Below, one piece after another: positions 1 through 64,000 of a DNA stretch of 64,000 nucleotides. Source of the stretch: an uncultured Fulvivirga sp. Lineage in GTDB: Bacteria; Bacteroidota; Bacteroidia; Cytophagales; Cyclobacteriaceae. Each line of letters opens with the position of its first letter. Within the stretch, counting starts at the first letter, position 1. The stretch spans positions 66,388-130,387 of the forward strand of contig CANMSE010000006.1 in assembly GCA_947500555.1 (NCBI GenBank). The letters are read 5' to 3'. A model generated the notes under the pieces. The model worked only from the letters and a program-made list of their open reading frames with translations, was not told the origin of the DNA and ran no database searches. A program made the position numbers and the translations under genes.

Positions 1-638
1 AACCACCTTGGGCTATGAGGGACAAAAAACAACAGAATGAAAAAGGCTAATGCAGGAACTAACTCTGACCAGAACATTATCCTCCAACCTCGAGTTACAT
101 TATGATCATGAATCTGCTCCAATACCTCTGGTGAAAGGCTGCTTGTGTCCCCTCCACCGATAATATAAGTAGCCAGAAATACAACAAAAAAGCCGATAAC
201 TATCGCTAATTGATAATAGGATACTAACCTGCCACGCTCCTTAGGTGGTGCCACTTCAGCAATGTACATCGGAGCAGTCATTGAAGCTATTCCCACTCCT
301 AAACCACCAATAATTCTAAATATAACTAACATGGTCAATGACTCTGGTATGCCTGACCCCCATGCTGAAATAGCGAATAGAAATCCTGATAATATCAAAG
401 AATATTTTCGACTATACTTTGAACTCACATAGCCTGCAATGAGCGCTCCTATAAGACAACCGTATAAAGCACTACTCACTGCCCAACCTTGCTCACCTTT
501 AGAAAAGTTGAAATACTCAGTGAAATATAATTGTGATCCACCGATAACACCAGTATCATACCCGAATAAAAGCCCTCCAAGGGTAGCGACTACCGTAATT
601 CCTAAAATGAATCTTTTGTAATTAGTTGGTTTTTCCAT
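1..638 (-). CDS. MFS sugar-porter family transporter, N-terminal part (gene runs off the left edge)
   Basis: Absent from the ORF track because it is open to the window edge. Hand translation from the ATG at 638 (minus) gives MEKPTNYKRFILGITVVATLGGLLFGYDTGVIGGSQ... and ends ...VPALAFFILLFFVPHSPRW at the edge. These match the sugar-porter signatures GxLFGYD and PESPRW. The listed + ORF 439..621 is antisense to it. Confidence 0.8.
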   Translation of the reverse strand, partial: MEKPTNYKRFILGITVVATLGGLLFGYDTGVIGGSQLYFTEYFNFSKGEQGWAVSSALYGCLIGALIAGYVSSKYSRKYSLILSGFLFAISAWGSGIPESLTMLVIFRIIGGLGVGIASMTAPMYIAEVAPPKERGRLVSYYQLAIVIGFFVVFLATYIIGGGDTSSLSPEVLEQIHDHNVTRGWRIMFWSELVPALAFFILLFFVPHSPRW

Positions 639-771
639 GATTAATTATCATTCCAAACATCAATTTACATTAACATGCTAAAAGTTTAACTCTATCTTTC
701 AGATTTGTGAATACAATACCATCCACAAGCTTTATTTATCAATTAGACATCACAAAAGGAATAATAAAATT

Positions 772-1539
772 TCAATCTCCCAACCAAACCTTAAAAGCTG
801 TAGCTTTCTCAGCACTAATGGTGATTGACTCATCGGTCTTATGCAAGAGTTCAATTAAAAGTTTGCCTTTATGAAACTTATGAGTGGCATTAATTGCCTG
901 AAAGGAAATGATGTATTGGCGATTCGCTCGATAGAATTTTTCCGGATCTAATTGGTTCATCACCTCGTCTAGGTTGTAGTCCATTAAGTACTTTTTGTTT
1001 TCTGTAGTACACAGGTAAACAACACCATTTTTAGTTTGAAAGTAAGCGATATCAGCAGTCTCAATGGATAACAGTTTTTCTCCCTGCTTGATTAAGAACC
1101 TGCTCTTAAAACGCCTTTCATCCATTTTGATCTGTCCAATGAGTAAATTTAGATCAATGGCATTATGTCCACTCCCGAAAGCCTCCTGAAGATTCCGATA
1201 TTTATTCAAGCTTAATTCCAGGTCTTCTTTTTTGATGGGCTTCAAAAGGTAATCAATACTATTCACCTTAAAAGCCTTTAGCATATACTCATCAAAAGCA
1301 GTGGTAAAAATCACCGGCCTATTGATCTTGACCCGGTCGAAAATTTCAAAGCTTACCCCGTCACTTAGTTGAATATCCATAAGAATCAGATCAGGCTCAT
1401 TATGGTTTTTAATCCATTTTACTGACTCTTCCACACTGTCGATCACTTCAAGGATCTCAATAGTGGTATCAATCTCCTCTAAAATCTTTTGAAGCCTTCT
1501 GAATGCCGGAGCTTCATCTTCAATGATTAATATTCTCAT
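772..1539 (-). CDS. LytR/AlgR-family response regulator (receiver + LytTR DNA-binding domain)
   Basis: N-terminus MRILIIEDE...PDLILMDIQLSDG is a receiver domain. The C-terminal half has LytTR-like layout. Overlaps the upstream kinase gene by 4 nt. Confidence 0.9.
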   Translation of the reverse strand: MRILIIEDEAPAFRRLQKILEEIDTTIEILEVIDSVEESVKWIKNHNEPDLILMDIQLSDGVSFEIFDRVKINRPVIFTTAFDEYMLKAFKVNSIDYLLKPIKKEDLELSLNKYRNLQEAFGSGHNAIDLNLLIGQIKMDERRFKSRFLIKQGEKLLSIETADIAYFQTKNGVVYLCTTENKKYLMDYNLDEVMNQLDPEKFYRANRQYIISFQAINATHKFHKGKLLIELLHKTDESITISAEKATAFKVWLGD

Positions 1540-2582
1540 GCGCTAGCCAGCGATTTTTCGTTGACAATCTCGATTAAAGGAATAGCTACCATAAAGTTGG
1601 AATGAGTGACAATAACATCAATATTATGCTTGCCGAAGTAAGCATACCTGTTTCTTATATTTCTAAGGCCCGTTTTGGTAGATTTTTCAATGGACTTTTT
1701 CTCCTGCAGGTTATTTTTAACAATAATCGATTTACCATTATCCACATAGATATCAATAGTTAACGGGTGAGCTTTCGAAACAATATTGTGCTTAATAGCA
1801 TTTTCTACCAACATCTGGATAGTTAGTGGTGCGATGTGCTGGCCAAAATATTGATCATCCACTCTGAATTTCACTTCCAAATTTTCTGGATAGCGCATCT
1901 GCAGCAGGAATACATAATTTTTAACAAATGTCAGTTCCTCTTCTACTGTCACCAATTCTTTTTCCTTATTCTGTAAAATGTAGCGATAAACTTCCGATAG
2001 TTTTTCTGTAAAGTTAATCGCTATGGTAGTGTCTTCAGCGATCAGGGTAGTTAACGTATTTAAACTATTAAAGAGAAAGTGAGGACTCATTTGATTTTGC
2101 AATACTTCAAATTGAGTTCGGATTTGTTGGTTTTTCAGCTCTTCATTTTGACGGATCGAAGTTTTCCATTGCTCAAAAAAGTAGACATTTTCATAAACTG
2201 ATCCGACAATACCCCCAATGACTACGTTGATAGATACGTTGCTAAAAAGATAATCTAATGCAAAGAGATCTTCATCAGGGCGTAAGTTTAGCGTAGAGCA
2301 AATAAGTGGATCACCGATACTCATAAAGAAAACTAGAGTAATAAAGGTGATCAACAAACGCTTTGGTGTCTGGCGAATTTCAGGAAACACTTTTCTGAAA
2401 TACATAAAAATGGCAAAAGCTCCATTCCAGAATATTACAGTGAATATTAGAGAGGTGAAATACTTCTCTAACCTTGTTTGACCTTCTTCGGGTGCATGAA
2501 TAAAGGTCATAATATAAGCTAAAATGAATATCCCTATCCATCTTACATAAACTTCTTTAACCGTTATTCCAGCTATTTTCAT
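1536..2582 (-). CDS. Membrane sensor histidine kinase, LytS/His_kinase type
   Basis: Multi-pass hydrophobic N-terminus, then LQNQMSPHFLFNSLN (H-box of LytS-type kinases) and an ATPase-like C-terminus. Probably co-transcribed with the LytTR regulator. Confidence 0.85.
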   Translation of the reverse strand: MKIAGITVKEVYVRWIGIFILAYIMTFIHAPEEGQTRLEKYFTSLIFTVIFWNGAFAIFMYFRKVFPEIRQTPKRLLITFITLVFFMSIGDPLICSTLNLRPDEDLFALDYLFSNVSINVVIGGIVGSVYENVYFFEQWKTSIRQNEELKNQQIRTQFEVLQNQMSPHFLFNSLNTLTTLIAEDTTIAINFTEKLSEVYRYILQNKEKELVTVEEELTFVKNYVFLLQMRYPENLEVKFRVDDQYFGQHIAPLTIQMLVENAIKHNIVSKAHPLTIDIYVDNGKSIIVKNNLQEKKSIEKSTKTGLRNIRNRYAYFGKHNIDVIVTHSNFMVAIPLIEIVNEKSLASA

Positions 2583-2628
2583 ACAACAATTGTAGAATAT
2601 ATATTATAACCAACAAGGTTAAAATTAG

Positions 2629-2702
2629 ATTCCTGCCTTCGCAGGAATGACGTCCTGATGAAATAGAATGCGTCATTCCTTAGAGCGAAGCGAGTAAGGA
2701 AT
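2629..2702. repeat. Compound palindromic intergenic element (ATTCCNGC-type hairpins)
   Basis: attcctgc-cttc-gcaggaat (2629-2648), ggaatgacg (2644-2652) complementary to cgtcattcc (2671-2679), and attcctta-N12-taaggaat (2675-2702). Related hairpin at 33335-33356. Confidence 0.6.
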
Positions 2703-2988
2703 CTCGATATTATAGAATAGGCCATAATGCGTAAAATCATTTACAATTTATTCAAAATAACATTAAAGAGATAGATTTCTAAAGTGATGAATACATAAGA
2801 CAGGGATATTCAAGGGTAAAACCGTAAATAAAACACCTGAAGCCCAAATACACTTCCAGAACACATTTCATCAGTTCAAAAGCTTAATTCTAGGTTTCAC
2901 AGGAAAAATCTCGCGCCTCACGTTGAAAGTCGTTTCCTATCTATAAGTGCATCAATAGCTTGGTCTTAGAAATTCAAAACCAATCAAT

Positions 2989-5394
2989 ATGAAAGCATTA
3001 AAATTTACCTTATTTCTAAGTCTGGCAATATTAAATACAACTTTAATGGCGCAGACCCAGGTTGTCAAAGGTTCCATCATTGACGCCCAGGCAGAATTTC
3101 CCATTATTGGTGCTTCTGTTATTCTTATAGGTAGTGACCCGATTAAAGGTACGGTTACAGATCTGGATGGAAAATTCAGGCTTGAAAATGTGCCTGTAGG
3201 AAGACAAACTCTCGGCATTCAATATATAGGTTATAAAAGTATCACTGTCCCTAATGTTTTGGTGACTGCGGGCAAAGAAGTTATCCTCACATTGCAAATC
3301 GAAGAATCTGTGGAGCAACTTGATGAAATTGTTATCACAGCAGAAGCTGATAAAGATCTCCCACTAAATGATTTGGCGAAAGTAAGTGCAAGAACATTTA
3401 GTCTGGAAGAAGTTACACGGTTTTCGGGAGGCCGTAATGATGTAGCTCGATTGGCGACTTCTTTCGCAGGTGTTAGCGCTCCAAATGACGGTCGAAATGA
3501 CATTGTGGTAAGGGGTAATTCACCGGTTGGACTTTTATGGAGAATTGAAGGCGTTCCAATTGCTACTACCAATCATTTTGCCACACTCGGAACGACTGGT
3601 GGACCTGTAAACGCATTAAATACTAATCTACTGCGTACTTCAGATTTTCTGACTGGTGCTTTTCCGGCAGAGTACGGTAATGCTAATAGCGCAGTTTTCG
3701 ATGTGAATTTTAGAAGTGGTAATACCGACAAGTATGAATACACCGCTCAGATGAGCGCATTTAGTGGCCTGGAATTCATGGCTGAAGGGCCATTTAGAAA
3801 ATCGAAAGGTGGGTCATTCGTGGCCTCCTATCGCTATGGCATTGCCAGTTTGGCCGCTACAGGTACCAGTGCAACACCTTTCTACCAGGACTTTTCATTC
3901 AAACTAAACTTCGGAAAGACCAAAACTGGTAAATGGGAACTCTTTGGGTTAGGCGGTCTGAGTAGCATTGATTTCTTAGGAGACGAAATTGATGAAGATG
4001 ACTTGTTTGCGAATCCTGATCAGGACGCATTTGTACAAAACCAACTAGGTTTAGTAGGACTTGTTAATACATTAAGATTAAATAAAACCACTTTCTTAAA
4101 GACCTCACTTGGAGCTTCTACAAACTACAATGAGTACTTACAAGACAACCTAAACACCGACCCCGAAGGGAATCTGATCAATAAATTCAGGGCTACCAAT
4201 GTAGAGAACAGGGAAAGCAGATTAACATTCAGCTCGACTTTGAATAAAAAATTTAATGCAAAGTGGAGTTTAAGAACAGGAATTCTAAATGAGCATTATA
4301 TTGCTGATTTTTTTACAGAAGATAGAGACAATAGAGTGAGCATTCCTGATGATAATAATGATGGGATTCCTGACTATTTTGTCAACCGGGGTAACCTTGA
4401 CGAGTCTTACAATCTTGCTCAAGTTTTTGCACAAGCTGAGAATAAAATAACCGATGATCTAAGTGTAACAGCAGGTTTACATGCTCAGTATCACGATTTC
4501 ACTGAAGATTTTGTAGTAGAACCTCGGGCAGCTGTAAGCTGGCAAGCCAGACCAAATCAACGTTGGAGTGTTGCTTACGGATTACACGCACAAACTATTC
4601 CCTCTCCCATTCTATTCTTTGATGAAGAAATTACTCCCGGGATAACGGCCAAAACCAATAAAGACCTGAATTTCATGAAAAGTCATCATTTTGTATTGGG
4701 TTACGATAGAAACCTGGGGCAAAACTGGCGCTTAAAGGCGGAAACCTATTATCAAAGCTTATTTGATGTGCCCGTATCCTCAACACCAAGTAGTTATTCC
4801 ATTATCAATGAAGGGTCAGACTTTGTTTTTGAAGAAGAAGGCTCGTTAGTAAATGAGGGTGAAGGAAGTAACCTTGGTGTGGAATTGACTCTTGAAAAAT
4901 TCTTTAGCAAAGGCTATTACCTTCTAATGACTACATCGGCATTCGACTCCAGATATAAAGCAAGTGACAACATTGAAAGAAATACTGCATTTAATAGCAA
5001 CCTAGTATTCAACTTTCTATTTGGTAAAGAATGGAAATTTGGGCCTGATGGTAAGAACGCATGGACGTTTGATACCAAGCTTACCACCAGCGGAGGCCAG
5101 CCTTTTACTCCCGTAGATTTAGAAGCTACACGAGCCAACGCAGGCAGAGAAGTTAGACAAGATAATATTGCCTTTAGCGAAAGATATGACTCCTACTTTC
5201 GTTGGGATGTAAAATTTGGAGTACGAATAAACAGTAAAAAGAAAAATATATCACATCAGTTTTTTGTGGATATGCAAAATGTCACGAATAGGGAGAATGA
5301 ATTTGTAAGAAGGTATAATGAAGTAACAGATGAAATCAACCGAGTGGATCAAACAGGGTTTTTCCCTGATGTGATGTACAGAATCCAATTCTAA
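2989..5394 (+). CDS. TonB-dependent receptor with N-terminal carboxypeptidase-regulatory-like domain
   Basis: Signal peptide, then a CarbopepD_reg-like segment (VKGSIIDAQ...GASVILIGS...GTVTDLDGKFRL), a plug-like region and a long beta-barrel-type C-terminus ending in an aromatic residue (RIQF). Confidence 0.85.
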   Translation: MKALKFTLFLSLAILNTTLMAQTQVVKGSIIDAQAEFPIIGASVILIGSDPIKGTVTDLDGKFRLENVPVGRQTLGIQYIGYKSITVPNVLVTAGKEVILTLQIEESVEQLDEIVITAEADKDLPLNDLAKVSARTFSLEEVTRFSGGRNDVARLATSFAGVSAPNDGRNDIVVRGNSPVGLLWRIEGVPIATTNHFATLGTTGGPVNALNTNLLRTSDFLTGAFPAEYGNANSAVFDVNFRSGNTDKYEYTAQMSAFSGLEFMAEGPFRKSKGGSFVASYRYGIASLAATGTSATPFYQDFSFKLNFGKTKTGKWELFGLGGLSSIDFLGDEIDEDDLFANPDQDAFVQNQLGLVGLVNTLRLNKTTFLKTSLGASTNYNEYLQDNLNTDPEGNLINKFRATNVENRESRLTFSSTLNKKFNAKWSLRTGILNEHYIADFFTEDRDNRVSIPDDNNDGIPDYFVNRGNLDESYNLAQVFAQAENKITDDLSVTAGLHAQYHDFTEDFVVEPRAAVSWQARPNQRWSVAYGLHAQTIPSPILFFDEEITPGITAKTNKDLNFMKSHHFVLGYDRNLGQNWRLKAETYYQSLFDVPVSSTPSSYSIINEGSDFVFEEEGSLVNEGEGSNLGVELTLEKFFSKGYYLLMTTSAFDSRYKASDNIERNTAFNSNLVFNFLFGKEWKFGPDGKNAWTFDTKLTTSGGQPFTPVDLEATRANAGREVRQDNIAFSERYDSYFRWDVKFGVRINSKKKNISHQFFVDMQNVTNRENEFVRRYNEVTDEINRVDQTGFFPDVMYRIQF

Positions 5395-5430
5395 TAATTC
5401 AATGGCTATTAATCACCAAACCTTAAGATA

Positions 5431-5646
5431 ATGATAGAAATATTCTCAACAAACATCAAAAATCAAAAGGAGGCTAACATCATTTCAGGCCTCCTGCACC
5501 TTTGCTTTCCCAACTTAAGAGCAAATATTGATTTACATGATACAGATCACGTACTACGAATAGAATCAATAAACGGAAAATTAAATATTAATGCTTTGGT
5601 TAATTATATCCGCTCACTGGGTTACCGTATTCAATGGATAAAATAA
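5431..5646 (+). CDS. Small hypothetical protein (71 aa)
   Basis: ORF only. Sits between the receptor gene and the SDR gene on the same strand. No recognised motif. Confidence 0.4.
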   Translation: MIEIFSTNIKNQKEANIISGLLHLCFPNLRANIDLHDTDHVLRIESINGKLNINALVNYIRSLGYRIQWIK

Positions 5647-5653
5647 CTGCCAC

Positions 5654-6466
5654 ATGACTTTATCTATCAATCAACAGAAAAAGCTACTCTCTCGATATGG
5701 GAAATGGGCTCTGGTTACCGGAGCCACTTCTGGTATAGGAAGAGGAATCGCCAACGGGTTAGCGGCATCCGGTTTTAATCTCATTATTACAGCCAGAAGA
5801 TTAAGTGAGCTCAATTTAGTGAAAACTAATATTGTAAGTAATCATGAAGTTAAGGTAGACGTGGTGGCAGCAGATTTATCTGCTTCTAACGACATAGGAA
5901 AAATAATAGGGGCCACCCGTGATAAAGAAATAGGATTAGTTGTATTGAATGCGGGTTTTGGATCTTCAGGTAGTTTCATTGATTCTGACATCGAGACCGA
6001 ACTAAACATGGTTGATGTTAATTGTAAAGCCGTTCTGAGTATGGCACATACTTTTGCTAAGAGATTATCTGTACAGAAAAGAGGTGGGATCATACTTTTG
6101 GGTTCTATGGTTGCCTTTCAGGGAACACCTTACGCGGCCAACTATGCAGCTACAAAGGCTTATATTCTTTCACTCGGTGAAGCTTTATTCCATGAACTAA
6201 AACCTTGGGGTGTAGATGTTTTGACCGCTTGTCCGGGACCTGTATCTACAGGATTTGCGGAACGAGCACAAATGGATTTAGGGAACGCCATGAATGCTGA
6301 TGAAATAGCACAGCAAATACTAAATGCTCTGGGAAGAAAATCTGTTAGCCTACCCGGAGTACTTACCAAAATCCTTGTATATTCATTACGAACAGTCCCA
6401 AGATGGGCTAAAGTGCGTATCATGAAATTGGTAATGAGCGGCATGACTAAAAATCAAATTGCATGA
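5654..6466 (+). CDS. SDR-family oxidoreductase
   Basis: TGATSGIGRG cofactor-binding motif and YAATKA catalytic motif. Confidence 0.9.
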   Translation: MTLSINQQKKLLSRYGKWALVTGATSGIGRGIANGLAASGFNLIITARRLSELNLVKTNIVSNHEVKVDVVAADLSASNDIGKIIGATRDKEIGLVVLNAGFGSSGSFIDSDIETELNMVDVNCKAVLSMAHTFAKRLSVQKRGGIILLGSMVAFQGTPYAANYAATKAYILSLGEALFHELKPWGVDVLTACPGPVSTGFAERAQMDLGNAMNADEIAQQILNALGRKSVSLPGVLTKILVYSLRTVPRWAKVRIMKLVMSGMTKNQIA

Positions 6467-6879
6467 GTTTTGAATTAATATTCAGAGTTGTTAACATATC
6501 TGTTATTCCGTTTTGGTTGATCCTGTTTTTCTTACCAAAATGGAGGTTTAGAAATGATTTAATATATGTCTCAGCCACTGTATTAGCCACGCTATATACT
6601 GCTTTGATAGCATTCGGCTCAACCATAGATATAGGTGATTTTAGTAATTTAGAAGGTGTCAAAAATCTTTTTACAAGTGACGAAGCAGTTCTAATTGGGT
6701 GGATTCACTATCTGGCTTTCGACTTACTCATAGGAAACTGGATGGTTAACCAGGCACAAGAACTTAAAATACGCCATATTATATTATCACCCTGTCTCAT
6801 TTTTACTTTCATGTTCGGCCCTGTCGGCTACTTACTCTTCACACTATTGAAAATTTCCAAAATTGGACGTACTAACTAG
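6463..6879 (+). CDS. Small integral membrane protein, ABA4-like/DUF4281-like
   Basis: ATGA overlap with the SDR gene. Four hydrophobic segments. LFFLPKW and GWIHYLAFDLLIG resemble my memory of DUF4281. Confidence 0.55.
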   Translation: MSFELIFRVVNISVIPFWLILFFLPKWRFRNDLIYVSATVLATLYTALIAFGSTIDIGDFSNLEGVKNLFTSDEAVLIGWIHYLAFDLLIGNWMVNQAQELKIRHIILSPCLIFTFMFGPVGYLLFTLLKISKIGRTN

Positions 6880-7657
6880 CATTTTTCCAGGCAAAGTAAA
6901 CCAGGCATTGGCCTTAAGTTCTTATTTCTTTTTCTTTCTAATAGTCGTTACATTTTTTTTGTATTCAACTGATTCAAGAATGCTGATGGGTGTAAACATT
7001 TGGTTAAAGCCTTTAAAATTCACCCTTTCTATTTTTATCTTCTTACTTACATCAGCTTACATCATACCATGGCTGCCTTATACAAGGGCTAAGCAACACC
7101 TTATAGAGGGTCTGTTAATTATCACCATGGTTGTTGAGATTGCTTGCATCCTGTATCAGGCTTCAAGAGGTCAGCAATCACATTTTAATATCACAGATTC
7201 GATAGGAAGAGTATTGTTCCCTCTTATGGGAATAATGATAAGCATCACCTATTTTACCTATGCCTGGATCTTATTAGATTTATTCAGATTGGATACACAA
7301 CTTTCACCAGCTATGCTGTGGGCGTTGAGAATAAGCATTGCAATTTTCTTATTTGGTGGAATATCTGGTTTTATGATGGCGTCCGGCCTTAAACACAACA
7401 TTGGTGTAGCTGATGGTGGAATAGGCTTACCTTTCACAAATTGGAGTACGGTAGGAGGTGATCTAAGGGTGTCTCACTTTATCAGTTTACATGCACTCCA
7501 AATGCTGCCGTTAATTGTTTTACTCATGAGCGAACTGAATATTAGTTCGACCATAACTTTGATAACTGTAGTTGGCGTAGGTATTCTGCACGGTGTGTTT
7601 GCAATATTCACTCTGATTCAAGCCATAAATGGTCATCCATTTATTAGGCTTGATTGA
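6863..7657 (+). CDS. Multi-pass membrane protein of unknown function
   Basis: Hydrophobic throughout. The track start is a TTG at 6863 that overlaps the previous gene, so the true start is uncertain. Confidence 0.55.
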   Translation: MDVLTSIFPGKVNQALALSSYFFFFLIVVTFFLYSTDSRMLMGVNIWLKPLKFTLSIFIFLLTSAYIIPWLPYTRAKQHLIEGLLIITMVVEIACILYQASRGQQSHFNITDSIGRVLFPLMGIMISITYFTYAWILLDLFRLDTQLSPAMLWALRISIAIFLFGGISGFMMASGLKHNIGVADGGIGLPFTNWSTVGGDLRVSHFISLHALQMLPLIVLLMSELNISSTITLITVVGVGILHGVFAIFTLIQAINGHPFIRLD

Positions 7658-7673
7658 ACCTAGATCATACATA

Positions 7674-8249
7674 TCATTCTTCATTTCTCAGCGCTTCAAC
7701 ACTTTCTTTTAGCTTCTTAACATTTTTACCATACAGAAAGTAGAATATAATATGCACGCAAATAAACGCAAGTACACCAATACCTATTGATACTATGACA
7801 ACTTTGGTTAAGTTTTCAACCTCCCCCTCAAAAAGGTCTGATACTAAATTTGATCCCATGCAAAAGCCAAAAATAAACATGACAACACCAATGGTGAGGT
7901 AGTGTCTTCTAAATACTCTTATTGATAGATAACATTCATTTAAGTAATCCACCACAGAATGTTCAACACTTGATCGATTTAACTTAAGTATAAGATTACG
8001 GTAGTACAAGATAGCTCCTATGCCTAAGACAAGGCTAATAATTGCAAGCAGATACTCTTCTAAAACTCCAAAAAAAATTACTATCGCAGGAAACAGAATG
8101 ACATTCATTCTTTGTTCCAACTTTATTGTATCTAGTATCTTATCTATCAGGTTTGTGGACTTTGATGTATATACTGAAGAGATATCTGTTTTCTCTGCAG
8201 CACTCTTTTGAGTCATCTTCCAGATATTTTTTAAATCATCCTCTTCCAT
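7674..8249 (-). CDS. Membrane protein partner of the ECF sigma factor (putative anti-sigma, LKxxW N-terminus)
   Basis: Overlaps the sigma gene by 14 nt. N-terminus MEEDDLKNIWK, followed by several TM segments. Confidence 0.6.
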   Translation of the reverse strand: MEEDDLKNIWKMTQKSAAEKTDISSVYTSKSTNLIDKILDTIKLEQRMNVILFPAIVIFFGVLEEYLLAIISLVLGIGAILYYRNLILKLNRSSVEHSVVDYLNECYLSIRVFRRHYLTIGVVMFIFGFCMGSNLVSDLFEGEVENLTKVVIVSIGIGVLAFICVHIIFYFLYGKNVKKLKESVEALRNEE

Positions 8250-8709
8250 GAATAATTGATTTTAATTCATTCTTTATTCTATTCACTTTCACTCCTACAT
8301 TAGATACGGTAAGTCCAAGTATCTCCGCCATCTCTTTGTATGACTTATCTTCCAGGTAGAGTAATATTATTGCTCTATCAGATTCTTTAATCCTCTTCAA
8401 AGCAATGTAAAGTGTTGCGAGCTGGTCATCACCACTTTCATTCTCTTGGGTTACGTCATGATCAAGTAATGGGCTCGTCTCTATTTTTTTCTTTCGCACA
8501 TGAGAGAGACAAACATTCAATGCCACCCTGTAAACCCAGGTAGACACTTGAGAATTACCTTGAAATTTCTCATGTGACTTCCATAATTGTAAAGCCACCT
8601 CTTGAGTATAATCCTTAAACTCTTCATTGGAGTTAGAGTAAGCCCTACAAATTCGATTGATGATGGCCTGATTCTGTTCAATAAAGACTTTAAAAAATTC
8701 TTTTCCCAT
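8236..8709 (-). CDS. ECF-type RNA polymerase sigma-70 family factor
   Basis: Region 2 (FKDYTQEVALQLWKS...STWVYRVALN) and region 4 (SYKEMAEILGLTVSNVGVKVNR). Confidence 0.9.
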   Translation of the reverse strand: MGKEFFKVFIEQNQAIINRICRAYSNSNEEFKDYTQEVALQLWKSHEKFQGNSQVSTWVYRVALNVCLSHVRKKKIETSPLLDHDVTQENESGDDQLATLYIALKRIKESDRAIILLYLEDKSYKEMAEILGLTVSNVGVKVNRIKNELKSIIHGRG

Positions 8710-8909
8710 TTAACTAATTAGGTGGAATTAAAATGTTGGTAGCATGTATAACAATTTTATTACAAGGGGTGTCAAATTTTAATTTATTATCCTCATTTTC
8801 AATTGATTATCTTATAATTCTTAAAAGAATGTAATAAATAAAACCTGTTCTGTACTAACGCAGTGAACGTTCAATTTAAACTATTTGAATAATCTCGAAA
8901 AATTTAAGT

Positions 8910-9824
8910 ATGAAAAAATTGAGAATTGTAGCAATGAGAAAAGTATTGATTAACACCCTATTATTCGCCATGTCATTCGGTGCTGGAATGTTTCTGGCAA
9001 AAGCGGCTAAAGCTCAAGATACCAAATCACTACTCTGGAAAATAGAAGGGAATGAATTAGCAAAGCCCTCTTACCTTTATGGTACCATTCATGCCATTTG
9101 TCCTGAAGATTTCTTCCTTAAAGAATCTGTTAAAGAGGCCCTTAAGAATACAGATCAGATTGTGTTGGAATTAGATATGGATGACCCGCAGTTCATGATG
9201 AAAATGCAACAGAATATGATGAACCCTGGCATGAGCAACATTTCTGATCAGTTTTCTGAAGAAGATAGAAAATTGGTAAACGACTTCCTGATAGCAAACT
9301 TCGGTGCTAACCTGGATCAATTAGGGATAGTCAAGCCCTTCGGGTTGGCGGCAATGGTTATCCAAAAAACAATTTCTTGTGATAAACCAGAAAGCTATGA
9401 ACAGGTATTTATTAAGAACGCTGCAGAAAGGGAAATTGAACTCATAGGGCTAGAGACTATAGAATTTCAAGCAACTTTATTTGACGATGAACCTATGGAA
9501 GATCAAATAAAAATGGTAGTGGATGGAGTGAAAGAATTCGAAGATGGCAAAGATGAATTTAAACAACTTGTAGAAGTATATAAAACGGAAGATATCGTTG
9601 AACTACAACAATTGCTAGCCGATTCACCTCAGTTTGCATCTTTCGCTGATCTTCTGGTTTTTGACCGAAATAAAAACTGGATTCCAAAAATAACACAAAT
9701 AACACGGGAGACTCCTTCATTTATTGCAGTAGGTGCCTTGCATCTTGCTGGCGAGAATGGTGTAATAAACCTTTTAAAAAAGGAAGGTTATAAAGTTACA
9801 GCCATAATCAATCAAAGCGAATGA
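8910..9824 (+). CDS. TraB/GumN family protein
   Basis: Signal peptide, then LLWKIEGN...SYLYGTIHA, typical of the GumN/TraB family. Confidence 0.8.
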   Translation: MKKLRIVAMRKVLINTLLFAMSFGAGMFLAKAAKAQDTKSLLWKIEGNELAKPSYLYGTIHAICPEDFFLKESVKEALKNTDQIVLELDMDDPQFMMKMQQNMMNPGMSNISDQFSEEDRKLVNDFLIANFGANLDQLGIVKPFGLAAMVIQKTISCDKPESYEQVFIKNAAEREIELIGLETIEFQATLFDDEPMEDQIKMVVDGVKEFEDGKDEFKQLVEVYKTEDIVELQQLLADSPQFASFADLLVFDRNKNWIPKITQITRETPSFIAVGALHLAGENGVINLLKKEGYKVTAIINQSE

Positions 9825-9897
9825 ATAAAAGCTATAAATAATGGTTCAATCTTTGTTATCTCACTGAGATAATTAGAACCATTAAAATTCATTACAC

Positions 9898-10350
9898 ATG
9901 AAAAAAGTAGCTTTAATCATTATCATAGCAACATTATTTACCACTGACTACATCAATGCACAAACGCAATACAAAGTGATTACCGTAGTCGAATCTATAG
10001 TCCCAGGAGGTTTGGGAAGATCACGTTTAATAGAAAGCACCGAAGAGGGTGTTAATATCGATGACATGACCACAGAAAGAACTGATGGCAAAAAAAGTAA
10101 TCAAAACAGTGTAAAGCGAAAGGATGCTAAAACTGATGCTTTGAATGAAGCTAAGCTGTTAAACTTTTATAGTCTTACAGGTATCAATTTCCAAAATATC
10201 GCGTCAAATGATGCCTTGATAAGCTCCAAACTCAATAATTTGACTGAAGACGGATGGGAATTAATGCATGTAACAAGTGCGGCCGAGAGCGATGCAGGCA
10301 AAGGAGATGGCACTGGAATATATATTACTCGATTTATCTTTAAAAGATAG
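9898..10350 (+). CDS. Secreted hypothetical protein
   Basis: ORF with N-terminal signal peptide. No recognised domain. Confidence 0.5.
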   Translation: MKKVALIIIIATLFTTDYINAQTQYKVITVVESIVPGGLGRSRLIESTEEGVNIDDMTTERTDGKKSNQNSVKRKDAKTDALNEAKLLNFYSLTGINFQNIASNDALISSKLNNLTEDGWELMHVTSAAESDAGKGDGTGIYITRFIFKR

Positions 10351-10358
10351 ATTACATA

Positions 10359-10432
10359 ATATCAGGTTGAGCTTGTCGAAAATTTACCTTTACTAGTCCG
10401 AGGTTTCGACAAGCTCAACCTGATATTTTTTT
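10359..10432. terminator. 23-bp perfect inverted repeat plus T-run (terminator-like; member of the TTGAGCTTGTCGAAA repeat family)
   Basis: atatcaggttgagcttgtcgaaa (10359-10381) pairs perfectly with tttcgacaagctcaacctgatat (10404-10426), followed by a T-run. Lies between convergent genes. Confidence 0.65.
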
Positions 10433-10460
10433 GGTTTGGGACAACTTACTGTTACATCAT

Positions 10461-10766
10461 CTATAGTGCAATGACAGAATTCTCTTCCGGAGAAACACCA
10501 GAGTTCACGTAGGCATCTGCTGCCCAATCATTTTCCCAATTCTTACCATCAATCAGATATCTGAACTGATAAGAATTGTCAACAGGAAGTTCAACGGTTG
10601 CTTTGAACTCACCGCTTTTCAACTTCTTCATTTCGATACCTTTTTTCCAGGAGGTAAAGTCACCAACTACTTTTACTTTCTTAGCTTCAGGTGCAGCTTC
10701 TGCAGGAAGACTAAGTGTAACCTTAGCTACAGGTTTACTTTTAAGATACTGTTTCTTGATTGCCAT
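10461..10766 (-). CDS. Early-set / CBM48 (AMPK-beta glycogen-binding-like) domain protein
   Basis: VKVVGDFTSWKKGIEMKKL...YQFRYLIDGKNWENDWAADAY. I prefer the internal ATG at 10766 (MAIKKQYLK) to the track start at 10841. Confidence 0.75.
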   Translation of the reverse strand: MAIKKQYLKSKPVAKVTLSLPAEAAPEAKKVKVVGDFTSWKKGIEMKKLKSGEFKATVELPVDNSYQFRYLIDGKNWENDWAADAYVNSGVSPEENSVIAL

Positions 10767-10927
10767 AATTATCAATATTTGATGCAAAGCAAGAAAAATT
10801 AAATGCGATAAATAAACATTATTATTTAAAAATTTCTGCAAACGATTGGGGGAACGATTTCAATTTTACCTCACTTGTTGTCGCCTTCATCCATGAACTA
10901 TAAATACAAAGTATTTAACTTAGATAT

Positions 10928-12004
10928 ATGCTAAGGATCAATCTGATTTTAGTATTTATTTTGTTTGCTGCCAGTCAATTGACAGGTCAAAACCCTGCTT
11001 TTTTTGGACTAAAAAGTCACTATGGATTTATAATTCCTCATTCATCAGAGCTTAAGAACATATCCAATTCAAACCCATGGGGCCTCCAAATAGAATACAG
11101 TAAATTAAAGCTTGATCAAAAGTCTTGGGATAAGTGCAACTGCTACGCACAAACAGGCCTTTCGTTCACATATTTCAATTTTCAGAACCCTTCGCAATTG
11201 GGCAGTAGTTATAACCTGGTATATTTTGCTGAGCCACTGCTTACATATAAAAAAAAGTTGTTTTACAGTTTTAGAGTAGGTATCGGTGTAAGCTACCTTG
11301 ATACTATATTTGACCTTGAGACCAATCCGGAAAATACTTTTTTCGGATCTTCATTGAGCTTCCTACTATTGACGAACTTTAATATTAATTATAGGTTGTC
11401 ACCAAGATATATAATTAGTGCTACAGCCAATTATAATCATATATCCAATGGAGGTTCCAAACAACCGAATAAAGGCATGAATTTTCCGACCTTTGGAATT
11501 GGCTTTAGTTATTCCCCGGAAAATTATTCCATTGAAGAAAGATCAAAGAATAGCTTACAAAAAGGTCAATTGAAAGGTTACGCTCGTTTGTTTGGGACAA
11601 TGCCCGAGGTGTCAAATGAAGATATAGAAGCAAATGAACGAAAACTACTCATAGGTTTGACAGGCGGTGCTTTGTATTATCTTACTCATACCAACGCTAT
11701 AAATTTAGGGGTTGAATTGATCAATAATCAGGCAATCAAAGCAGAGTCTTATATGAGTAATCAATCTTATGACCACAAACTGGTTGCATTAACTCTGGGA
11801 CATAATTTTGTTTTTGGTAAAATAACGTTTAACCAACAAATGGGCTGGTACCTTTATAAACCATTCCCTTCCTCCAACAAACACCTCTTCCAAAGGTATG
11901 AGCTGCTATACCAACTTGGGCAACGTTATCAGGTCGGCACCTCATTAAAAGCTCATGGAAGTGTGGCAGAGAATTTTGATATCAGGTTTGGTATTACATT
12001 TTAA
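10928..12004 (+). CDS. Outer-membrane protein, possibly acyloxyacyl hydrolase (PagL-like)
   Basis: Signal peptide and beta-rich sequence ending in F. GLKSHYGFIIPHS resembles Bacteroidota proteins annotated as acyloxyacyl hydrolase. Assignment is from memory only. Confidence 0.45.
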   Translation: MLRINLILVFILFAASQLTGQNPAFFGLKSHYGFIIPHSSELKNISNSNPWGLQIEYSKLKLDQKSWDKCNCYAQTGLSFTYFNFQNPSQLGSSYNLVYFAEPLLTYKKKLFYSFRVGIGVSYLDTIFDLETNPENTFFGSSLSFLLLTNFNINYRLSPRYIISATANYNHISNGGSKQPNKGMNFPTFGIGFSYSPENYSIEERSKNSLQKGQLKGYARLFGTMPEVSNEDIEANERKLLIGLTGGALYYLTHTNAINLGVELINNQAIKAESYMSNQSYDHKLVALTLGHNFVFGKITFNQQMGWYLYKPFPSSNKHLFQRYELLYQLGQRYQVGTSLKAHGSVAENFDIRFGITF

Positions 12005-12021
12005 CTCTATAGTTACTATTG

Positions 12022-14676
12022 CTACTCATACTTCAACGTTTTAGAAGGACTAGAATAAGCTGCCTTAACACCATGGTAGGTTACTGTGAGGATTGCAATT
12101 GACAAGCCTAAAAAGAATGTTATAACGTAAAGTTGCCAGTTCATTTCAACTCTAAATTCAAAATCAGATAGCCACCAATTATTCATAAAGTACGAGGCTA
12201 AAGGTGCAGCAAAGGCAAATGAAATTAATGCCAGTGTCACAAATTGACGATTGAGTAAAATGAAAATATTAATGATAGGAGCACCAAATACTTTTCTTAT
12301 ACCAATTTCTTTCGTTCTATTTACTGCGTTGATACCTGCTAAACCAAACAAGCCTAGCCCCGATATGAGTATTGCAAAAAAGGTAGCCAATGTCATTATC
12401 TTCATCCACCGCTGAAATGAAGCATATTGTGCATCTACGTCTTGATCCAGAAAACTATATTCAAATGGTTTATCCGGTACCATCTCTCTATATGTACTTT
12501 CAATCTTGCTAAGTGATTGGGACATATCATCAGATTTTAGCTTAATAAGAATATCGGTTAGATGCCCCACTTCTTTTCTATCAATAGAAAGAAACATGGG
12601 CTCTATAGATCGTTCTAACGACCTAAAATGATAGTCTTTCACAACTCCAATAATTTTATAACCTGGCCCGACACTATCCTCACGCCAATTCAGATGCTCG
12701 TCTAAAGGGCTATCCCAACCCATGTCTTTCGCTAAGGCTTCGTTAATAATTAAAGATGCAGTATCAGAAACAATGGCTGAGTTGAAATTGCGCCCTTCTT
12801 TTATTTCAATACCTAAAGCTTCCAGATAATAAGGATCAACCGACCATACATAAGCAGACTTGTTATCATCATCTATGGTGTAACCGTATCTGGACCAACC
12901 TTGTGTAAAAGAGTTACTGACCCCCGCTACCGAAATGATATCAGTATCGGCAATTAATGCATTTCGCATTCTCTCAACCGCCTGGTCTGATTCACTATCC
13001 CAACCCATTTGTGTAGGCACAACCAAAACCTGCTCTTTATCAAACCCCAGGTCTTTGGTGGTTACGTAGTTCATTTGTTCGTACATCACAAAAGCCGAAA
13101 TGATCAATATGGATGATAAGGTGAACTGTAAAAGCACAAGAGGTTTCGCTACACTAGCCTTTAATTTAGTACTGGAACCACCCTTTAGTGCCAAAGCAGG
13201 ATTAAACGAGGATAAAAAAAGTGATGGGTAGCTTCCCGCTATTATTCCTATCACCAAAGAGATTATAGAACCAATACCAATCAACTCTATTATTAAAACG
13301 GCATTCAATTCTATGGCTTTATTGGTAAACTCATTAAATGTTGGAAGACAAATGAGCATAAATAGTATACCCAATAACATAGAAGCAAAAGCCAATATGA
13401 TTGACTCAAATGAAAATTGATAGATCAATTGTGATCGGTTGGCTCCAATAGATTTTCTTACACCCACCTCTGTCTTACGAAGGGCAGAAGTTGTTAAAGC
13501 AAGTGAAACATAGTTTATTGAAGCTATACAAATTATCAAAATAGCCAACCCTCCAAGAATAATGGAGTATTGCGGATCACTCACTTTATACCAATCAACT
13601 TTATGATTAAGGTGTATATCTTTTAGGTTGGTAGTTCTGTATTCAAATTGGATGACATTTTCCGGAATATTGTAACGAGCTTGAGTTCGCTTCATACTTT
13701 CCTCCATGTATTTATCTCTAATACCCTGAAGGTTTATCTTAAATTGCTCAAAATCTGAACCTGACCTAAGCTGTACAAAAGTTGGCGTACTAAAATTACC
13801 CCAGTTCTCCATCGATTGTTGATACCGACTTTTATTCTCTTGCGGAATTAAAATGTTATAATTAAGACTTGAATTTGCGGGAGCATTTTGAATGACTCCC
13901 ACCACTTCAAATTCTTTCTCGCCTTCTATATCAATTTGAATTGTTTGACCAATAGGGTCAGCTTCAAAGTATTTGTTTGCTATTTCTTCATTAATAACGG
14001 CATGATGCTTTTGGGTAAGAAATTGATCACTGTTACCTGAAATCACTTCAAAAGAAAACATTTTAAAAAAATCGTTATCTGCATACCCAACATCTTCACC
14101 CACGACTTTTTCACCAATTTTAATAACTTTCGAATAACCCTCGTTGAATCTTGTTGCATATTCTACCTCACCCAACTCATCTTTCAGAACTGGCGCCAGT
14201 CCTAACTGCATGTAAGCTGATTGCATGTAAGGATCATTCGGATCGGGGTTCCAGGCTTTATAGGCAAATTCCTCTATTCGATAAATTCTGTCACCGTTGA
14301 CATGAAATAAGTCAAAGCTGTTTTCATCTTTAATAAAAAGATATATCAGAATGCTAAAAGCTAGACCAATACTCAGACCGAAAGCATTGATGAACGTGAA
14401 TAATTTTCGCTTGACCATATTTCGCCTTGCTGTTTTTAAATAATTAGAGACCATAATTGTGTTGTTTGTATTGAGTTTTAAATTATTTCGAAGCAATATC
14501 CCAGGTCGTAGAAACCGTAAAGCATTCCAAAAGTAATTCCTTCTGGCTTTTTTGGTTCCATATCTATCAACATCATCAACGAACTGCTCTTCAAGATCTC
14601 CCGCAATACCTTCCCAAAGGTAATCCGGGCACAATCTTGACAACAGATTATAAACATACTTGGGAGGTTCTGTCAT
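12022..14676 (-). CDS. MacB/FtsX-type ABC transporter permease with N-terminal cytoplasmic prefix domain
   Basis: 884 aa. Two FtsX-like 4-TM modules separated by large periplasmic regions. About 75 extra N-terminal residues (GDLEEQF...RFLRPG). Overlaps the PadR gene by 4 nt. Confidence 0.85.
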   Translation of the reverse strand: MTEPPKYVYNLLSRLCPDYLWEGIAGDLEEQFVDDVDRYGTKKARRNYFWNALRFLRPGILLRNNLKLNTNNTIMVSNYLKTARRNMVKRKLFTFINAFGLSIGLAFSILIYLFIKDENSFDLFHVNGDRIYRIEEFAYKAWNPDPNDPYMQSAYMQLGLAPVLKDELGEVEYATRFNEGYSKVIKIGEKVVGEDVGYADNDFFKMFSFEVISGNSDQFLTQKHHAVINEEIANKYFEADPIGQTIQIDIEGEKEFEVVGVIQNAPANSSLNYNILIPQENKSRYQQSMENWGNFSTPTFVQLRSGSDFEQFKINLQGIRDKYMEESMKRTQARYNIPENVIQFEYRTTNLKDIHLNHKVDWYKVSDPQYSIILGGLAILIICIASINYVSLALTTSALRKTEVGVRKSIGANRSQLIYQFSFESIILAFASMLLGILFMLICLPTFNEFTNKAIELNAVLIIELIGIGSIISLVIGIIAGSYPSLFLSSFNPALALKGGSSTKLKASVAKPLVLLQFTLSSILIISAFVMYEQMNYVTTKDLGFDKEQVLVVPTQMGWDSESDQAVERMRNALIADTDIISVAGVSNSFTQGWSRYGYTIDDDNKSAYVWSVDPYYLEALGIEIKEGRNFNSAIVSDTASLIINEALAKDMGWDSPLDEHLNWREDSVGPGYKIIGVVKDYHFRSLERSIEPMFLSIDRKEVGHLTDILIKLKSDDMSQSLSKIESTYREMVPDKPFEYSFLDQDVDAQYASFQRWMKIMTLATFFAILISGLGLFGLAGINAVNRTKEIGIRKVFGAPIINIFILLNRQFVTLALISFAFAAPLASYFMNNWWLSDFEFRVEMNWQLYVITFFLGLSIAILTVTYHGVKAAYSSPSKTLKYE

Positions 14677-15005
14677 AAGCCAATAGCTTTCAGTTCAGGA
14701 ATGAGCTTCCATAATTTCATTCTTTGTTGTTGAATGGACTGAAGAACTTTGATTCCAGCAGAAGTGACCTCAAAATATCTCTTTCTTCTACCGCCCCTTT
14801 CATTAGTAGCTCCACCCATAAAGGATTTAACGAGGCCCTTATCTTCAAGTCTATAAAGGGTGACATGTACAGCACTTAAGTTAACCTTACGATCTAACTG
14901 ACTTTTAACTTCATTCACTATGGCATTTCCATAAGCCTCTTCTTTCAGCACACCAACCATAGTGAGAATGAGCTCTTCGAATTCACCCAAATAAATTGAT
15001 CCCAT
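14673..15005 (-). CDS. PadR-family transcriptional regulator
   Basis: LGEFEELILTMVGVL...AYGNAIVNEV...VHVTLYRLEDKGLV is a winged-helix PadR signature. Confidence 0.9.
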   Translation of the reverse strand: MGSIYLGEFEELILTMVGVLKEEAYGNAIVNEVKSQLDRKVNLSAVHVTLYRLEDKGLVKSFMGGATNERGGRRKRYFEVTSAGIKVLQSIQQQRMKLWKLIPELKAIGL

Positions 15006-15008
15006 ATC

Positions 15009-15067
15009 TATTTCTATATGAATTGTAAAACAAATATATTGATTTCTATATTAATTGTAAAAGAAAT
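15009..15067. promoter_or_regulatory. Tandem 27-nt direct repeat directly upstream of padR (candidate operator)
   Basis: tatttctatatgaattgtaaaacaaat (15009-15035) and gatttctatattaattgtaaaagaaat (15041-15067), 32-nt period. The second unit is flanked by inverted atttct / agaaat. Confidence 0.4.
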
Positions 15068-15143
15068 GAAGTACTCGCTGTCAGTGACGATTCAAAAGAA
15101 GTTTAAGACTACTGATGTTAAGGCTCGTGAGGATTAAAAACTG

Positions 15144-16061
15144 TTACTTACTTGCATTGAAAAGCTTTTGCTTTTCTTCCTTGGTCAGGCTTTCATAGCC
15201 CTTTTCAGAGATTTTATCTAAGATAGCATCTATCTCTTCCTGGCTTGAAGTAGGCTTGCTGGATTTAGAAGTGGTACCAAAGGCGCTAGACTTTGAGCTG
15301 CTTGTAGCCTTTCTATGACTCACCTTTATTTTTGGAGATCTGACAAAAAAGCTCTTAAAAAAGTTCATGATGCTAATGATCCATTTACCCCAGTCACTTC
15401 CTTTTTGAAGGTTGACAATATGCAAGTAACCGATAAATGCTCCTCCAAGGTGAGCAATATTCCCTCCTGCATTACCTCCTACCGAACCAAGAAAAGACAA
15501 AACAATATAGAACCCAGCTATATACTTGATCTTAACCGGCCCAATAAATAATAAATGAAACGTATAATTAGGTAACAGTGTAGCAGCCGCTACAACTACG
15601 GCATAGACAGCGGCAGAAGCACCTACCATGCCGCTGAAACCTGAACGTTCTATGTAAAAGGGCACCAGATTATAAACAAGTAAGTAGGCCATACTCCCAG
15701 CTAAGGCACCCAGGACATAAAGTATGATTACCCTGTCGCTGCCCAGATATTCTATAATGAGCCTGGAGAACCAATAGAAGACCAACATATTAAATAGAAT
15801 ATGAAAGATATCTGTAAGGCTATGTGCAAAAGCGTAAGTAATTAAGGTCCATGGCCTCAATAGAAACTCACTAAAAACAGGTGGGATACTAAATTGGTCG
15901 TATACAAAACTGAATATACCCTGCAATCCAAATAACGATGACAGCACATTTAGAACGGCCAGAAATAGAAATACCACAACATTGATAATGATCAGTTGTG
16001 TATGCGCACTATTTGGCCTGTTAAAGGCATTTTTAAAATCGTCTTTTATACTTCCGTACAT
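15144..16061 (-). CDS. Rhomboid-family intramembrane serine protease
   Basis: Multi-TM protein with GASAAVYA (GxSG-like) and AHLGGAFIG (catalytic His region). Confidence 0.85.
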   Translation of the reverse strand: MYGSIKDDFKNAFNRPNSAHTQLIIINVVVFLFLAVLNVLSSLFGLQGIFSFVYDQFSIPPVFSEFLLRPWTLITYAFAHSLTDIFHILFNMLVFYWFSRLIIEYLGSDRVIILYVLGALAGSMAYLLVYNLVPFYIERSGFSGMVGASAAVYAVVVAAATLLPNYTFHLLFIGPVKIKYIAGFYIVLSFLGSVGGNAGGNIAHLGGAFIGYLHIVNLQKGSDWGKWIISIMNFFKSFFVRSPKIKVSHRKATSSSKSSAFGTTSKSSKPTSSQEEIDAILDKISEKGYESLTKEEKQKLFNASK

Positions 16062-16067
16062 CTCTAC

Positions 16068-16862
16068 TTAATAAAACTTATTCCTGTCATTCTTCCAAAT
16101 CTGGATCATGATAAAAGCAAAAACCATCCCGCCTAAATGGGCGAAGTGAGCAGTCACATCACCAGCACTTCGGTTAAGCCCTGAATACAAGGCTATTCCA
16201 CCTAAAACCAATACCAGGTATTTTGCTTTCACGGGTATTGGAGGAAATAGTAACATTAGCTCTGTATTAGGGAATAACAAACCAAATGCCATTAATATTC
16301 CATAGATTGCTCCCGATGCTCCCAACATCGACCCATAATTGTGTTTTTCGTTGTATAACTTTCTTGCGTATGACTTACTTGTTTCCTCTAGCTGCTTGCT
16401 ATCAGGATTTTCAGCATAAAGCTCTATAAAATCATAAATTTCAGGATTAGCAGATTCTATATTTTCTACGATCAACCTATTAAACGCTTCAGGGTCTGGG
16501 TTGACTACATAATTTTCCACTGCGTTCTTTACCTTACTGACTTTTACATACTCTATTCCATTATAGAGCACTCCCGCGCCAATTCCCGTAATTAAATAAA
16601 AGATTAAAAACCTTTTTGGTCCCCAGAACTGCTCTAGCAAAGGCCCTAAGAACACCAGTCCCAGCATATTAAATAAAATATGGCCAAAGCCCCCATGTGC
16701 AAACATGTAAGTGAAAAATTGGTATGGCGCAAAATTCACTGAACCAAACTTCCATAATGACACCATTTCTGTGAAGTGAACACCCGACAGAAATTGCTGA
16801 AGAATAAAGAATACCACGTTTATAATCAGCAGGTTTTTAACAACCGGAGTAAGTCTAAGCAT
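16068..16862 (-). CDS. Rhomboid-family intramembrane serine protease
   Basis: HGGFGHILFNM, GASGAIYG and AHLGGMVFA motifs. In tandem with the previous rhomboid gene. Confidence 0.85.
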   Translation of the reverse strand: MLRLTPVVKNLLIINVVFFILQQFLSGVHFTEMVSLWKFGSVNFAPYQFFTYMFAHGGFGHILFNMLGLVFLGPLLEQFWGPKRFLIFYLITGIGAGVLYNGIEYVKVSKVKNAVENYVVNPDPEAFNRLIVENIESANPEIYDFIELYAENPDSKQLEETSKSYARKLYNEKHNYGSMLGASGAIYGILMAFGLLFPNTELMLLFPPIPVKAKYLVLVLGGIALYSGLNRSAGDVTAHFAHLGGMVFAFIMIQIWKNDRNKFY

Positions 16863-16867
16863 ATTCT

Positions 16868-18682
16868 TTAATTAAAGTAATTTTCAATAGTATTCATTTC
16901 CAAAATATGAAATGTAGATCGGCCATCAGGAGCATAATTCACGTTTTCGCATCCAAAAAGTTGATCAATCAACCGAGACATCTCTTCTTCGTTTAATTTA
17001 CTTCCTGATTTTAAACTGGTCCTTTTTGCAATAGATCTGGCCAAATTCTCCTTTTTCGGTAACGACAGTTCCACATTCTTTTTAAACTGATCTAACAGGC
17101 CTTCGAATATATCCTTTTCGTTACCAGCTCCCAAGTCTGCAGGAAGCCCTTTAATCAATACATCCGTTTTGCCAAATGGTTCAATAATAAATCCGAGAGC
17201 TTTTATATCAGCTTCCATTTCCATTACGAGGGCAAAGTCAGAAGGGTTTAGTGAAAGTGCCTGAGGAAATAAAGATTGTTGCGATGCTCCGGATTTTTGC
17301 TCCAGTAGCAGCAAATATTTTTCATATAAAATACGCTCATGAGCTGCTTGTTGATCGAGTATCATCATGCCAGATTTTACCTGAGCAATAATATATTTAT
17401 TGTGGAGCTGAATTATAGCTGTGGATCCTTCAAGCGGTTCCTCACTTTTATTATTGATTTGACTTCCGAAAGTTAGAGTTAGAGGTTGCTCATCTTTCTC
17501 TTCCAGTTGATCAATGGATATTTTCCCCTTGTTTTCGTCAAAAAGACGATCCCAGTTCTCAAGATTCGATTGCTCACGAGGTGAAGTAGTATTTTTAAAT
17601 TGACTGTAATTTTTATCCTTTATAGTTTCACGACTAGAAGCAATCTGTTTGCCTAAATTGATGTCGGCACTAAAATCCAAAGCTGGAGTGATGTGGTGCG
17701 TTGCCAGAGCTTGCTTCACTGCCGCTCTCACCACCGCGTAGGTAGTACGCTCATCATCAAACTTAATCTCCGTTTTTGTTGGATGCACATTAATATCAAT
17801 GTGCTTAGGGTCTATAGTTATGAACAGTACATAAAAAGGAAAACTACCTTCTTCAATTAGACCTTGAAAGGCATTAGAAATAGCATGATTCAGATAGTTA
17901 CTTTTAATGAAACGATTGTTTACAAAAAAGAACTGCTCCCCCCTGGTCTTTCTAGCAAAGTCAGGTTTACCGACATAGCCATGAATTTGAATATGGTCGA
18001 TACTTTCAGAACAGGCCACCAACTGCTGCTGATAATTCTTTCCGAATAGATGGACAATACGTTGACTTAACTTTCCTGCTGGTAAGTTGTAAGTTTCAAT
18101 ATCATTTTGGTACAATGAAAATCCTATTTCTGAATTAGCCATTGCTACACGTTGAAACTCATCAACGATGTGCTTCATTTCTACCCCATTGGATTTTAGA
18201 AAATTGCGTCTCGCAGGAACATTATAAAACAGATTTTTAATGCAAATACTTGTACCTACATCAGTTGCAGTAGGTTCTTGTTTTTTGACTTCTGAAGCCT
18301 CAATGATCAATAAACTCCCCAAATCATTTTCCGGTAAACGTGTTTTTATCTCCATTTGAGATACAGCCGCCATAGAAGCCAGTGCCTCACCTCTAAACCC
18401 TAATGTTTTAATTGAGAAAAGGTCCTCACTTTTTGAAAGTTTGGAGGTAGCATGCCGTTCGAGACTCATGCGTGCGTCCGTTTCAGACATCCCTTTCCCA
18501 TTATCAATCACCTGAATAAGTGCCTTACCAGCGTCTTTAACAATAAGCTTTATATAAGTTGCCCCGGCATCTACAGCATTTTCCAATAACTCTTTAACCG
18601 CAGAAGATGGCCGCTGTACTACCTCACCTGCAGCAATCTGGTTGGCAAGTGAATCTGGAAGCAATTTTATGATATCCGGCAT
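16868..18682 (-). CDS. mutL: DNA mismatch repair protein MutL
   Basis: LPDSLANQIAAGEVVQRPSSAVKELLENAVDAGA and DNGKGM are GHKL ATPase motifs of MutL. 604 aa. Confidence 0.95.
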   Translation of the reverse strand: MPDIIKLLPDSLANQIAAGEVVQRPSSAVKELLENAVDAGATYIKLIVKDAGKALIQVIDNGKGMSETDARMSLERHATSKLSKSEDLFSIKTLGFRGEALASMAAVSQMEIKTRLPENDLGSLLIIEASEVKKQEPTATDVGTSICIKNLFYNVPARRNFLKSNGVEMKHIVDEFQRVAMANSEIGFSLYQNDIETYNLPAGKLSQRIVHLFGKNYQQQLVACSESIDHIQIHGYVGKPDFARKTRGEQFFFVNNRFIKSNYLNHAISNAFQGLIEEGSFPFYVLFITIDPKHIDINVHPTKTEIKFDDERTTYAVVRAAVKQALATHHITPALDFSADINLGKQIASSRETIKDKNYSQFKNTTSPREQSNLENWDRLFDENKGKISIDQLEEKDEQPLTLTFGSQINNKSEEPLEGSTAIIQLHNKYIIAQVKSGMMILDQQAAHERILYEKYLLLLEQKSGASQQSLFPQALSLNPSDFALVMEMEADIKALGFIIEPFGKTDVLIKGLPADLGAGNEKDIFEGLLDQFKKNVELSLPKKENLARSIAKRTSLKSGSKLNEEEMSRLIDQLFGCENVNYAPDGRSTFHILEMNTIENYFN

Positions 18683-19030
18683 CTAAATCCTTCTCCTCAT
18701 TTTCAGGTAGAGCAACAGACTTGAAACCGTAACGAAGATGTATAGAGCAACATTTCCCAGATAGATATAACCAAAAATTAAAAAGGCAAGGAGAACCATG
18801 ATTATGAGCTGCATAAAAGATGCAGAGCTTGTACCTTTAGAATTGGTTTTTCGAAATGCTCCTACTATTCTCGAAGCCCTATTCCCCGAAAACCCATCCT
18901 GTGCGGAACCAAGTTGGTTTTTCATTCTATTGGTACGCTCATCGATTTCTTCCTTTACAGGGTCGTAATAACGAGGCTCAATATTAAATCTCTGGTATCT
19001 TGGTGTTCTAAAAAGAGAAGGAATCTTCAT
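18683..19030 (-). CDS. Small membrane protein of unknown function
   Basis: ORF abuts the mutL start codon. Has a C-terminal hydrophobic hairpin. Confidence 0.5.
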   Translation of the reverse strand: MKIPSLFRTPRYQRFNIEPRYYDPVKEEIDERTNRMKNQLGSAQDGFSGNRASRIVGAFRKTNSKGTSSASFMQLIIMVLLAFLIFGYIYLGNVALYIFVTVSSLLLYLKMRRRI

Positions 19031-19107
19031 CCTTGCGATATAATTCGTTTAACTTCGTAGTATTACAAAACTACTCATTATTAGCGGCAATCATAAATTA
19101 CGACTGC

Positions 19108-21921
19108 ATGATTAGAAAAGTTTTAAGCACTTTTTTACTTCTATTTTTAGCAGCAAACTCCCAAAGTCAAACTCTCAATGATAGGGAAAATGTTTGGGTT
19201 GATAGTGTTTATAAATCTCTGACCCTAGACCAGCGTCTAGGCCAGCTATTTATATTCCCAACTCACGGAAATGGAAATGATACTCATGTCAATGCCATAA
19301 AGAATATCATAGATAGATACACATTGGGTGGGATTCACTTTTTAGATGGTGCCCCAAAGTCTGTCGTGCAAAAAGTTAAATACCTACAGCAGCAAACGGA
19401 ATTACCTCTTATAACGTCTATAGATGTAGACAAAGGTTTAGGGGAGGTCTTGGAGAATGCCTTACATATGCCGAATGCATTAACTATGGGTGCCATCACT
19501 AGTGATAGCCTAATTTATTCATTAGGTCGGGAGTTGGGTCGACAGCTTCACCTACTGGGTATAAACATGGCTTTTCATTCAGGTCTTATTTCTGCTACAG
19601 CGTATGAAAATCATGGTTCTTTTAGTTCAAATTCTCAGCTAGGAGTACATAAAGACAGCTTGTTCAATAGTGGTTTATTGAATCACAATATAACATTGGC
19701 TAGAAATAAATTTCCTGGAATCGTTAATGATAGAACTGCCAAAAACAGACGTGATTTAATCAAAGAAAACCTTTCTCCATTTGAAATTACCATTAAGAAT
19801 GGAAGTCAGGCAATTGTGGTTGCACCAGTTACATCAGCTTTAGATACTAAGACCGTGACATCTCTATCTGCAAATGCACTTGATTACCTGAAGAACAACA
19901 TGGAATTCTCAGGCCTGGTTATAGCTGATAATTTCAAGGATCTAAAAAATTACAAGCCTGGCAAAACTGAAGCTATGGCAATATTAGCTGGTAATGACCT
20001 GGTTGTATCTGCAAACGTCAGTTCATCGATCAAGCAAATAAAAAAATTGATTAGAAAAAGAAAATTGGAGTTAACCTCCCTTGAGCAAAGTGTAAAGAAG
20101 ATACTAAGTTTCAAGTATAATCATCAAAAGCCCATTGTTAATGAAGATAATATAGATATAAAAATCAACCGACCAGAAGCTCAATCATTGATAAGTAAGA
20201 GTCATAAGGAGGCTGTTACTGTGGTTAATGATGGAACATTGCCAATTCAAAGTCTTGATAATAAAACCTTTGCTTCTGTTTCATTCGGCAATGGTGATGA
20301 GTTTAGTAAGTTCCTAGACAAGTATGCCTGGTTTACTCACTATAAGTCTGACAAAATTATAGATAAATCAACTGCCAGTTTCAATCTTTACAGTTATGTA
20401 ATCATCGGCCTTTTCAGACAGCTGACCCAGGCTGAATTTGATTTTATCAATTCCCTAGAAAATGCCAGTATCATAATATGCTCATTCTCTAATCCGTATC
20501 AACTTAAATCAATCAATAAAAATGCAACTAAGGTTATTTCTTATTCAAAGTCTCGCGAACTGCAACAAGTAGTTCCCCAGGTAATTTTTGGAGCCCTTAA
20601 AGCCAAAGGGAGATTGCCTCTTTCCATCAGTGATGACCTGCCATTAGCTTCAGGGCAGAACACCAATATCTTAGACCGTTTGAGTTTTGCGATACCAGAA
20701 GAAGTTGAAATGGATAGCCGTGTACTTTCAAAAATAGATGACATAGTCGCAGAAGCTATTCAGGATCATGCCACACCAGGATGCCAGGTATTGGTAACTA
20801 GAAAAGGTAATGTAGTTTTCAATAAGCCTTATGGGTATTACACCTATGACAGTATAAAACAAGTAAATGATAATACCATTTATGATATAGCCTCGATCAC
20901 TAAGGTAGCAGCAACAACCCAGGCAGTGATGTTTTTGGAGGAACGTGGAATGATTGACCTTGATAAAAAAGTCTCAGTATATCTCTCTGATTTGAAGGGT
21001 ACTAATAAAGAGAATATGACCATACGGGATATTCTGACCCACCAAGCGGGTTTGTGGCCTTATTTACCCTTCTGGAAACGTACTTTAAGAGATTCTCTCA
21101 ATTTGGATAAATATTACAAAAACGAGCCTAAAGAGAACTTTAAATATCAAATTTCTGATGCATTATACGCCTCAGATCTCACACGTGATAGCGTGTGGTT
21201 CTGGGTTAAGCATTCAAAACTTAGAAAAAAAGAGGATAAAACTCCCTACGACTACAGGTACAGTGATATGGGATACTATATGCTACAGCGGCTCGTTGAA
21301 AGCACATTGAACCAGCCAATGGAAGAGTTTCTGCAACAAAATTTCTATGACCCATTGGGGTTAAACACATTGAGTTATCTGCCGTTATGTAAATTTTCAC
21401 TGAATCAAATAGCACCCACTGAATATGACAACTATTTTCGAAAAAATCTTGTTTATGGTTTGGTACATGATCAAGGTGCAGCAATGATGGGAGGAGTAGC
21501 AGGGCATGCAGGGTTGTTTAGCAATGCCATTGATCTGGCTAAACTGATGCAAATGAACTTGCAGGATGGTACATATGGTGGACAAAGATATTTTATGGAA
21601 GGTACTGTGAACCGATTTACAAGCACCCAATATAATAGCAATAGAAGGGGAATTGGTTGGGACAAACCTGTGGTGGCAGAAATGAATAGCCCAACATCTC
21701 CTTATGCATCAAAAAAGACTTTTGGTCATTCCGGTTTTACTGGAACAGCCGTTTGGGTAGATCCGGAATTTGACTTGGTTTATGTGTTTTTGTCAAACAG
21801 AATTTATCCTGATGCTTCCAATCGCAAACTAATTAAAAACAATATTCGTACAAGAATTCAAGATTTAATCTATCAGTCAATGTGGAGTTATTCTATAAAG
21901 TATGATGGACAAGTTAATTAA
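19108..21921 (+). CDS. Fusion protein: glycoside hydrolase family 3 N-terminal domain + serine hydrolase (beta-lactamase-fold)
   Basis: N-terminal half is NagZ/GH3-like. C-terminal half carries SITK (SxxK) in IYDIASITKVAATTQAVMFL and HSGFTGT. I prefer the ATG at 19108 (MIRKVLSTFLLLFL signal peptide) to the TTG at 19033. Confidence 0.85.
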   Translation: MIRKVLSTFLLLFLAANSQSQTLNDRENVWVDSVYKSLTLDQRLGQLFIFPTHGNGNDTHVNAIKNIIDRYTLGGIHFLDGAPKSVVQKVKYLQQQTELPLITSIDVDKGLGEVLENALHMPNALTMGAITSDSLIYSLGRELGRQLHLLGINMAFHSGLISATAYENHGSFSSNSQLGVHKDSLFNSGLLNHNITLARNKFPGIVNDRTAKNRRDLIKENLSPFEITIKNGSQAIVVAPVTSALDTKTVTSLSANALDYLKNNMEFSGLVIADNFKDLKNYKPGKTEAMAILAGNDLVVSANVSSSIKQIKKLIRKRKLELTSLEQSVKKILSFKYNHQKPIVNEDNIDIKINRPEAQSLISKSHKEAVTVVNDGTLPIQSLDNKTFASVSFGNGDEFSKFLDKYAWFTHYKSDKIIDKSTASFNLYSYVIIGLFRQLTQAEFDFINSLENASIIICSFSNPYQLKSINKNATKVISYSKSRELQQVVPQVIFGALKAKGRLPLSISDDLPLASGQNTNILDRLSFAIPEEVEMDSRVLSKIDDIVAEAIQDHATPGCQVLVTRKGNVVFNKPYGYYTYDSIKQVNDNTIYDIASITKVAATTQAVMFLEERGMIDLDKKVSVYLSDLKGTNKENMTIRDILTHQAGLWPYLPFWKRTLRDSLNLDKYYKNEPKENFKYQISDALYASDLTRDSVWFWVKHSKLRKKEDKTPYDYRYSDMGYYMLQRLVESTLNQPMEEFLQQNFYDPLGLNTLSYLPLCKFSLNQIAPTEYDNYFRKNLVYGLVHDQGAAMMGGVAGHAGLFSNAIDLAKLMQMNLQDGTYGGQRYFMEGTVNRFTSTQYNSNRRGIGWDKPVVAEMNSPTSPYASKKTFGHSGFTGTAVWVDPEFDLVYVFLSNRIYPDASNRKLIKNNIRTRIQDLIYQSMWSYSIKYDGQVN

Positions 21922-21927
21922 CTAAAT

Positions 21928-23070
21928 ATGAAAATAGGAATAGTATGTTATCCTACCTTTGGTGGTAGTGGCGTTGTAGCAACTGAGCTTGGAAAAGCAT
22001 TGGCCAAAGAAGATCATCAGGTTCATTTCATTACCTATTCGCAGCCCACAAGACTTGATTTTTTTAATCAAAATTTATTCTATCATGAAGTTACTATTCG
22101 GAATTATCCACTTTTTGACTATGCCCCTTACGAGCTTGCTCTTGCAAGTAAAATGGTAGATGTAGTAAAACATGAAAAGTTAGATCTTCTCCATGTTCAT
22201 TATGCCATTCCTCATGCCAGTGCCGCTTACATGGCAAAGCAAATATTAAAATCTGAAGGTATTAATATACCAGTGATCACTACTCTTCATGGAACTGACA
22301 TTACCTTGGTTGGTAAAGATGCCTCTTACGAACCTGTGGTAACTTTCAGTATCAATGCCTCAGATAGTGTGACTTCTGTCTCTGAAGATTTAAAGAAAGA
22401 TACGTACGAGCACTTCGATATAACTAAGGAAATTGAAGTAATCCCCAATTTCATTGATCTTGAACGATTCAAAAAGCAAAAGAAAGAGCATTTTAAAAAG
22501 GCCATCTGTCCAGATGGTGAAATGCTGCTGGTACATACATCAAATTTTCGAAAGGTTAAGCATGTAGATGATGTGGTAAGAGTGTTCCATAACCTAAGAA
22601 AGGAAATTCCAGCTAAATTATTATTAGTTGGAGATGGGCCAGAAAGAACAAACATAGAAGCCCTGTGTCGTGAACTTGGAGACTGTGAGGATATTCGATT
22701 TTTGGGTAAGTTGGAAGCAGTAGAAGAAGTTTTGTCGGTAGCAGACTTATTTCTCATGCCTTCTGAAAAAGAGAGCTTTGGGCTAGCAGCTTTAGAAGCC
22801 ATGGCCTGTGAAGTTCCGGTAATCTCCACCAATGCAGGTGGAATACCTGAATTGAACATTCAAGGTAAGACAGGTTTTCTGAGTGAAGTGGGAGATATTG
22901 AAGACATGACTAAAAACGCACTTCATATACTAGACAAAAAAAATCTTCCTACTTTCAAACATAACGCGCTTGAGCGCGCCAAAGAATTTGATATTACCAA
23001 TATTTTGCCCTTGTATGAAGATCTGTACTTTAGAACACTAACTAAAAACAGGGAGCTTCAAGAGAGTTAA
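21928..23070 (+). CDS. bshA: N-acetyl-alpha-D-glucosaminyl L-malate synthase (bacillithiol biosynthesis glycosyltransferase)
   Basis: GT4 fold. MKIGIVCYPTFGGSGVVATELGKALA...HVHYAIPH...ESFGLAALEAMACEVPVI closely matches my memory of BshA. Confidence 0.8.
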   Translation: MKIGIVCYPTFGGSGVVATELGKALAKEDHQVHFITYSQPTRLDFFNQNLFYHEVTIRNYPLFDYAPYELALASKMVDVVKHEKLDLLHVHYAIPHASAAYMAKQILKSEGINIPVITTLHGTDITLVGKDASYEPVVTFSINASDSVTSVSEDLKKDTYEHFDITKEIEVIPNFIDLERFKKQKKEHFKKAICPDGEMLLVHTSNFRKVKHVDDVVRVFHNLRKEIPAKLLLVGDGPERTNIEALCRELGDCEDIRFLGKLEAVEEVLSVADLFLMPSEKESFGLAALEAMACEVPVISTNAGGIPELNIQGKTGFLSEVGDIEDMTKNALHILDKKNLPTFKHNALERAKEFDITNILPLYEDLYFRTLTKNRELQES

Positions 23071-23151
23071 AAACTAGAATATTTTAGTACATAATTATTA
23101 TTATTTCGACTTCATACCATAATTTTGTAAGTAGATAAGGTCAATCAAGAA

Positions 23152-23781
23152 ATGAATAACAAAAATTCTTCACCTAACAATAAAGGCACAAAAACACTGT
23201 CCTCCAATCCGCTTATTGAGCGATTGACCAGGACTCATATTTCAATTCCTATTACATTATTTTTACTTTATTCGGGAGGTTTACTTTATTGGAGTGCCAT
23301 AAACACTTCACTTTCCATTGTAGTAACTGTAGGTCTATTTTTCATAGGTCTGTTAACATTTACACTCGTAGAATACATCATGCATCGTTATTTATTCCAT
23401 ATGGAATTGACGACAACACTTAGAAAGAAAATGCAATACATCATGCATGGTGTGCATCATGAATTTCCAAAGGATAAAGATAGATTGGCTATGCCACCAT
23501 TGGCCAGCCTTACTATTGCGACAACATTACTCTTTCTACTAAGATTGGTGATGGCTGATTATGTATTCGGGTTTTTACCCGGTTTTTTAACAGGTTATGC
23601 CGGTTATCTATTTGTACATTATATTGTACATGCATTTCAACCTCCAAAAAACATTTTTAAAACACTTTGGGTACATCATGGAATACACCACTATAAAGAC
23701 AATGAAAGGGCTTTCGGTGTTTCTTCTCCGCTATGGGATTATATCTTCAGAACAATGCCCCGGCTAGAAAAAAAGACCTGA
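23152..23781 (+). CDS. Fatty acid hydroxylase / sterol desaturase superfamily membrane protein
   Basis: Histidine boxes HRYLFH, HGVHHEFP and HHGIHHY. Confidence 0.8.
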   Translation: MNNKNSSPNNKGTKTLSSNPLIERLTRTHISIPITLFLLYSGGLLYWSAINTSLSIVVTVGLFFIGLLTFTLVEYIMHRYLFHMELTTTLRKKMQYIMHGVHHEFPKDKDRLAMPPLASLTIATTLLFLLRLVMADYVFGFLPGFLTGYAGYLFVHYIVHAFQPPKNIFKTLWVHHGIHHYKDNERAFGVSSPLWDYIFRTMPRLEKKT

Positions 23782-24171
23782 TTAGTCAGGTTTCTTACCT
23801 TTTAGCTTATTTCTGTAACGTCTCATCTTATACCTGCGAAGTCGGTAGTCTAATGCCTCCTCTAGAAACTTTATCAAGTTCATCTTGGTAGTACTAGTAT
23901 CTGGTTGCGTTACTTTCATATATTCGACTTTCGTATTTCTTGTTTTAGTTTTTTTATGTCCTTTTTAGCCTAAGTAGGACAAAGTATATTTTATAGACAG
24001 CAACAAAGAAACGGCAGATACATGTTGCGAGTTCAGTTAACCTGGTGAGATTTAGTCAAAAAACTTACATCTGTGACTGTCAGAAAAGAATAGAACTATA
24101 AATTAAACTGAACAGAAATTGATCTAACTTGGTTTTACTATTATTCTTATATTAAATAAGTATGCCTCTTA

Positions 24172-25269
24172 ATGCTAGGACATAGATTTACAGACTTCAT
24201 ACCAAATCCAAAAGATAATAAATCAGATTTTGACAATCTACTAGATGTTTTTCTACAACTACTAGTCATAACCGCAGGTGATGTGTCGGAAGCATTAAGT
24301 TGGTTAAACAATGTAGACAGACAATATAATCTTACAAGTGACGCCTATGGAATGGGTGATTTTATTGAAGATCTGAAAAATAAAGGCTATATCACTGATG
24401 AAACTCCAGAAGGTAAATTTGAGATTACGGCTAAAAGTGAGCAGAAAATCAGAAGTAGTGCGTTGGAAGAAATATTTGGTAAGCTAAAAAAATCAAAAAA
24501 AGGAGATCATAAAACGAATTTTGGAGGTTTAGGTGATGAGCCGGGAACTGACAAACGGGATTATCAATTCGGAGATACGCTGGAACAAATCTCAATTACC
24601 GATTCATTGCGTAATGCGCAGATCAATCATGGGCTGGATAGCTTTATGATGACCGAGGGCGATCTGGAAATTATGGAGAATGAGTATAAAACTCAGACCT
24701 CTACTGTGCTTATGATCGACATCTCCCACTCCATGATACTTTATGGTGAAGATCGAATTACTCCGGCAAAAAAGGTGGCCATGGCACTGGCTGAGCTAAT
24801 CACTAAAAAATACCCTAAAGACACCTTAGATATTATCGTTTTCGGTAACGATGCCTGGCAAATTGAAATTAAAGATCTCCCCTATCTTCAGGTGGGTCCT
24901 TATCATACCAATACAGTGGCCGGTTTGGAATTAGCAATAGATTTACTTCGTAAGAGAAAAAATGCTAATAAGCAGATATTTATGATAACTGATGGTAAGC
25001 CGACTTGTCTTAAGCAAGGAATAAAGTACTATAAAAATAGCTTTGGGCTCGACAGTAAAATTTTAAATCGTACGCTCAATTTAGCTAAGCAATGTCGAAA
25101 GCTTAGAATTCCGGTAACAACTTTTATGATTGCCTCCGATCCTTACTTGAAGGAGTTTGTTAAAGAATTTACACAAGTGAATAATGGCAATGCTTATTAC
25201 AGTAGTTTGCAAGGTTTAGGTCACCTTATTTTTGAAGACTACAGGCGAAACAGACGAAAAAACTTATAA
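24172..25269 (+). CDS. von Willebrand factor A (VWA) domain protein
   Basis: Intact MIDAS: VLMIDISHSM (DxSxS) plus FMITDGKPT. Confidence 0.8.
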   Translation: MLGHRFTDFIPNPKDNKSDFDNLLDVFLQLLVITAGDVSEALSWLNNVDRQYNLTSDAYGMGDFIEDLKNKGYITDETPEGKFEITAKSEQKIRSSALEEIFGKLKKSKKGDHKTNFGGLGDEPGTDKRDYQFGDTLEQISITDSLRNAQINHGLDSFMMTEGDLEIMENEYKTQTSTVLMIDISHSMILYGEDRITPAKKVAMALAELITKKYPKDTLDIIVFGNDAWQIEIKDLPYLQVGPYHTNTVAGLELAIDLLRKRKNANKQIFMITDGKPTCLKQGIKYYKNSFGLDSKILNRTLNLAKQCRKLRIPVTTFMIASDPYLKEFVKEFTQVNNGNAYYSSLQGLGHLIFEDYRRNRRKNL

Positions 25270-25279
25270 GTCACCTTTT

Positions 25280-26776
25280 ATGGATATAAAGAAGATTAAC
25301 ACTTTAGGAGCGTTAAAAAAAGCTGGTTATAAATCTCGCTCGGTAAAACAAGAGTTGAGAGAAAATCTAATTCAGAATCTTAAGAATAAAATCAATGTCT
25401 TTGAAGGCATCTGGGGATTTGAAGAAACTGTCATTCCAGACTTGGAAAGAGCTATCCTTTCTATGCACGATATCAACTTTCTTGGGTTAAGAGGACAAGC
25501 TAAAACCAGAATGGCTCGGATGATGGTAAAGCTTTTGGATGAATATGTTCCAGTTATAGCAGGCAGTGAGATGAATGATGATCCTTTGAATCCAATCTCA
25601 CGTTTTGGAATCGATGAAGTCAACGAAAAAGGAGATGACACTCCGGTTAGTTGGTTATCAAGAGATGATCGCTATACCGAAAAACTAGCCACTCCTGATG
25701 TATCAATTGCTGATTTGATAGGTGATGTTGATCCTATAAAAGCAGCTACTTTGAAATTGCCTTACTCAGATGAACGGGTCATCCACTTTGGTTTAATACC
25801 AAGATCTCATCGAGGTATTTTTGTGATTAATGAGCTTCCTGATCTACAGGCTAGAATTCAGGTAGCTCTCTTTAATATCTTGCAGGAAGGGGACATTCAA
25901 ATCAGAGGTTTTAAGGTGAGAATGCCTTTGGACATTCAATTTGTGTTTACGGCTAACCCTGAAGACTATACAAACAGGGGAAGCATTGTCACACCACTTA
26001 AAGATAGAATTGATAGTCAGATCATTACACACTACCCTAAAAGTATTGAGATCGGCAGAAAGATCACGGCACAAGAGGCAAATGTAAAGCCTGAGCAAGA
26101 AGAGCTTATCACTGTCAATGAATTGTCAAAAGATTTAATTGAGCAGATCGCTTTTGAAGCACGTAATAGTGAGTATGTCGATGCAAAAAGTGGTGTATCA
26201 GCACGATTGACCATATCAGCTTATGAAAATCTATTAAGTGCTGCTGAACGAAGAGCATTAATCAATAATGAAAAGACATCCATTAGAATATCTGATTTCT
26301 ATGGCGTAGTGCCGTCTATTACCGGTAAGGTAGAGCTTGTTTATGAAGGGGAACAGGAAGGTCCAGGAATAGTAGCTCATAATCTGGTAGGTAAGGCCAT
26401 TAGAACTAAGTTTATAGAGTTTTTCCCTGACCCCGATCAACTAAGAAAGCAAAAAGCTGAAAATCCTTATACGGAAATTACGAGTTGGTTTGGAAATGAA
26501 AATGTTGTTGACCTTCTGAACGATTATGATAAATCAGACTATGAAAAAGCGCTAAAGGCAGTTCCCGGTTTAACTGCTTTGGTGGAGAAGTATCATAAAA
26601 AGGTTGATGCTCCTTTAAAACTCTTTTTAATGGAATTTGCGCTCCATGGGTTGTCTGAGTATAGTATGCTTAGCAAACATCAATTGAGCAAAGGTCTACA
26701 GTTCAAAGACTTATTGAGTAGCATGTTCACCATGCCAGAGTTGGGCGAGGACGAAGATGAAGAATCTTTTAAGTAG
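25280..26776 (+). CDS. ChlI/MoxR-like AAA+ protein with deviant Walker motifs
   Basis: GLRGQAKT (Walker A-like), GIFVINELPD (Walker B position, N instead of D), FVFTANPED (sensor 1) and TPLKDR (Arg finger-like). I prefer the ATG at 25280 (MDIKKINTLG) to the track start at 25232. Confidence 0.8.
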   Translation: MDIKKINTLGALKKAGYKSRSVKQELRENLIQNLKNKINVFEGIWGFEETVIPDLERAILSMHDINFLGLRGQAKTRMARMMVKLLDEYVPVIAGSEMNDDPLNPISRFGIDEVNEKGDDTPVSWLSRDDRYTEKLATPDVSIADLIGDVDPIKAATLKLPYSDERVIHFGLIPRSHRGIFVINELPDLQARIQVALFNILQEGDIQIRGFKVRMPLDIQFVFTANPEDYTNRGSIVTPLKDRIDSQIITHYPKSIEIGRKITAQEANVKPEQEELITVNELSKDLIEQIAFEARNSEYVDAKSGVSARLTISAYENLLSAAERRALINNEKTSIRISDFYGVVPSITGKVELVYEGEQEGPGIVAHNLVGKAIRTKFIEFFPDPDQLRKQKAENPYTEITSWFGNENVVDLLNDYDKSDYEKALKAVPGLTALVEKYHKKVDAPLKLFLMEFALHGLSEYSMLSKHQLSKGLQFKDLLSSMFTMPELGEDEDEESFK

Positions 26777-26783
26777 TTTATTT

Positions 26784-27428
26784 ATGACTTTGCAAGACCT
26801 GAGAAAGCTCGTAGCTCAGGGCGAGTCTGCTTCACTGGAATTTAAACGAAAGGTAGCTCACCCTGACAAAATTGCCCGAGAGATGGTGGCATTTGCCAAT
26901 ACCAACGGTGGGCAGGTTATCATTGGCGTGAGTGATAATGGAAATATCCCTGGGTTAAAGTATCCTGAGGATGAGATATTCTCTATGAATACTACCTTGG
27001 AAAAGCTTTGCAAACCAAAACTGCCTTTTGATCTAGAAGAAGTAAAACTAAGCGAAAAGGCCTCAGCCATTATTTACACCATTCCAAAAAGTGACAAGCG
27101 ACCACACTATGTTAAGGAAGACCCCGATAGCAAGTGGGGACAGGCCTACGTTCGGTATGATGACAAAAGTGTGAAAGCTAGCAGAGAAATACGAGAGATC
27201 ATCAAAAGGCAGAAGCGAATGAAAGATATTCGCTTCAATTTTGGTGAGAAGGAGAAAGTGCTTATGGAATACTTAAACGAGCATCACGAAATCTCACTAA
27301 GCAAATTCAAGTCAATTGCTGGTATCAACAACTACGTGGCTTCTAAAACCCTGATACTTCTTGTTTTAGCTAATGTATTACGTGTTCAACCAACAGAAAA
27401 AGGAGACATCTACCGACTGAAAAATTAA
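26784..27428 (+). CDS. AlbA_2 (Schlafen-like) putative nucleic-acid-binding domain protein
   Basis: GESASLEFKRKV...IAREMVAFANTNGGQVIIGV is the AlbA_2 signature. I prefer the ATG at 26784. Confidence 0.7.
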   Translation: MTLQDLRKLVAQGESASLEFKRKVAHPDKIAREMVAFANTNGGQVIIGVSDNGNIPGLKYPEDEIFSMNTTLEKLCKPKLPFDLEEVKLSEKASAIIYTIPKSDKRPHYVKEDPDSKWGQAYVRYDDKSVKASREIREIIKRQKRMKDIRFNFGEKEKVLMEYLNEHHEISLSKFKSIAGINNYVASKTLILLVLANVLRVQPTEKGDIYRLKN

Positions 27429-27517
27429 ATTTTAAAAACTTTATAAAACTTCTTTTGCCTTACTCAAACAGTTGTCTATTTTAGCCCAACTTCACCACTA
27501 CAAACAAACCTATCAGT

Positions 27518-28855
27518 ATGGCTAAAGCGCAAAAGGAGAAAAAGGTTTTCGTTCTTGATACATCGGTCATAATTTTTGAGCACAATTCTATCATGAACTT
27601 CGATGAGCATGATATCGGTATTCCGATAACGGTGCTGGAAGAGTTAGATAACTTCAAAAAAGGTAACGACACCAAAAATTTTGAGGCTCGGGAATTTATT
27701 CGATTGATTGACAAACTAGCTGATGGTAAAATGCTCCATGATTGGAACTCACTGAATGGTAAAACCAGAGGTAGTTTCAAAGTTTTAATGGATCAGAAAA
27801 GTACCATCGATGCCACTAAGGTCTTTGATGAAGAGAAAGCAGATCATCGGATTCTTAACTCGGCCCTACAGTTAAAAGAAGAAATGAAGGGCCGCAAGGT
27901 GATCCTTGTTTCAAAAGATATTAACCTGCGCTTAAAGGCAAAATCGCTCGGATTACCTGCTGAGGATTACAATACCGGTAAAGTAAAGAACGTCAGCTCT
28001 CTATACACTGGCAAATCAGTACAGGATAAAACTGCGCCTGAAAAAATCAATGAGATTTATGAGAAGGGGAGCTGCACTCCTAAAGAGGTTTTGGGCAGAA
28101 AAAAACCTTCAAAGAACAGCTACTATATTTTAAAGAATGGGAAGAAATCAGTCTTAGCCCATTATAACCCGATCAGTGATCAAATAGAGCATGTGGAAAA
28201 GCGTGCCGTTTATGGTATTAAACCTCGGAATGCAGAACAGGCTTTCGCGATTCATGCGATCATGAATCCGGAGATTAAGCTGGTGAGTATGCAGGGTGTT
28301 GCTGGTACCGGTAAAACCTTGATTGCACTTGCAGCAGCTTTGGAGCAGAAACGGGATTTTAAACAAATCTATTTGGCTCGGCCAATAGTACCTTTAAGTA
28401 ATAAAGACATTGGCTATCTCCCCGGGGATATAAAGTCAAAGCTTAATCCTTATATGGAGCCTCTTTGGGATAACCTGAAATTCATTCAGAATCAGTATCA
28501 CGAATCTGATAAGGAGTACTCAAAGATTACCGATATGGTGAACCAGGAAAAGTTGGTGATTACGCCTTTAGCCTATATCCGTGGTAGAAGTTTATCTAAC
28601 ATCTGTTTTATTGTGGATGAGGCACAAAACCTTACACCTCATGAGGTAAAAACGATTATTACACGAGCAGGTGAGAATACCAAGATCATCTTTACTGGTG
28701 ATATTTACCAAATAGACACTCCTTACTTAGACTCACAAAGCAATGGCCTCTCCTACCTCATTGACCGAGTGAAAGATCATGAACTCTATGCGCATGTGAC
28801 CTTAGAAAAAGGGGAACGCTCGGAGTTGGCGAATTTGGCGAATGAGTTGTTGTAA
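27518..28855 (+). CDS. PIN-domain + PhoH-like ATPase (YlaK-type)
   Basis: N-terminal PIN (VFVLDTSVII...ITVLEELD), Walker A GVAGTGKT, Walker B FIVDEAQN. Confidence 0.9.
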   Translation: MAKAQKEKKVFVLDTSVIIFEHNSIMNFDEHDIGIPITVLEELDNFKKGNDTKNFEAREFIRLIDKLADGKMLHDWNSLNGKTRGSFKVLMDQKSTIDATKVFDEEKADHRILNSALQLKEEMKGRKVILVSKDINLRLKAKSLGLPAEDYNTGKVKNVSSLYTGKSVQDKTAPEKINEIYEKGSCTPKEVLGRKKPSKNSYYILKNGKKSVLAHYNPISDQIEHVEKRAVYGIKPRNAEQAFAIHAIMNPEIKLVSMQGVAGTGKTLIALAAALEQKRDFKQIYLARPIVPLSNKDIGYLPGDIKSKLNPYMEPLWDNLKFIQNQYHESDKEYSKITDMVNQEKLVITPLAYIRGRSLSNICFIVDEAQNLTPHEVKTIITRAGENTKIIFTGDIYQIDTPYLDSQSNGLSYLIDRVKDHELYAHVTLEKGERSELANLANELL

Positions 28856-28922
28856 AGACAAAAATATAGGGAAAATAAGCAACATATGATCTTTATATAG
28901 ATGTTATGGCTTATTAGGCGAC

Positions 28923-29309
28923 ATGAAAAACGTGGTGATTATTATCTTTTTAATATTCTGTAAAACTAGTTTAGTTTTTGGGCAGGTGGATAACAATTGT
29001 GACTTGAAAATGAAAGTCGTCAACAGGACTCCTTATTATATCGATCAGTTAGTTTTCGGAAAGACTAAGATACTAGAAATCAAAAGCAATAAGACCTCTA
29101 GTCAAATTTGTTTAGATAAGGTCAAAACTCAAATAGGCTATGATCTTCTATATCGCAAAAATCGTTTTCTGTTTAATCAGAAGAAAAAGGAAGCGGGAGT
29201 ATTGATCGATTTTTTCGGGAAATTAGAAATAACAGAGGGGAATTTTTTGCTTGTTCTGACCCTAGATTCTGAAGGTGAATTTGACTTTGATCTGATAAAC
29301 AGGCCATAA
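28923..29309 (+). CDS. Secreted hypothetical protein
   Basis: ORF with signal peptide. No recognised domain. Confidence 0.45.
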   Translation: MKNVVIIIFLIFCKTSLVFGQVDNNCDLKMKVVNRTPYYIDQLVFGKTKILEIKSNKTSSQICLDKVKTQIGYDLLYRKNRFLFNQKKKEAGVLIDFFGKLEITEGNFLLVLTLDSEGEFDFDLINRP

Positions 29310-29311
29310 TT

Positions 29312-29981
29312 CGAGTAGACGGCCCGACTAAATTAGTCGGGGTGCGCCTCTCACACCACCCAGCCCTTCCTTCGTCAGGACAGGCCAAGCAGTTCTCGTA
29401 CTGGGCGGTTCGTAAAGCATACATTGCCGCTCTTTACACCAGCAGTGCTTTCCGCTACTTCTAGGATAAGGCTACACAAAGGCTCCTTATCGAATTTTCA
29501 CTTCGCAATACGTTCAGCCCTTCACTACCTTGTGAGACCTCCCCGCTTTTAGCAGAGCTCGTTACCAATAGTTACTATGGCTTCTGCTGACTTCTCTTGG
29601 ATGTTCACGACATCCGGAGATCTCCCCAGGTAAGGGCATATTCCTTTCCCCAATATCCACTGGATCTACTCTAAAGACTCTTGATAGTTGCCTACCCTTG
29701 AGACGTCAGTATGATCCCGTAACAAGTACGGGACAGGTCGTGCTACCTCATCCAACCTTTACAGCCTCCGTATCCAGTTCCTGTTCGTTGGAACAGGGGT
29801 TTGCAGTCTCGCTTCCTTCAGTGCATACCTCACGGTAAACCTCCTTGCCACTTGCTAATACTTCGGGGCACAGCCTGTCCCGTTGAAGAACGGGAACCCC
29901 CGCATATAAGGGACTAGGATTTCTCCGCACCCTCTGGAATAATTTGGCATCTTCGATACCAGATGCCCATGCTGGGCACAC
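29312..29981 (-). ncRNA. ORF-less group II intron-like ribozyme RNA (class C-like); 3' boundary approximate
   Basis: GC-rich, ORF-free block. The minus strand begins GTGTGCCCAGCATGGG (GUGYG 5' end). It contains CTGAAGGAAGCGAGACTGCAAACC, CCCTTACCTGGGGAG, AGAAGTCAGCAGAAGCCATAGTA and GAACCGCC...GGTGGTGTG, which I recall as conserved blocks of the Oceanobacillus iheyensis IIC intron. No reverse transcriptase ORF. Confidence 0.72.
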
Positions 29982-30174
29982 ACAAATAATAAGCTCAATG
30001 AGCAAACTGAGTTACAAACAAAATTCAGCGGAAACAGTAACTTTAAATCAATTGGAAAGGGTATGCTAACTGAGCTACGAGCATTCTTCAGTGCAAAACA
30101 TTAACTTCAGAATCAACTGAAAGAATATAAACATGTGTTTGTTATTTAGATGTTAATTTATAATTATTATATCT

Positions 30175-30759
30175 ATGGACAGACTGCTTCTACAAAGCCT
30201 TTTAAGACACATTTCGTTGGATAGTCAGGAAATTGAACTTATTGCCTCCTTTTTTAAATCAAAACATATAAAAAAGAAAAACTACTTACTAAGGGAAGGT
30301 GAAACTTTTCGCTATGCTAGTTACGTAAAGCAAGGTTGTTTTGTAATGTATTCGTCAGATAGAACCGGAAAAAACCACGTGACCCAAATAGCGGTTGAAG
30401 GCTGGTGGTCTGGAGATATCTATAGCTTTCTTTCACAAAAACCTTCATCCTTCTTTGTTGAAGCACTTGAAGATTCAGAAGTTCTTCAAGTGAGTAAAGA
30501 TGAACTGGAACAGTTATATGTTCTGGTTCCAAAAATGGAGCGTTATTTTAGAATCCTGGTACAGAATGCATATGTCAGTTTCCAAGATCGAGTATTATCT
30601 TCAATGAATTCTTCTGCTCTTGAGCGCTACCTGGAATTTATTAAAAAGTACCCGAACCTTGTACAAAGGGTACCATTATATACTATTGCTTCCTATCTTG
30701 GAATAAGACCAGAAGTTCTAAGTAGACTGAGAAAAAAGCTTACAACCGAGCTTTCTTGA
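30175..30759 (+). CDS. Crp/Fnr-family transcriptional regulator
   Basis: cNMP-binding-like N-terminus (KKKNYLLREGE...YVKQGCF) and C-terminal HTH (IASYLGIRPEVLSRLRKK). Confidence 0.85.
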   Translation: MDRLLLQSLLRHISLDSQEIELIASFFKSKHIKKKNYLLREGETFRYASYVKQGCFVMYSSDRTGKNHVTQIAVEGWWSGDIYSFLSQKPSSFFVEALEDSEVLQVSKDELEQLYVLVPKMERYFRILVQNAYVSFQDRVLSSMNSSALERYLEFIKKYPNLVQRVPLYTIASYLGIRPEVLSRLRKKLTTELS

Positions 30760-30835
30760 CCTAGGTCATTTTTGTTGATTTGGTTTTAACTTAATCTTAC
30801 TTCATAATTTATGATTAATTAAAAAAAAGATTAAA

Positions 30836-31153
30836 ATGTCAACTTATTGTTTATTCCAAAATTTAGAAATCACTGCACCTGAAAAGATGCAAGAGTATGT
30901 AGCCAAAGTCAAACCCATAACAGCTTCTTTTGGGGGAGAATATGTGGTGAGTGACGCAAATATAGATATTAAAGAGGGTGATTGGCAGCCGATATGGCCA
31001 GTAATAATTAAGTTTCCATCCTTGAAACATGCTCAGGATTGGTATGAATCAGATGCTTATAAACCGCTAAAAGAACTTAGAAAGTCTGCGGGTAAATTTA
31101 GTGCTGTTTTTATGGAAGGGCAGAATAATAATATAGTTTTTAATTGCTCGTAA
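30836..31153 (+). CDS. DUF1330 domain protein
   Basis: About 100 aa with the ...IIKFPSLKHAQDWYESDAYKPLKELR pattern typical of DUF1330. Confidence 0.7.
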   Translation: MSTYCLFQNLEITAPEKMQEYVAKVKPITASFGGEYVVSDANIDIKEGDWQPIWPVIIKFPSLKHAQDWYESDAYKPLKELRKSAGKFSAVFMEGQNNNIVFNCS

Positions 31154-31157
31154 CCAC

Positions 31158-31571
31158 ATGAATAAAATATTATTAACACTGTTGGTGTTCATTACAACCT
31201 TACTTTCTTGTAATGATGTTCAAAAATCAACAGATATATTGACTGAAACAAACACTAATATGGAATTAAAAGATTTGATTGGTAATACTTATGAATTTAA
31301 GTACTTAAAGTCTAGTTATAATATAAGAATTCAATCAGATTCGACTATTTATTGGAAATTAGTTGGAGGAAATATGGAAGACGGATCAGAAGGGTCTAAC
31401 AAATATATTCATTCTCAAATTAATGATAATATTCTCTTTATATCCTGGATAGAAGACAGCGGATTAGAATTGTATAATGTTCTCAATTTTGAAGATCATA
31501 CTCTCACTACTCATGGAAATATGAATGGACAAATGTTTGTAAACCAAGGGACTTTTAGGCCTGTTGAATAG
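31158..31571 (+). CDS. Lipoprotein of unknown function
   Basis: Signal peptide with lipobox-like LLSC. No recognised domain. Confidence 0.5.
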   Translation: MNKILLTLLVFITTLLSCNDVQKSTDILTETNTNMELKDLIGNTYEFKYLKSSYNIRIQSDSTIYWKLVGGNMEDGSEGSNKYIHSQINDNILFISWIEDSGLELYNVLNFEDHTLTTHGNMNGQMFVNQGTFRPVE

Positions 31572-31586
31572 CAGAGTGATAATTTT

Positions 31587-31816
31587 TCCTCCTCAGAGAG
31601 GGACTCAGAGCAAGTTACATTGAGACATTATGAAACAATTTGTGACTACTAAAACTTAAGATGGCGAACTTACTTCATGGAGAAGATTTCTCCGCTGTGC
31701 TGCGAAATGACAGTCGAAGTGGACGCGAAAAAATAGGCATGTCAATTTTATTTGCTACCATGTGTAGGCTGTAAGAGATTCTCCTCCTCAGAGTCACCCG
31801 TAAGGGACTCTGAGCA
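31587..31816. repeat. Cluster of degenerate hairpin-repeat elements
   Basis: tcctcctcagagagggactcagagca (31587-31612) and ttctcctcctcagagtcacccgtaagggactctgagca (31779-31816; 9-bp stem ctcagagtc/gactctgag). Between them, tctccgctgtgctgcgaaatgacagtcgaag (31689-31719). Confidence 0.45.
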
Positions 31817-31830
31817 TATCACCAAAAAAC

Positions 31831-32472
31831 TTAAAAGCTATCTTCAGGCAATTCAGATACCACTGAAACAATTTGTTTGTGATGCCTCAATGTATGAGCA
31901 ATGCTAATTAGCATCAATTGATGTAAGTCCCGAAACTCAGTAGGACCTCTGCCACTTTTAGTATAGAATGCTCTTAGGTTTTTATCATACCCTTTTAAGT
32001 AAAGCATCATGGCTTCACGAACATTAGCATAGTGTGAAACAGCTGCTTCCTTACTACACCAACGTCCTACTGGTTGAAGGTATTCGGGAGCAGAACCTGA
32101 ATTAGCAGGTGTGATATCCTTATAACTAAGTATTGCACTATCTGCAACAAATAAATCAGCCTTTTGTCCAACCGGGATAGGAAGAGTCGAAAGTACTTTC
32201 AACTCTCGGTAAAATAACTCTTCATGGATAATCAAATGCTCAATTATCAGTGCCGGAGACCAAATCAAAGAGTCAGAGTCAGGTCTATAATTCCATTGCT
32301 TTTCATTTAAAACCTCAATAGAATTATGAACCAGCTGAAATGATGAATCAAGATTTTCTAGAAGGTATGATTTGTCATTAGAAGACCATTCACGTTCATA
32401 GAGATCTACACTTGGTTTTGGATTACATTGTAGAAATAGAACTGAAGCCAATATCAAATAGAAATACTTCAT
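31831..32472 (-). CDS. DinB-family protein (lipoprotein-type signal)
   Basis: Helical-bundle His pattern (LIIEHLIIHE ... IAHTLRHHKQI). I prefer the ATG at 32472 (MKYFYLILASVLFLQC) to the TTG at 32517. Confidence 0.7.
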   Translation of the reverse strand: MKYFYLILASVLFLQCNPKPSVDLYEREWSSNDKSYLLENLDSSFQLVHNSIEVLNEKQWNYRPDSDSLIWSPALIIEHLIIHEELFYRELKVLSTLPIPVGQKADLFVADSAILSYKDITPANSGSAPEYLQPVGRWCSKEAAVSHYANVREAMMLYLKGYDKNLRAFYTKSGRGPTEFRDLHQLMLISIAHTLRHHKQIVSVVSELPEDSF

Positions 32473-32574
32473 TGTATAGTAATGATAATGCTTGTCTAAT
32501 TTAACAAAAGTTGTCAATCATATAGTTGTAGTATTTTAGAACTATAAGTTCGCTTCCTTGTTTTCTCATTAGAT

Positions 32575-33237
32575 TTGAATCAAGTGATAAAACAATACCT
32601 TCCTTATATTCCCATAGTAGGTATGGGTCTATACCTCATCGTTTTTACCATAGCAGCTGTGGATTACCCAGGAGGGTCAATCAACCAGTCGGCAGCAGAT
32701 GGCTATAGCTTCTTTCATAATTTTTTATGCGATGTAATGAATCCTGTAACCCAGGGAGGTAAGGCAAATGATGCACGAGCCTTAGCGATAGTCGCTCATG
32801 TGATACTCAGTATCACGATGATCTCCTTTTTCTATATCCTACCGGAGATTTTTAATAGAACAAATAGAAATACGAAACTAATCAGAGGTTTTGGTGTGCT
32901 CACCATGACGGTTTTCATTTTTATGTATACCAGCTATCATGATAGCATTGTTACTTTAACCGCTGTTCTTGGTACTGTAGCACTGATTCCATTCTTTATT
33001 GAACTCGCTCATTACAAAAATAAAGGGCTCAAACAGCTTGCCTACTTATGTTATATACTAAGTGTAGTTGTATTCTTCATTTTTACGACAAAAATTGGCT
33101 TTTACTACCTCCCCTTTCTACAGAAAATTACCTTTGGTGTTGACGCCTGGTGGGTGATTTGGGTGAGTTTGATTGTGCTTCGTAAAGAGAAAGAAATCAT
33201 GGTCATTCCGGCAACCAAGTCAGAATCCTTCAATTAA
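32575..33237 (+). CDS. Multi-pass membrane protein of unknown function
   Basis: Six hydrophobic segments. TTG start in the track, so the start is uncertain. The last ~12 codons overlap a repeat element (see findings). Confidence 0.5.
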   Translation: MNQVIKQYLPYIPIVGMGLYLIVFTIAAVDYPGGSINQSAADGYSFFHNFLCDVMNPVTQGGKANDARALAIVAHVILSITMISFFYILPEIFNRTNRNTKLIRGFGVLTMTVFIFMYTSYHDSIVTLTAVLGTVALIPFFIELAHYKNKGLKQLAYLCYILSVVVFFIFTTKIGFYYLPFLQKITFGVDAWWVIWVSLIVLRKEKEIMVIPATKSESFN

Positions 33238-33360
33238 GATTGCAAAGCTACATGAGACCCTAAATCAAGCTTGCCTGACGGCTGGCAGGTTCAGGGTGAC
33301 CATCCATTTTATTTTAAGAGAACTTAATGAGGCGATTCCGGCACTACGGCCGGAATGGCG
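33202..33360. repeat. Compound palindromic intergenic elements
   Basis: gtcattccggcaaccaagtcagaatcc (33202-33228, degenerate), gcctgacggctggcagg (33273-33289) and attccggc-actacg-gccggaat (33335-33356, 8-bp stem). Confidence 0.5.
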
Positions 33361-33373
33361 ATAAATTTTAGGA

Positions 33374-34249
33374 TTACTTTCCTAAAGCTTTCAGCATGGT
33401 GTCACCAATATCAGCTGGTGATTCTACTACGTTTAGGCCACACTCACGCATGATCTTCATTTTAGCTTCTGCAGTATCATCAGCTCCACCAATGATAGCT
33501 CCTGCGTGACCCATACGCTTTCCTTTAGGTGCTGTCTGCCCAGCTATAAACCCAACTACAGGCTTAGGGTTACCCTGTTCTTTGATCCAACGAGCGGCTT
33601 CTGCTTCGTAGTTACCACCAATCTCGCCAATCATAACGATAGCTTCTGTTTCAGGATCGTTCATCAATAGTTCTACGGCTTGCTTAGTCGAAGTACCAAT
33701 AATCGGATCTCCACCAATACCAATAGCTGTAGAAATTCCTAATCCGGCTTTAACTACCTGATCAGCTGCCTCATACGTCAAGGTTCCTGATTTAGAAACA
33801 ATGCCGATCTTACCTTGCTTAAATACAAAGCCTGGCATGATACCAACTTTTGCTTCTCCAGGCGTGATTACTCCAGGACAGTTAGGTCCAACCAAAGTAA
33901 CATTCTTTCCTTTAATATAATTTTTTGCCATCACCATATCCTTCACAGGAATACCTTCGGTAATCGCTATAATAACTTTTATACCTGCGTCAGCGGCTTC
34001 CATGATGGCATCAGCGGCAAAGGCAGGGGGCACAAAAATGATGGACACATTAGCTCCGGCTTTATCAACCGCTTCTTTAACTGTATTGAAAACAGGTTTA
34101 TCTAAGTGGGTCTGCCCTCCTTTGCCGGGAGTAACACCACCAACTACGTTAGTACCATATTCTATCATTTGCCCGGCATGAAATGTTCCTTCCGAACCAG
34201 TGAAACCTTGTACTATAACTTTAGAATCTTTGTTTACTAATACGCTCAT
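33374..34249 (-). CDS. sucD: Succinate--CoA ligase subunit alpha
   Basis: [24 protein letters not shown]...[10 protein letters not shown]...RMGHAGAII, with the active-site His context. Confidence 0.95.
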
Positions 34250-34272
34250 GTGTCGCTTGGTTAAATTTTGTG

Positions 34273-34280
34273 CAAAAATA
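34273..34280 (-). promoter_or_regulatory. Candidate Bacteroidota -7 promoter box (TAnnTTTG) for sucD
   Basis: Minus strand reads TATTTTTG, 24 nt upstream of the sucD ATG. Confidence 0.3.
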
Positions 34281-34543
34281 AAATATTAAATGGCTTAACC
34301 AAAGGTAAGAGGAGACCATATTGTTATTCTGATCAAAAAAATAATTGCTTTTTTATGTAACCTTTTCAGTGCTGCGAGACCGATCAAGAGGTGTTCGATA
34401 TCGCAACAAACGAAAACAACTAATTATTATAATTTATTGATTATCAATATATTATGTTCATGGCATGGCGATTGTAAAAGAGTTTGTGGTCAAAAAGCTC
34501 TCATAAAGTTGGGAGTATTATTCAAAATTTAACAACAACAATC

Positions 34544-34867
34544 ATGAACGTATTGAGCAACAAAAAGCGAATACTTGCCGCAGCTATGGCAGTACTAATC
34601 GCAGCACCTTCATTTGCGGGTGTTACCACCACCGAAAAAGATAAAAAGGGAAATGAATTAAATTATGAATCGTTGGATCCCTTTTATAATCAAGACAACG
34701 GAAATAATCCAATGACTTTTAAGATCTATGATTATTCAGATAATCTGGTCTATGAATCTACACTTACAAAAGACGATGTTGCAGAAGTAAAATTGATCAA
34801 GTTATTGAACAAAAGCGACTTCATGGCTGAAAATGGCAACACATCTTATTTCAGATTGAATCATTAA
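34544..34867 (+). CDS. Secreted hypothetical protein
   Basis: I prefer the ATG at 34544 (MNVLSNKKRILAAAMAVLIAAPSFA signal peptide) to the TTG at 34484. Confidence 0.5.
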   Translation: MNVLSNKKRILAAAMAVLIAAPSFAGVTTTEKDKKGNELNYESLDPFYNQDNGNNPMTFKIYDYSDNLVYESTLTKDDVAEVKLIKLLNKSDFMAENGNTSYFRLNH

Positions 34868-34996
34868 ATATTAAATAGCTTCAGAAGTATGAAGCCTTTA
34901 TTAAAGATAGTTTTTCCAACCCGGCATTGGCAGCAGTTATTTAACCAGTGTTATGAAAAATGAAACGTTCTTCAGGGGTATAGTTTAGGTTGAACG

Positions 34997-35021
34997 AAAA
35001 AGGGGCTTAAAGCCCCTTTTT
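34997..35021. terminator. Bidirectional intrinsic terminator
   Basis: aaaa-aggggct-taa-agcccct-tttt between convergent genes. Confidence 0.7.
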
Positions 35022-35040
35022 CAATGATATCTTTGTGATC

Positions 35041-37650
35041 CTAGTCTTGTTTTAAAACCTTGGCAGGATTAGTTATTGCCGCCCTGAACGATTGATAACC
35101 AACCGTCAGCCAGGCTACCAACATGGTAGAACTAATGGCTAAAAAAAATATCCCTATTCCGACTGTTATCCTATAGGCAAATTCGTTTAGCCAGCTACTT
35201 GTCAAGACATATGCAATAGGTAACCCTATAATGTTAGCAATTAGTACAATAACCAGAAACTTATTAATAACTCGTTGAGAAACGCTTATAACAGATCCTC
35301 CCAATACCTTTCGCAGAGCTATTTCCTTTAATTGATCTTTAATAGTGATATTGGCTATAGCATACATACCAATGAATGCTATCAAAATGGAAAGTGTTGT
35401 AAGATAAAGTAAGATTTTTGAAAGTTTGACCTGCTCTAAATGTAGGCTGTTGAATGTTTCATCCAAGAAATAGTATTCCATAGGTAATCCACCAGTCAGC
35501 TCATTCCAGGTAGTCTCTAGCTCACTTATAGAATGAGCTAAATCGTTTGTTGAAAGCTTAATATGAGCATAAGGCAAAGCATTATCTCTGGCTAAAAAAG
35601 CATAAGGTTGAATTTTGGACTTATAATTAGTGAAATGAAAGTCTTTCACCACACCTACAATGGTGCCATTAACGATAGTATCATTTTGAACTGTAAAAGG
35701 CAACTCCAGACCTATGTCACTCAAAGTATATCCCATCTGTTCCAACCCGGTTTCATTTACTATAATTTTCAACCCTTCATAATCTGACTTCCTTTCCTTA
35801 TCAAAATTTCTTCCGGCTAATAATTCCAGATTCAATGTCTTTAGAAGACCATCATCAATAACAATGTAATTCATCAGGATTTCATCAGGATAACCTAAGC
35901 CAGTCGTCCAATTTGTACCACCAACAATTCCATTTGCAAAACCCACTTCCGAAACAGCGTTCAGGCTTTCTAACTCACTTTTTAAAGTCGCTTGATTCGG
36001 CAGTTTATTGGCATTTTCCAATACCAACACCTGATCCGTTGATAATCCCTTATTTTTTGTATTTAGATGATTTAATTGCTCATAAACAACCAGGCTGCCG
36101 CAAATCATAATGGCGGATAAAGCAAATTGTATGGCCAGTAGTACTTTTCGCATGGAAACCAATGACTTGCCTTTTGAGTTTATCACGCCTTTTACAGCAG
36201 TGGCAACCTTGAAAGAAGCGAAATGAACAGCTGGATATACTCCGGATAAAATACCGATGAATAGGGCTGAAATCATTGCAGGAAATAATGTATTGAGATG
36301 CTGAGGCTCATATAACTTAACCTCGAACCCAATCAAAGATTCTAAATTCATAAATAGCAGCTGTGCCATTGCAACTCCCGCTATAAGCGCAAATATGGTA
36401 ATCAATATAGTTTCAAAAACAAACTGACCCGCCAACGTATTTTGATGTGCTCCAAACGTTTTTCTTACACCCACTTCTTTAAACCTGGCAAAAGACTGAG
36501 CAATAGTGAGATTTAAATAGTTTAAGCATGAGATGAGAAGTACAAAAATTCCAAGAGCTGAAAAAATGTATATGTTTGTCATATCTCCATTGACTCCTAG
36601 TTCCCATTTTAGTTTTGATTTCAGATGAATATCGGTTAATGGTTGGGAATAAATCATATTGAAATATTCAGCACCTTCAGATTGTTTCTCGTAAAATGGC
36701 TGGAGTTTGTTTTCAAATACTACTTCGTCCGATAATGGGTTCATTTTTACATAAGTGTAGAAATTAAACCAGCCCCAATTTTGATCAATATTTTCGAATG
36801 TCAATCGTGTTAGATAATCAAAAGTAAAATGGGAGTTTTCAGGGATATTCTCTAAAACACCTGTTACTACATAGGTTGAATTATCATCGGTGCGAAATAG
36901 GGTTATCTCTTCCCCAATAACTTCCATTTTACCGAAATGCTTTAGGGCAGCTCGTTTAGTTAATACAATAGAATTTATTTGATCCAAAGCCGTATTAGGA
37001 CTGCCGTATAAAAAGGGAAAGCTAAATACATCAAAGAACGTAGAATCTGTTCTGATAAGCTCTTCTTCGAAGAATCTCTTATCATCGGATGTTCCAAGCA
37101 AATACTTATTTCCCCAATTAGGCATAAAACGTACAGAAGATCCAACTTCTTCAAAGGAATTGATCAGAGCAGGGGCTAATGCAGGAGGAGTGGTAGCATC
37201 AGGCGTACGATTCCCTTTCTCATCCATAAAGTCTATGGCAATACGCTTTATATTCTCAGATCGATCATGAAATTGATCATAGCTTAACTCGTGATTTACG
37301 TAGATAGATATGAATATAAAACAAGCAAAACCAATACTCAGACTAACTATATTCATTAGTGATATTGCTTTGTGCTTAGTAATTATTCGCCAGGCGAATT
37401 TTAGATAGTTGTTATACATGACCATTAAGTTTGAGTTGTATTTTTTATTAAATGCAAAGGGTCTTAAAAAATGAAAGACATGGTACCAATATTTCATATC
37501 AGCTCTCCATTTGGCATTCCCTATTCTTAGTTCTTGGTAGTGTTCATAAAGATCCCCCAGAACTTCATCTTGAAGCTCTTTTCTACAAAAGGTTCTAAGA
37601 AACCTTTCAGCTAGTTTAGGCGGATTATATGGCTCTGAAGATGGCATCAA
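35041..37650 (-). CDS. MacB/FtsX-type ABC transporter permease with N-terminal prefix domain
   Basis: 869 aa, same architecture as 12022..14676. Prefix has GDLYEHY...HFLRPF. Overlaps the PadR gene by 26 nt. Confidence 0.85.
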   Translation of the reverse strand: MMPSSEPYNPPKLAERFLRTFCRKELQDEVLGDLYEHYQELRIGNAKWRADMKYWYHVFHFLRPFAFNKKYNSNLMVMYNNYLKFAWRIITKHKAISLMNIVSLSIGFACFIFISIYVNHELSYDQFHDRSENIKRIAIDFMDEKGNRTPDATTPPALAPALINSFEEVGSSVRFMPNWGNKYLLGTSDDKRFFEEELIRTDSTFFDVFSFPFLYGSPNTALDQINSIVLTKRAALKHFGKMEVIGEEITLFRTDDNSTYVVTGVLENIPENSHFTFDYLTRLTFENIDQNWGWFNFYTYVKMNPLSDEVVFENKLQPFYEKQSEGAEYFNMIYSQPLTDIHLKSKLKWELGVNGDMTNIYIFSALGIFVLLISCLNYLNLTIAQSFARFKEVGVRKTFGAHQNTLAGQFVFETILITIFALIAGVAMAQLLFMNLESLIGFEVKLYEPQHLNTLFPAMISALFIGILSGVYPAVHFASFKVATAVKGVINSKGKSLVSMRKVLLAIQFALSAIMICGSLVVYEQLNHLNTKNKGLSTDQVLVLENANKLPNQATLKSELESLNAVSEVGFANGIVGGTNWTTGLGYPDEILMNYIVIDDGLLKTLNLELLAGRNFDKERKSDYEGLKIIVNETGLEQMGYTLSDIGLELPFTVQNDTIVNGTIVGVVKDFHFTNYKSKIQPYAFLARDNALPYAHIKLSTNDLAHSISELETTWNELTGGLPMEYYFLDETFNSLHLEQVKLSKILLYLTTLSILIAFIGMYAIANITIKDQLKEIALRKVLGGSVISVSQRVINKFLVIVLIANIIGLPIAYVLTSSWLNEFAYRITVGIGIFFLAISSTMLVAWLTVGYQSFRAAITNPAKVLKQD

Positions 37651-37981
37651 TGTTATTGTTCCATGCTAAATCCGAAATCTGACTCCAAAGGTCATTTCGT
37701 AAATCACGATTGGTTTTAATGGCTTCCTTGCCAGCAGCAGTGATTTGGAAAAGCCTTTTTCTTCGGCCACCACGTTTATGCGTTCCAACGGCAAGTTCAG
37801 ACTTGAGAAATCCCTTTTCCTCCAAACGACTTAAAGCTGAGTGCACAGCTCCTATAGCCACCTTTCTACCGGATTGGTTAATAACTTCTTCTCTAATGTT
37901 TAGTCCATAGGCGTCCGGATACAACACCCCTACTATCAATAAGATGAGTTCTTCAAACTCTCCTAGATGAGTTCCTTTCAT
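37625..37981 (-). CDS. PadR-family transcriptional regulator
   Basis: LGEFEELILLIVGVL...AYGLNIREEV...VHSALSRLEEKGFL. Confidence 0.9.
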   Translation of the reverse strand: MKGTHLGEFEELILLIVGVLYPDAYGLNIREEVINQSGRKVAIGAVHSALSRLEEKGFLKSELAVGTHKRGGRRKRLFQITAAGKEAIKTNRDLRNDLWSQISDLAWNNNIDAIFRAI

Positions 37982-37986
37982 AAGTT

Positions 37987-38034
37987 ATTTCGTATTTGTA
38001 GAACAAATTAATTCAATTACTACAAACACGAAAT
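37987..38034. promoter_or_regulatory. 15-nt-arm inverted repeat directly upstream of padR (candidate operator)
   Basis: atttcgtatttgtag (37987-38001) and ctacaaacacgaaat (38020-38034): 14 of 15 complementary, 18-nt AT-rich spacer. Confidence 0.45.
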
Positions 38035-38051
38035 TTGAATAAAAAGGTTAC

Positions 38052-38084
38052 AAAAAAAGCTCTACATTTCTGTAGAGCTTTTTT
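38052..38084 (-). terminator. Intrinsic terminator downstream of the SOD gene
   Basis: A-run, gctctaca-tttc-tgtagagc, T-run. Palindromic, so usable in both directions. Confidence 0.7.
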
Positions 38085-38101
38085 AATCTTATAATCAACT
38101 A

Positions 38102-38707
38102 TTATTTGCCTTCGGCATATCTCTTACTCACTTCTTCCCAATTGATCACGTTGAAAAAGGCTGAAATATAGTCTGGTCTTCTATTTTGATAGTTCAAATA
38201 GTAGGCGTGCTCCCAAACATCTAATCCTAGAATCGGTGTTCCGCCACATCCAACGTTAGGCATTAACGGGTTATCTTGGTTTGGACTAGAGCAAACTTCC
38301 ACTTTACCTCCTGAATGAACACATAGCCAAGCCCAACCTGAGCCAAAGCGAGTAGCCGCAGCATTCGAGAATTCTTCTTTAAACTTGTTGAATGATCCGT
38401 AAGCTGAATTAATAGCATCTGCTAATTCTCCACTTGGTTCACCACCACCATTTGGTGACATGACTGTCCAAAATAAGTTGTGGTTATAATATCCACCACC
38501 ATTATTTCTAATACCACCGTTATCAGAATGATTAGCTAGCAAATCTTCAATAGATTTTCCTTCCATTTCTGTTCCTTCTACAGCACCATTAAGTTTTGTA
38601 GTATATCCAGCATGGTGCTTTCCATGGTGAATTTCCATTGTTTTAGCATCTATATTTGGTTCCAATGCATCGTGTGCATATGGTAAATCTGGCAATTGAA
38701 ATGACAT
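38102..38707 (-). CDS. sodA: Superoxide dismutase, Fe/Mn family (Mn-type residues)
   Basis: [37 protein letters not shown] and SPNQDNPL resemble Mn-type enzymes. I prefer the ATG at 38707 to the track start at 38746. Confidence 0.9.
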
Positions 38708-38743
38708 AGTATTTTTAGTTTTTAATGTAACATGATTGTTAAA

Positions 38744-38751
38744 CAAATATA
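38744..38751 (-). promoter_or_regulatory. Candidate -7 promoter box (TAnnTTTG) for the SOD gene
   Basis: Minus strand reads TATATTTG, 37 nt upstream of the ATG at 38707. Confidence 0.3.
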
Positions 38752-38888
38752 ACTATCAAGTGTCTAACTAAAAACCAAAATAGTTTAACAAAATTGATGA
38801 TAACATAAGGTTAATCTATTGAGTGGCACAGAGCTTAGGGCAAAGTGCCAAGAGGAAATAATTGATGAATAGACATTTCCTATATGAT

Positions 38889-39335
38889 CTACTCTCTTAA
38901 CCTCCTAAAGAACCGAGTTATCAACTCACCTGCTTCAGCTGCCATAAGCCCATGACTTACTTCTGTCTTTGGATGTATTATATTCTTATTTAATGAATTG
39001 AATCCTCTTTTTTCATCGGAAGCAGCATAGATGATCTTACCAATTTGAGACCAGTACAAGGCTCCACCACACATGCAACAAGGTTCTAATGTGACATACA
39101 GTGTGCAATCATTCAGGTATTTTGAACCGAGATGGTTACATGCAGCCGTAATCGCTAGCATCTCCGCGTGAGCAGTAGGGTCATTCAATATCTCAGTTTG
39201 ATTGTAGGCTCTGGAAATTATTTGATTGTTGGCTACAACTACAGCCCCTACGGGTATTTCTCCAGCCTGTTCAGAAAGCAACGCCTGCTTTAGCGCCTCT
39301 TTCATAAAATGCTCGTCACTATGAATAGAAAGCAT
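38889..39335 (-). CDS. tadA: tRNA adenosine(34) deaminase
   Basis: HAEMLAI and PCCMCGGAL zinc-binding motifs. 148 aa. Confidence 0.9.
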   Translation of the reverse strand: MLSIHSDEHFMKEALKQALLSEQAGEIPVGAVVVANNQIISRAYNQTEILNDPTAHAEMLAITAACNHLGSKYLNDCTLYVTLEPCCMCGGALYWSQIGKIIYAASDEKRGFNSLNKNIIHPKTEVSHGLMAAEAGELITRFFRRLRE

Positions 39336-39889
39336 CAGATGCTATTCTTTACCTTAATACTATTCATAATTTTCGGAGCAATATCTACCCATTTGTCTTT
39401 TAATTGAATAGGGCAATTGAAGCTAAAAACAATGGTTTTGCCATTAATGAGGAGATATAAAATATAAGAATACTTTCTTACTGCTCCCTGTTGATCTAAG
39501 GTATATTTATCACCATTGATCCTTGAATCAAACTCAAAAATGATATAACGTTTGTCATCAATGATCTTTATTTCTTCGTTAATGAAATCTACTCTATCAT
39601 AAAGTTCCACTACACTTGCTTTAAAAAAATCTTTAGCGATTTCAATATCAGTAGATCTCCATCTGGTGGCTGAAATATTGACACTGAAATCAACTAATCT
39701 GTCCTCATTGGTATAAGCGCCTACAGGTTGTCGGACTGATGGAAGTCGTTGAGCCATATCCTGCTCAGTCATAGCAAAAAAGGTATCTGGAAGATTAACC
39801 GTGATATCATCACCTATTTTAGTCTTCACCAACTTATCACTCGCAGGTATTGCAATAAGAAGAATAGAAAGAAATGTAATTAACTTCAT
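39335..39889 (-). CDS. Secreted hypothetical protein
   Basis: ORF with signal peptide. 1-nt overlap with the tadA start. Confidence 0.5.
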   Translation of the reverse strand: MKLITFLSILLIAIPASDKLVKTKIGDDITVNLPDTFFAMTEQDMAQRLPSVRQPVGAYTNEDRLVDFSVNISATRWRSTDIEIAKDFFKASVVELYDRVDFINEEIKIIDDKRYIIFEFDSRINGDKYTLDQQGAVRKYSYILYLLINGKTIVFSFNCPIQLKDKWVDIAPKIMNSIKVKNSI

Positions 39890-39941
39890 AAAAGAGAAAT
39901 GGAATTTTGAACGTTATATTTTCCTACAAACTTAATACCGT

Positions 39942-39949
39942 TAACTTTG
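39942..39949 (+). promoter_or_regulatory. Candidate -7 promoter box (TAnnTTTG) for aspS
   Basis: TAACTTTG ends 25 nt upstream of the aspS ATG. Confidence 0.35.
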
Positions 39950-39974
39950 CGCCTTCAAAATTATAAATTTTAAG

Positions 39975-41726
39975 ATGCTACGAACACACACTTGCGGAGA
40001 ATTAAGGATTGAAGACGTAAATAAAGAAGTTACCCTATGCGGGTGGGTTCAAAAAACACGTGATAAGGGCAGCATCATATGGGTAGACCTACGTGATAAG
40101 TATGGCATTACTCAACTCCTATTGGAAGAAGGAACAACGAGTGAAGAGTTGTTAAAAAAAGCCGCCAAGCTAGGTCGTGAGTTCGTAGTTCAAGCCAAAG
40201 GGACTGTTATAGAGCGAATGAGTAAAAATGACAAGATTGCTACTGGTAATATTGAAATTAAAGTAAGCTCTATAGAAGTTTTAAATCCCTCAAAAGTCCC
40301 TCCTTTCACCATTGAAAATGATACGGATGGTGGTGAAGATTTGAGAATGAAATATCGCTATTTAGACTTAAGGAGAGCCACCGTTAGGAAGAATTTACAA
40401 TTGCGTCATCAACTGATGAAAGAGACCAGGGCGTATTTAGATGGCGTTGACTTTATAGAGGTAGAAACTCCGGTATTGATAAAATCCACTCCTGAGGGAG
40501 CAAGAGATTTTGTAGTGCCATCGAGAATGAATGAAGGAGAGTTTTATGCACTACCACAATCACCTCAAACGTTCAAGCAGCTTTTAATGGTTTCTGGCTT
40601 TGACAGGTACTACCAAATAGTTAAGTGTTTTAGAGATGAAGATTTACGAGCTGACCGCCAGCCTGAGTTTACCCAGATAGACTGTGAGTTGTCCTTTGTA
40701 GAACGCAAAGATGTGTTAGATACTTTTGAAGGACTTGTTAGACATCTTTTCAAGGCTGTTAAAGGAATGGACATCGGTGAAGTTCCACATATGCCTTACG
40801 ATGATGCGATGAAATATTATGGCTCTGACAAGCCTGACATTCGCTTTGACATGAAGTTTGTGGAGCTTAATGATGTAGCTCAAGGTAAAGGGTTTAATGT
40901 ATTTGATAGTTCGGAACTAATCGTAGGTATTAATGCTAAAGGCGCTGCTGAGTATACTCGTAAGCAGTTGGATGCTCTGACTGATTATGTTAGGCGTCCA
41001 CAAGTTGGAGCCAAGGGATTGGTATATGTAAAATGCAATACCGATGGTACTTTCAAATCTTCTGTTGACAAGTTTTACTCTCAGGAGGATTTAAAGGAAT
41101 GGGCTAATAAAATGAATGCCGAAACAGGTGATTTATTGCTAGTGTTGAGCGGAGATATAGACCACACCCGCAAAGCAATGAATGAGCTTCGCTTACACAT
41201 GGGTAATGAGCTCGGCTTGAGGAATAAAGACGACTACAAATTACTTTGGGTAGTTGATTTTCCACTATTGGAATGGGATGAAGATTCTCAACGATACCAT
41301 GCGATGCATCATCCATTTACTTCGCCAATTCCTGAAGATTTAGATAAGTTGGAAAATACTCCCGGTGATGTAAAAGCTAATGCTTATGATTTGGTGGTCA
41401 ATGGGGTTGAACTAGGTGGCGGTTCGATCAGAATTCATGATAAGACGGTACAACAAAGAATGTTTAAGGCATTAGGCTTTACTGAAGAAGAAGCTCAAGC
41501 ACAGTTTGGCTTTTTACTAGAAGCCTTTGAGTATGGAGCGCCTCCTCATGGTGGTATTGCTTTCGGTTTTGACAGGCTTTGCGCGCTCTTCGGTGGCTCT
41601 GATTCTATCAGAGATTACATCGCCTTCCCAAAGAATAATTCAGGAAGGGACGTAATGATAGATTCTCCAAGTAAAATTGATCAAGCTCAGTTGGATGAAT
41701 TGAATTTGTCGCTTAAAACCAAATAA
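39975..41726 (+). CDS. aspS: Aspartate--tRNA ligase
   Basis: [11 protein letters not shown]..., [29 protein letters not shown] and GGGSIRIH are class II motifs. Confidence 0.95.
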
Positions 41727-41728
41727 GA

Positions 41729-42364
41729 CTAGAAGTTTCCAAATTTCAAGGAGATGTGTCCACTATAATTAGTTAGTTCTGAATCAGTGATATTTACTAA
41801 TTCGGATTCCGCAACATAGCGATAGCTTACACCCATTCCGAGACGGAAAAACTTGGTGACATTCATTTCAAGTTCAATACCCGGTTCAATTACAAAAAAA
41901 GCTGATGACTCATCAAATTCATCATTATTTCTGTCAAAATCATCAGGTGAGTTTTCTGTGATGTAAGCGCCTCCGGCACCGATAAGAATAGGTATATTAA
42001 CATGTATCACTTCTCTTGGAGCAATAATAGCACCTAACACTAGTCCGCCATATCCACCATAAAGATATTGTCGTGTTTCCGGTTCTGTACCAATAAAGTC
42101 AATCTCCGTAGCCATGCCGTAAGCTCCAAGTCCTATAACAAAATGATTGCTCATAATAATACCACCCATAACTCCAGGCATCAGAGCTATATCATCTTTG
42201 ATTTCTGTTGTCTTGAGGTCAAGTGATCCGAACCCTCTTACACTTGAGTTTCTGCCTAAAATGGTTTTAATCTCTTTGTTTTTAACTTCTTCATATTCTT
42301 CTTGAGCGTAGACCGAAACTGAAATAGTAAGTATTAAGAGTAAGGTTAGTCTTGTTGTTTTCAT
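41729..42364 (-). CDS. Secreted beta-rich protein (possible outer-membrane protein)
   Basis: Signal peptide, Gly-rich alternating pattern, C-terminal F. Confidence 0.45.
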   Translation of the reverse strand: MKTTRLTLLLILTISVSVYAQEEYEEVKNKEIKTILGRNSSVRGFGSLDLKTTEIKDDIALMPGVMGGIIMSNHFVIGLGAYGMATEIDFIGTEPETRQYLYGGYGGLVLGAIIAPREVIHVNIPILIGAGGAYITENSPDDFDRNNDEFDESSAFFVIEPGIELEMNVTKFFRLGMGVSYRYVAESELVNITDSELTNYSGHISLKFGNF

Positions 42365-42386
42365 CGTTTTGAGTTTTGTTGATTAA

Positions 42387-43481
42387 TCATTTTAGTGCGT
42401 ACTGAAGAATAAGCCGTCCTCCATCAGCTTGTATATTCACAATGCCATTTTTACTTTGTCCTACACCCATGGTGCCATTGACCTGAGTTAGTTTATCATC
42501 CGATTCATAGACCTGTTTCTGGTAATCTCCATATCCCAAGGTCATATTTTCATCTTTACCTACCAGATCAATGCTGATTAAAGAGTTTTGTGCAAACATG
42601 AGATTGAAGTCTGTTGATTTACCAATCAACTCTATATCCTTAAAATCATGATTGACGGCTGTTACATTCAGTTCCCCATAATTCATATCTACAAAGGCCG
42701 TATACGTCAGTTTTTTAACATTTATTTTTGAGAAACTACTTTCACCTCGAAGGGTATTGAGACTATCAATTTGCAACTTATCATTTCGTGAATGGATACT
42801 CAGCAAGTCGAGATGTGATATAAAAAGAGTGGATGAACTGCTTTTAATATCCAGATCATCTGCCTTTTCCAATTCCAAATCAGCAGAACGCAAATTTAAC
42901 CTACCATTTTTAACTTTATTAATGATGGCTCTTCCAAAGCTAAGGTCAAGTTTAAGGTCACCGGAAACTTCATCTGTTTTTAAATCTCCATTGGCTAATT
43001 CAACTCGTACATCTCCCTTAAAATTATCCAGGTAAACATCTCCAAATTTATTTATGATATTAATGTTAGCTGACTTGGGAGCATATACTTCGTATTCAAT
43101 AGTCAGTTTGTGTTTTCCCAATATACCTTTTGAAAAATCATTTACATCATTCCAGAGATCTCTAAAGAAGCCTTTTGACCTATCCAAAATAGTCTCTGCC
43201 ACCACAAACTCTCCCGCCTGATTGAAATCAAAATCCACCCGATTCAAAAGCTTCTCAGAGGCCTCTTTATCCTTTCCAAAACCTACTATTTTAATATTTA
43301 TATGCAGTGAATCTTTTTCCCATGAATTGACAATCACGTTGCCATACTTATTGGTAATATCCAGACTAACACTCTTACCTACCTTAAAGCTCTTGCTCAA
43401 CCTCTTTTCTTCACTACTTTCAGTACGACTATATGTATCACATACAATCAGTAGTAGGAGTAAACTAAATAGATATTTCAT
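42387..43481 (-). CDS. DUF4097-like beta-strand repeat protein (putative adhesin)
   Basis: Repetitive GD(L/V)K... segments. I prefer the ATG at 43481 (MKYLFSLLLLLIVC). Downstream of a sigma / anti-sigma-like pair. Confidence 0.6.
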   Translation of the reverse strand: MKYLFSLLLLLIVCDTYSRTESSEEKRLSKSFKVGKSVSLDITNKYGNVIVNSWEKDSLHINIKIVGFGKDKEASEKLLNRVDFDFNQAGEFVVAETILDRSKGFFRDLWNDVNDFSKGILGKHKLTIEYEVYAPKSANINIINKFGDVYLDNFKGDVRVELANGDLKTDEVSGDLKLDLSFGRAIINKVKNGRLNLRSADLELEKADDLDIKSSSSTLFISHLDLLSIHSRNDKLQIDSLNTLRGESSFSKINVKKLTYTAFVDMNYGELNVTAVNHDFKDIELIGKSTDFNLMFAQNSLISIDLVGKDENMTLGYGDYQKQVYESDDKLTQVNGTMGVGQSKNGIVNIQADGGRLILQYALK

Positions 43482-43956
43482 TGTCGGTATCTGATTCATT
43501 GTCCTGAATTTCATTTAATATCTGTTCAAGCATGGTTAGCTTAACACGATGCATTTCCATCATCGCTTGTATCACCTCTTCGTTATCAACATCATCTTTC
43601 AAATCTTTTTTTAACGTTTCATACTCCTTATCAAGAACTTCTAAGTCCTCAAAGACTATGGGATCAATTTCTACATTATGACTTTTTATATATTGCAGTT
43701 TTTCAGTCATATGTGATGAATAATAATTCTCAGCTTCTATTATTTCTCCTGGCAGAAGGCTACTCTGATAGCCAGAATAAACTGAAAGACTGACCACCAT
43801 AAGCAATAGAATAGCTGCGGCCATTTTCCACCAGTACAGCTTATGAACTTTGCCCATTTCTATGTCTATACCTTTCCAGATAGCATCTGCATCTGAGTCA
43901 TGAATTTCAAATTCATCCCTATTCTCGCTAACTAGTTTTTTAAATTTATCTTCCAT
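43465..43956 (-). CDS. Single-pass membrane protein, putative anti-sigma factor
   Basis: Immediately follows the ECF sigma gene. One TM segment (WWKMAAAILLLMVVSLSVY). Confidence 0.5.
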   Translation of the reverse strand: MEDKFKKLVSENRDEFEIHDSDADAIWKGIDIEMGKVHKLYWWKMAAAILLLMVVSLSVYSGYQSSLLPGEIIEAENYYSSHMTEKLQYIKSHNVEIDPIVFEDLEVLDKEYETLKKDLKDDVDNEEVIQAMMEMHRVKLTMLEQILNEIQDNESDTDNEISI

Positions 43957-43959
43957 ATC

Positions 43960-44562
43960 CTAATTCATTTGGGTTGAAAGTAGTTGTCTTATTTTCACCT
44001 TTGCTTTGCTATATTGAGCTCTTGATGTTACCTCCGATATTGATAGGATTTCTGCTATCTCAGTATGATCGTAGCCCTCGAAAACATACAGATTCAGAAT
44101 CGTTCTACATCCTTCAGAAATATTATCCATAGCCTTAAGTATATTTTTGATCTGATAATTAGCCCAATCCTGATCATCTTCTTCCTCTTCCTTATCTAAA
44201 GCTTGCTGATCGAATTCTTCAACATGCCTTCTTTTCCTTAAAGCATCAATGCAATGATTGACCACAATACGTTTTAACCAGCCAGCGAAAGAAACTTTAT
44301 CTTGAAGCATATTTAGCTTCGAAAAAGCATGTATAAATGCTTCTTGCATCACATCTTTCGCGTCTTCATCATCTCCCATCATCCTTCTGCATATATTGTA
44401 CATAGCTTTGAAATAAAGCTGATACAATTCGCATTGCGCCTTACGATCACCCTTTTGGCTGCGTTCTATCAGATAATCTTGTAGGTGATTTTGAGAATCC
44501 AAGCTATAGCTAATTTTCACTAATAAGACGGGGTCATTGATCCAACCGTTGCCAGTCAGCAA
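43960..44562 (-). CDS. ECF-type sigma-70 family factor
   Basis: Region 2 (DDEDAKDVMQEAFIHAF...FAGWLKRIVVN) and region 4 (DHTEIAEILSISEVTSRAQYSKAK). The track start is TTG, so the real start may be further downstream. Confidence 0.85.
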   Translation of the reverse strand: MLTGNGWINDPVLLVKISYSLDSQNHLQDYLIERSQKGDRKAQCELYQLYFKAMYNICRRMMGDDEDAKDVMQEAFIHAFSKLNMLQDKVSFAGWLKRIVVNHCIDALRKRRHVEEFDQQALDKEEEEDDQDWANYQIKNILKAMDNISEGCRTILNLYVFEGYDHTEIAEILSISEVTSRAQYSKAKVKIRQLLSTQMN

Positions 44563-44636
44563 TTATTTTTATTAGATTCTAAAATACTTTGCTTTATTCA
44601 AAGTATGGTTATGATGAAGTAAAGTGAGTTCTGAGT

Positions 44637-47030
44637 CTACTCACTCCTTAAAGTTTGCGAAGGGTTAATACTGGTGGTTTTTACTACTCTATAACTCACC
44701 GAAATTAATGCGACCAATAAAGCAGCCAGCCCTGCAACTAGAAACTCCAGTAGTCCTAAATTAAATGCATAGGCAAAGTTATCTAACCAGGCATCCATAA
44801 AATACCAAGATATAGGTGCAGCAATTAGAAATGCGAAAAACACCTGTTTGGCAAAGGTGGTAGATAACAAGATAAATAAGCTATATCTGGTGGCCCCAAG
44901 TACCTTTCTTACCCCTATTTCCTTGGTTCTTTTTTGAACAATAAAGGAAGCCATACCAAATAAACCCATGCAAGCAATTATAATTGTTAGTGTTGCCCCT
45001 GCTGAGAATACCTTTGCCACCTGTTTTTCTTCACTGTAAAATAATTCCAGTTGCTTATCCAGAAAATGAAATTCCATGGCTGTTGATTCATCAAATTGCG
45101 TATGCACCTCATTAGCAGCTTTTATTATTTCTTGATAATCAACTCCGTGGGCCATTCGCAAAGAAAAATAATCAATACTTCTCACGGGATTAGACCAATA
45201 CCCAATAACTAACGGAGATATAGACTGATGCAATGATTGAAAATTAAAATCTTTAACAACTCCTATAACTTTAAACTTCTCTTGATGACTATCAATGTAT
45301 ATACTCTTACCTAATACATCTCCGCCAAGCCTTTTGGCAGCTGTCTCATTTATAATGATATGTGTGGAATCTTCAGCCAGTATACCTCGAAAATTAATTC
45401 CTCGCATCAATTCTAATTCATATGTATCCAACATATTCTGATCAAAGCACATGAAATAGGTCTGAATTGAATCACTTACATTTCCATTCGGCTTAATGAC
45501 TATTTCATTAATATTTTTCCATTCCCCTGGCACTCTGGAAGAAACAGCAGTATTAACGATGCCGTCAATATCTGAGAACTGTTTTCTCATTGTCTCGAAA
45601 TTGCTTCTGACATTACGATCGTTAATATCTATAATTAGTAGTTATTCTTTATCAAAGCCCAAGGACTTATTGCTTATAAAATTCATCTGCCTTGATACCA
45701 CAATGGTCGCAACGATCATGAAAATAGACAACGCAAACTGTACAATCACTAATGATTTACGCAGGTAGACGGTACTAGTGCCTTTAAAGTTGCTTTTTAA
45801 AGCAGCAGATGGTTGAAGTCTTGATAGATATAACGCTGGATAACTTCCTGCAAGGATTCCAACCAATAGCGATATTCCAAATAAAAGTCCAATCATGCGA
45901 CCGGAGAACGTTTCTACGGTTATATCCGAATCAATCAACTGGTTAAAGTATGGAAGGACTAAATCGATTGTTAATAAGGAAATTAGAAAAGCTATTACCG
46001 ATATGATCATGGCTTCACTCAGAAATTGAACAATCAATTGATTTTGTGTAGCACCAGAAACCTTTCTGGTTCCAATTTCTTTTGCCCTTTGCATAGATTT
46101 AGCCGTGGCCAAATTAATATAATTGATACAGGCCATCAGGATAAGAAAAAAAGCTATAGCTCCAAAAATATAAATGGTAAACCAACTTCCTTTAGCTCTG
46201 ACCATACCACCTTCAATTAAGTCAGATTCTAAGTAAACATCTCGCAGAGGTTGTAAGTCAATAGAATGCTGGTCACTGACCTCGCCTCGATTTCTAAAAA
46301 TAAACTCTTCGGATTGTTCTTGTAAATAATCTAACCCCGTTTCACTGGCCAGTTCCACATAGGTAGAAGCGAAATAGATGTCCCATGAGTTAATGGCTCT
46401 CTGCCACCAGGACCATTCATCAAAAGATACATTTTTTGAGATTACGACCTCCAAATCAAGTTGTGAATTCGAAGGCATATCTTCAATAACACCGGTCACT
46501 TTTGCAGTAAAACTGTTAAACTCCATCACTTCATTCAAAGCAGATTTTTCGCCAAAATATTTAGTAGCTGTCCCTTTTGAAAGAACTATAGAGTTTGGTT
46601 CTGACAAAGCTGTGTGCCTGTCGCCCTCAAGAAACTCAAAGTCAAATATCTCAAAGAAAGTACTGTCTGCTATAGCCCATTTACGTTCAGAAATACGATC
46701 ACCTTTCCAATGAATATCTATATGGCCAAAAGGCTGAAATAATCTGGTTTGATTGACCACTTCCGCATATTGACCCAATAGAGCCGGACCTGTTAATGCA
46801 GATGTCCTTCCATAAGAACGAGGCTCTTCTCCAGTTTTATCAATTTCTATTACTCGAGCAATCTTTGAGGCATTAGAGTGAAATGCGTCAAAAGAAAGTT
46901 CGTTATCAATAAATAGAAACAGTAAAAAGGAACATGTAAGGCCAAGTGACAGCCCGAAAATATTTATGAAAGAATAGACACTATTTCGTCTTAGATTTCT
47001 AAAAGCTATTTTGATATAATTCCTAAACAT
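44637..47030 (-). pseudogene. MacB/FtsX-type permease interrupted by a single in-frame TAA
   Basis: ORFs 45642..47030 (N-terminal half) and 44637..45590 (C-terminal half) are in the same frame (2394 nt total). They are separated by a TAA at 45642-45644 plus 17 sense codons, and together they match the length and architecture of the neighbouring 805-aa paralog. Confidence 0.75.
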
Positions 47031-49447
47031 TATTCATTTCTTAGGTTATTAACAGGATTTTGAATGGCGGCACCCACTGTTTTAATACTAATGGTTCCAA
47101 GGGCAATAATCAGTACCAATATGACTCCCAGTAAATAAACAAAATACCCTAGCTCCACTTTGTAAGCAAAAGTTGACAACCATTCATCAACCAACTGAAA
47201 CACCAAAGGAATTGCAATCAAGTAGGAAATGAAGACCAACCTCAAATACGAATTAGATACAAGCCAAACAATGTTATTGACACTGGCACCTAACACTTTT
47301 CTAATGCTTATTTCCTTTTTCTTAGATTCCATACCTAAAGCAACCATCCCGAAAAGACCGAGGCATGAAAGCAGTACGGTTATTCCCATTGAATAAAAAA
47401 TAATGCTACTCCACTTTTCATCGGATTCATATTGAGCTTTCATTGTATTGCTAAGAAAATTATATTCAAAAGGTATTTCTTGAGCCACCTCATTCCATTG
47501 TTTTTCTATGTATGCTATCGCATCCTTTTTATTATATCCTGAGAGCTTTATAAAAATATAGTCTAGCGAAGAACTATTGGTTTTCTTCACCAGCATAGGA
47601 AAGATCTCCATTTTAAGAGATGAATAGTTAAAGTCTTCCATAACGCCTACAACCATAGGGTCAGTATCTGGAGATCTTGTCAATTCTGAAAACTTAGTAT
47701 TAGCTTCCAGTTCAAAGTCTTTAGCACAGGCTTCGTTAATTATGACAATGTTTTCATTAACCCCTTCTATAAACTGACGCCCTTGTGATAATCCGATACC
47801 CATAGTTTTCAGATAATTATCAGTCACATTAATAACACCTACTCTCTTACTCTCACCTTTGTAAGTAAAACCACGGCCTCCAAGCCCAGAAGGGTCTGCA
47901 AAATTTTGATTCGCAGAAGTAATGGAGTAAATACCACTATGGCTTTCTAAAGATTTCCTTAGATGATTGAATATAGTGGTGTTACTTAATTCAGCATTTC
48001 TTAAAACCAAAACATCTTTGGAATCAAACCCTAAGTCCTTATTCAGTAAAAAATCAGTCTGTTTGTTCATTACAAGCATTCCTATCATCAAGATAGTGGC
48101 TATTGTAAACTGAAAAGTGATAAGCGCTTTGGATAGCAGACCTCCACTCTTATGTTTGGCACCAGATAATATCTCTTTTATATTAAACCTAGAAACAACA
48201 AATGCAGGATAAATACCTGAAGCAACTCCAATAAAAAGAGTGATTGAAACTAGAATGAGCATTGATTGAAGAGAAAACAACGTTGCGTTATCAATAGACT
48301 TTCCGGTCAAATAATTGAATTGTGGCAACAAAAGATCAGCAAAAAGTAATGAAGCCAATAGGGCCAGAAATGAAATGAAGATAGACTCTCCTAAAAATTG
48401 ACCAATCAGTTGGCCTCTTAGCGCCCCTATGGTCTTTCTTAGTCCAACTTCCTTTACCCTATGAATAGAACGGGAAAGGCTTAAATTCATGAAATTAAAG
48501 CAAGCTACGCCCAATATCGCTATCACCAATACTATTAATACATAAGAATAGGTAGGATCACTAGATGGTACTATTCCCTCGAAAACATCTGTATTAAAGT
48601 GAACTTCCGAAAGAGGTTCAAATCGTAAATTTCGATAATCCGAAGCCTTCTTATACCCGCGCTCTTGAGCTACTTCTTTATAGTAAGGATATTTATCATC
48701 GAGTATTTTAGCTAAAGAAGGGTTAAGCCTTTCAGGTAAAGATCCGTCTCTCAACTTCACATAGGTGATTATGGCACCATACCCCCAATTAGTAACCCAT
48801 TGCTTTAACTCTCCAACTTCTGTTAAGTATCTTAAGGGTAGTAGGACATCAAATTGTATACTTGAGTTTGAAGGGATATTTTTAATAACCGCAGAAACAT
48901 TAAAGTCAACAAAAGATTCATTAATTCTTACAGATAAGACTTTATTGATTGGGTTTTCACCTCCGAAGTATTTGGCTGCAGCTCGCTCTGTTAGGATCAC
49001 AGTATTTATACCTGATTTATCAACAGCTCCCTGATAAACTGGAAAATCGAATATCTCAAATAATTCAAAATCAGCGTACAATACATCATTGTAAATACTT
49101 TTCTCTTCACCTTTCTTAATATAGTGCCCTACCTCACCATGAGGTCTATAAAACCTGGCATAGTTCTCGACCTCAGGGATTTCTTCTTTCAATGACTCTC
49201 CCATAGGAATAGCATGAAATATCCCTTGCCATTGTAAACTGCCATCGGGCATATGGGTATCTTGTACTAAGCGATAGATAGAGTCTTTCTTATCATTAAA
49301 TTTATCATAACTAAGCTCATCCTGAACATACAGATAGAGTAGTATTGAGCAAGTGAGACCAACAGTGATACTAAGTACATTTATAACAGAAAAGAGCTTA
49401 TGCTTTAGTAAGTTTCTTATCGCAATTTTTAAATAGTTTTTGACCAT
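47030..49447 (-). CDS. MacB/FtsX-type ABC transporter permease (no prefix domain)
   Basis: 805 aa. MVKNYLKIAIRNLLKHKLFSV start typical of the family, with two FtsX modules. Its TAA overlaps the next ATG by 1 nt (TAATG). Confidence 0.85.
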   Translation of the reverse strand: MVKNYLKIAIRNLLKHKLFSVINVLSITVGLTCSILLYLYVQDELSYDKFNDKKDSIYRLVQDTHMPDGSLQWQGIFHAIPMGESLKEEIPEVENYARFYRPHGEVGHYIKKGEEKSIYNDVLYADFELFEIFDFPVYQGAVDKSGINTVILTERAAAKYFGGENPINKVLSVRINESFVDFNVSAVIKNIPSNSSIQFDVLLPLRYLTEVGELKQWVTNWGYGAIITYVKLRDGSLPERLNPSLAKILDDKYPYYKEVAQERGYKKASDYRNLRFEPLSEVHFNTDVFEGIVPSSDPTYSYVLIVLVIAILGVACFNFMNLSLSRSIHRVKEVGLRKTIGALRGQLIGQFLGESIFISFLALLASLLFADLLLPQFNYLTGKSIDNATLFSLQSMLILVSITLFIGVASGIYPAFVVSRFNIKEILSGAKHKSGGLLSKALITFQFTIATILMIGMLVMNKQTDFLLNKDLGFDSKDVLVLRNAELSNTTIFNHLRKSLESHSGIYSITSANQNFADPSGLGGRGFTYKGESKRVGVINVTDNYLKTMGIGLSQGRQFIEGVNENIVIINEACAKDFELEANTKFSELTRSPDTDPMVVGVMEDFNYSSLKMEIFPMLVKKTNSSSLDYIFIKLSGYNKKDAIAYIEKQWNEVAQEIPFEYNFLSNTMKAQYESDEKWSSIIFYSMGITVLLSCLGLFGMVALGMESKKKEISIRKVLGASVNNIVWLVSNSYLRLVFISYLIAIPLVFQLVDEWLSTFAYKVELGYFVYLLGVILVLIIALGTISIKTVGAAIQNPVNNLRNE

Positions 49448-49572
49448 AGTGTTGTTGTTTTCAATTCACCTTCAACTTAAATACCATTTTTATTAAAACC
49501 CTAAAAATCAACAAGTTAGATAATAAATTATCAATATAGAAGTAAGCTACTGCCCACTCATAAAACACTTAA

Positions 49573-49590
49573 ATGCCCATTAATGGACAT
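49573..49590. promoter_or_regulatory. 18-bp near-perfect palindrome in the divergent regulatory region (candidate enhancer-binding site)
   Basis: atgcccatt|aatggacat: 8 of 9 arm positions complementary. Confidence 0.3.
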
Positions 49591-49641
49591 ATTTAGCTGC
49601 AGTTATTGTCTTAATACTAAATTTGTATACCATAGGTTTTT

Positions 49642-51015
49642 ATGTCTAAAAGAGAAGGAAATATATTAATTGTTGATGATGATGACCTCATTCTTCTTTC
49701 TGCACAGCTGTTGCTTGAGCAGCACTTTACTTCTGTAAAAAAAATTAATAACCCATCACAAATTGAAGAAGCCTTTAAAGAACATCATTTTGATGTGGTT
49801 TTATTGGACATGAACTTCAAGCAAGGCGAAACCTCAGGCAAAGAGGGATTAAAGTGGCTCATCAAAATAATTGAAATCAGCCCGGAGACCAGCGTTTTAT
49901 TAATGACAGCATATGGAGAAGTGGATATAGCAGTAGAGGCCATGAAACAGGGTGCCGTAGACTTTATAGTTAAACCCTGGCAAAATGAGAAGCTTGTTAG
50001 TACGGTAAATAATGCTTTGGCCTTAACAAAACAGGGAAGAAAGCTTAAGCAGCTTGAGGTACGTGAGAAAGCACTAAGCTCTACTCTTGAATACAAGTAC
50101 AAGGATATGATTGGTACATCTTCTCAGGTGAAAGAGGTACAACATATGATATCTAAAGTAGCTCCTACCGATGCCAACATCCTAATACTTGGTGAGAATG
50201 GAACAGGTAAAGAAGTCACCGCCAGGGCAATACATAAAAATTCTAAGCGAGCCACTGAAGTATTCATTAGCGTAGACCTGGGAAGTATCCCTGAAAGCCT
50301 ATTTGAAAGTGAGTTATTCGGTCATAAGAAAGGGGCATTTACTGATGCAAAAGAAGATCGAATTGGTTGCTTTGAAGCTGCCTCTGGCGGCACTATTTTT
50401 TTAGATGAGATTGGCAATTTACCACTACATCTTCAAACAAAATTATTGACAGTTCTACAGCGCAGACAGATAACTAAGATAGGCACCAACAGTACTCAGA
50501 ATATAGATGTACGAGTAATCTGTGCTACCAATATGAACCTGAAGGAGGCTGTAGATAAGCGACAGTTTCGTGAAGACTTGTTTTATAGAATAAATACTGT
50601 TGAAATAATATTACCTCCGCTCAGGGATCGATTATCAGATATTCCGAAACTGGTAGCGCATTTCCTTTCAAGGTATGAAAGGAAGTATCAGAAAGGGCCT
50701 TTTGAAATTAAAAAGGAAGTTTACAAGCAGTTGGAAAAACATAACTGGCCTGGAAATATTAGAGAGCTTGAACATGCTGTAGAAAGGGCTGCCATCCTAT
50801 CAGAAAGTAATGACCTAAAAAAAGAAGATTTCAATTTTTTAAATCATCAGGATGATAAAGCGGTAGATTTCGACTCATTCAATCTTGAAAACATTGAAGC
50901 ATGGGCGGTCAAAAAGGCGATTAAAAAGCATGCTGGAAATATCAGCAAAGCAGCAAAAGAGCTCGGGCTTTCACGGGGCGCTATGTATCGTAGGATGGAA
51001 AAATACGGACTATGA
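49642..51015 (+). CDS. Sigma-54-dependent response regulator (NtrC family)
   Basis: Receiver (ILIVDDDD...VVLLDMNF), AAA+ (GENGTGKE, ESELFGHKKGAFTDA) and Fis-type HTH (AAKELGLSRGAMYRRMEKYGL). Confidence 0.9.
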   Translation: MSKREGNILIVDDDDLILLSAQLLLEQHFTSVKKINNPSQIEEAFKEHHFDVVLLDMNFKQGETSGKEGLKWLIKIIEISPETSVLLMTAYGEVDIAVEAMKQGAVDFIVKPWQNEKLVSTVNNALALTKQGRKLKQLEVREKALSSTLEYKYKDMIGTSSQVKEVQHMISKVAPTDANILILGENGTGKEVTARAIHKNSKRATEVFISVDLGSIPESLFESELFGHKKGAFTDAKEDRIGCFEAASGGTIFLDEIGNLPLHLQTKLLTVLQRRQITKIGTNSTQNIDVRVICATNMNLKEAVDKRQFREDLFYRINTVEIILPPLRDRLSDIPKLVAHFLSRYERKYQKGPFEIKKEVYKQLEKHNWPGNIRELEHAVERAAILSESNDLKKEDFNFLNHQDDKAVDFDSFNLENIEAWAVKKAIKKHAGNISKAAKELGLSRGAMYRRMEKYGL

Positions 51016-52325
51016 TTAAGAACTTCCGTCTTAACATTCTCATTAGGCTTCTGGTCATTACGGTGTTGATAACGTTGTTGATCTATTTTCTTTTGGTAGA
51101 AATACGCTACTTAAGGTCTATTTATCTAGCTGTCTTTCTGGCATTAGCTATTGGTGAGTTAGTGTGGTATGTCGATCGTACCAATCGTGATTTTACCACT
51201 TTTTTGTTATCACTTTTACAGGATGATTTTACCACCACTTTTTCAGAAACAACTAAGGGGAAGTCTTTTAACCGGCTTTACTCCGCATTTAATAAAATCA
51301 CACAGAAGTTCGAACAAATAAGCTCTGCTAAAGAAGTGCAGCATCTCTACCTGGAAGCGTTGGTAGATCACATTCGTGTAGGAATAATAAGCTTTGATAA
51401 GAAAGGAAAAATTCATTTGATGAACCAGGCTTTCCAAAAAATGTTGGATTGTCCTTCTATGGCTTTCTTAAATAACCTCAATTTGTTAGATCCCAGATTA
51501 CCTGAAACATTTAAAGAGATAAAACCTAAAGAGAACAAACTTCTTAAAGTTCAGGTGAATAATGAATTGCTTCAGCTATCGATTCATGCATCAGAGTTCA
51601 TTTTGGATGATACCTACTACAAGCTTATCTCTGTACAAAACATTAAAAACGAATTAGACGCAAACGAGTTAGACGCCTGGCAGAAACTGATCAGGGTACA
51701 GACCCACGAAATAATGAATTCTGTTACACCAATAACTTCATTATCCGGCTCTCTACGGCAGTTAATATCCAATGAGGAAAGTGATACTAATACTATTGAC
51801 AAAGTAAGCGTAGGCTTAGAGGCTATCGAGTCACGAAGTAAAGGACTACAGAACTTCACCGATGCCTATCGTAAACTGACTAAAATACCCATTCCGAAAT
51901 TTTCGGAAGTGGACATGGCCAGTCAATTGGATAAAGTCCTACTACTGCTAAAAGAAGAGCTACAGTATATAAAGGTATCGCTAGAAGTTGAGGACGAACT
52001 TAAAATTATTGCAGATAAAGATTTGATGGACCAGGTGCTCATTAACTTAATAAAAAATGCTTCAGAAGCCCTTGAGAATAAACAAGATGCCTTTTTATCA
52101 ATAAAGGCCTGGCAACAAGGTGAAACATATATTGTATTTAATGACAACGGTTCTGGCATAGATTCTGATAAACTTGATCAGGTTTTTGTGCCCTTTTTCA
52201 CAACAAAAAAAGAAGGTTCGGGTATAGGGCTGGCGCTTTCGCGGCAAATTATTAGACTTCACAATGGCAACATCGACATCAAGTCATCAGTTGAGTATGG
52301 CACTACGGTAACCATTATGATTTGA
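51012..52325 (+). CDS. Membrane sensor histidine kinase
   Basis: Two N-terminal TM segments, H-box THEIMNSVTPITSLS, and ATPase N/G boxes (LINLIKNASEA, DNGSGI, GSGIGLALSRQI). 4-nt overlap with the regulator gene. Confidence 0.85.
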   Translation: MIKNFRLNILIRLLVITVLITLLIYFLLVEIRYLRSIYLAVFLALAIGELVWYVDRTNRDFTTFLLSLLQDDFTTTFSETTKGKSFNRLYSAFNKITQKFEQISSAKEVQHLYLEALVDHIRVGIISFDKKGKIHLMNQAFQKMLDCPSMAFLNNLNLLDPRLPETFKEIKPKENKLLKVQVNNELLQLSIHASEFILDDTYYKLISVQNIKNELDANELDAWQKLIRVQTHEIMNSVTPITSLSGSLRQLISNEESDTNTIDKVSVGLEAIESRSKGLQNFTDAYRKLTKIPIPKFSEVDMASQLDKVLLLLKEELQYIKVSLEVEDELKIIADKDLMDQVLINLIKNASEALENKQDAFLSIKAWQQGETYIVFNDNGSGIDSDKLDQVFVPFFTTKKEGSGIGLALSRQIIRLHNGNIDIKSSVEYGTTVTIMI

Positions 52326-52346
52326 AACCTCACAGCCGTAGATAAT

Positions 52347-52387
52347 GTCACATTGAGCTTGTCGAAATGTGACAAGCTCAATGTGAC
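52347..52387. terminator. 17-bp perfect hairpin between convergent genes (TTGAGCTTGTCGAAA repeat family)
   Basis: gtcacattgagcttgtc (52347-52363) pairs with gacaagctcaatgtgac (52371-52387), 7-nt loop. Shares a 15-nt core with the element at 10359. Confidence 0.6.
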
Positions 52388-52392
52388 AGTTC

Positions 52393-53343
52393 TTACTGAC
52401 TAATCCTGGCAACACCAGAGCCCGTACCTACCTTGATACTGACCTTGGTATTATCCATCTTCTTAGTTTTCTTAATGATGGTCTGATGGTAGTTGTCAAT
52501 CTCTTCAGATGTATCGAAATCAAACGGAGCTCTTATGTCGCCATTTCTCTTGTTAGCTTTCATGACGACCATTCCCTGAATGTCATTGCCATTATAATCC
52601 AGATTGGCATCGCCACTACCACTATTCACTGAAAGGTCGGCCTTCGGAGAAGAGGCTAATTCAATATCCACATCTCCTGATCCAGAATTAAAATCGCTAC
52701 TTGCATCAACTATCACATCACGGGCATCAATATCTCCACTACCTACATTGGCCGAAATAGCTCCCTGAACTCCACGTATTGATATCTCTCCACTACCACA
52801 ATTGATACTCAAGTCTCCTTTTGCTTGAGATATATTAATATCCCCGGAACCTGTATTAGCTCTTAGATCTCCATCAAATCCATCAAGTTCCATATCCCCA
52901 GAACCATTATTACTTACTAGCTCTCCACTCATGTTATCCACGATAATATCACCCGAACCAGCATTTAGATCGATTTCCAATTTCAGATCGCTTGCCATAA
53001 AATCTCCTGACCCTGTGTTATATTTTAAACGAATATTGTCAGGTATGGTCAATGTCCATTTAGGGCTACGGTCTCCACTCCAGCTCCAACCTGACCGGTT
53101 GTTCCTGGGTTCCTTAATACGCAATGCGTTACCTTCTTTCTCTATGGTGGGTTTGTAATCATCACCGTAGTAATGTATTACCTCAACGGTGATTTTATTA
53201 CCTGACGATTTCTTCACAATGCAATCCGCTGAGCCTGTACTCATTGTGATTCTGTCAATATCTGAAAATTCTCTAGTAATTTTGTCTTGGGCAATAAGCG
53301 CACCTGAAATGAAAAGTGCAGCTAATGTAATTTTGAGTTTCAT
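52393..53343 (-). CDS. DUF4097-like protein with GSGD repeats (putative adhesin / beta-helix)
   Basis: Signal peptide. At least eight GSG(D/E) motifs about 19-20 aa apart. Confidence 0.6.
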   Translation of the reverse strand: MKLKITLAALFISGALIAQDKITREFSDIDRITMSTGSADCIVKKSSGNKITVEVIHYYGDDYKPTIEKEGNALRIKEPRNNRSGWSWSGDRSPKWTLTIPDNIRLKYNTGSGDFMASDLKLEIDLNAGSGDIIVDNMSGELVSNNGSGDMELDGFDGDLRANTGSGDINISQAKGDLSINCGSGEISIRGVQGAISANVGSGDIDARDVIVDASSDFNSGSGDVDIELASSPKADLSVNSGSGDANLDYNGNDIQGMVVMKANKRNGDIRAPFDFDTSEEIDNYHQTIIKKTKKMDNTKVSIKVGTGSGVARISQ

Positions 53344-53520
53344 AATGTAGTTGTTTTAATTTCTGTAAAGACTAAAATATTGAATTATAGTTGCATGTTG
53401 GAACCTTGATCTTTGGTTTAATTGTTGATTAGATTCAATTGAATAAAAATATGTTACAAGTTGTAACGTATATTTACAGTCGACTCAATCAGACTAATCA
53501 CTTAGATTAAATTGACTAGT

Positions 53521-54021
53521 ATGAAATACTTGATTAGCACTTTTGCCTTTTTATTCCTTTTGGCCTGTAATGACGATGAAGAAGCATTACCCTATACTGG
53601 TAATGAAGTAAGCTTTGATTTAGAACAATCTTCTCAATTTCCTATTGAAGGAATAGTAACGATATTGGAGCGAAGAGATGCCAATGTGGAGATAAGAATA
53701 GAACTAACCGGAACAGATGGTGACATTCAACACCCAACCCACCTTCATTTCGGTGATGTATCTACTCCAGATGCAGAAATAGCTCAAGTGCTAACTCCTG
53801 TTGATGGACAGACGGGAGAAAGTATAACAATCTTCAGCACGCTCAATGATGAGTCGGCTATCACCTATACCGACCTGCTGACGTTTGATGGCCATATCAA
53901 AGTACACCAGGATGGTGGCCCAAATAAAAGCACCATTCTCGCCTCCGGAAATATAGGCAGCGCTTTCACTAAAAATGCTTCCAGCGGCCGACAGAAAGTG
54001 GCTGTTTGTAAGAGTGAATAA
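53521..54021 (+). CDS. Lipoprotein of unknown function (possibly CHRD-like)
   Basis: I prefer the ATG at 53521 (MKYLISTFAFLFLLAC lipobox). HPTHLHFGD and IKVHQDGG resemble CHRD-type motifs, but weakly. Confidence 0.45.
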   Translation: MKYLISTFAFLFLLACNDDEEALPYTGNEVSFDLEQSSQFPIEGIVTILERRDANVEIRIELTGTDGDIQHPTHLHFGDVSTPDAEIAQVLTPVDGQTGESITIFSTLNDESAITYTDLLTFDGHIKVHQDGGPNKSTILASGNIGSAFTKNASSGRQKVAVCKSE

Positions 54022-54026
54022 TTGAG

Positions 54027-54641
54027 TTAACTCAACTCTTCTTTATAACTTGATAAAGTCGATATATAAGGCCCAAAAGTCATTTTGTAGTAGCGCCTTA
54101 TCACTGCATAACTTATGACGGTAAGCAAAGCTGACCCTCCCACCTTTAGAGATAACTGCCGCGCCCCTTCCTCAATAAGGAAATAATCTAGTTCGACATA
54201 AAACACGCCAAACAGTAAAGGCAAAACCACCATCATAAAAAGCCAGTTATACTTTTGTAAGCTACTAAGCAGACTTGACACATATGCCTTTACAGACTGG
54301 GAATTAAATTTTCTATTAACAAGTCTGTATTCAAGAAAACCAAATACAAACAGCACAAAGAATATCGTAAATGCTAATAGCTGGATCGGAATAATCTTTG
54401 AAACATCTATCCATGGATGCTGAATGGGGTCAAAGACATAATAGAAAAAGATGATCCCAAATACACTTACAAATAGTGCTATGGACATAATAAAAATCTC
54501 CTTGAATAGTTTCCGGTTTATTTCAGCTACAATCTCTGATGTTCCATTATTAATGATTTTCTTAATACCATCTTCGGTAGGTGATGCCAAACCTTCTTGA
54601 TGCAAATTTTCCCAGGTTTCTTTTAGCTGATCAATATTCAT
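54027..54641 (-). CDS. Membrane protein partner of the ECF sigma factor (LKxxW N-terminus)
   Basis: 4-nt overlap with the sigma gene. MNIDQLKETWE, then several TM segments. Confidence 0.6.
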   Translation of the reverse strand: MNIDQLKETWENLHQEGLASPTEDGIKKIINNGTSEIVAEINRKLFKEIFIMSIALFVSVFGIIFFYYVFDPIQHPWIDVSKIIPIQLLAFTIFFVLFVFGFLEYRLVNRKFNSQSVKAYVSSLLSSLQKYNWLFMMVVLPLLFGVFYVELDYFLIEEGARQLSLKVGGSALLTVISYAVIRRYYKMTFGPYISTLSSYKEELS

Positions 54642-55117
54642 AACTCCTCCATGTTTAGTTTTTCTCGTAGTTTCCCCTTTATCCGATTAATTTTAAAACC
54701 GACATTGGATTCACTAAGGCCTAGTATTTCTCCAATGTCTTTATATTTAACTCCATCCATATAAAGTATGATAATGGCCCTCTCAATTTTATTTAGAGTA
54801 TCTATAGCTAAATAAAGTAAACGAACATTTTCGTCATCCTCAGAATTGAAGTCAGACTGTATTTGTTCGGAAATTGGCTCTTTTATTAGTCCATTCTTAT
54901 GCTTTCTATATCTGGATACTGCCGTATTAAATGCAACGCGATACATCCAAGTCGTTATTTTCGACCTTCCACCAAAATTTGGAAATGCCTTCCATAATTG
55001 AATTAGGATATCCTGAAATAGGTCCTTGCGATCCTCCTCTTCCCTACAGTAAATATTACAGACTTTAATGAGAATTCTCTCATTTACCTTTACTAAGCTT
55101 ATGAATTCTTTTTCCAA
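54638..55117 (-). CDS. ECF-type sigma-70 family factor
   Basis: Region 2 (RKDLFQDILIQLWKA...TTWMYRVAFN) and region 4 (KYKDIGEILGLSESNVGFKINR). Confidence 0.9.
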   Translation of the reverse strand: MEKEFISLVKVNERILIKVCNIYCREEEDRKDLFQDILIQLWKAFPNFGGRSKITTWMYRVAFNTAVSRYRKHKNGLIKEPISEQIQSDFNSEDDENVRLLYLAIDTLNKIERAIIILYMDGVKYKDIGEILGLSESNVGFKINRIKGKLREKLNMEEL

Positions 55118-55294
55118 AACAGCATACTTTAACCTCTCATCAACTCATTAGTCGACAAGTTCGGAAAATCCTTAGAGTAAATCCGAAAAAAACTGTTCAC
55201 AAGTATACGGCTCAACTGATCTAATATATTATTTGATACAAATATGTAAATCCACTAGATTGTATTATTTATAAGGCCATAAATGATTAATTAA

Positions 55295-55684
55295 ATGAAA
55301 AAATTAGCACCACAGTGGATAGTCGATAGTATTGATGAGACCATTACTTTTTATACTGAAAAATTGGGATTTACTGTAGATTGGGCCGGAGATCTGTTTG
55401 CCATAATCAGTAAAGGAAATGCCACCATCATGATTAGGCAGCTTAAAATGGGTGATCTAAAAAGGCCAAATAGAATTCCTTTTATTAAATCAGGTTGGCA
55501 CACAAACGGTGCTGAAGCATGGGACGCATACGTTTGGGTAAATGATACTGATAAACTTTACTCCTCAATAAAAACTAAAAATGTGAAGATCATTAAGGAA
55601 ATACAGGATTCAGAGTATGGAAATCGTGATTTTGAGATTGTGGACAATAACGGGTATATACTTTGTTTTGGTCATACAATTTAA
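55295..55684 (+). CDS. VOC (glyoxalase/bleomycin-resistance) family protein
   Basis: About 130 aa. FYTEKLGFTV...DNNGYILCFGH pattern. Confidence 0.7.
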   Translation: MKKLAPQWIVDSIDETITFYTEKLGFTVDWAGDLFAIISKGNATIMIRQLKMGDLKRPNRIPFIKSGWHTNGAEAWDAYVWVNDTDKLYSSIKTKNVKIIKEIQDSEYGNRDFEIVDNNGYILCFGHTI

Positions 55685-55760
55685 AGGCGACTTTGTCTTA
55701 GTTGTTATAATTTTATAGTTTCCGATAATTAACAATACTACTCATAAAACCAATCTCAAT

Positions 55761-56135
55761 ATGAAACTAGGAGCTTTTTCAGTAAGTCTCAGTGTTAAAG
55801 ATATTCATGCATCCAAAGCATTTTATGAAAAACTGGGTTTCAGTGTCTTTGCCGGTGACCTGGAGCGAAACTACCTTATCATGAAAAATGGCAACTCATT
55901 AATAGGCCTTTTCCAAGGCATGTTTGAAAACAATATCCTGACTTTTAATCCTGGCTGGGACGAAAATGCAAATCAATTAGACTCTTTTGATGATGTAAGA
56001 GACATTCAAAAAACATTAAAAAGTGAGGGTATAGAATTAAAGCGCGAAGTGGAAGAAGGAAGTACCTCAGGACCCGCAAGCATTACTATGCTTGACCCCG
56101 ATGGTAATGCGATTCTTATTGATCAGCATGTGTAG
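55761..56135 (+). CDS. VOC (glyoxalase) family protein
   Basis: [16 protein letters not shown]...[14 protein letters not shown]. Confidence 0.8.
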
Positions 56136-56182
56136 ATCATTCAGTTGAAACTAAAAGCAGCACATTGCAGTAAGTAAGTGGT

Positions 56183-57262
56183 ATGTCGATACAGTTCAAT
56201 CTGATCCAGCTTATTGTCGGTTCTGCCGTCATAAATGGATTGATCTACTCTTTATTACTGCTCTTCAAGAAAGAAAATAGAGTAGCGAATTATTTTTTAT
56301 GCCTTCTGCTCATTTCGCTAAGCCTTACCTTCACCCCCTATATTATAGAAGGTAAGTACTTCAACAAATTCCTGTGGCTTAGCTGGGTTCCATTGTCACT
56401 GACTTATTGGATTGGTCCATCACTATATTTTTATATTCAACATCTTACCAAACCACACTATAATTTTGAGCGACAACAATTCTGGCATTTTGCACCTATT
56501 GCACTAAATTATTTTCATAGCATTTATCATGCATTATCGGATGGGAGTAACCCATTTCCATACTTCCATGTGTTTGCAGAATTTTTAGAAATCTGTGCTT
56601 TAGTTTCTGTATTTATTTACTGCTGGCTGTCATACAAAGAGTTGAGCAGCTATAGTCAGTCTATATTAGATCAGCTATCAAATATTGAGCATGTTCATCT
56701 CAAGTGGCTCAGGAATTTTATCAAAATTCTGGCTGTACTATTCATCGTTATAAGCATCTATTTTCTGCTCACCAATCAAATTATCAACAAAACTTATCCT
56801 GAATCTATTGGACTATATCGTAATGGAACATTGCTACTATATGCACTGGCTATGTATTGGCTAACCATTGGTGGATATAGGCAATCTCAGACGATCAATA
56901 CCCCAATCAACTTACAGCCCCAACCAAAAAGTGTAAAATCAGATAAGCTTATAGCTCTTATGAAAGAGCATAAATTGTTTCTGGATCCTGAATTGAATTT
57001 GAACTCTTTGAGTCGGTCTACTGGTATTCCGGAAAAAGAAATATCGACTATATTGAATCGGAACCTGCAAAAGAATTTTTATCAGTTTGTAAATGAGTTT
57101 CGTTTAGAGGATGTCAAAATCAAGCTTATTGACCCTGCAAATCAACATCTAAAGATCGTCAGTCTTGCCTTTGAATCAGGGTTTAACTCCAAAGCAACTT
57201 TTAATAGAATTTTCAAAAATCAGGTTGGCATGTCTCCACAGGAATTCAAAGAATCCAATTGA
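56183..57262 (+). CDS. AraC-family transcriptional regulator with N-terminal membrane domain
   Basis: Six or so TM segments, then an AraC HTH (LNLNSLSRSTGIPEKEIS...AFESGFNSKATFNRIFKNQVGMSPQEF). Confidence 0.85.
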   Translation: MSIQFNLIQLIVGSAVINGLIYSLLLLFKKENRVANYFLCLLLISLSLTFTPYIIEGKYFNKFLWLSWVPLSLTYWIGPSLYFYIQHLTKPHYNFERQQFWHFAPIALNYFHSIYHALSDGSNPFPYFHVFAEFLEICALVSVFIYCWLSYKELSSYSQSILDQLSNIEHVHLKWLRNFIKILAVLFIVISIYFLLTNQIINKTYPESIGLYRNGTLLLYALAMYWLTIGGYRQSQTINTPINLQPQPKSVKSDKLIALMKEHKLFLDPELNLNSLSRSTGIPEKEISTILNRNLQKNFYQFVNEFRLEDVKIKLIDPANQHLKIVSLAFESGFNSKATFNRIFKNQVGMSPQEFKESN

Positions 57263-57352
57263 TTATCAGTCACTTAATTTTATTGAGACTTCAAATACGT
57301 CAGTGAGACGCCATTCATTTTCATAAATCACTTCTTTAAAATAAAAAGCTTT

Positions 57353-57871
57353 ATGAAACGACACTTACTCACTTTAGCATTTACCATTGTATCAATCCTC
57401 ACTTATGGTCAAAGCATCAAGGATTTGGATTTTCTCATTGGTACATGGGATATTGTTGAAACTATATATCCGGGAACTGACAAAGAATATCAGGAATTAG
57501 GAGTTCGGACTTGCAGCTATTATCTGGATGACAGCTTCATCAAGTGTGAGTCAACAACTATTGATCAACGAAATCAGAGACAACGCACTTACGCTTATTA
57601 TATCAATTACGATAAAAAGCAGGATGTCTATCGAGCAACTAATTTTGCAAATGACTTCCCACTACATGGACAATTTGAATGGTATCTGGACAAGGAAAAT
57701 AAGGAAATCAAGGCAATCACACCCATCAATGTCATTCCAGACAGATTCTTTAGAGCCACTATTGATTATAACAATCCTGAAAAACTAGTATGGAACGGGT
57801 GGCGAAGCGTATTTAAGAAGGACAAAGAATGGGTTCAGGTATTTAATGATGTAACGACCAAGAAAAAGTAA
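57353..57871 (+). CDS. Secreted hypothetical protein
   Basis: ORF with signal peptide. No recognised domain. Confidence 0.5.
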   Translation: MKRHLLTLAFTIVSILTYGQSIKDLDFLIGTWDIVETIYPGTDKEYQELGVRTCSYYLDDSFIKCESTTIDQRNQRQRTYAYYINYDKKQDVYRATNFANDFPLHGQFEWYLDKENKEIKAITPINVIPDRFFRATIDYNNPEKLVWNGWRSVFKKDKEWVQVFNDVTTKKK

Positions 57872-57974
57872 GACAAGATCAATATTGTGTAAGTGAACAC
57901 AGGTCAGAGTTTTTTTTAAATAATTGTAAGCTATAGAGTATTTCACCAATTTAGTCGTTGTAAATAATCACTCT

Positions 57975-58493
57975 TTGACTAATCACGACTATAAAAAAAG
58001 AAATCTATTTTCAGGGCCTCACCTTGCTGGCTTGTTATTAATCTTAGGAGGCATATTTGCCATTATAAGTCCTTATATAATGGAAAGTGGCAGTTCAGTT
58101 CAAAAGTCATTTATTGTTGGAGTTATTGCCATGGTAATCGGAATTATGATCGCCTCATCTTATACTGGCACCACTATTAATTTTAAAACTAACCAGTTTC
58201 GTAAATACACTTCCCTTTTAGGAATCAAATTTGGCGAGTGGGAGCCCTTACCTCCTATTGAGTTAATTGAAGTTAGAGAATTAAACTATCGTGCTACAAA
58301 CACTCCAAATGGGATTACTCCCACTTTATCAAGCCAAGTAACTCAATACAAAGTCTCTTTATTTGATACTCAAAATAGAGCTTCATTGCGGTTTCTTTAT
58401 GAAAGTGAGCATGAAGCTAAAGAACAAAGTGAACTATTGGCTTATCATTTGAAGACAAAGATTATATCTCCTCTTAGCAAAAGCAGCATTTGA
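57975..58493 (+). CDS. Membrane protein of unknown function
   Basis: TTG start in the track. Two TM segments, then a soluble C-terminus. Confidence 0.4.
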   Translation: MTNHDYKKRNLFSGPHLAGLLLILGGIFAIISPYIMESGSSVQKSFIVGVIAMVIGIMIASSYTGTTINFKTNQFRKYTSLLGIKFGEWEPLPPIELIEVRELNYRATNTPNGITPTLSSQVTQYKVSLFDTQNRASLRFLYESEHEAKEQSELLAYHLKTKIISPLSKSSI

Positions 58494-58559
58494 GGCTAAA
58501 ATTATATTTTGTTACCTGTGTCATATTCTTCTCATTGTTGTCACTAACATTAGCAAAGA

Positions 58560-59078
58560 ATGGAAGACACAATGCAGGTTGAAAGAGATCGCTCTTTTGA
58601 GGATATATTAGAAAACAATAAGCATAAAATATATCGACTTTGCCGTATTTATGCTGTCAGTCCTATAGAGCCTCAAGATTTATTTCAAGAGATTGTATAT
58701 GAGGTATGGAGATCATTCAAATCGTTTAAAGGTAAAGCCAGTATTGATACATGGATATATCGAATAAGTCTTAATGTTTGTCTCCGCTCTAAAATAAAAT
58801 TAGACAAAAAAAACAGCCATGAAGCACGACTTGAATCAATCCAATTTATAAAAGCAGATTCCGAATATGATGAAGATCAAGAGGATAAATTCCAAATGCT
58901 TAGGAGTTGCATTTCAGTACTGAACGAGGTAGACAAATCATTAATAGTTCTGCATTTGGAAGAGTTGTCTTATAAAGACATAGGTGTGATAACCGGCCTA
59001 ACTGAGAACCATGTCGCTGTAAAAATGAAACGGATTAGAAAGAAGTTATTTGATTGTATCAACTTAAAAATGAAGTAG
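58560..59078 (+). CDS. ECF-type sigma-70 family factor
   Basis: Region 2 (PQDLFQEIVYEVWRS...DTWIYRISLN) and region 4 (SYKDIGVITGLTENHVAVKMKR). Confidence 0.9.
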   Translation: MEDTMQVERDRSFEDILENNKHKIYRLCRIYAVSPIEPQDLFQEIVYEVWRSFKSFKGKASIDTWIYRISLNVCLRSKIKLDKKNSHEARLESIQFIKADSEYDEDQEDKFQMLRSCISVLNEVDKSLIVLHLEELSYKDIGVITGLTENHVAVKMKRIRKKLFDCINLKMK

Positions 59079-59079
59079 T

Positions 59080-59718
59080 ATGTTGGAGCAGGAATTAAAA
59101 GAAATCTGGCAGCACTCTTCAGAAGGTGAACAGATAAAATTTAAAATGTCAAAACTTATGATAGACATGGAAGCCAGAGTAACGAGAATGGAACGAAATA
59201 TAAAAAATAGAGACCGTAGGGAAATTATAGCTTCCTTAATTGGTATTCCACTATTCGGCTACTTTGCATATGAAATTCCATTCCTAGTCACGAAAATCGC
59301 CTGTGTCTTTGCTGTGTTATTCTTTGTGTATGTTATCTACAAACTTAAAAATGCCCAAAAACTAAGATCATCTATAGATGTCGCTTCTTCATTTAGTGAG
59401 CAGCTAGAGGCTCAAAGAAACTATTTGAAAGAACAAAGTAAGCTTCTGGATAATGTACTTTACTGGTATGTTTTACCCCCTTTCATCATGAATATTGTAT
59501 TTATTCTCGGATTGGGAGACCCTGTTCAATTTGATTGGAACCCCATGCTATTGGAGTATCTTCCGATTACTCCCAAAGAAAAACTCTCGACAATTATAAT
59601 GCTTGCTCTGTTTTATGGGTTTATCGTCTTGCTAAATAAAAGTGCAGTTAAAATAAATTATAAGCCTGTTATTCAGGATATTGAACAGTTACAGCTTCAA
59701 TTAAAGTCTGAAAATTAA
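59080..59718 (+). CDS. Membrane protein partner of the ECF sigma factor (LKxxW N-terminus)
   Basis: Starts 1 nt after the sigma stop codon. MLEQELKEIWQ, then TM segments. Confidence 0.6.
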   Translation: MLEQELKEIWQHSSEGEQIKFKMSKLMIDMEARVTRMERNIKNRDRREIIASLIGIPLFGYFAYEIPFLVTKIACVFAVLFFVYVIYKLKNAQKLRSSIDVASSFSEQLEAQRNYLKEQSKLLDNVLYWYVLPPFIMNIVFILGLGDPVQFDWNPMLLEYLPITPKEKLSTIIMLALFYGFIVLLNKSAVKINYKPVIQDIEQLQLQLKSEN

Positions 59719-59725
59719 AATTCAA

Positions 59726-60175
59726 TTAAGGCATCCTATTCCATATATCCCATTCTATAAGCCATTGACCATCAACATTATTCCAGATGATAATATATTT
59801 TCCTTTCCAGTCTGAAGTTGAGCCATCTGCTCTCAGTGTGGTACCCTCATAGTAACCTATATCATGAGTCACATTATCATAGATTTTCAACTCCAAAGGA
59901 GTGGTTTTATGACGTGTAACAGTCACTCCTTCTGGTAATATCCATCTGGCCTTAATTTTAGCTCTACCTTCGATCACATCCGCACCTGGTGGCATGATTT
60001 TCCCATCGACAGTATAACAACTGGCGAGATCATCATATTGACCATTTACATAGAACGAAGAAAAGCTTTTGGCCTTCTCCATAATCAAATCCAGTTCTTT
60101 TTCATCTCCTAAAAACTCCTGAGCATGAAGTTTTACTGAAAATATTAAAAATAGTATTACTAGCTTTTTCATCAA
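59726..60175 (-). CDS. SnoaL-like / DUF4440 (NTF2-fold) protein
   Basis: Signal peptide. The ...GKYIIIWNNVDGQWLIEWDIWN tail is typical of DUF4440-type NTF2 proteins. 4-nt overlap with the upstream gene. Confidence 0.6.
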   Translation of the reverse strand: MMKKLVILFLIFSVKLHAQEFLGDEKELDLIMEKAKSFSSFYVNGQYDDLASCYTVDGKIMPPGADVIEGRAKIKARWILPEGVTVTRHKTTPLELKIYDNVTHDIGYYEGTTLRADGSTSDWKGKYIIIWNNVDGQWLIEWDIWNRMP

Positions 60176-61788
60176 TTTAAAATCCTTTCTTTCATAAGTT
60201 TATCCTCCGGATGCTCAAAAGAAGCACTATCACAAGCATTTACAGCACGTGACCAACCTTTTGGTAAAGGATCTTTAAGAAGTGCCCCCGGTTCCAGATA
60301 CTCATAAATTTCTCCATAGTGTTTTATCTCAGTAAAATCAGTTCTGCGCATGCGATGCCATGGTCTCAGCTCCTCTGTATGGGTTAAACCCATAGCTCCT
60401 ATCATTTCAGCTACACTCTGAATGGTCCCATCATGATATGATGAGGTACGCTTAGCCTTATCTTCTACATGTAGACCTTTAACCAATTGTGGATCTTGAG
60501 TAGCTACCCCTGTAGGGCAAATATTGGCATTGCACCTTAATGCTTGAATACACCCAACGGCCAACATCATACCACGAGCGGAATAGCACAAATCAGCACC
60601 AACAGCTATATTTTTAACAACATCAAAACCGGTTATTACTTTTCCACTACAAATTACCTTTATCTTATCACGCAAATTGTATCCAATCAAAGCATTATGT
60701 ACAAAAATAATGGCCTCCGTCAGCGGAGTACCGATGCTATCAGAAAATTCTACCGGAGCAGCCCCTGTACCGCCTTCCGTTCCATCAACCGCTATGTAAT
60801 CAGGAGTTATACCGCTATCTATCATGGCTTTACAAATAGCCAAAAATTCTCTCCGCTTGCCAATACAAAGCTTGATTCCTATTGGTTTACCCTCGGATAG
60901 TTCTCTTAGTTTTTTAATAAAATCCATCATTTGCAACGGAGTGCTAAAAGCTGAATGAGCGGGTGGTGAATTTACATCTTGTCCCAAAGGCACATTTCTT
61001 ATTTTTGATATTTCTTCAGTCACTTTTTGTGCCGGTAAAATGCCCCCATGTCCTGGCTTGGCTCCTTGAGAAAGCTTTATCTCAATCATTTTTACATTTG
61101 GTGTTACGGATTTCTCCTTAAACAAGCCCGCATCAAAATTACCTTCCATCGTTCGCGCTCCGAAATATCCTGTTCCCAGTTGCCAAACAACATCGCCACC
61201 ATTTTTTAAATGATATTCTGTTAAACCTCCCTCTCCGGTATTATGAGCAAAACCACTCATTTGTGCACCTTTATTTAGTGCCAGTACCGCGTTCTTACTT
61301 AATGAACCGTAGCTCATTGCGGAGATATTCAACAGACTGGCACTATACGGTTGTTTACAATCCGGACCTCCGATAGTCACTCTTAAAGTTTTAGGATCAG
61401 GATGGGTGGGATTTAACGAATGATTTACCCACTCATAGCCGACATCATATACGTTGCGTTGGGTACCAAATGGTAATGTATCTAACTGCTTTTTGGCCCT
61501 CTGATATACGAGTGACCTTGACTGACGCGAAAATGGAACCCCGCTAAAGTTGGTTTCAATAAAGTACTGACTTATCTCCGGCCTTATGCTCTCCAGCAAA
61601 TACCGAAAATTACCAACTAGTGGGAAATTTCTCTTTATTGCTTGCCGGGTTTGCAATATATCCTTCATTCCAATTAAGAATAAAGGACCTACGATGATAA
61701 AACTCCATAAAATAGGCGGCCATACAAAGTAAATACCCGCAATGGCAGCAATAACAATACTAGAGATAATCAAGAATTCACGTCTCAT
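60172..61788 (-). CDS. FMN-binding glutamate synthase family protein (GltB domain-2-like) with N-terminal TM segments
   Basis: LSQGAKPGHGGILP, DGTEGGTGAAP and GKVITGFDV motifs, as remembered for the glutamate synthase FMN domain. Confidence 0.85.
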   Translation of the reverse strand: MRREFLIISSIVIAAIAGIYFVWPPILWSFIIVGPLFLIGMKDILQTRQAIKRNFPLVGNFRYLLESIRPEISQYFIETNFSGVPFSRQSRSLVYQRAKKQLDTLPFGTQRNVYDVGYEWVNHSLNPTHPDPKTLRVTIGGPDCKQPYSASLLNISAMSYGSLSKNAVLALNKGAQMSGFAHNTGEGGLTEYHLKNGGDVVWQLGTGYFGARTMEGNFDAGLFKEKSVTPNVKMIEIKLSQGAKPGHGGILPAQKVTEEISKIRNVPLGQDVNSPPAHSAFSTPLQMMDFIKKLRELSEGKPIGIKLCIGKRREFLAICKAMIDSGITPDYIAVDGTEGGTGAAPVEFSDSIGTPLTEAIIFVHNALIGYNLRDKIKVICSGKVITGFDVVKNIAVGADLCYSARGMMLAVGCIQALRCNANICPTGVATQDPQLVKGLHVEDKAKRTSSYHDGTIQSVAEMIGAMGLTHTEELRPWHRMRRTDFTEIKHYGEIYEYLEPGALLKDPLPKGWSRAVNACDSASFEHPEDKLMKERILN

Positions 61789-61931
61789 GAGCTATAAGTT
61801 TTGTCAACTACTAAAAATATCAATTAAATTCTTTTAAAACCTTCAAAGACATAAGTAGTATTTCTACTACAGCTTGTTAACAAGTTGTTAAAGCCATAGA
61901 AAATATCAACAGTAGAAAACATCTTACGTAG

Positions 61932-62402
61932 ATGGCTAAAACCTCTAAACTCATGAAATACAGTTTCCTTATTGTCATTCTTCTAGCTTGTATTTCTGCA
62001 TCTGCTCAACAATGGCAACTTATTTATCATAATGACAAGGATGGAATGGCCATAAATGGAGATATTGAAACATTGAAGAGTGCCGTCAGAAGTGGTCAAG
62101 AAATTAGAATAGGATGGGGATTTCAGCATCCTACCATAAAAAACATTAGTGTTGAACATGTTGCTGATGCATCATTTTTAACCATTCAAAGTGACTCAAT
62201 CATTCATGCACAGATCAGACCCATAGTAGGGCAAAGCCCCGACTTTGATAATGGCACTATTACATTAAAGGAAAACCTCGAATGGGTATTTATTGGAGGT
62301 ACTAATGGTAAGATGGACAGGATGACCAGAAACATTATTACTGGTGATATAATTGACCATAAATTGAGTGGCTATGAATTTAAATGGTTTATAAGAAAAT
62401 GA
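61932..62402 (+). CDS. Secreted hypothetical protein, paralog A
   Basis: Signal peptide. Shares IRIGWGFQHP...VEHV with the next gene. Confidence 0.5.
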   Translation: MAKTSKLMKYSFLIVILLACISASAQQWQLIYHNDKDGMAINGDIETLKSAVRSGQEIRIGWGFQHPTIKNISVEHVADASFLTIQSDSIIHAQIRPIVGQSPDFDNGTITLKENLEWVFIGGTNGKMDRMTRNIITGDIIDHKLSGYEFKWFIRK

Positions 62403-62893
62403 AGAACTTAATAATTCTGGCAGTAATAGCCTCTGCTTTCAGTTGCAGTTCTCAATCTGAAAAATGGGTCATAGCATTTAAAACAGATACTGAAGGAAAT
62501 ACGATCTCAGGCAGCAAAAAGAATTTAATAGATGCCATCAGAGCTGGAAATGATATAAAAGTAGGATGGGGGTTTAAAGGCAAGGCCCATAGTATAGAAC
62601 ATGTTTCTAATCCTATCTGGCTGGCAGTTCTCGATGAGCAAGAGGTGATTGCACATTTAGACCCTCAGGTTTTATCGTCCATCGATTGGGAAGAACTTCG
62701 TCCCAACTATGCAGATTCATCACTTTTTACAAAGGAGTGGCGTGTTGTTCTATCTACCAAAGGAGACTTCGATGCTGTATGGATTGATCGAAAAGAAAAC
62801 AAAGTAGTTGAACGCAGGCCACAGCAACATCCTACCACCTGGTTTGTGAGAAAGGCAGATTTGAAAGAATCTATAGCCTTGTTTGAAGAGTAA
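62399..62893 (+). CDS. Lipoprotein, paralog B of the preceding gene
   Basis: I prefer the ATG at 62399 (MKNLIILAVIASAFSC). ATGA overlap with paralog A. IKVGWGFKGKAHSIEHV. Confidence 0.5.
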   Translation: MKNLIILAVIASAFSCSSQSEKWVIAFKTDTEGNTISGSKKNLIDAIRAGNDIKVGWGFKGKAHSIEHVSNPIWLAVLDEQEVIAHLDPQVLSSIDWEELRPNYADSSLFTKEWRVVLSTKGDFDAVWIDRKENKVVERRPQQHPTTWFVRKADLKESIALFEE

Positions 62894-62979
62894 TTTCATT
62901 AGGTTTTCTTTACTCATTTAAAAATTCGAGCTTCTTTTGTGACAATTAGTAAGGTATAGCTACTAATACAATAAGAACA

Positions 62980-63498
62980 ATGAAGTTTCAGCGCATGGAC
63001 ACGTCAAAAGAATTCTTTTTACAACTGATTGCCAATCATAAAGGAATCATCAAAAGTCTATGCACAGTCTATTACAGTAAAGCAGAGGATCAGCAAGATA
63101 TTCGACAAGACATCATTCTTCAGCTCTGGAAGTCCCTTCCTACTTTTCGCGGTGAATCTACTACAAGTACCTGGGTCTACCGGGTTAGTCTAAATACCAT
63201 TTTATCGAAGGTCAGAAAAGAACAGCGGCAGCCTCTTAAAGAAAGTATTGATTCTACCCATGAAAACGTATTAACAACATCTTATCAATATGACGATGAC
63301 TTGCAAGTCTTAAAACAACTGATACAATCATTGAAAGCGATAGATAAGGCTGTTATAATTCTATACCTGGAAGGTTACAAAAACAAAGAAATCGCAGAGC
63401 TGATTCAATTGTCTTCGAGCAACGTGAGTACCCGCTTGAATAGAATAAAAACACAACTAAAATCTAAATTTAAAATCTATCATAGTGAACTTAGATAA
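62980..63498 (+). CDS. ECF-type sigma-70 family factor
   Basis: Region 2 (QQDIRQDIILQLWKS...STWVYRVSLN) and region 4 (KNKEIAELIQLSSSNVSTRLNR). Confidence 0.9.
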   Translation: MKFQRMDTSKEFFLQLIANHKGIIKSLCTVYYSKAEDQQDIRQDIILQLWKSLPTFRGESTTSTWVYRVSLNTILSKVRKEQRQPLKESIDSTHENVLTTSYQYDDDLQVLKQLIQSLKAIDKAVIILYLEGYKNKEIAELIQLSSSNVSTRLNRIKTQLKSKFKIYHSELR

Positions 63499-63670
63499 TC
63501 TAAAATCGGCCTGGAAACAACACAAACTTGAGAATTCCTTAAGTATAATCTCTCATGACGAAATACTCCAGATAATCGATGAACCGGAAATGATAAATTA
63601 TAGAGTACGAAGACTTGTGGGCAATATAGCTATGTTTCTGATTTTACTACTTGGCTGCCAGGGAGGTTGA
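63485..63670 (+). CDS. Short single-pass partner of the ECF sigma factor (LKxxW N-terminus)
   Basis: GTG start overlapping the sigma gene by 14 nt. MNLDNLKSAWK, one TM segment. Only 61 aa versus about 190-210 aa for the other three partners. Confidence 0.45.
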   Translation: MNLDNLKSAWKQHKLENSLSIISHDEILQIIDEPEMINYRVRRLVGNIAMFLILLLGCQGG

Positions 63671-64000
63671 GTTCTTTTCTTTATCTGTCTATTATCTTGT
63701 GGGATATTGATCCACAAATTATAACTAGTCTTGATTTTTTTCGATGGTATGGACTTCTTTGGGCAATAGGTATTATTTCTGGTATTCAGGTACTTAAATA
63801 TATTTTCAAAGTAGAGCAAGTACCCCAAGACAACCTTGACAAGCTCGTTACCTTTGTCATTTTTGGCATTATAATAGGGGCGAGATTGGGTCATATTATT
63901 TTCTATGATCCGATTTATTACTGGAACAACCCAATAGAAATTCTTCCTATAAAACTTGAACCTCATTTTCAATTTACCGGACTGGCAGGATTGGCCAGTC
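63667..64000 (+). CDS. lgt: Prolipoprotein diacylglyceryl transferase, N-terminal part (runs off the right edge)
   Basis: Hand translation gives ...ILWDIDPQIITSLDFFRWYGLLWAIGIISG...GIIIGARLGHIIFYDP...FTGLAGLAS, matching Lgt N-terminal motifs. There is no in-frame ATG after the stop at 63601, so I propose the TTG at 63667. The start is uncertain. Confidence 0.7.
   Translation, partial: MSSFLYLSIILWDIDPQIITSLDFFRWYGLLWAIGIISGIQVLKYIFKVEQVPQDNLDKLVTFVIFGIIIGARLGHIIFYDPIYYWNNPIEILPIKLEPHFQFTGLAGLAS

Follow-up and report, generated by a model that had tools for sequence, protein, structure and literature searches.

A complete ORF-less group IIC intron with an expanded domain V in an uncultured Fulvivirga genome

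What RNA is encoded in a GC-rich intergenic gap that holds no credible gene, and how did it come to lie there? This question is raised by a locus in a 64-kb stretch of a contig from an uncultured Fulvivirga sp. (64,000 nt in full; hereafter the window), where a sequence-only reading had proposed an ORF-less class C-like group II intron RNA and had offered three accounts of it, namely a hydrolytic endonucleolytic ribozyme (HYER), a trans-mobilised intron or a decaying relic. HYERs are described, in passages of PMC12990946 and PMC11754743, as ORF-less group IIC introns that amplify within the genomes they inhabit (Liu et al., Science 2024). The comparative data favour trans-mobilisation, with the element also belonging to the HYER class by definition, and the relic is the less favoured account. 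Taken as a whole, the locus is likely to represent an IIC intron of the HYER class that is non-autonomous and mobilised in trans, belongs to a mobile Bacteroidota family and carries a variant domain V (DV) that is probably compatible with catalysis.

Identity, extent and domains of the intron

The element encodes a complete group II intron RNA of class C that has no ORF; it spans 29309..29981 on the minus strand (673 nt; 5' GUGUGCCCAGCAUGGGCAUC ... CUACUCGAAU 3') and aligns over its full length with 15 ORF-less relatives. The covariance models RF02001 (group-II-D1D4-3; 95.6 bits, E=3.8e-18 with the whole window searched, model positions 1-170 of 170) and RF01998 (group-II-D1D4-1; 45.4 bits, E=5.6e-5, model positions 1-84 of 84) both match on the minus strand with scores exceeding their gathering scores, bearing out the proposed identity. 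All six ribozyme domains were found in the correct order, and folding of the whole intron gives z=-4.7 against shuffled sequences. The GC content is 51.1%, compared with 33% in the flanks and 37% in the window, and a recount of two 60-nt blocks returned the same 37/60 and 20/60 G+C that had been counted by hand. The intron opens with GUGUG (29977..29981, minus strand), the 5' splice-site consensus, and closes with CUACUCGAAU at 29309, in agreement with the class C pattern of 5' GUGYG and 3' AY. The 3' boundary is based on the RF00029 alignment of the relative L003, which ends ...CUACUCGAU, and on relatives in which another intron begins directly after CGAU. The span first proposed, 29312-29981, accordingly keeps its 5' end at 29981, whereas its 3' end is shifted to 29309.

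The strings quoted in the sequence-only reading are all present at the positions given there (GTGTGCCCAGCATGGG at 29981-29966, CTGAAGGAAGCGAGACTGCAAACC at 29821-29798, CCCTTACCTGGGGAG at 29636-29622, AGAAGTCAGCAGAAGCCATAGTA at 29595-29573 and GAACCGCC...GGTGGTGTG at 29411-29352). The domain I core (29635..29839, minus strand) corresponds to the RF02001 match and includes the conserved junction GACGAACAGGAAC at 29777-29788. The loop CUAUCAAGAG (29678..29687, minus strand) is a putative EBS1, in which CAAG could pair with UUUG of the 5' exon (positions -5 to -2); this tentative assignment comes from a comparison by hand of the loop with the 5' exons across 14 relatives. The RF01998 match (29517..29611, minus strand) covers the last part of domain I together with the conserved block AGAAGUCAGCAGAAGCCAUAGUA and domain II, and conserved columns of the family alignment delimit J2/3 (GAAGGGCUGAACG, 29511-29523) together with domain III (29461..29523, minus strand).

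Domain IV, which had been described as only a short stub, is indeed a 49-nt segment without an ORF (AAGUAGCGGAAAGCACUGCUGGUGUAAAGAGCGGCAAUGUAUGCUUUAC, 29412..29460, minus strand), with the GGUGUAAAGAGC...GCUUUAC form common to ORF-less relatives. It stands in place of the RT/maturase of the autonomous form, and RT-encoding relatives carry an ORF of 426-438 aa at this position. The gap itself contains two minus-strand ORFs of 83 and 85 aa, as listed before; both had been called featureless, and neither has a Pfam match. The claim that the window lacks an RT gene also held, since no ORF of at least 150 aa contains Y[AVIC]DD and tblastn with a family RT gave a best E of 6. No second copy of the intron occurs within the 64 kb. 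ORF-less derivatives of group IIC introns are a recognised form.

Domain I carries three insertions. The hairpin at 29870..29897 (minus strand; GUUCCCGUUCUUCAACGGGACAGGCUGU) is an 'antisense-type' copy of a GCCUGUCC module and is missing in compact relatives, where a GUAA-type loop occupies this position. A 'sense-type' module at 29713..29739 (minus strand; GACCUGUCCCGUACUUGUUACGGGAUC) forms a further extra hairpin and accounts for a 27-nt insertion in the alignment to RF02001; most relatives are without it, and L032 has one at the same site. The third is a mini-hairpin with 10 extra nucleotides (GGAGAAAUCC, 29917..29926, minus strand), an insertion seen in this intron alone in the alignment.

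The variant domain V and domain VI

The bulge and the triad of DV form the two-metal active site, which is shared with spliceosomal U2/U6. Here, DV (29352..29411, minus strand) comprises 60 nt instead of the usual ~37, because it carries an insertion: where canonical DVs have the final base of the upper helix and the AC bulge, this DV has the linker CUUGG and the hairpin CCUGUCCUGACGAAGGAAGG (29365..29389, minus strand). Canonical DVs of relatives have the arrangement AACCGCCGUAU-ACGAGACCCGU-AC-GUACGGUGGUGUG, whereas this intron has AACCGCCCAGU-ACGAGAACUG-CUUGG-CCUGUCCUGACGAAGGAAGG-GCUGGGUGGUGUG; at the junction, ...CCCGU-AC-GUACGG thus corresponds to ...ACUG-CUUGG-(hairpin)-GCUGG. The CGC triad (29405-29407) lies inside a perfect 10-bp lower helix (ACCGCCCAGU/GCUGGGUGGU), the upper hairpin CGAGAACUG is located at 29390-29398, and the minimum free energy (MFE) structure is a three-way junction of -26.8 kcal/mol (z=-3.5). 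The triad is therefore in its class C setting, whereas the 2-nt (AY) bulge of the 3' strand is lacking. In canonical DVs, the AC bulge coordinates catalytic metals (PMC4424553). The interruption of DV at the catalytic bulge was overlooked in the earlier reading.

The insertion makes the DV/DVI model RF00029 blind to this intron. The model gave no match at the locus even at E<=10, compared with 39.3 bits on a canonical relative, so that the group II covariance-model test put forward earlier succeeded with the D1-D4 models and failed with the DV/DVI model.

An unrecognised DV without its AC bulge would suit a decaying relic, as would four hairpin insertions specific to this lineage and deviations at 16 columns that are invariant in the family. 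Such a relic would be an old ORF-less copy that has lost transcription and catalysis, its ribozyme inactivated by the hairpin at the DV bulge and its sequence now subject to drift. However, 9 of the 16 deviations fall in DV and are mostly compensatory pairs, which preserve the perfect 10-bp lower helix. Three compensatory changes (CGUAU/GUACG to CCAGU/GCUGG) keep this helix fully paired, L150 has another compensated version of it, and the DV looks maintained. Outside DV, deviations are found at 7 of ~228 family-invariant columns, compared with 0-10 in other copies, and the domains and conserved blocks are all intact, which also argues against a relic.

Domain VI with the 3' end (29309..29352, minus strand) is equally preserved, and its intactness, including the branch A, counts against decay as well. 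Three base pairs (GAG/CUC) form its basal helix, the branch-point A at 29316 is bulged and lies 4 nt from the 3' end, and the domain ends in ...GAAU (AY); its MFE is -22.1 kcal/mol (z=-5.3) and it aligns with the domain VI of relatives. A 3-bp basal helix with a bulged A is the pattern of most IIC introns (PMC4748821).

Several details could nevertheless point to inactivity. Besides the missing bulge and the lack of a signal of expression, the upper DV hairpin is weakened by a G-U pair that replaces G-C, a competing local pairing CAGU/ACUG is possible within DV, and one nucleotide is inserted ahead of the 3' end, giving CGAAU instead of CGAU. The DV as such stays inside the range of variation of introns with the variant DV: it reads AACUG against ACCCG, and both substitutions occur, separately, in other members. 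Weighing the retained architecture with these details, the chance that the intron would be a competent ribozyme appears to be about even.

Three other structural proposals were rejected. A local 'mini-DV' (CCCAGU-ACGAGA-ACUG with a CUU bulge) would have a lower helix of just 3 bp and an unpaired triad, and the distal GCUGG covaries with CCAGU. An obligatory pairing between domain I and DV through the antisense-type and sense-type modules (GGACAGGC and GCCUGUCC) is contradicted by L132, L158 and L036, which have the DV module without an antisense-type partner. A k-turn formed by the tandem G-A pairs of the module would require a 3-nt bulge, which is not present at the necessary place.

A mobile family in Bacteroidota and the insertion site

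The exact first 20 nt of the intron occur in at least 120 stretches of GTDB representative genomes. Among the matches listed, all loci belong to Bacteroidota, including Algoriphagus, Cyclobacteriaceae, Flavobacteriaceae, Saprospiraceae and Fulvivirga along with others; multiple copies are present in several genomes, and many of the loci lie at contig ends. Complete copies form two groups, ORF-less copies of ~575-800 nt and RT-encoding copies of ~1.85-2.0 kb, the ORF-less ones being the commoner among the matches listed, and at L029 and L087 the two types are found together within 8 kb. In a blastn search of plasmids, ORF-less relatives were recovered from unannotated intergenic gaps in plasmids of Persicobacter, Chryseobacterium and Tenacibaculum, and an RT-encoding relative, L005, which contains an annotated ltrA, from a plasmid of Adhaeribacter swui. 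A scan of viral contigs yielded 0 ORF-less relatives. As judged from these loci, Bacteroidota harbour many copies of the family, which is still mobile.

The flanks are all distinct among the 50 complete copies compared, and these copies share the target consensus ...uTaTA.aC.tTGT^T...(G)GTTTWTT. In many of them, the ...UUGU^ insertion point is preceded, at a distance of ~0-6 nt, by the end of a long and stable hairpin, in line with the terminator-motif rule of class C introns (PMC4424553, PMC4748821). Introns of this class insert immediately beyond hairpins of the terminator-like or attC type and use a short IBS1. The flanks of the present intron, …GAGCUUAUUAUUUGU^UAUGGCCUGUUUAU, agree with the family consensus ...UUGU^U...GUUUAU: the 5' exon (29982..30008, minus strand) contains the weak hairpin AGU-UU-GCUC-AUU-GAGC-UU-AUU and, after it, the IBS1 region AUUUGU^, and the 3' exon starts with UAUGGCCUGUUUAU from 29308 downward on the minus strand. 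The trans-mobilised reading is favoured because ORF-less copies outnumber RT-encoding ones among the matches listed, with both often in one genome, and because this site fits the insertion consensus. In this scenario, the intron would have reverse-spliced into DNA at the ...UUGU^U motif, and an RT supplied by an autonomous relative elsewhere in the genome would have copied it in trans. That the intron is a member of this family and arrived by retromobility is close to certain.

The surroundings of the intron gave no signal of expression. It is antisense to both neighbours, as had been stated and as the gene strands confirm; one neighbour is a 128-aa ORF without known domains and the other encodes a Crp-like regulator. 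Upstream on the minus strand, no gene is present for ~1.85 kb, a stretch occupied by three plus-strand genes, and a scan upstream of the intron for sigma-70-type and Bacteroidota-type (TAnnTTTG) promoters found none. The antisense position, the lack of a promoter-like site, the single copy and the missing RT in the 64-kb window all add to the case for the relic.

The intron might instead be spliced in cis, in the ordinary way, from a minus-strand transcript that has escaped annotation, arising for example by terminator read-through, with a maturase supplied from elsewhere and its own mobility lost. IIC introns normally follow terminator hairpins and owe their transcription to read-through (PMC4748821, PMC4424553), and a small hairpin and a U-rich tract are indeed situated 5' of the insertion point. 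However, the hairpin is weak (-4.5 kcal/mol, z=-1.0, with 31 of 200 shuffles as good), a terminator scan detected no terminator-like site at the locus, and the ~1.85 kb upstream holds only plus-strand genes and no minus-strand gene from which read-through could start, making this explanation improbable.

The PhoH-like protein of the window falls in a cluster of at least 90% identity with a protein of the Fulvivirga sp. MAG GCA_040220315.1. Synteny with this MAG (~75% DNA identity) stops exactly at the PhoH stop codon at 28855, so that the nearest genome available offers no empty site for comparison, and the locus shows no synteny with a Crp-homologue locus either. These observations bear on the idea that the host keeps the RNA as a domesticated stand-alone ribozyme, a protein-free guided hydrolytic endonuclease acting, for example, against foreign DNA or RNA. 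Passages of PMC12990946 and PMC11754743 describe hydrolytic cleavage of RNA and ssDNA by ORF-less IIC introns in vitro with a 6-nt target recognition site, and the ribozyme core is conserved here. Nevertheless, domestication is very improbable: no observation speaks for a role in the host, the nearest genome available lacks synteny at this locus, and the promoter scan gave no signal of expression. Copies of the family are moreover scattered over many unrelated places that share a target consensus of the retroelement type, and they co-occur with RT-encoding relatives.

Spread of the variant domain V and comparison with known introns

A metagenome scan with the DV junction ACGAGANNNGCTTGGCCTGTCC returned 52 stretches, ~48 of which are introns, a set ascertained by a fixed 19-base pattern. 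All 48 of these variant-DV introns retain the lower helix with its triad, a small upper hairpin (ACGAGACCCG) and the CUUGG linker. They likewise retain a CCU-GA...GA-AGG hairpin, whose tandem G-A positions are Watson-Crick paired in certain subtypes; because the search pattern fixes the linker and part of this hairpin, their invariance is uninformative. Among 16 distinct variant sequences, three pairs at the top of the lower helix are changed on both sides, and 85% of the lower-helix cells are paired, compared with 31-46% when the partners are slid. A coaxially extended DV, the L127-type MFE structure with GACC/GGUC and GCUUGG/CUGAGC, was rejected, as these pairs are missing in the subtypes of the present intron, L132, L138 and L107. 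The three-way junction is the sole DV fold common to all variant subtypes compared.

The same DV architecture is present in intact RT-encoding introns and in recently copied ORF-less elements, which argues further against the relic account. L151 combines the variant DV with a 426-aa RT ORF that has RVT_1 and GIIM domains, and L164 consists of two variant-DV copies on one contig, 95% identical, whose RT ORFs likewise have RVT_1 and GIIM domains and are near-identical to each other, with one difference seen near the C-terminus. The ORF-less variant-DV pairs L142/L169 and L132/L158 are each 97% identical and lie at different sites, and at least 6-10 distinct 3' flanks were found for each DV subtype. 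In one multi-copy subtype, the 5' strand of DV even bears an additional hairpin. Reverse splicing requires catalysis, and the occurrence of the variant in mobile copies is accordingly read as a sign that this DV architecture permits activity. The variant DV is thus probably compatible with catalysis and mobility, to judge by its mobile carriers. Decay does occur among such introns: L107, with the same DV insertion, is plainly degenerate (70 deviations at family-invariant columns and a large deletion in domain I), a precedent that supports the relic. On balance, however, a relic is an unlikely explanation for the present locus.

For the preferred trans-mobilised reading, the behaviour of the RNA can be outlined as follows. 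If transcribed, the intron would fold into an active ribozyme capable of splicing or hydrolysis, like HYER-type ORF-less IIC introns. In its DV, the 5-nt linker and the hairpin would stand for the two-base bulge and create the three-way junction, with the triad and the 10-bp lower helix intact.

The history of the DV variant does not fit a single origin, an idea that was rejected because the RTs of variant introns are nearer to those of canonical-DV introns than to one another (L151-L020 76% and L164-L017 79% identity, L020 and L017 having canonical DVs, versus 63% for L151-L164) and because the backbone of the present intron is unlike that of L151. Overall identity between the present intron and other carriers of the variant is ~58-66%, compared with 82% over the DV segment. 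This mismatch of RT and backbone with DV indicates that the DV segment was exchanged between introns or was acquired repeatedly at one spot. A phrase search of the literature for insertions in group II DVs found nothing.

A broader interpretation is tentative. It holds that a lineage of Bacteroidota IIC introns may have a DV that functions without the two-base bulge, using a three-way junction of linker and hairpin instead, that this DV may have spread over divergent backbones including autonomous ones, that the present intron would be active with a DV overlooked by standard DV-based searches, and that the ~25-nt GCCUGUCC hairpin would be a module moving between sites and introns, provided that the work on HYERs does not already describe the variant.

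By sequence, the intron has both structural traits of a HYER, derivation from class IIC and the absence of an ORF, HYERs being known here by description only. In the described parts of PMC12990946 and PMC11754743, HYERs are, like this intron, derived from class C without an intron-encoded protein, and the sizes are similar (673 nt versus 637 nt for HYER1, PDB 8K0P/8K0S). HYERs are multi-copy in their resident genomes according to the same passages, and the present family is likewise multi-copy in other genomes, whereas the window holds one copy in 64 kb. The short exon or target recognition described there for HYERs (~6 nt) has a possible parallel in the putative CAAG EBS1 and UUUG IBS1, which were matched by eye. 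Cleavage by HYERs is hydrolytic, protein-free and Mg-dependent.

The Oceanobacillus iheyensis intron O.i.I1 natively has an RT in domain IV, which was deleted for crystallography. Its domains follow the same order as in the present intron, with the same conserved blocks as matched by way of the Rfam D1-D4 models, and the two share the CGC triad, the 3-bp basal helix of domain VI and the bulged A (PMC4748821). However, O.i.I1 has as its DV a plain hairpin that contains a 2-nt bulge (PMC4424553), where the present intron has a three-way junction, and O.i.I1 is without the four small extra hairpins. Bacterial ORF-less introns can be mobilised or spliced in trans by related IEPs (Simon et al. 2008; reviewed in PMC4424553), and ORF-less copies of this family likewise co-occur with RT-encoding kin (L029, L087; L005, L004). 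Such trans-mobilised introns are termed rare in bacteria (PMC4424553), whereas in this family ORF-less copies exceed RT-encoding ones among the matches listed. The nearest comparison is with RT-encoding Bacteroidota IIC introns such as L020 and L005, which have the same 5' 20-mer, domain VI and target consensus; L020, from an Algoriphagus MAG, with a 426-aa ORF and a canonical DV, is ~85% (80-94%) identical over domains I-III in aligned blocks. These introns differ in having the 426-438-aa RT/maturase ORF in domain IV and a canonical DV, in contrast to the domain IV stub, the DV insertion and the three domain I insertions of the present intron.

The intron is not a new class. Because the class is already known from HYERs, it is ordinary as a class member, and as an ORF-less IIC intron alone it would be another representative of the HYER class and of a common Bacteroidota family, of value for annotation and no surprise. 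It is a structural variant of ORF-less IIC introns worth a bench test, since its bulge is replaced by a hairpin that is common to mobile relatives. A mobile lineage with a hairpin-bearing junction in place of the bulge would show how far the active site can be rebuilt and would provide natural variants for structure-function work. Group II surveys that rely on the DV/DVI model or on an RT gene miss elements of this kind, a blind spot named in a review (PMC4424553). The tolerated insertion points in domain I and DV would be useful for engineering compact RNA-only nucleases.

Genomic setting of the intron

Two stretches of the window, 22001-23759 and 24060-28855, align with the Fulvivirga sp. 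MAG GCA_040220315.1 at a DNA identity of about 73-75%, with no alignment reported for 23760-24059. The stop codon of the PIN-PhoH ATPase gene (28855/28856) is the exact point where synteny ends, and everything to the right of 28855 differs from GCA_040220315.1, including a 128-aa ORF, the intron itself, a Crp-like gene, and a 105-aa ORF (30836-31153). This break, together with the differing genes on its right-hand side, places the intron in a variable region. At L178, a locus carrying a Crp homologue, the gene after Crp is a member of the DUF1330 family.

The 128-aa ORF (28923..29309, plus strand) ends in a TAA stop at 29307-29309, which straddles the exon/intron junction. The same TAA persists when the intron is removed and the exons are joined (CCATA|ACAAA). 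The intron is thus inserted at the extreme end of this opposite-strand ORF and leaves its product unaltered. Farther left, the PIN-PhoH ATPase gene (27518-28855, plus strand) is directly preceded by an AlbA_2/Schlafen-like ORF (26757-27428, plus strand), both family names being taken from the homologous genes in locus L179. The Fulvivirga MAG keeps this pair of genes, which has no connection with the intron and may be of a defence or stress type.

A recurring hairpin module in the intron core

A hairpin module of ~25-30 nt, with the conserved arm RG-CCUG-UCC(C/U)G...C(G/A)GGA, is repeated in the intron family. The window element contains copies at 29870-29897, 29713-29739, and 29365-29389 (minus strand), and further carriers include the loci L032, L036, L107, L112, L127, L142, and L169, among others. 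Across family members, the module occupies at least seven different intron-core positions, in one orientation or the other, with sites in D1 loops, D2, and the loop and bulge of DV that differ from member to member. In L107, a degenerate carrier of the DV insertion, the copy in D1 is almost a perfect reverse complement of the one in DV across 27 nt. The CCUGU of the module has two complements: the conserved D1 junction GAACAGGAA (29777-29788) and, in the RT-encoding relatives L151 and L005, a GGACAGG motif on the 5' side of D4. Candidate sources of the module are a mobile mini-element, recombination, and a selected tertiary motif.

A multi-copy metagenomic subtype, represented by L139 (~395-500) and also found at L138, L145, L154, and L166-L168, has two additional DV hairpins. 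The first (CCUGCCU-GCGGCA-AGGCAGG) lies in the 5' strand, the second is the module at the bulge site, and both together would form a four-way junction. At least six different 3' flanks of this subtype occur within one sample.

Model detection and abutting introns

The Rfam DV/DVI model RF00029 scored 39.3 bits on the canonical relative L003 (2926-3005), below its 40-bit gathering threshold, and missed the variant DV of the window element (29352-29411) entirely. Even canonical members of the family are sub-threshold for this model. Group II intron detection pipelines anchored on RF00029 or an RT gene, such as that of PMC8919778, will count too few members of this family.

At L004 (~3018), L034, L095, L129, L132, L144, L153, L158, and L175, all loci with family elements, a different group II intron with the 5' end GTGTGCTGTG begins directly after the final base of the ORF-less element, following ...CTACTCGAT. 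The second intron of L004 matches RF01999 and RF00029. Since the second intron starts right after the last base, the D6 hairpin and 3' tail of the ORF-less element seem to be a target for another IIC-type intron.

Follow-up and report, generated by a model that had tools for sequence, protein, structure and literature searches.

A probable branched form of domain V in an ORF-less IIC-type group II intron and its relatives in Bacteroidota

The window, as we call the whole 64-kb stretch of DNA analysed, carries on its minus strand an element of ~672 nt with a IIC-type core, which we read, with a probability of about 0.75, as an ORF-less IIC-type group II intron whose domain V (D5) is genuine and has a lineage-specific branched form. 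An earlier note on this DNA had reported that CCGCCCAG (29408-29401) can pair with CUGGGUGG (29363-29356) in eight base pairs including one G-U, with the two strands 37 nt apart (29400-29364), in the register of a IIC domain V with a CGC triad. It offered three explanations: an unusual three-way junction, a disrupted domain or a wrong register. Direct reading of the sequence confirmed the pairing and the spacing, and conservation and covariation across more than 130 distinct relatives speak for the three-way junction.

The intron and its domains V and VI

Rfam searches revealed matches above gathering to RF02001 (group-II-D1D4-3; 95.6 bits at 29839-29635) and RF01998 (group-II-D1D4-1; 45.4 bits at 29611-29517). 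D1 and the J2/3-D3 region of the intron fit the Rfam consensus, domains I-III are homologous to known introns, and GUGYG is present at the 5' end. The intron ends were placed by alignment to relatives, whose 5' sequence matches the window at 29981. The scores of D1-D3 and D6 are similar to those of relatives. The gap from one plus-strand ORF (28923..29309) to the next (30175..30759) is taken up by the intron, which is antisense to both; the stop codon TAA of the first ORF (29307-29309) abuts or overlaps the last intron bases on the opposite strand. Neither RT-like sequence, an ORF with RT similarity nor a second copy of the element was found in the 64-kb window, and a search of a phage collection gave no match.

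Table 1. Features of the intron on the minus strand of the window
Feature	Position	Strand	Observation
Whole ORF-less group II (IIC-type) intron RNA (probable)	~29309..29981	minus	5' GUGUGCCC at 29981, 3' ...CUACUCGAAU at ~29309
D5 lower helix, 5' strand CCGCCCAGU	29400..29408	minus	aligns to CCGCCGUAU of canonical relatives
CGC catalytic-triad positions	29407-29405	minus	align with triad positions of canonical relatives
UACGAGA, nearly invariant	29394..29400	minus	invariant in alignment A1
CUUGG, site of the canonical AC bulge	29385..29389	minus	at least 90% conserved in 84 type-A sequences, unconstrained by the search pattern
CCUG linker (relatives: CCUG or UUUA)	29381..29384	minus	
Inserted hairpin UCCU-GA-CGAAG-GA-AGGG	29364..29380	minus	4-bp stem, tandem G.A/A.G, short cap
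D5 lower helix, 3' strand GCUGGGUGG	29356..29364	minus	complementary to 29408-29400
Domain VI	29312..29353	minus	MFE fold, family alignment and RF00029 alignment of L001 agree
Bulged adenosine, candidate branch point	29316	minus	column at least 90% A in 84 sequences

The register of D5 was derived from canonical relatives. A distant blastn search of the element against plasmids detected relatives in Persicobacter, Chryseobacterium, Tenacibaculum and Adhaeribacter; five of them were aligned with the window (alignment A1). Four are ORF-less (L001-L004) and one carries ltrA (L005, Adhaeribacter swui plasmid NZ_CP055154.1), and all five have a canonical D5-D6 that matches RF00029 with 30-40 bits. 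The RF00029 alignment of L001 sets the register as CCGCCGUAU-ACGAGACCCGU-AC-GUACGGUGG. The window flanks CGAACCGCC...GGUGGUGUGAGAGGCGCAC and UACGAGA match the D5-D6 of L001-L005 column for column, so the lower-helix pairing is not a chance one and the register with its CGC triad, as proposed in the earlier note, is right. A misplaced register is excluded by this alignment, and we give next to no credence to a canonical D5 elsewhere in the element. An AGC-containing, hairpin-like stretch, GAGCGG...CCGCCC, does lie just upstream (~29432-29402), but it is unconserved in relatives, in contrast to the conserved D5 flanks, and the covariance model RF00029 (D5/D6), run over the 1-kb segment 29150-30150, detected no match even at E<=10 and thus no canonical D5 elsewhere in the element.

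A ninth pair, U-G 29400/29364, may extend the lower helix, in which the CGC triad is paired with GUG 29357-29355. Compared with the canonical relatives in alignment A1, the D5 of the window is longer by ~22 nt, placed after the upper helix and before the lower-helix 3' strand. The AC bulge is replaced by UU in the subtype to which the window belongs (type A, see below), and the upper helix is down to two pairs, C29398-G29390 and G29397-U29391. The insert had been thought to form two hairpins. The first, CAGU-ACGAGA-ACUG, is unconserved, as relatives read GUAU...CCCG there; the second exists, but its proposed register CCUGUCC/GGAAGGG differs from the covarying one, (G)UCCU-GA...GA-AGGG(C) at 29381-29363. 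RNAfold favoured an alternative 4-bp upper helix, CGAG/CUUG, on which the invariance of ACGAGA leaves covariation no say. The MFE fold of the full context pairs ACUGCUUGGCCU with GGGCUGGGUGGU; this pairing was dropped, since relatives cannot form it and it is lost from a fold of D5 by itself, whereas the distal lower helix is kept in the D5 segment folded alone.

Domain VI consists of a basal helix (UGAG/CUCG), a middle helix (AGGCG/CGUCU) and a distal 8-bp hairpin, CCCGACUA-AUU-UAGUCGGG (29341-29323); its basal part, UGAGAGGCG/CGUCU-A-CUCG, pairs 29353-29345 with 29321-29312. The distal hairpin had been taken for a D6 analogue with no obvious bulged branch-point A, an arrangement thought to fit hydrolytic chemistry. 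The hairpin is present, but it is only the distal tip of D6. A29316, nearly invariant in 84 relatives, is bulged from the basal part and corresponds to the bulged A in the RF00029 consensus CUACCCcAu. It is followed by CUCGAAU, which gives a spacer from the A to the 3' end of 7 nt in the window and 6 nt in relatives, the 3' tail being AAU in the window and AU in relatives; a spacing of 6-7 nt is typical of IIC introns (PMC4748821). IIC introns tend toward hydrolysis in vitro (PMC4748821, PMC7161350). With a candidate branch-point A in place, however, a missing branch point can no longer argue for hydrolytic chemistry, which cannot be inferred from the sequence of this D6.

A mark of class C introns is insertion just downstream of a terminator-like stem-loop. 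Upstream of the window intron a weak CUCAG/UUGAG stem lies ~10 nt away. Among relatives, some copies follow strong, terminator-like hairpins (L084, L181, L239, L085, L023), and many others have no hairpin there but a conserved AT-rich motif: about 70 5' flanks from unrelated genomes (e.g. L144, L155, L198, L007) read GC(A/T)AT...TTATATAC-N3-TGT directly before GUGUGCC. A degenerate version of this motif, GAGCUUAUUAUUUGU, is found at 29982-30010 of the window. The flank pattern suggests two types of target or, alternatively, that the element includes a promoter or 5' extension of its own.

Relatives with an insert in domain V

Searches with the DNA pattern GAACCGC-N4-TACGAGA-N15-45-GTGGTGTGAG, which excludes the canonical spacing of 12, revealed at least 114 matching stretches in a collection with one genome per species and at least 120 in metagenomes. 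The genome matches listed are almost all from Bacteroidota (Flavobacteriales, Cytophagales, Bacteroidales, Chitinophagales and Saprospiraceae), with a few MAG contigs outside the phylum that are probably mis-binned. Among the matches listed, UACGAGA and the 3' strand are 15-43 nt apart, most often 22-24 or 34-37 nt, and at least 161 inserts are distinct. RF00029 matched at none of the insert-bearing D5 sites of eight relatives at E<=1. Of 400 genomes sampled evenly from the phylum, six had the canonical pattern, and apart from the centre genome none had the insert pattern; the family is patchy, and a sample of this size is too small for a rate.

The inserts fall into three main forms. Type A, the form of the window, reads ...ACGAGA-CCCG-CUUGG-YYUR-YCCU-GA-cap-GA-AGGR-UAC-GGUGG, and type B reads ...CCCGU-AC-AG-CCUG-plain hairpin-UAC-GGUGG, with the canonical upper helix and the AC bulge retained. 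In short forms, e.g. L071, a 12-nt palindromic hairpin is placed exactly between the AC bulge and GUAC of a canonical D5. The cap variant of the window, GA-CGAAG-GA, is also present in Psychroflexus and in a Flavobacteriaceae MAG (G002), which holds five copies of the window subtype, one 22-nt form and two canonical copies. Several genomes have multiple copies, and we count this sign of recent spread in favour of the branched domain being genuine.

Among the copies that could be classified, 43 are ORF-less (~160-200 nt from J2/3 to D5) and 19 have a D4 of a size to hold an intron-encoded protein (IEP); full ORF-less elements measure ~600-810 nt. At 15 loci, only 240-476 nt separate the 5' GUGUGCC from the insert-bearing D5-D6, and these may be internally deleted mini-introns or false assignments of the 5' end. 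Four copies (L044, L063, L134, L224) show a further insertion of ~20-45 nt in basal D6, right after GAGAGG, and that of L224 holds a second CUGAGCUUGUCGA motif like that of the D5 insert. At six loci (L004, L047, L130, L148, L155, L212) the end of an ORF-less element, ...CUACUCGAU, abuts GUGUGCUGUGAG, the 5' end of a different intron, giving tandem head-to-tail introns; where Rfam was run (L004, L155), the second intron was of the RF01999 type with its own canonical D5.

Intact ORFs of 414-436 aa end just before, or a few bases into, the insert-bearing D5 at eight loci (L007, L008, L031, L043, L071, L081, L097, L208). All six of the encoded proteins tested (420-436 aa) matched Pfam RVT_1 and GIIM; they belong to type A (L031, L043, L081), type B (L208) and short forms (L007, L071). 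Pfam detected no endonuclease domain in the ~430-aa RT+X proteins of relatives. Other IEP-bearing copies are frameshifted: in the type-A copy L053 (OY781463.1) the IEP is split into two overlapping ORFs (227 and 248 aa), the likely result of a frameshift, and the same chromosome also carries two sister copies. In the MAG G002, an intron with an intact IEP and a canonical D5 stands beside type-A copies, one of them with a decayed IEP. Because intact RT-maturase genes adjoin such D5s in several introns, a branched D5 is, as judged from sequence, probably compatible with activity.

Covariation and alternative readings

Since UACGAGA and the triad helix were fixed by the search pattern, no covariation is possible there in this sample; UACGAGA is nearly unchanged also in 11 extra copies found outside the pattern, and ACGAGA never varies. 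We analysed 84 type-A D5-D6 sequences (A2) and 133 distinct D5s of types A and B (A3). Among the positions of the insert that the pattern left unconstrained, a G of CUUGG, CUGA and one A are invariant in A2, and CUUGG, GA and a G reach at least 90%; the CUGA...GAAG core of the insert hairpin is invariant or at least 90% conserved. Covariation in A2 was found for pairs of the lower helix (CG 50/UA 22; AU 72/GC 8), for one pair of the insert stem (CG 72/AU 8) and for the basal and middle helices of D6 (AU 73/GC 8; GU 64/GC 10/CG 8).

The larger alignment A3 contains 120 double-change cells. Shuffles gave 40.7 +/- 4.5 (none of 500 reached the observed number), and slid controls did not exceed 28. 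Double changes occur in each of the five insert-stem pairs, e.g. columns 39-63 (CG 105/AU 8/UG 5/GU 3/UA 3), 40-62 (CG 118/UA 4) and 41-60 (UA 86/CG 28). The distal 3' strand covaries with the 5' strand (columns 10-69, CG 70/UA 41), and the upper-helix pairs are CG in 129 of 133 sequences and GC in 124 with GU in 7. The lower helix and the inserted hairpin therefore both covary across homologous copies, and the insert is not a private disruption. The thermodynamic z of the insert hairpin is strong only in type B, the type-A median of -0.5 being uninformative. The top two pairs of the lower helix need the same 3' nucleotides as the bottom two pairs of the insert stem, and the two options fit the data about equally, as is expected at a three-way junction.

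The window copy itself has CCCAGU/GCUGGG in its lower helix where the family consensus has CCGUAU/GUACGG, which amounts to three compensatory double changes (C-G, A-U and G-C in place of G-C, U-A and A-U) and argues that the helix across the insert was maintained in its lineage. This bears on the reading of the insert as a disruption, by which the window copy, and perhaps ORF-less members generally, would be dead relics without a catalytic D5. Such a reading, which we hold to be unlikely, could draw on the missing RF00029 match, on a single copy without an IEP in the 64-kb window, on the position antisense between two plus-strand genes, and on the weak upper helix with its lost AC bulge. In canonical introns, metal binding involves the bulge of D5 (from a U6/group II comparison cited in PMC4424553), and for this reason we counted the weak upper helix and UU for AC against the branched domain. 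The disruption is contradicted by the compensatory changes and by intact RT-maturase introns of the same design, and further by the module itself, whose conservation in many Bacteroidota families includes invariant positions and stems that covary, and by D1-D3 and D6 regions that score like those of relatives. The conserved core and the compensated D5 of the window copy argue against simple decay; from its sequence, this copy would be either a non-autonomous intron served in trans or a stand-alone HYER-like ribozyme (see below).

In the branched D5 as we read it, the base is retained: both the lower helix of 9 bp, which bears the CGC triad, and the conserved segment UACGAGA are in place. On the 3' strand, a module of ~26 nt consisting of CUUGG, a 4-nt linker and a short tandem-G.A hairpin has been added at the site of the 2-nt AC bulge of canonical relatives. 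D5 thereby becomes a three-way junction of the lower helix, a vestigial upper helix and the inserted hairpin, followed by a normal D6 with its bulged A. The branched domain would still form the metal-binding catalytic core, and the side hairpin may project outward as a peripheral module that makes a tertiary or protein contact or is a tolerated expansion segment.

An alternative that we consider rather improbable is a bistable D5, in which CCAG (29404-29401) has two possible partners, the distal CUGG, for a lower helix of canonical kind, and the proximal UUGG within CUUGG, and in which the insert acts as a conformational switch gating catalysis; the proximal state would leave only a triad helix of 4-5 bp and two branches. 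The window can indeed form five distal or four proximal pairs, and CUUGG is at least 90% conserved even where the 5' strand offers it no pairing. In nine relatives of type A (L009, L077, L100, L111, L123, L214, L234, L067, L107), with CAAGU, CAGGU or CCAGU as 5' strand, the distal strand is non-complementary and only the proximal CUUGG could serve as partner. Over the 133 sequences of A3, however, the covarying partner is the distal strand, the proximal segment of type B shows no covariation with the 5' strand, most type-A sequences cannot form the proximal pairing, and D5 folded alone keeps the distal helix. As a minority of type-A copies pair proximally and the window can do both, the junction geometry is not unique. 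It is conceivable, with a small chance of being correct, that two alternative 3' strands of D5 form a natural conformational switch in the catalytic centre, which in ORF-less copies would gate a protein-free HYER-like activity, the side hairpin replacing contacts of other domains or of the maturase.

Returning to the branched D5, we looked at the linker and at the history of the insert. Linker positions 1 and 4 (29384 and 29381 of the window), with two nucleotides between them, covary in Watson-Crick fashion (CG 29, UA 9, AU 2), which could mean that two variants are linked by phylogeny or that an unusual local pair forms. When mutual information was scanned over 46 near-full elements, no convincing long-range partner of the linker or the insert emerged, only the i/i+3 covariation within the linker. 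On an approximate tree of D1-D4 (nhmmer-anchored alignment, median support 0.89), the D5 types require 21 changes over 53 tips, compared with a shuffled mean of 24.8, and 2.2% of shuffles are as low. The types are interspersed on this tree and a single origin of the insert is unsupported; the scatter suggests that the D5 module was often gained, lost or exchanged among co-resident introns, and it could partly reflect decay products.

Comparison with known introns and ribozymes

In group II introns, D5 is described as a small catalytic domain of high conservation and as the counterpart of the internal stem-loop of spliceosomal U6 (PMC4424553, PMC9294222). A large natural family that tolerates and conserves a hairpin at the D5 bulge, including members with intact RT-maturase genes, would point to an unexpected plasticity of the active site, and the bulge might be a place where a cargo or regulatory module is tolerated in engineered introns or HYER-type ribozymes. 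According to Zimmerly and Semper, ORF-less introns could have escaped notice only with a domain V unlike those already known (PMC4424553). Surveys that locate introns via RF00029, as a large one does (PMC8919778), would miss the branched-D5 family, which makes it a blind spot. A search of largely open-access literature turned up no account of an insertion in D5 or of a D5 built as a three-way junction; an earlier description may exist, e.g. among HYER, and the evidence for novelty is weak.

With canonical IIC introns, of which O.i.I1 and B.h.I1 are examples (class C; PMC4748821, PMC1702495), the window element shares the 5' GUGUG, the D1-D3 homology (RF02001, RF01998), the CGC triad in GAACCGCC...GGUGGUGUG, and a D6 with a bulged A, a basal helix of 3-4 bp and 6-7 nt from the A to the 3' end; IIC introns have a compact RT-maturase IEP that lacks an endonuclease domain, and relatives of the window element encode RT+X proteins of ~430 aa. 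In contrast to the linear canonical D5 of ~34 nt with its 2-nt 3' bulge, the D5 of the window is branched and has ~57 nt, CUUGG, linker and hairpin take the place of the bulge, RF00029 is blind to it, and the window copy is ORF-less.

HYER (hydrolytic endonucleolytic ribozymes; Liu et al., Science 2024) are described in citing papers (e.g. PMC12990946) as RNAs of ~600-640 nt derived from group IIC, which lack an ORF and occur on their own in genomes; sequence-specific hydrolytic cleavage of RNA/DNA in trans is ascribed to them. Being ORF-less, IIC-type and ~672 nt long, the window element resembles them by this description, and its canonical-D5 relatives measure ~600-640 nt. In B.c.I4-type introns, a 'domain VII' extension of 53-56 nt after D6 shifts the 3' splice site (PMC1865049, PMC2691827). 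The insert of the window is likewise a lineage-specific, conserved stem-loop added to a conserved 3' end; unlike the addition in that active family, which follows D6, it lies inside D5, at the catalytic bulge.
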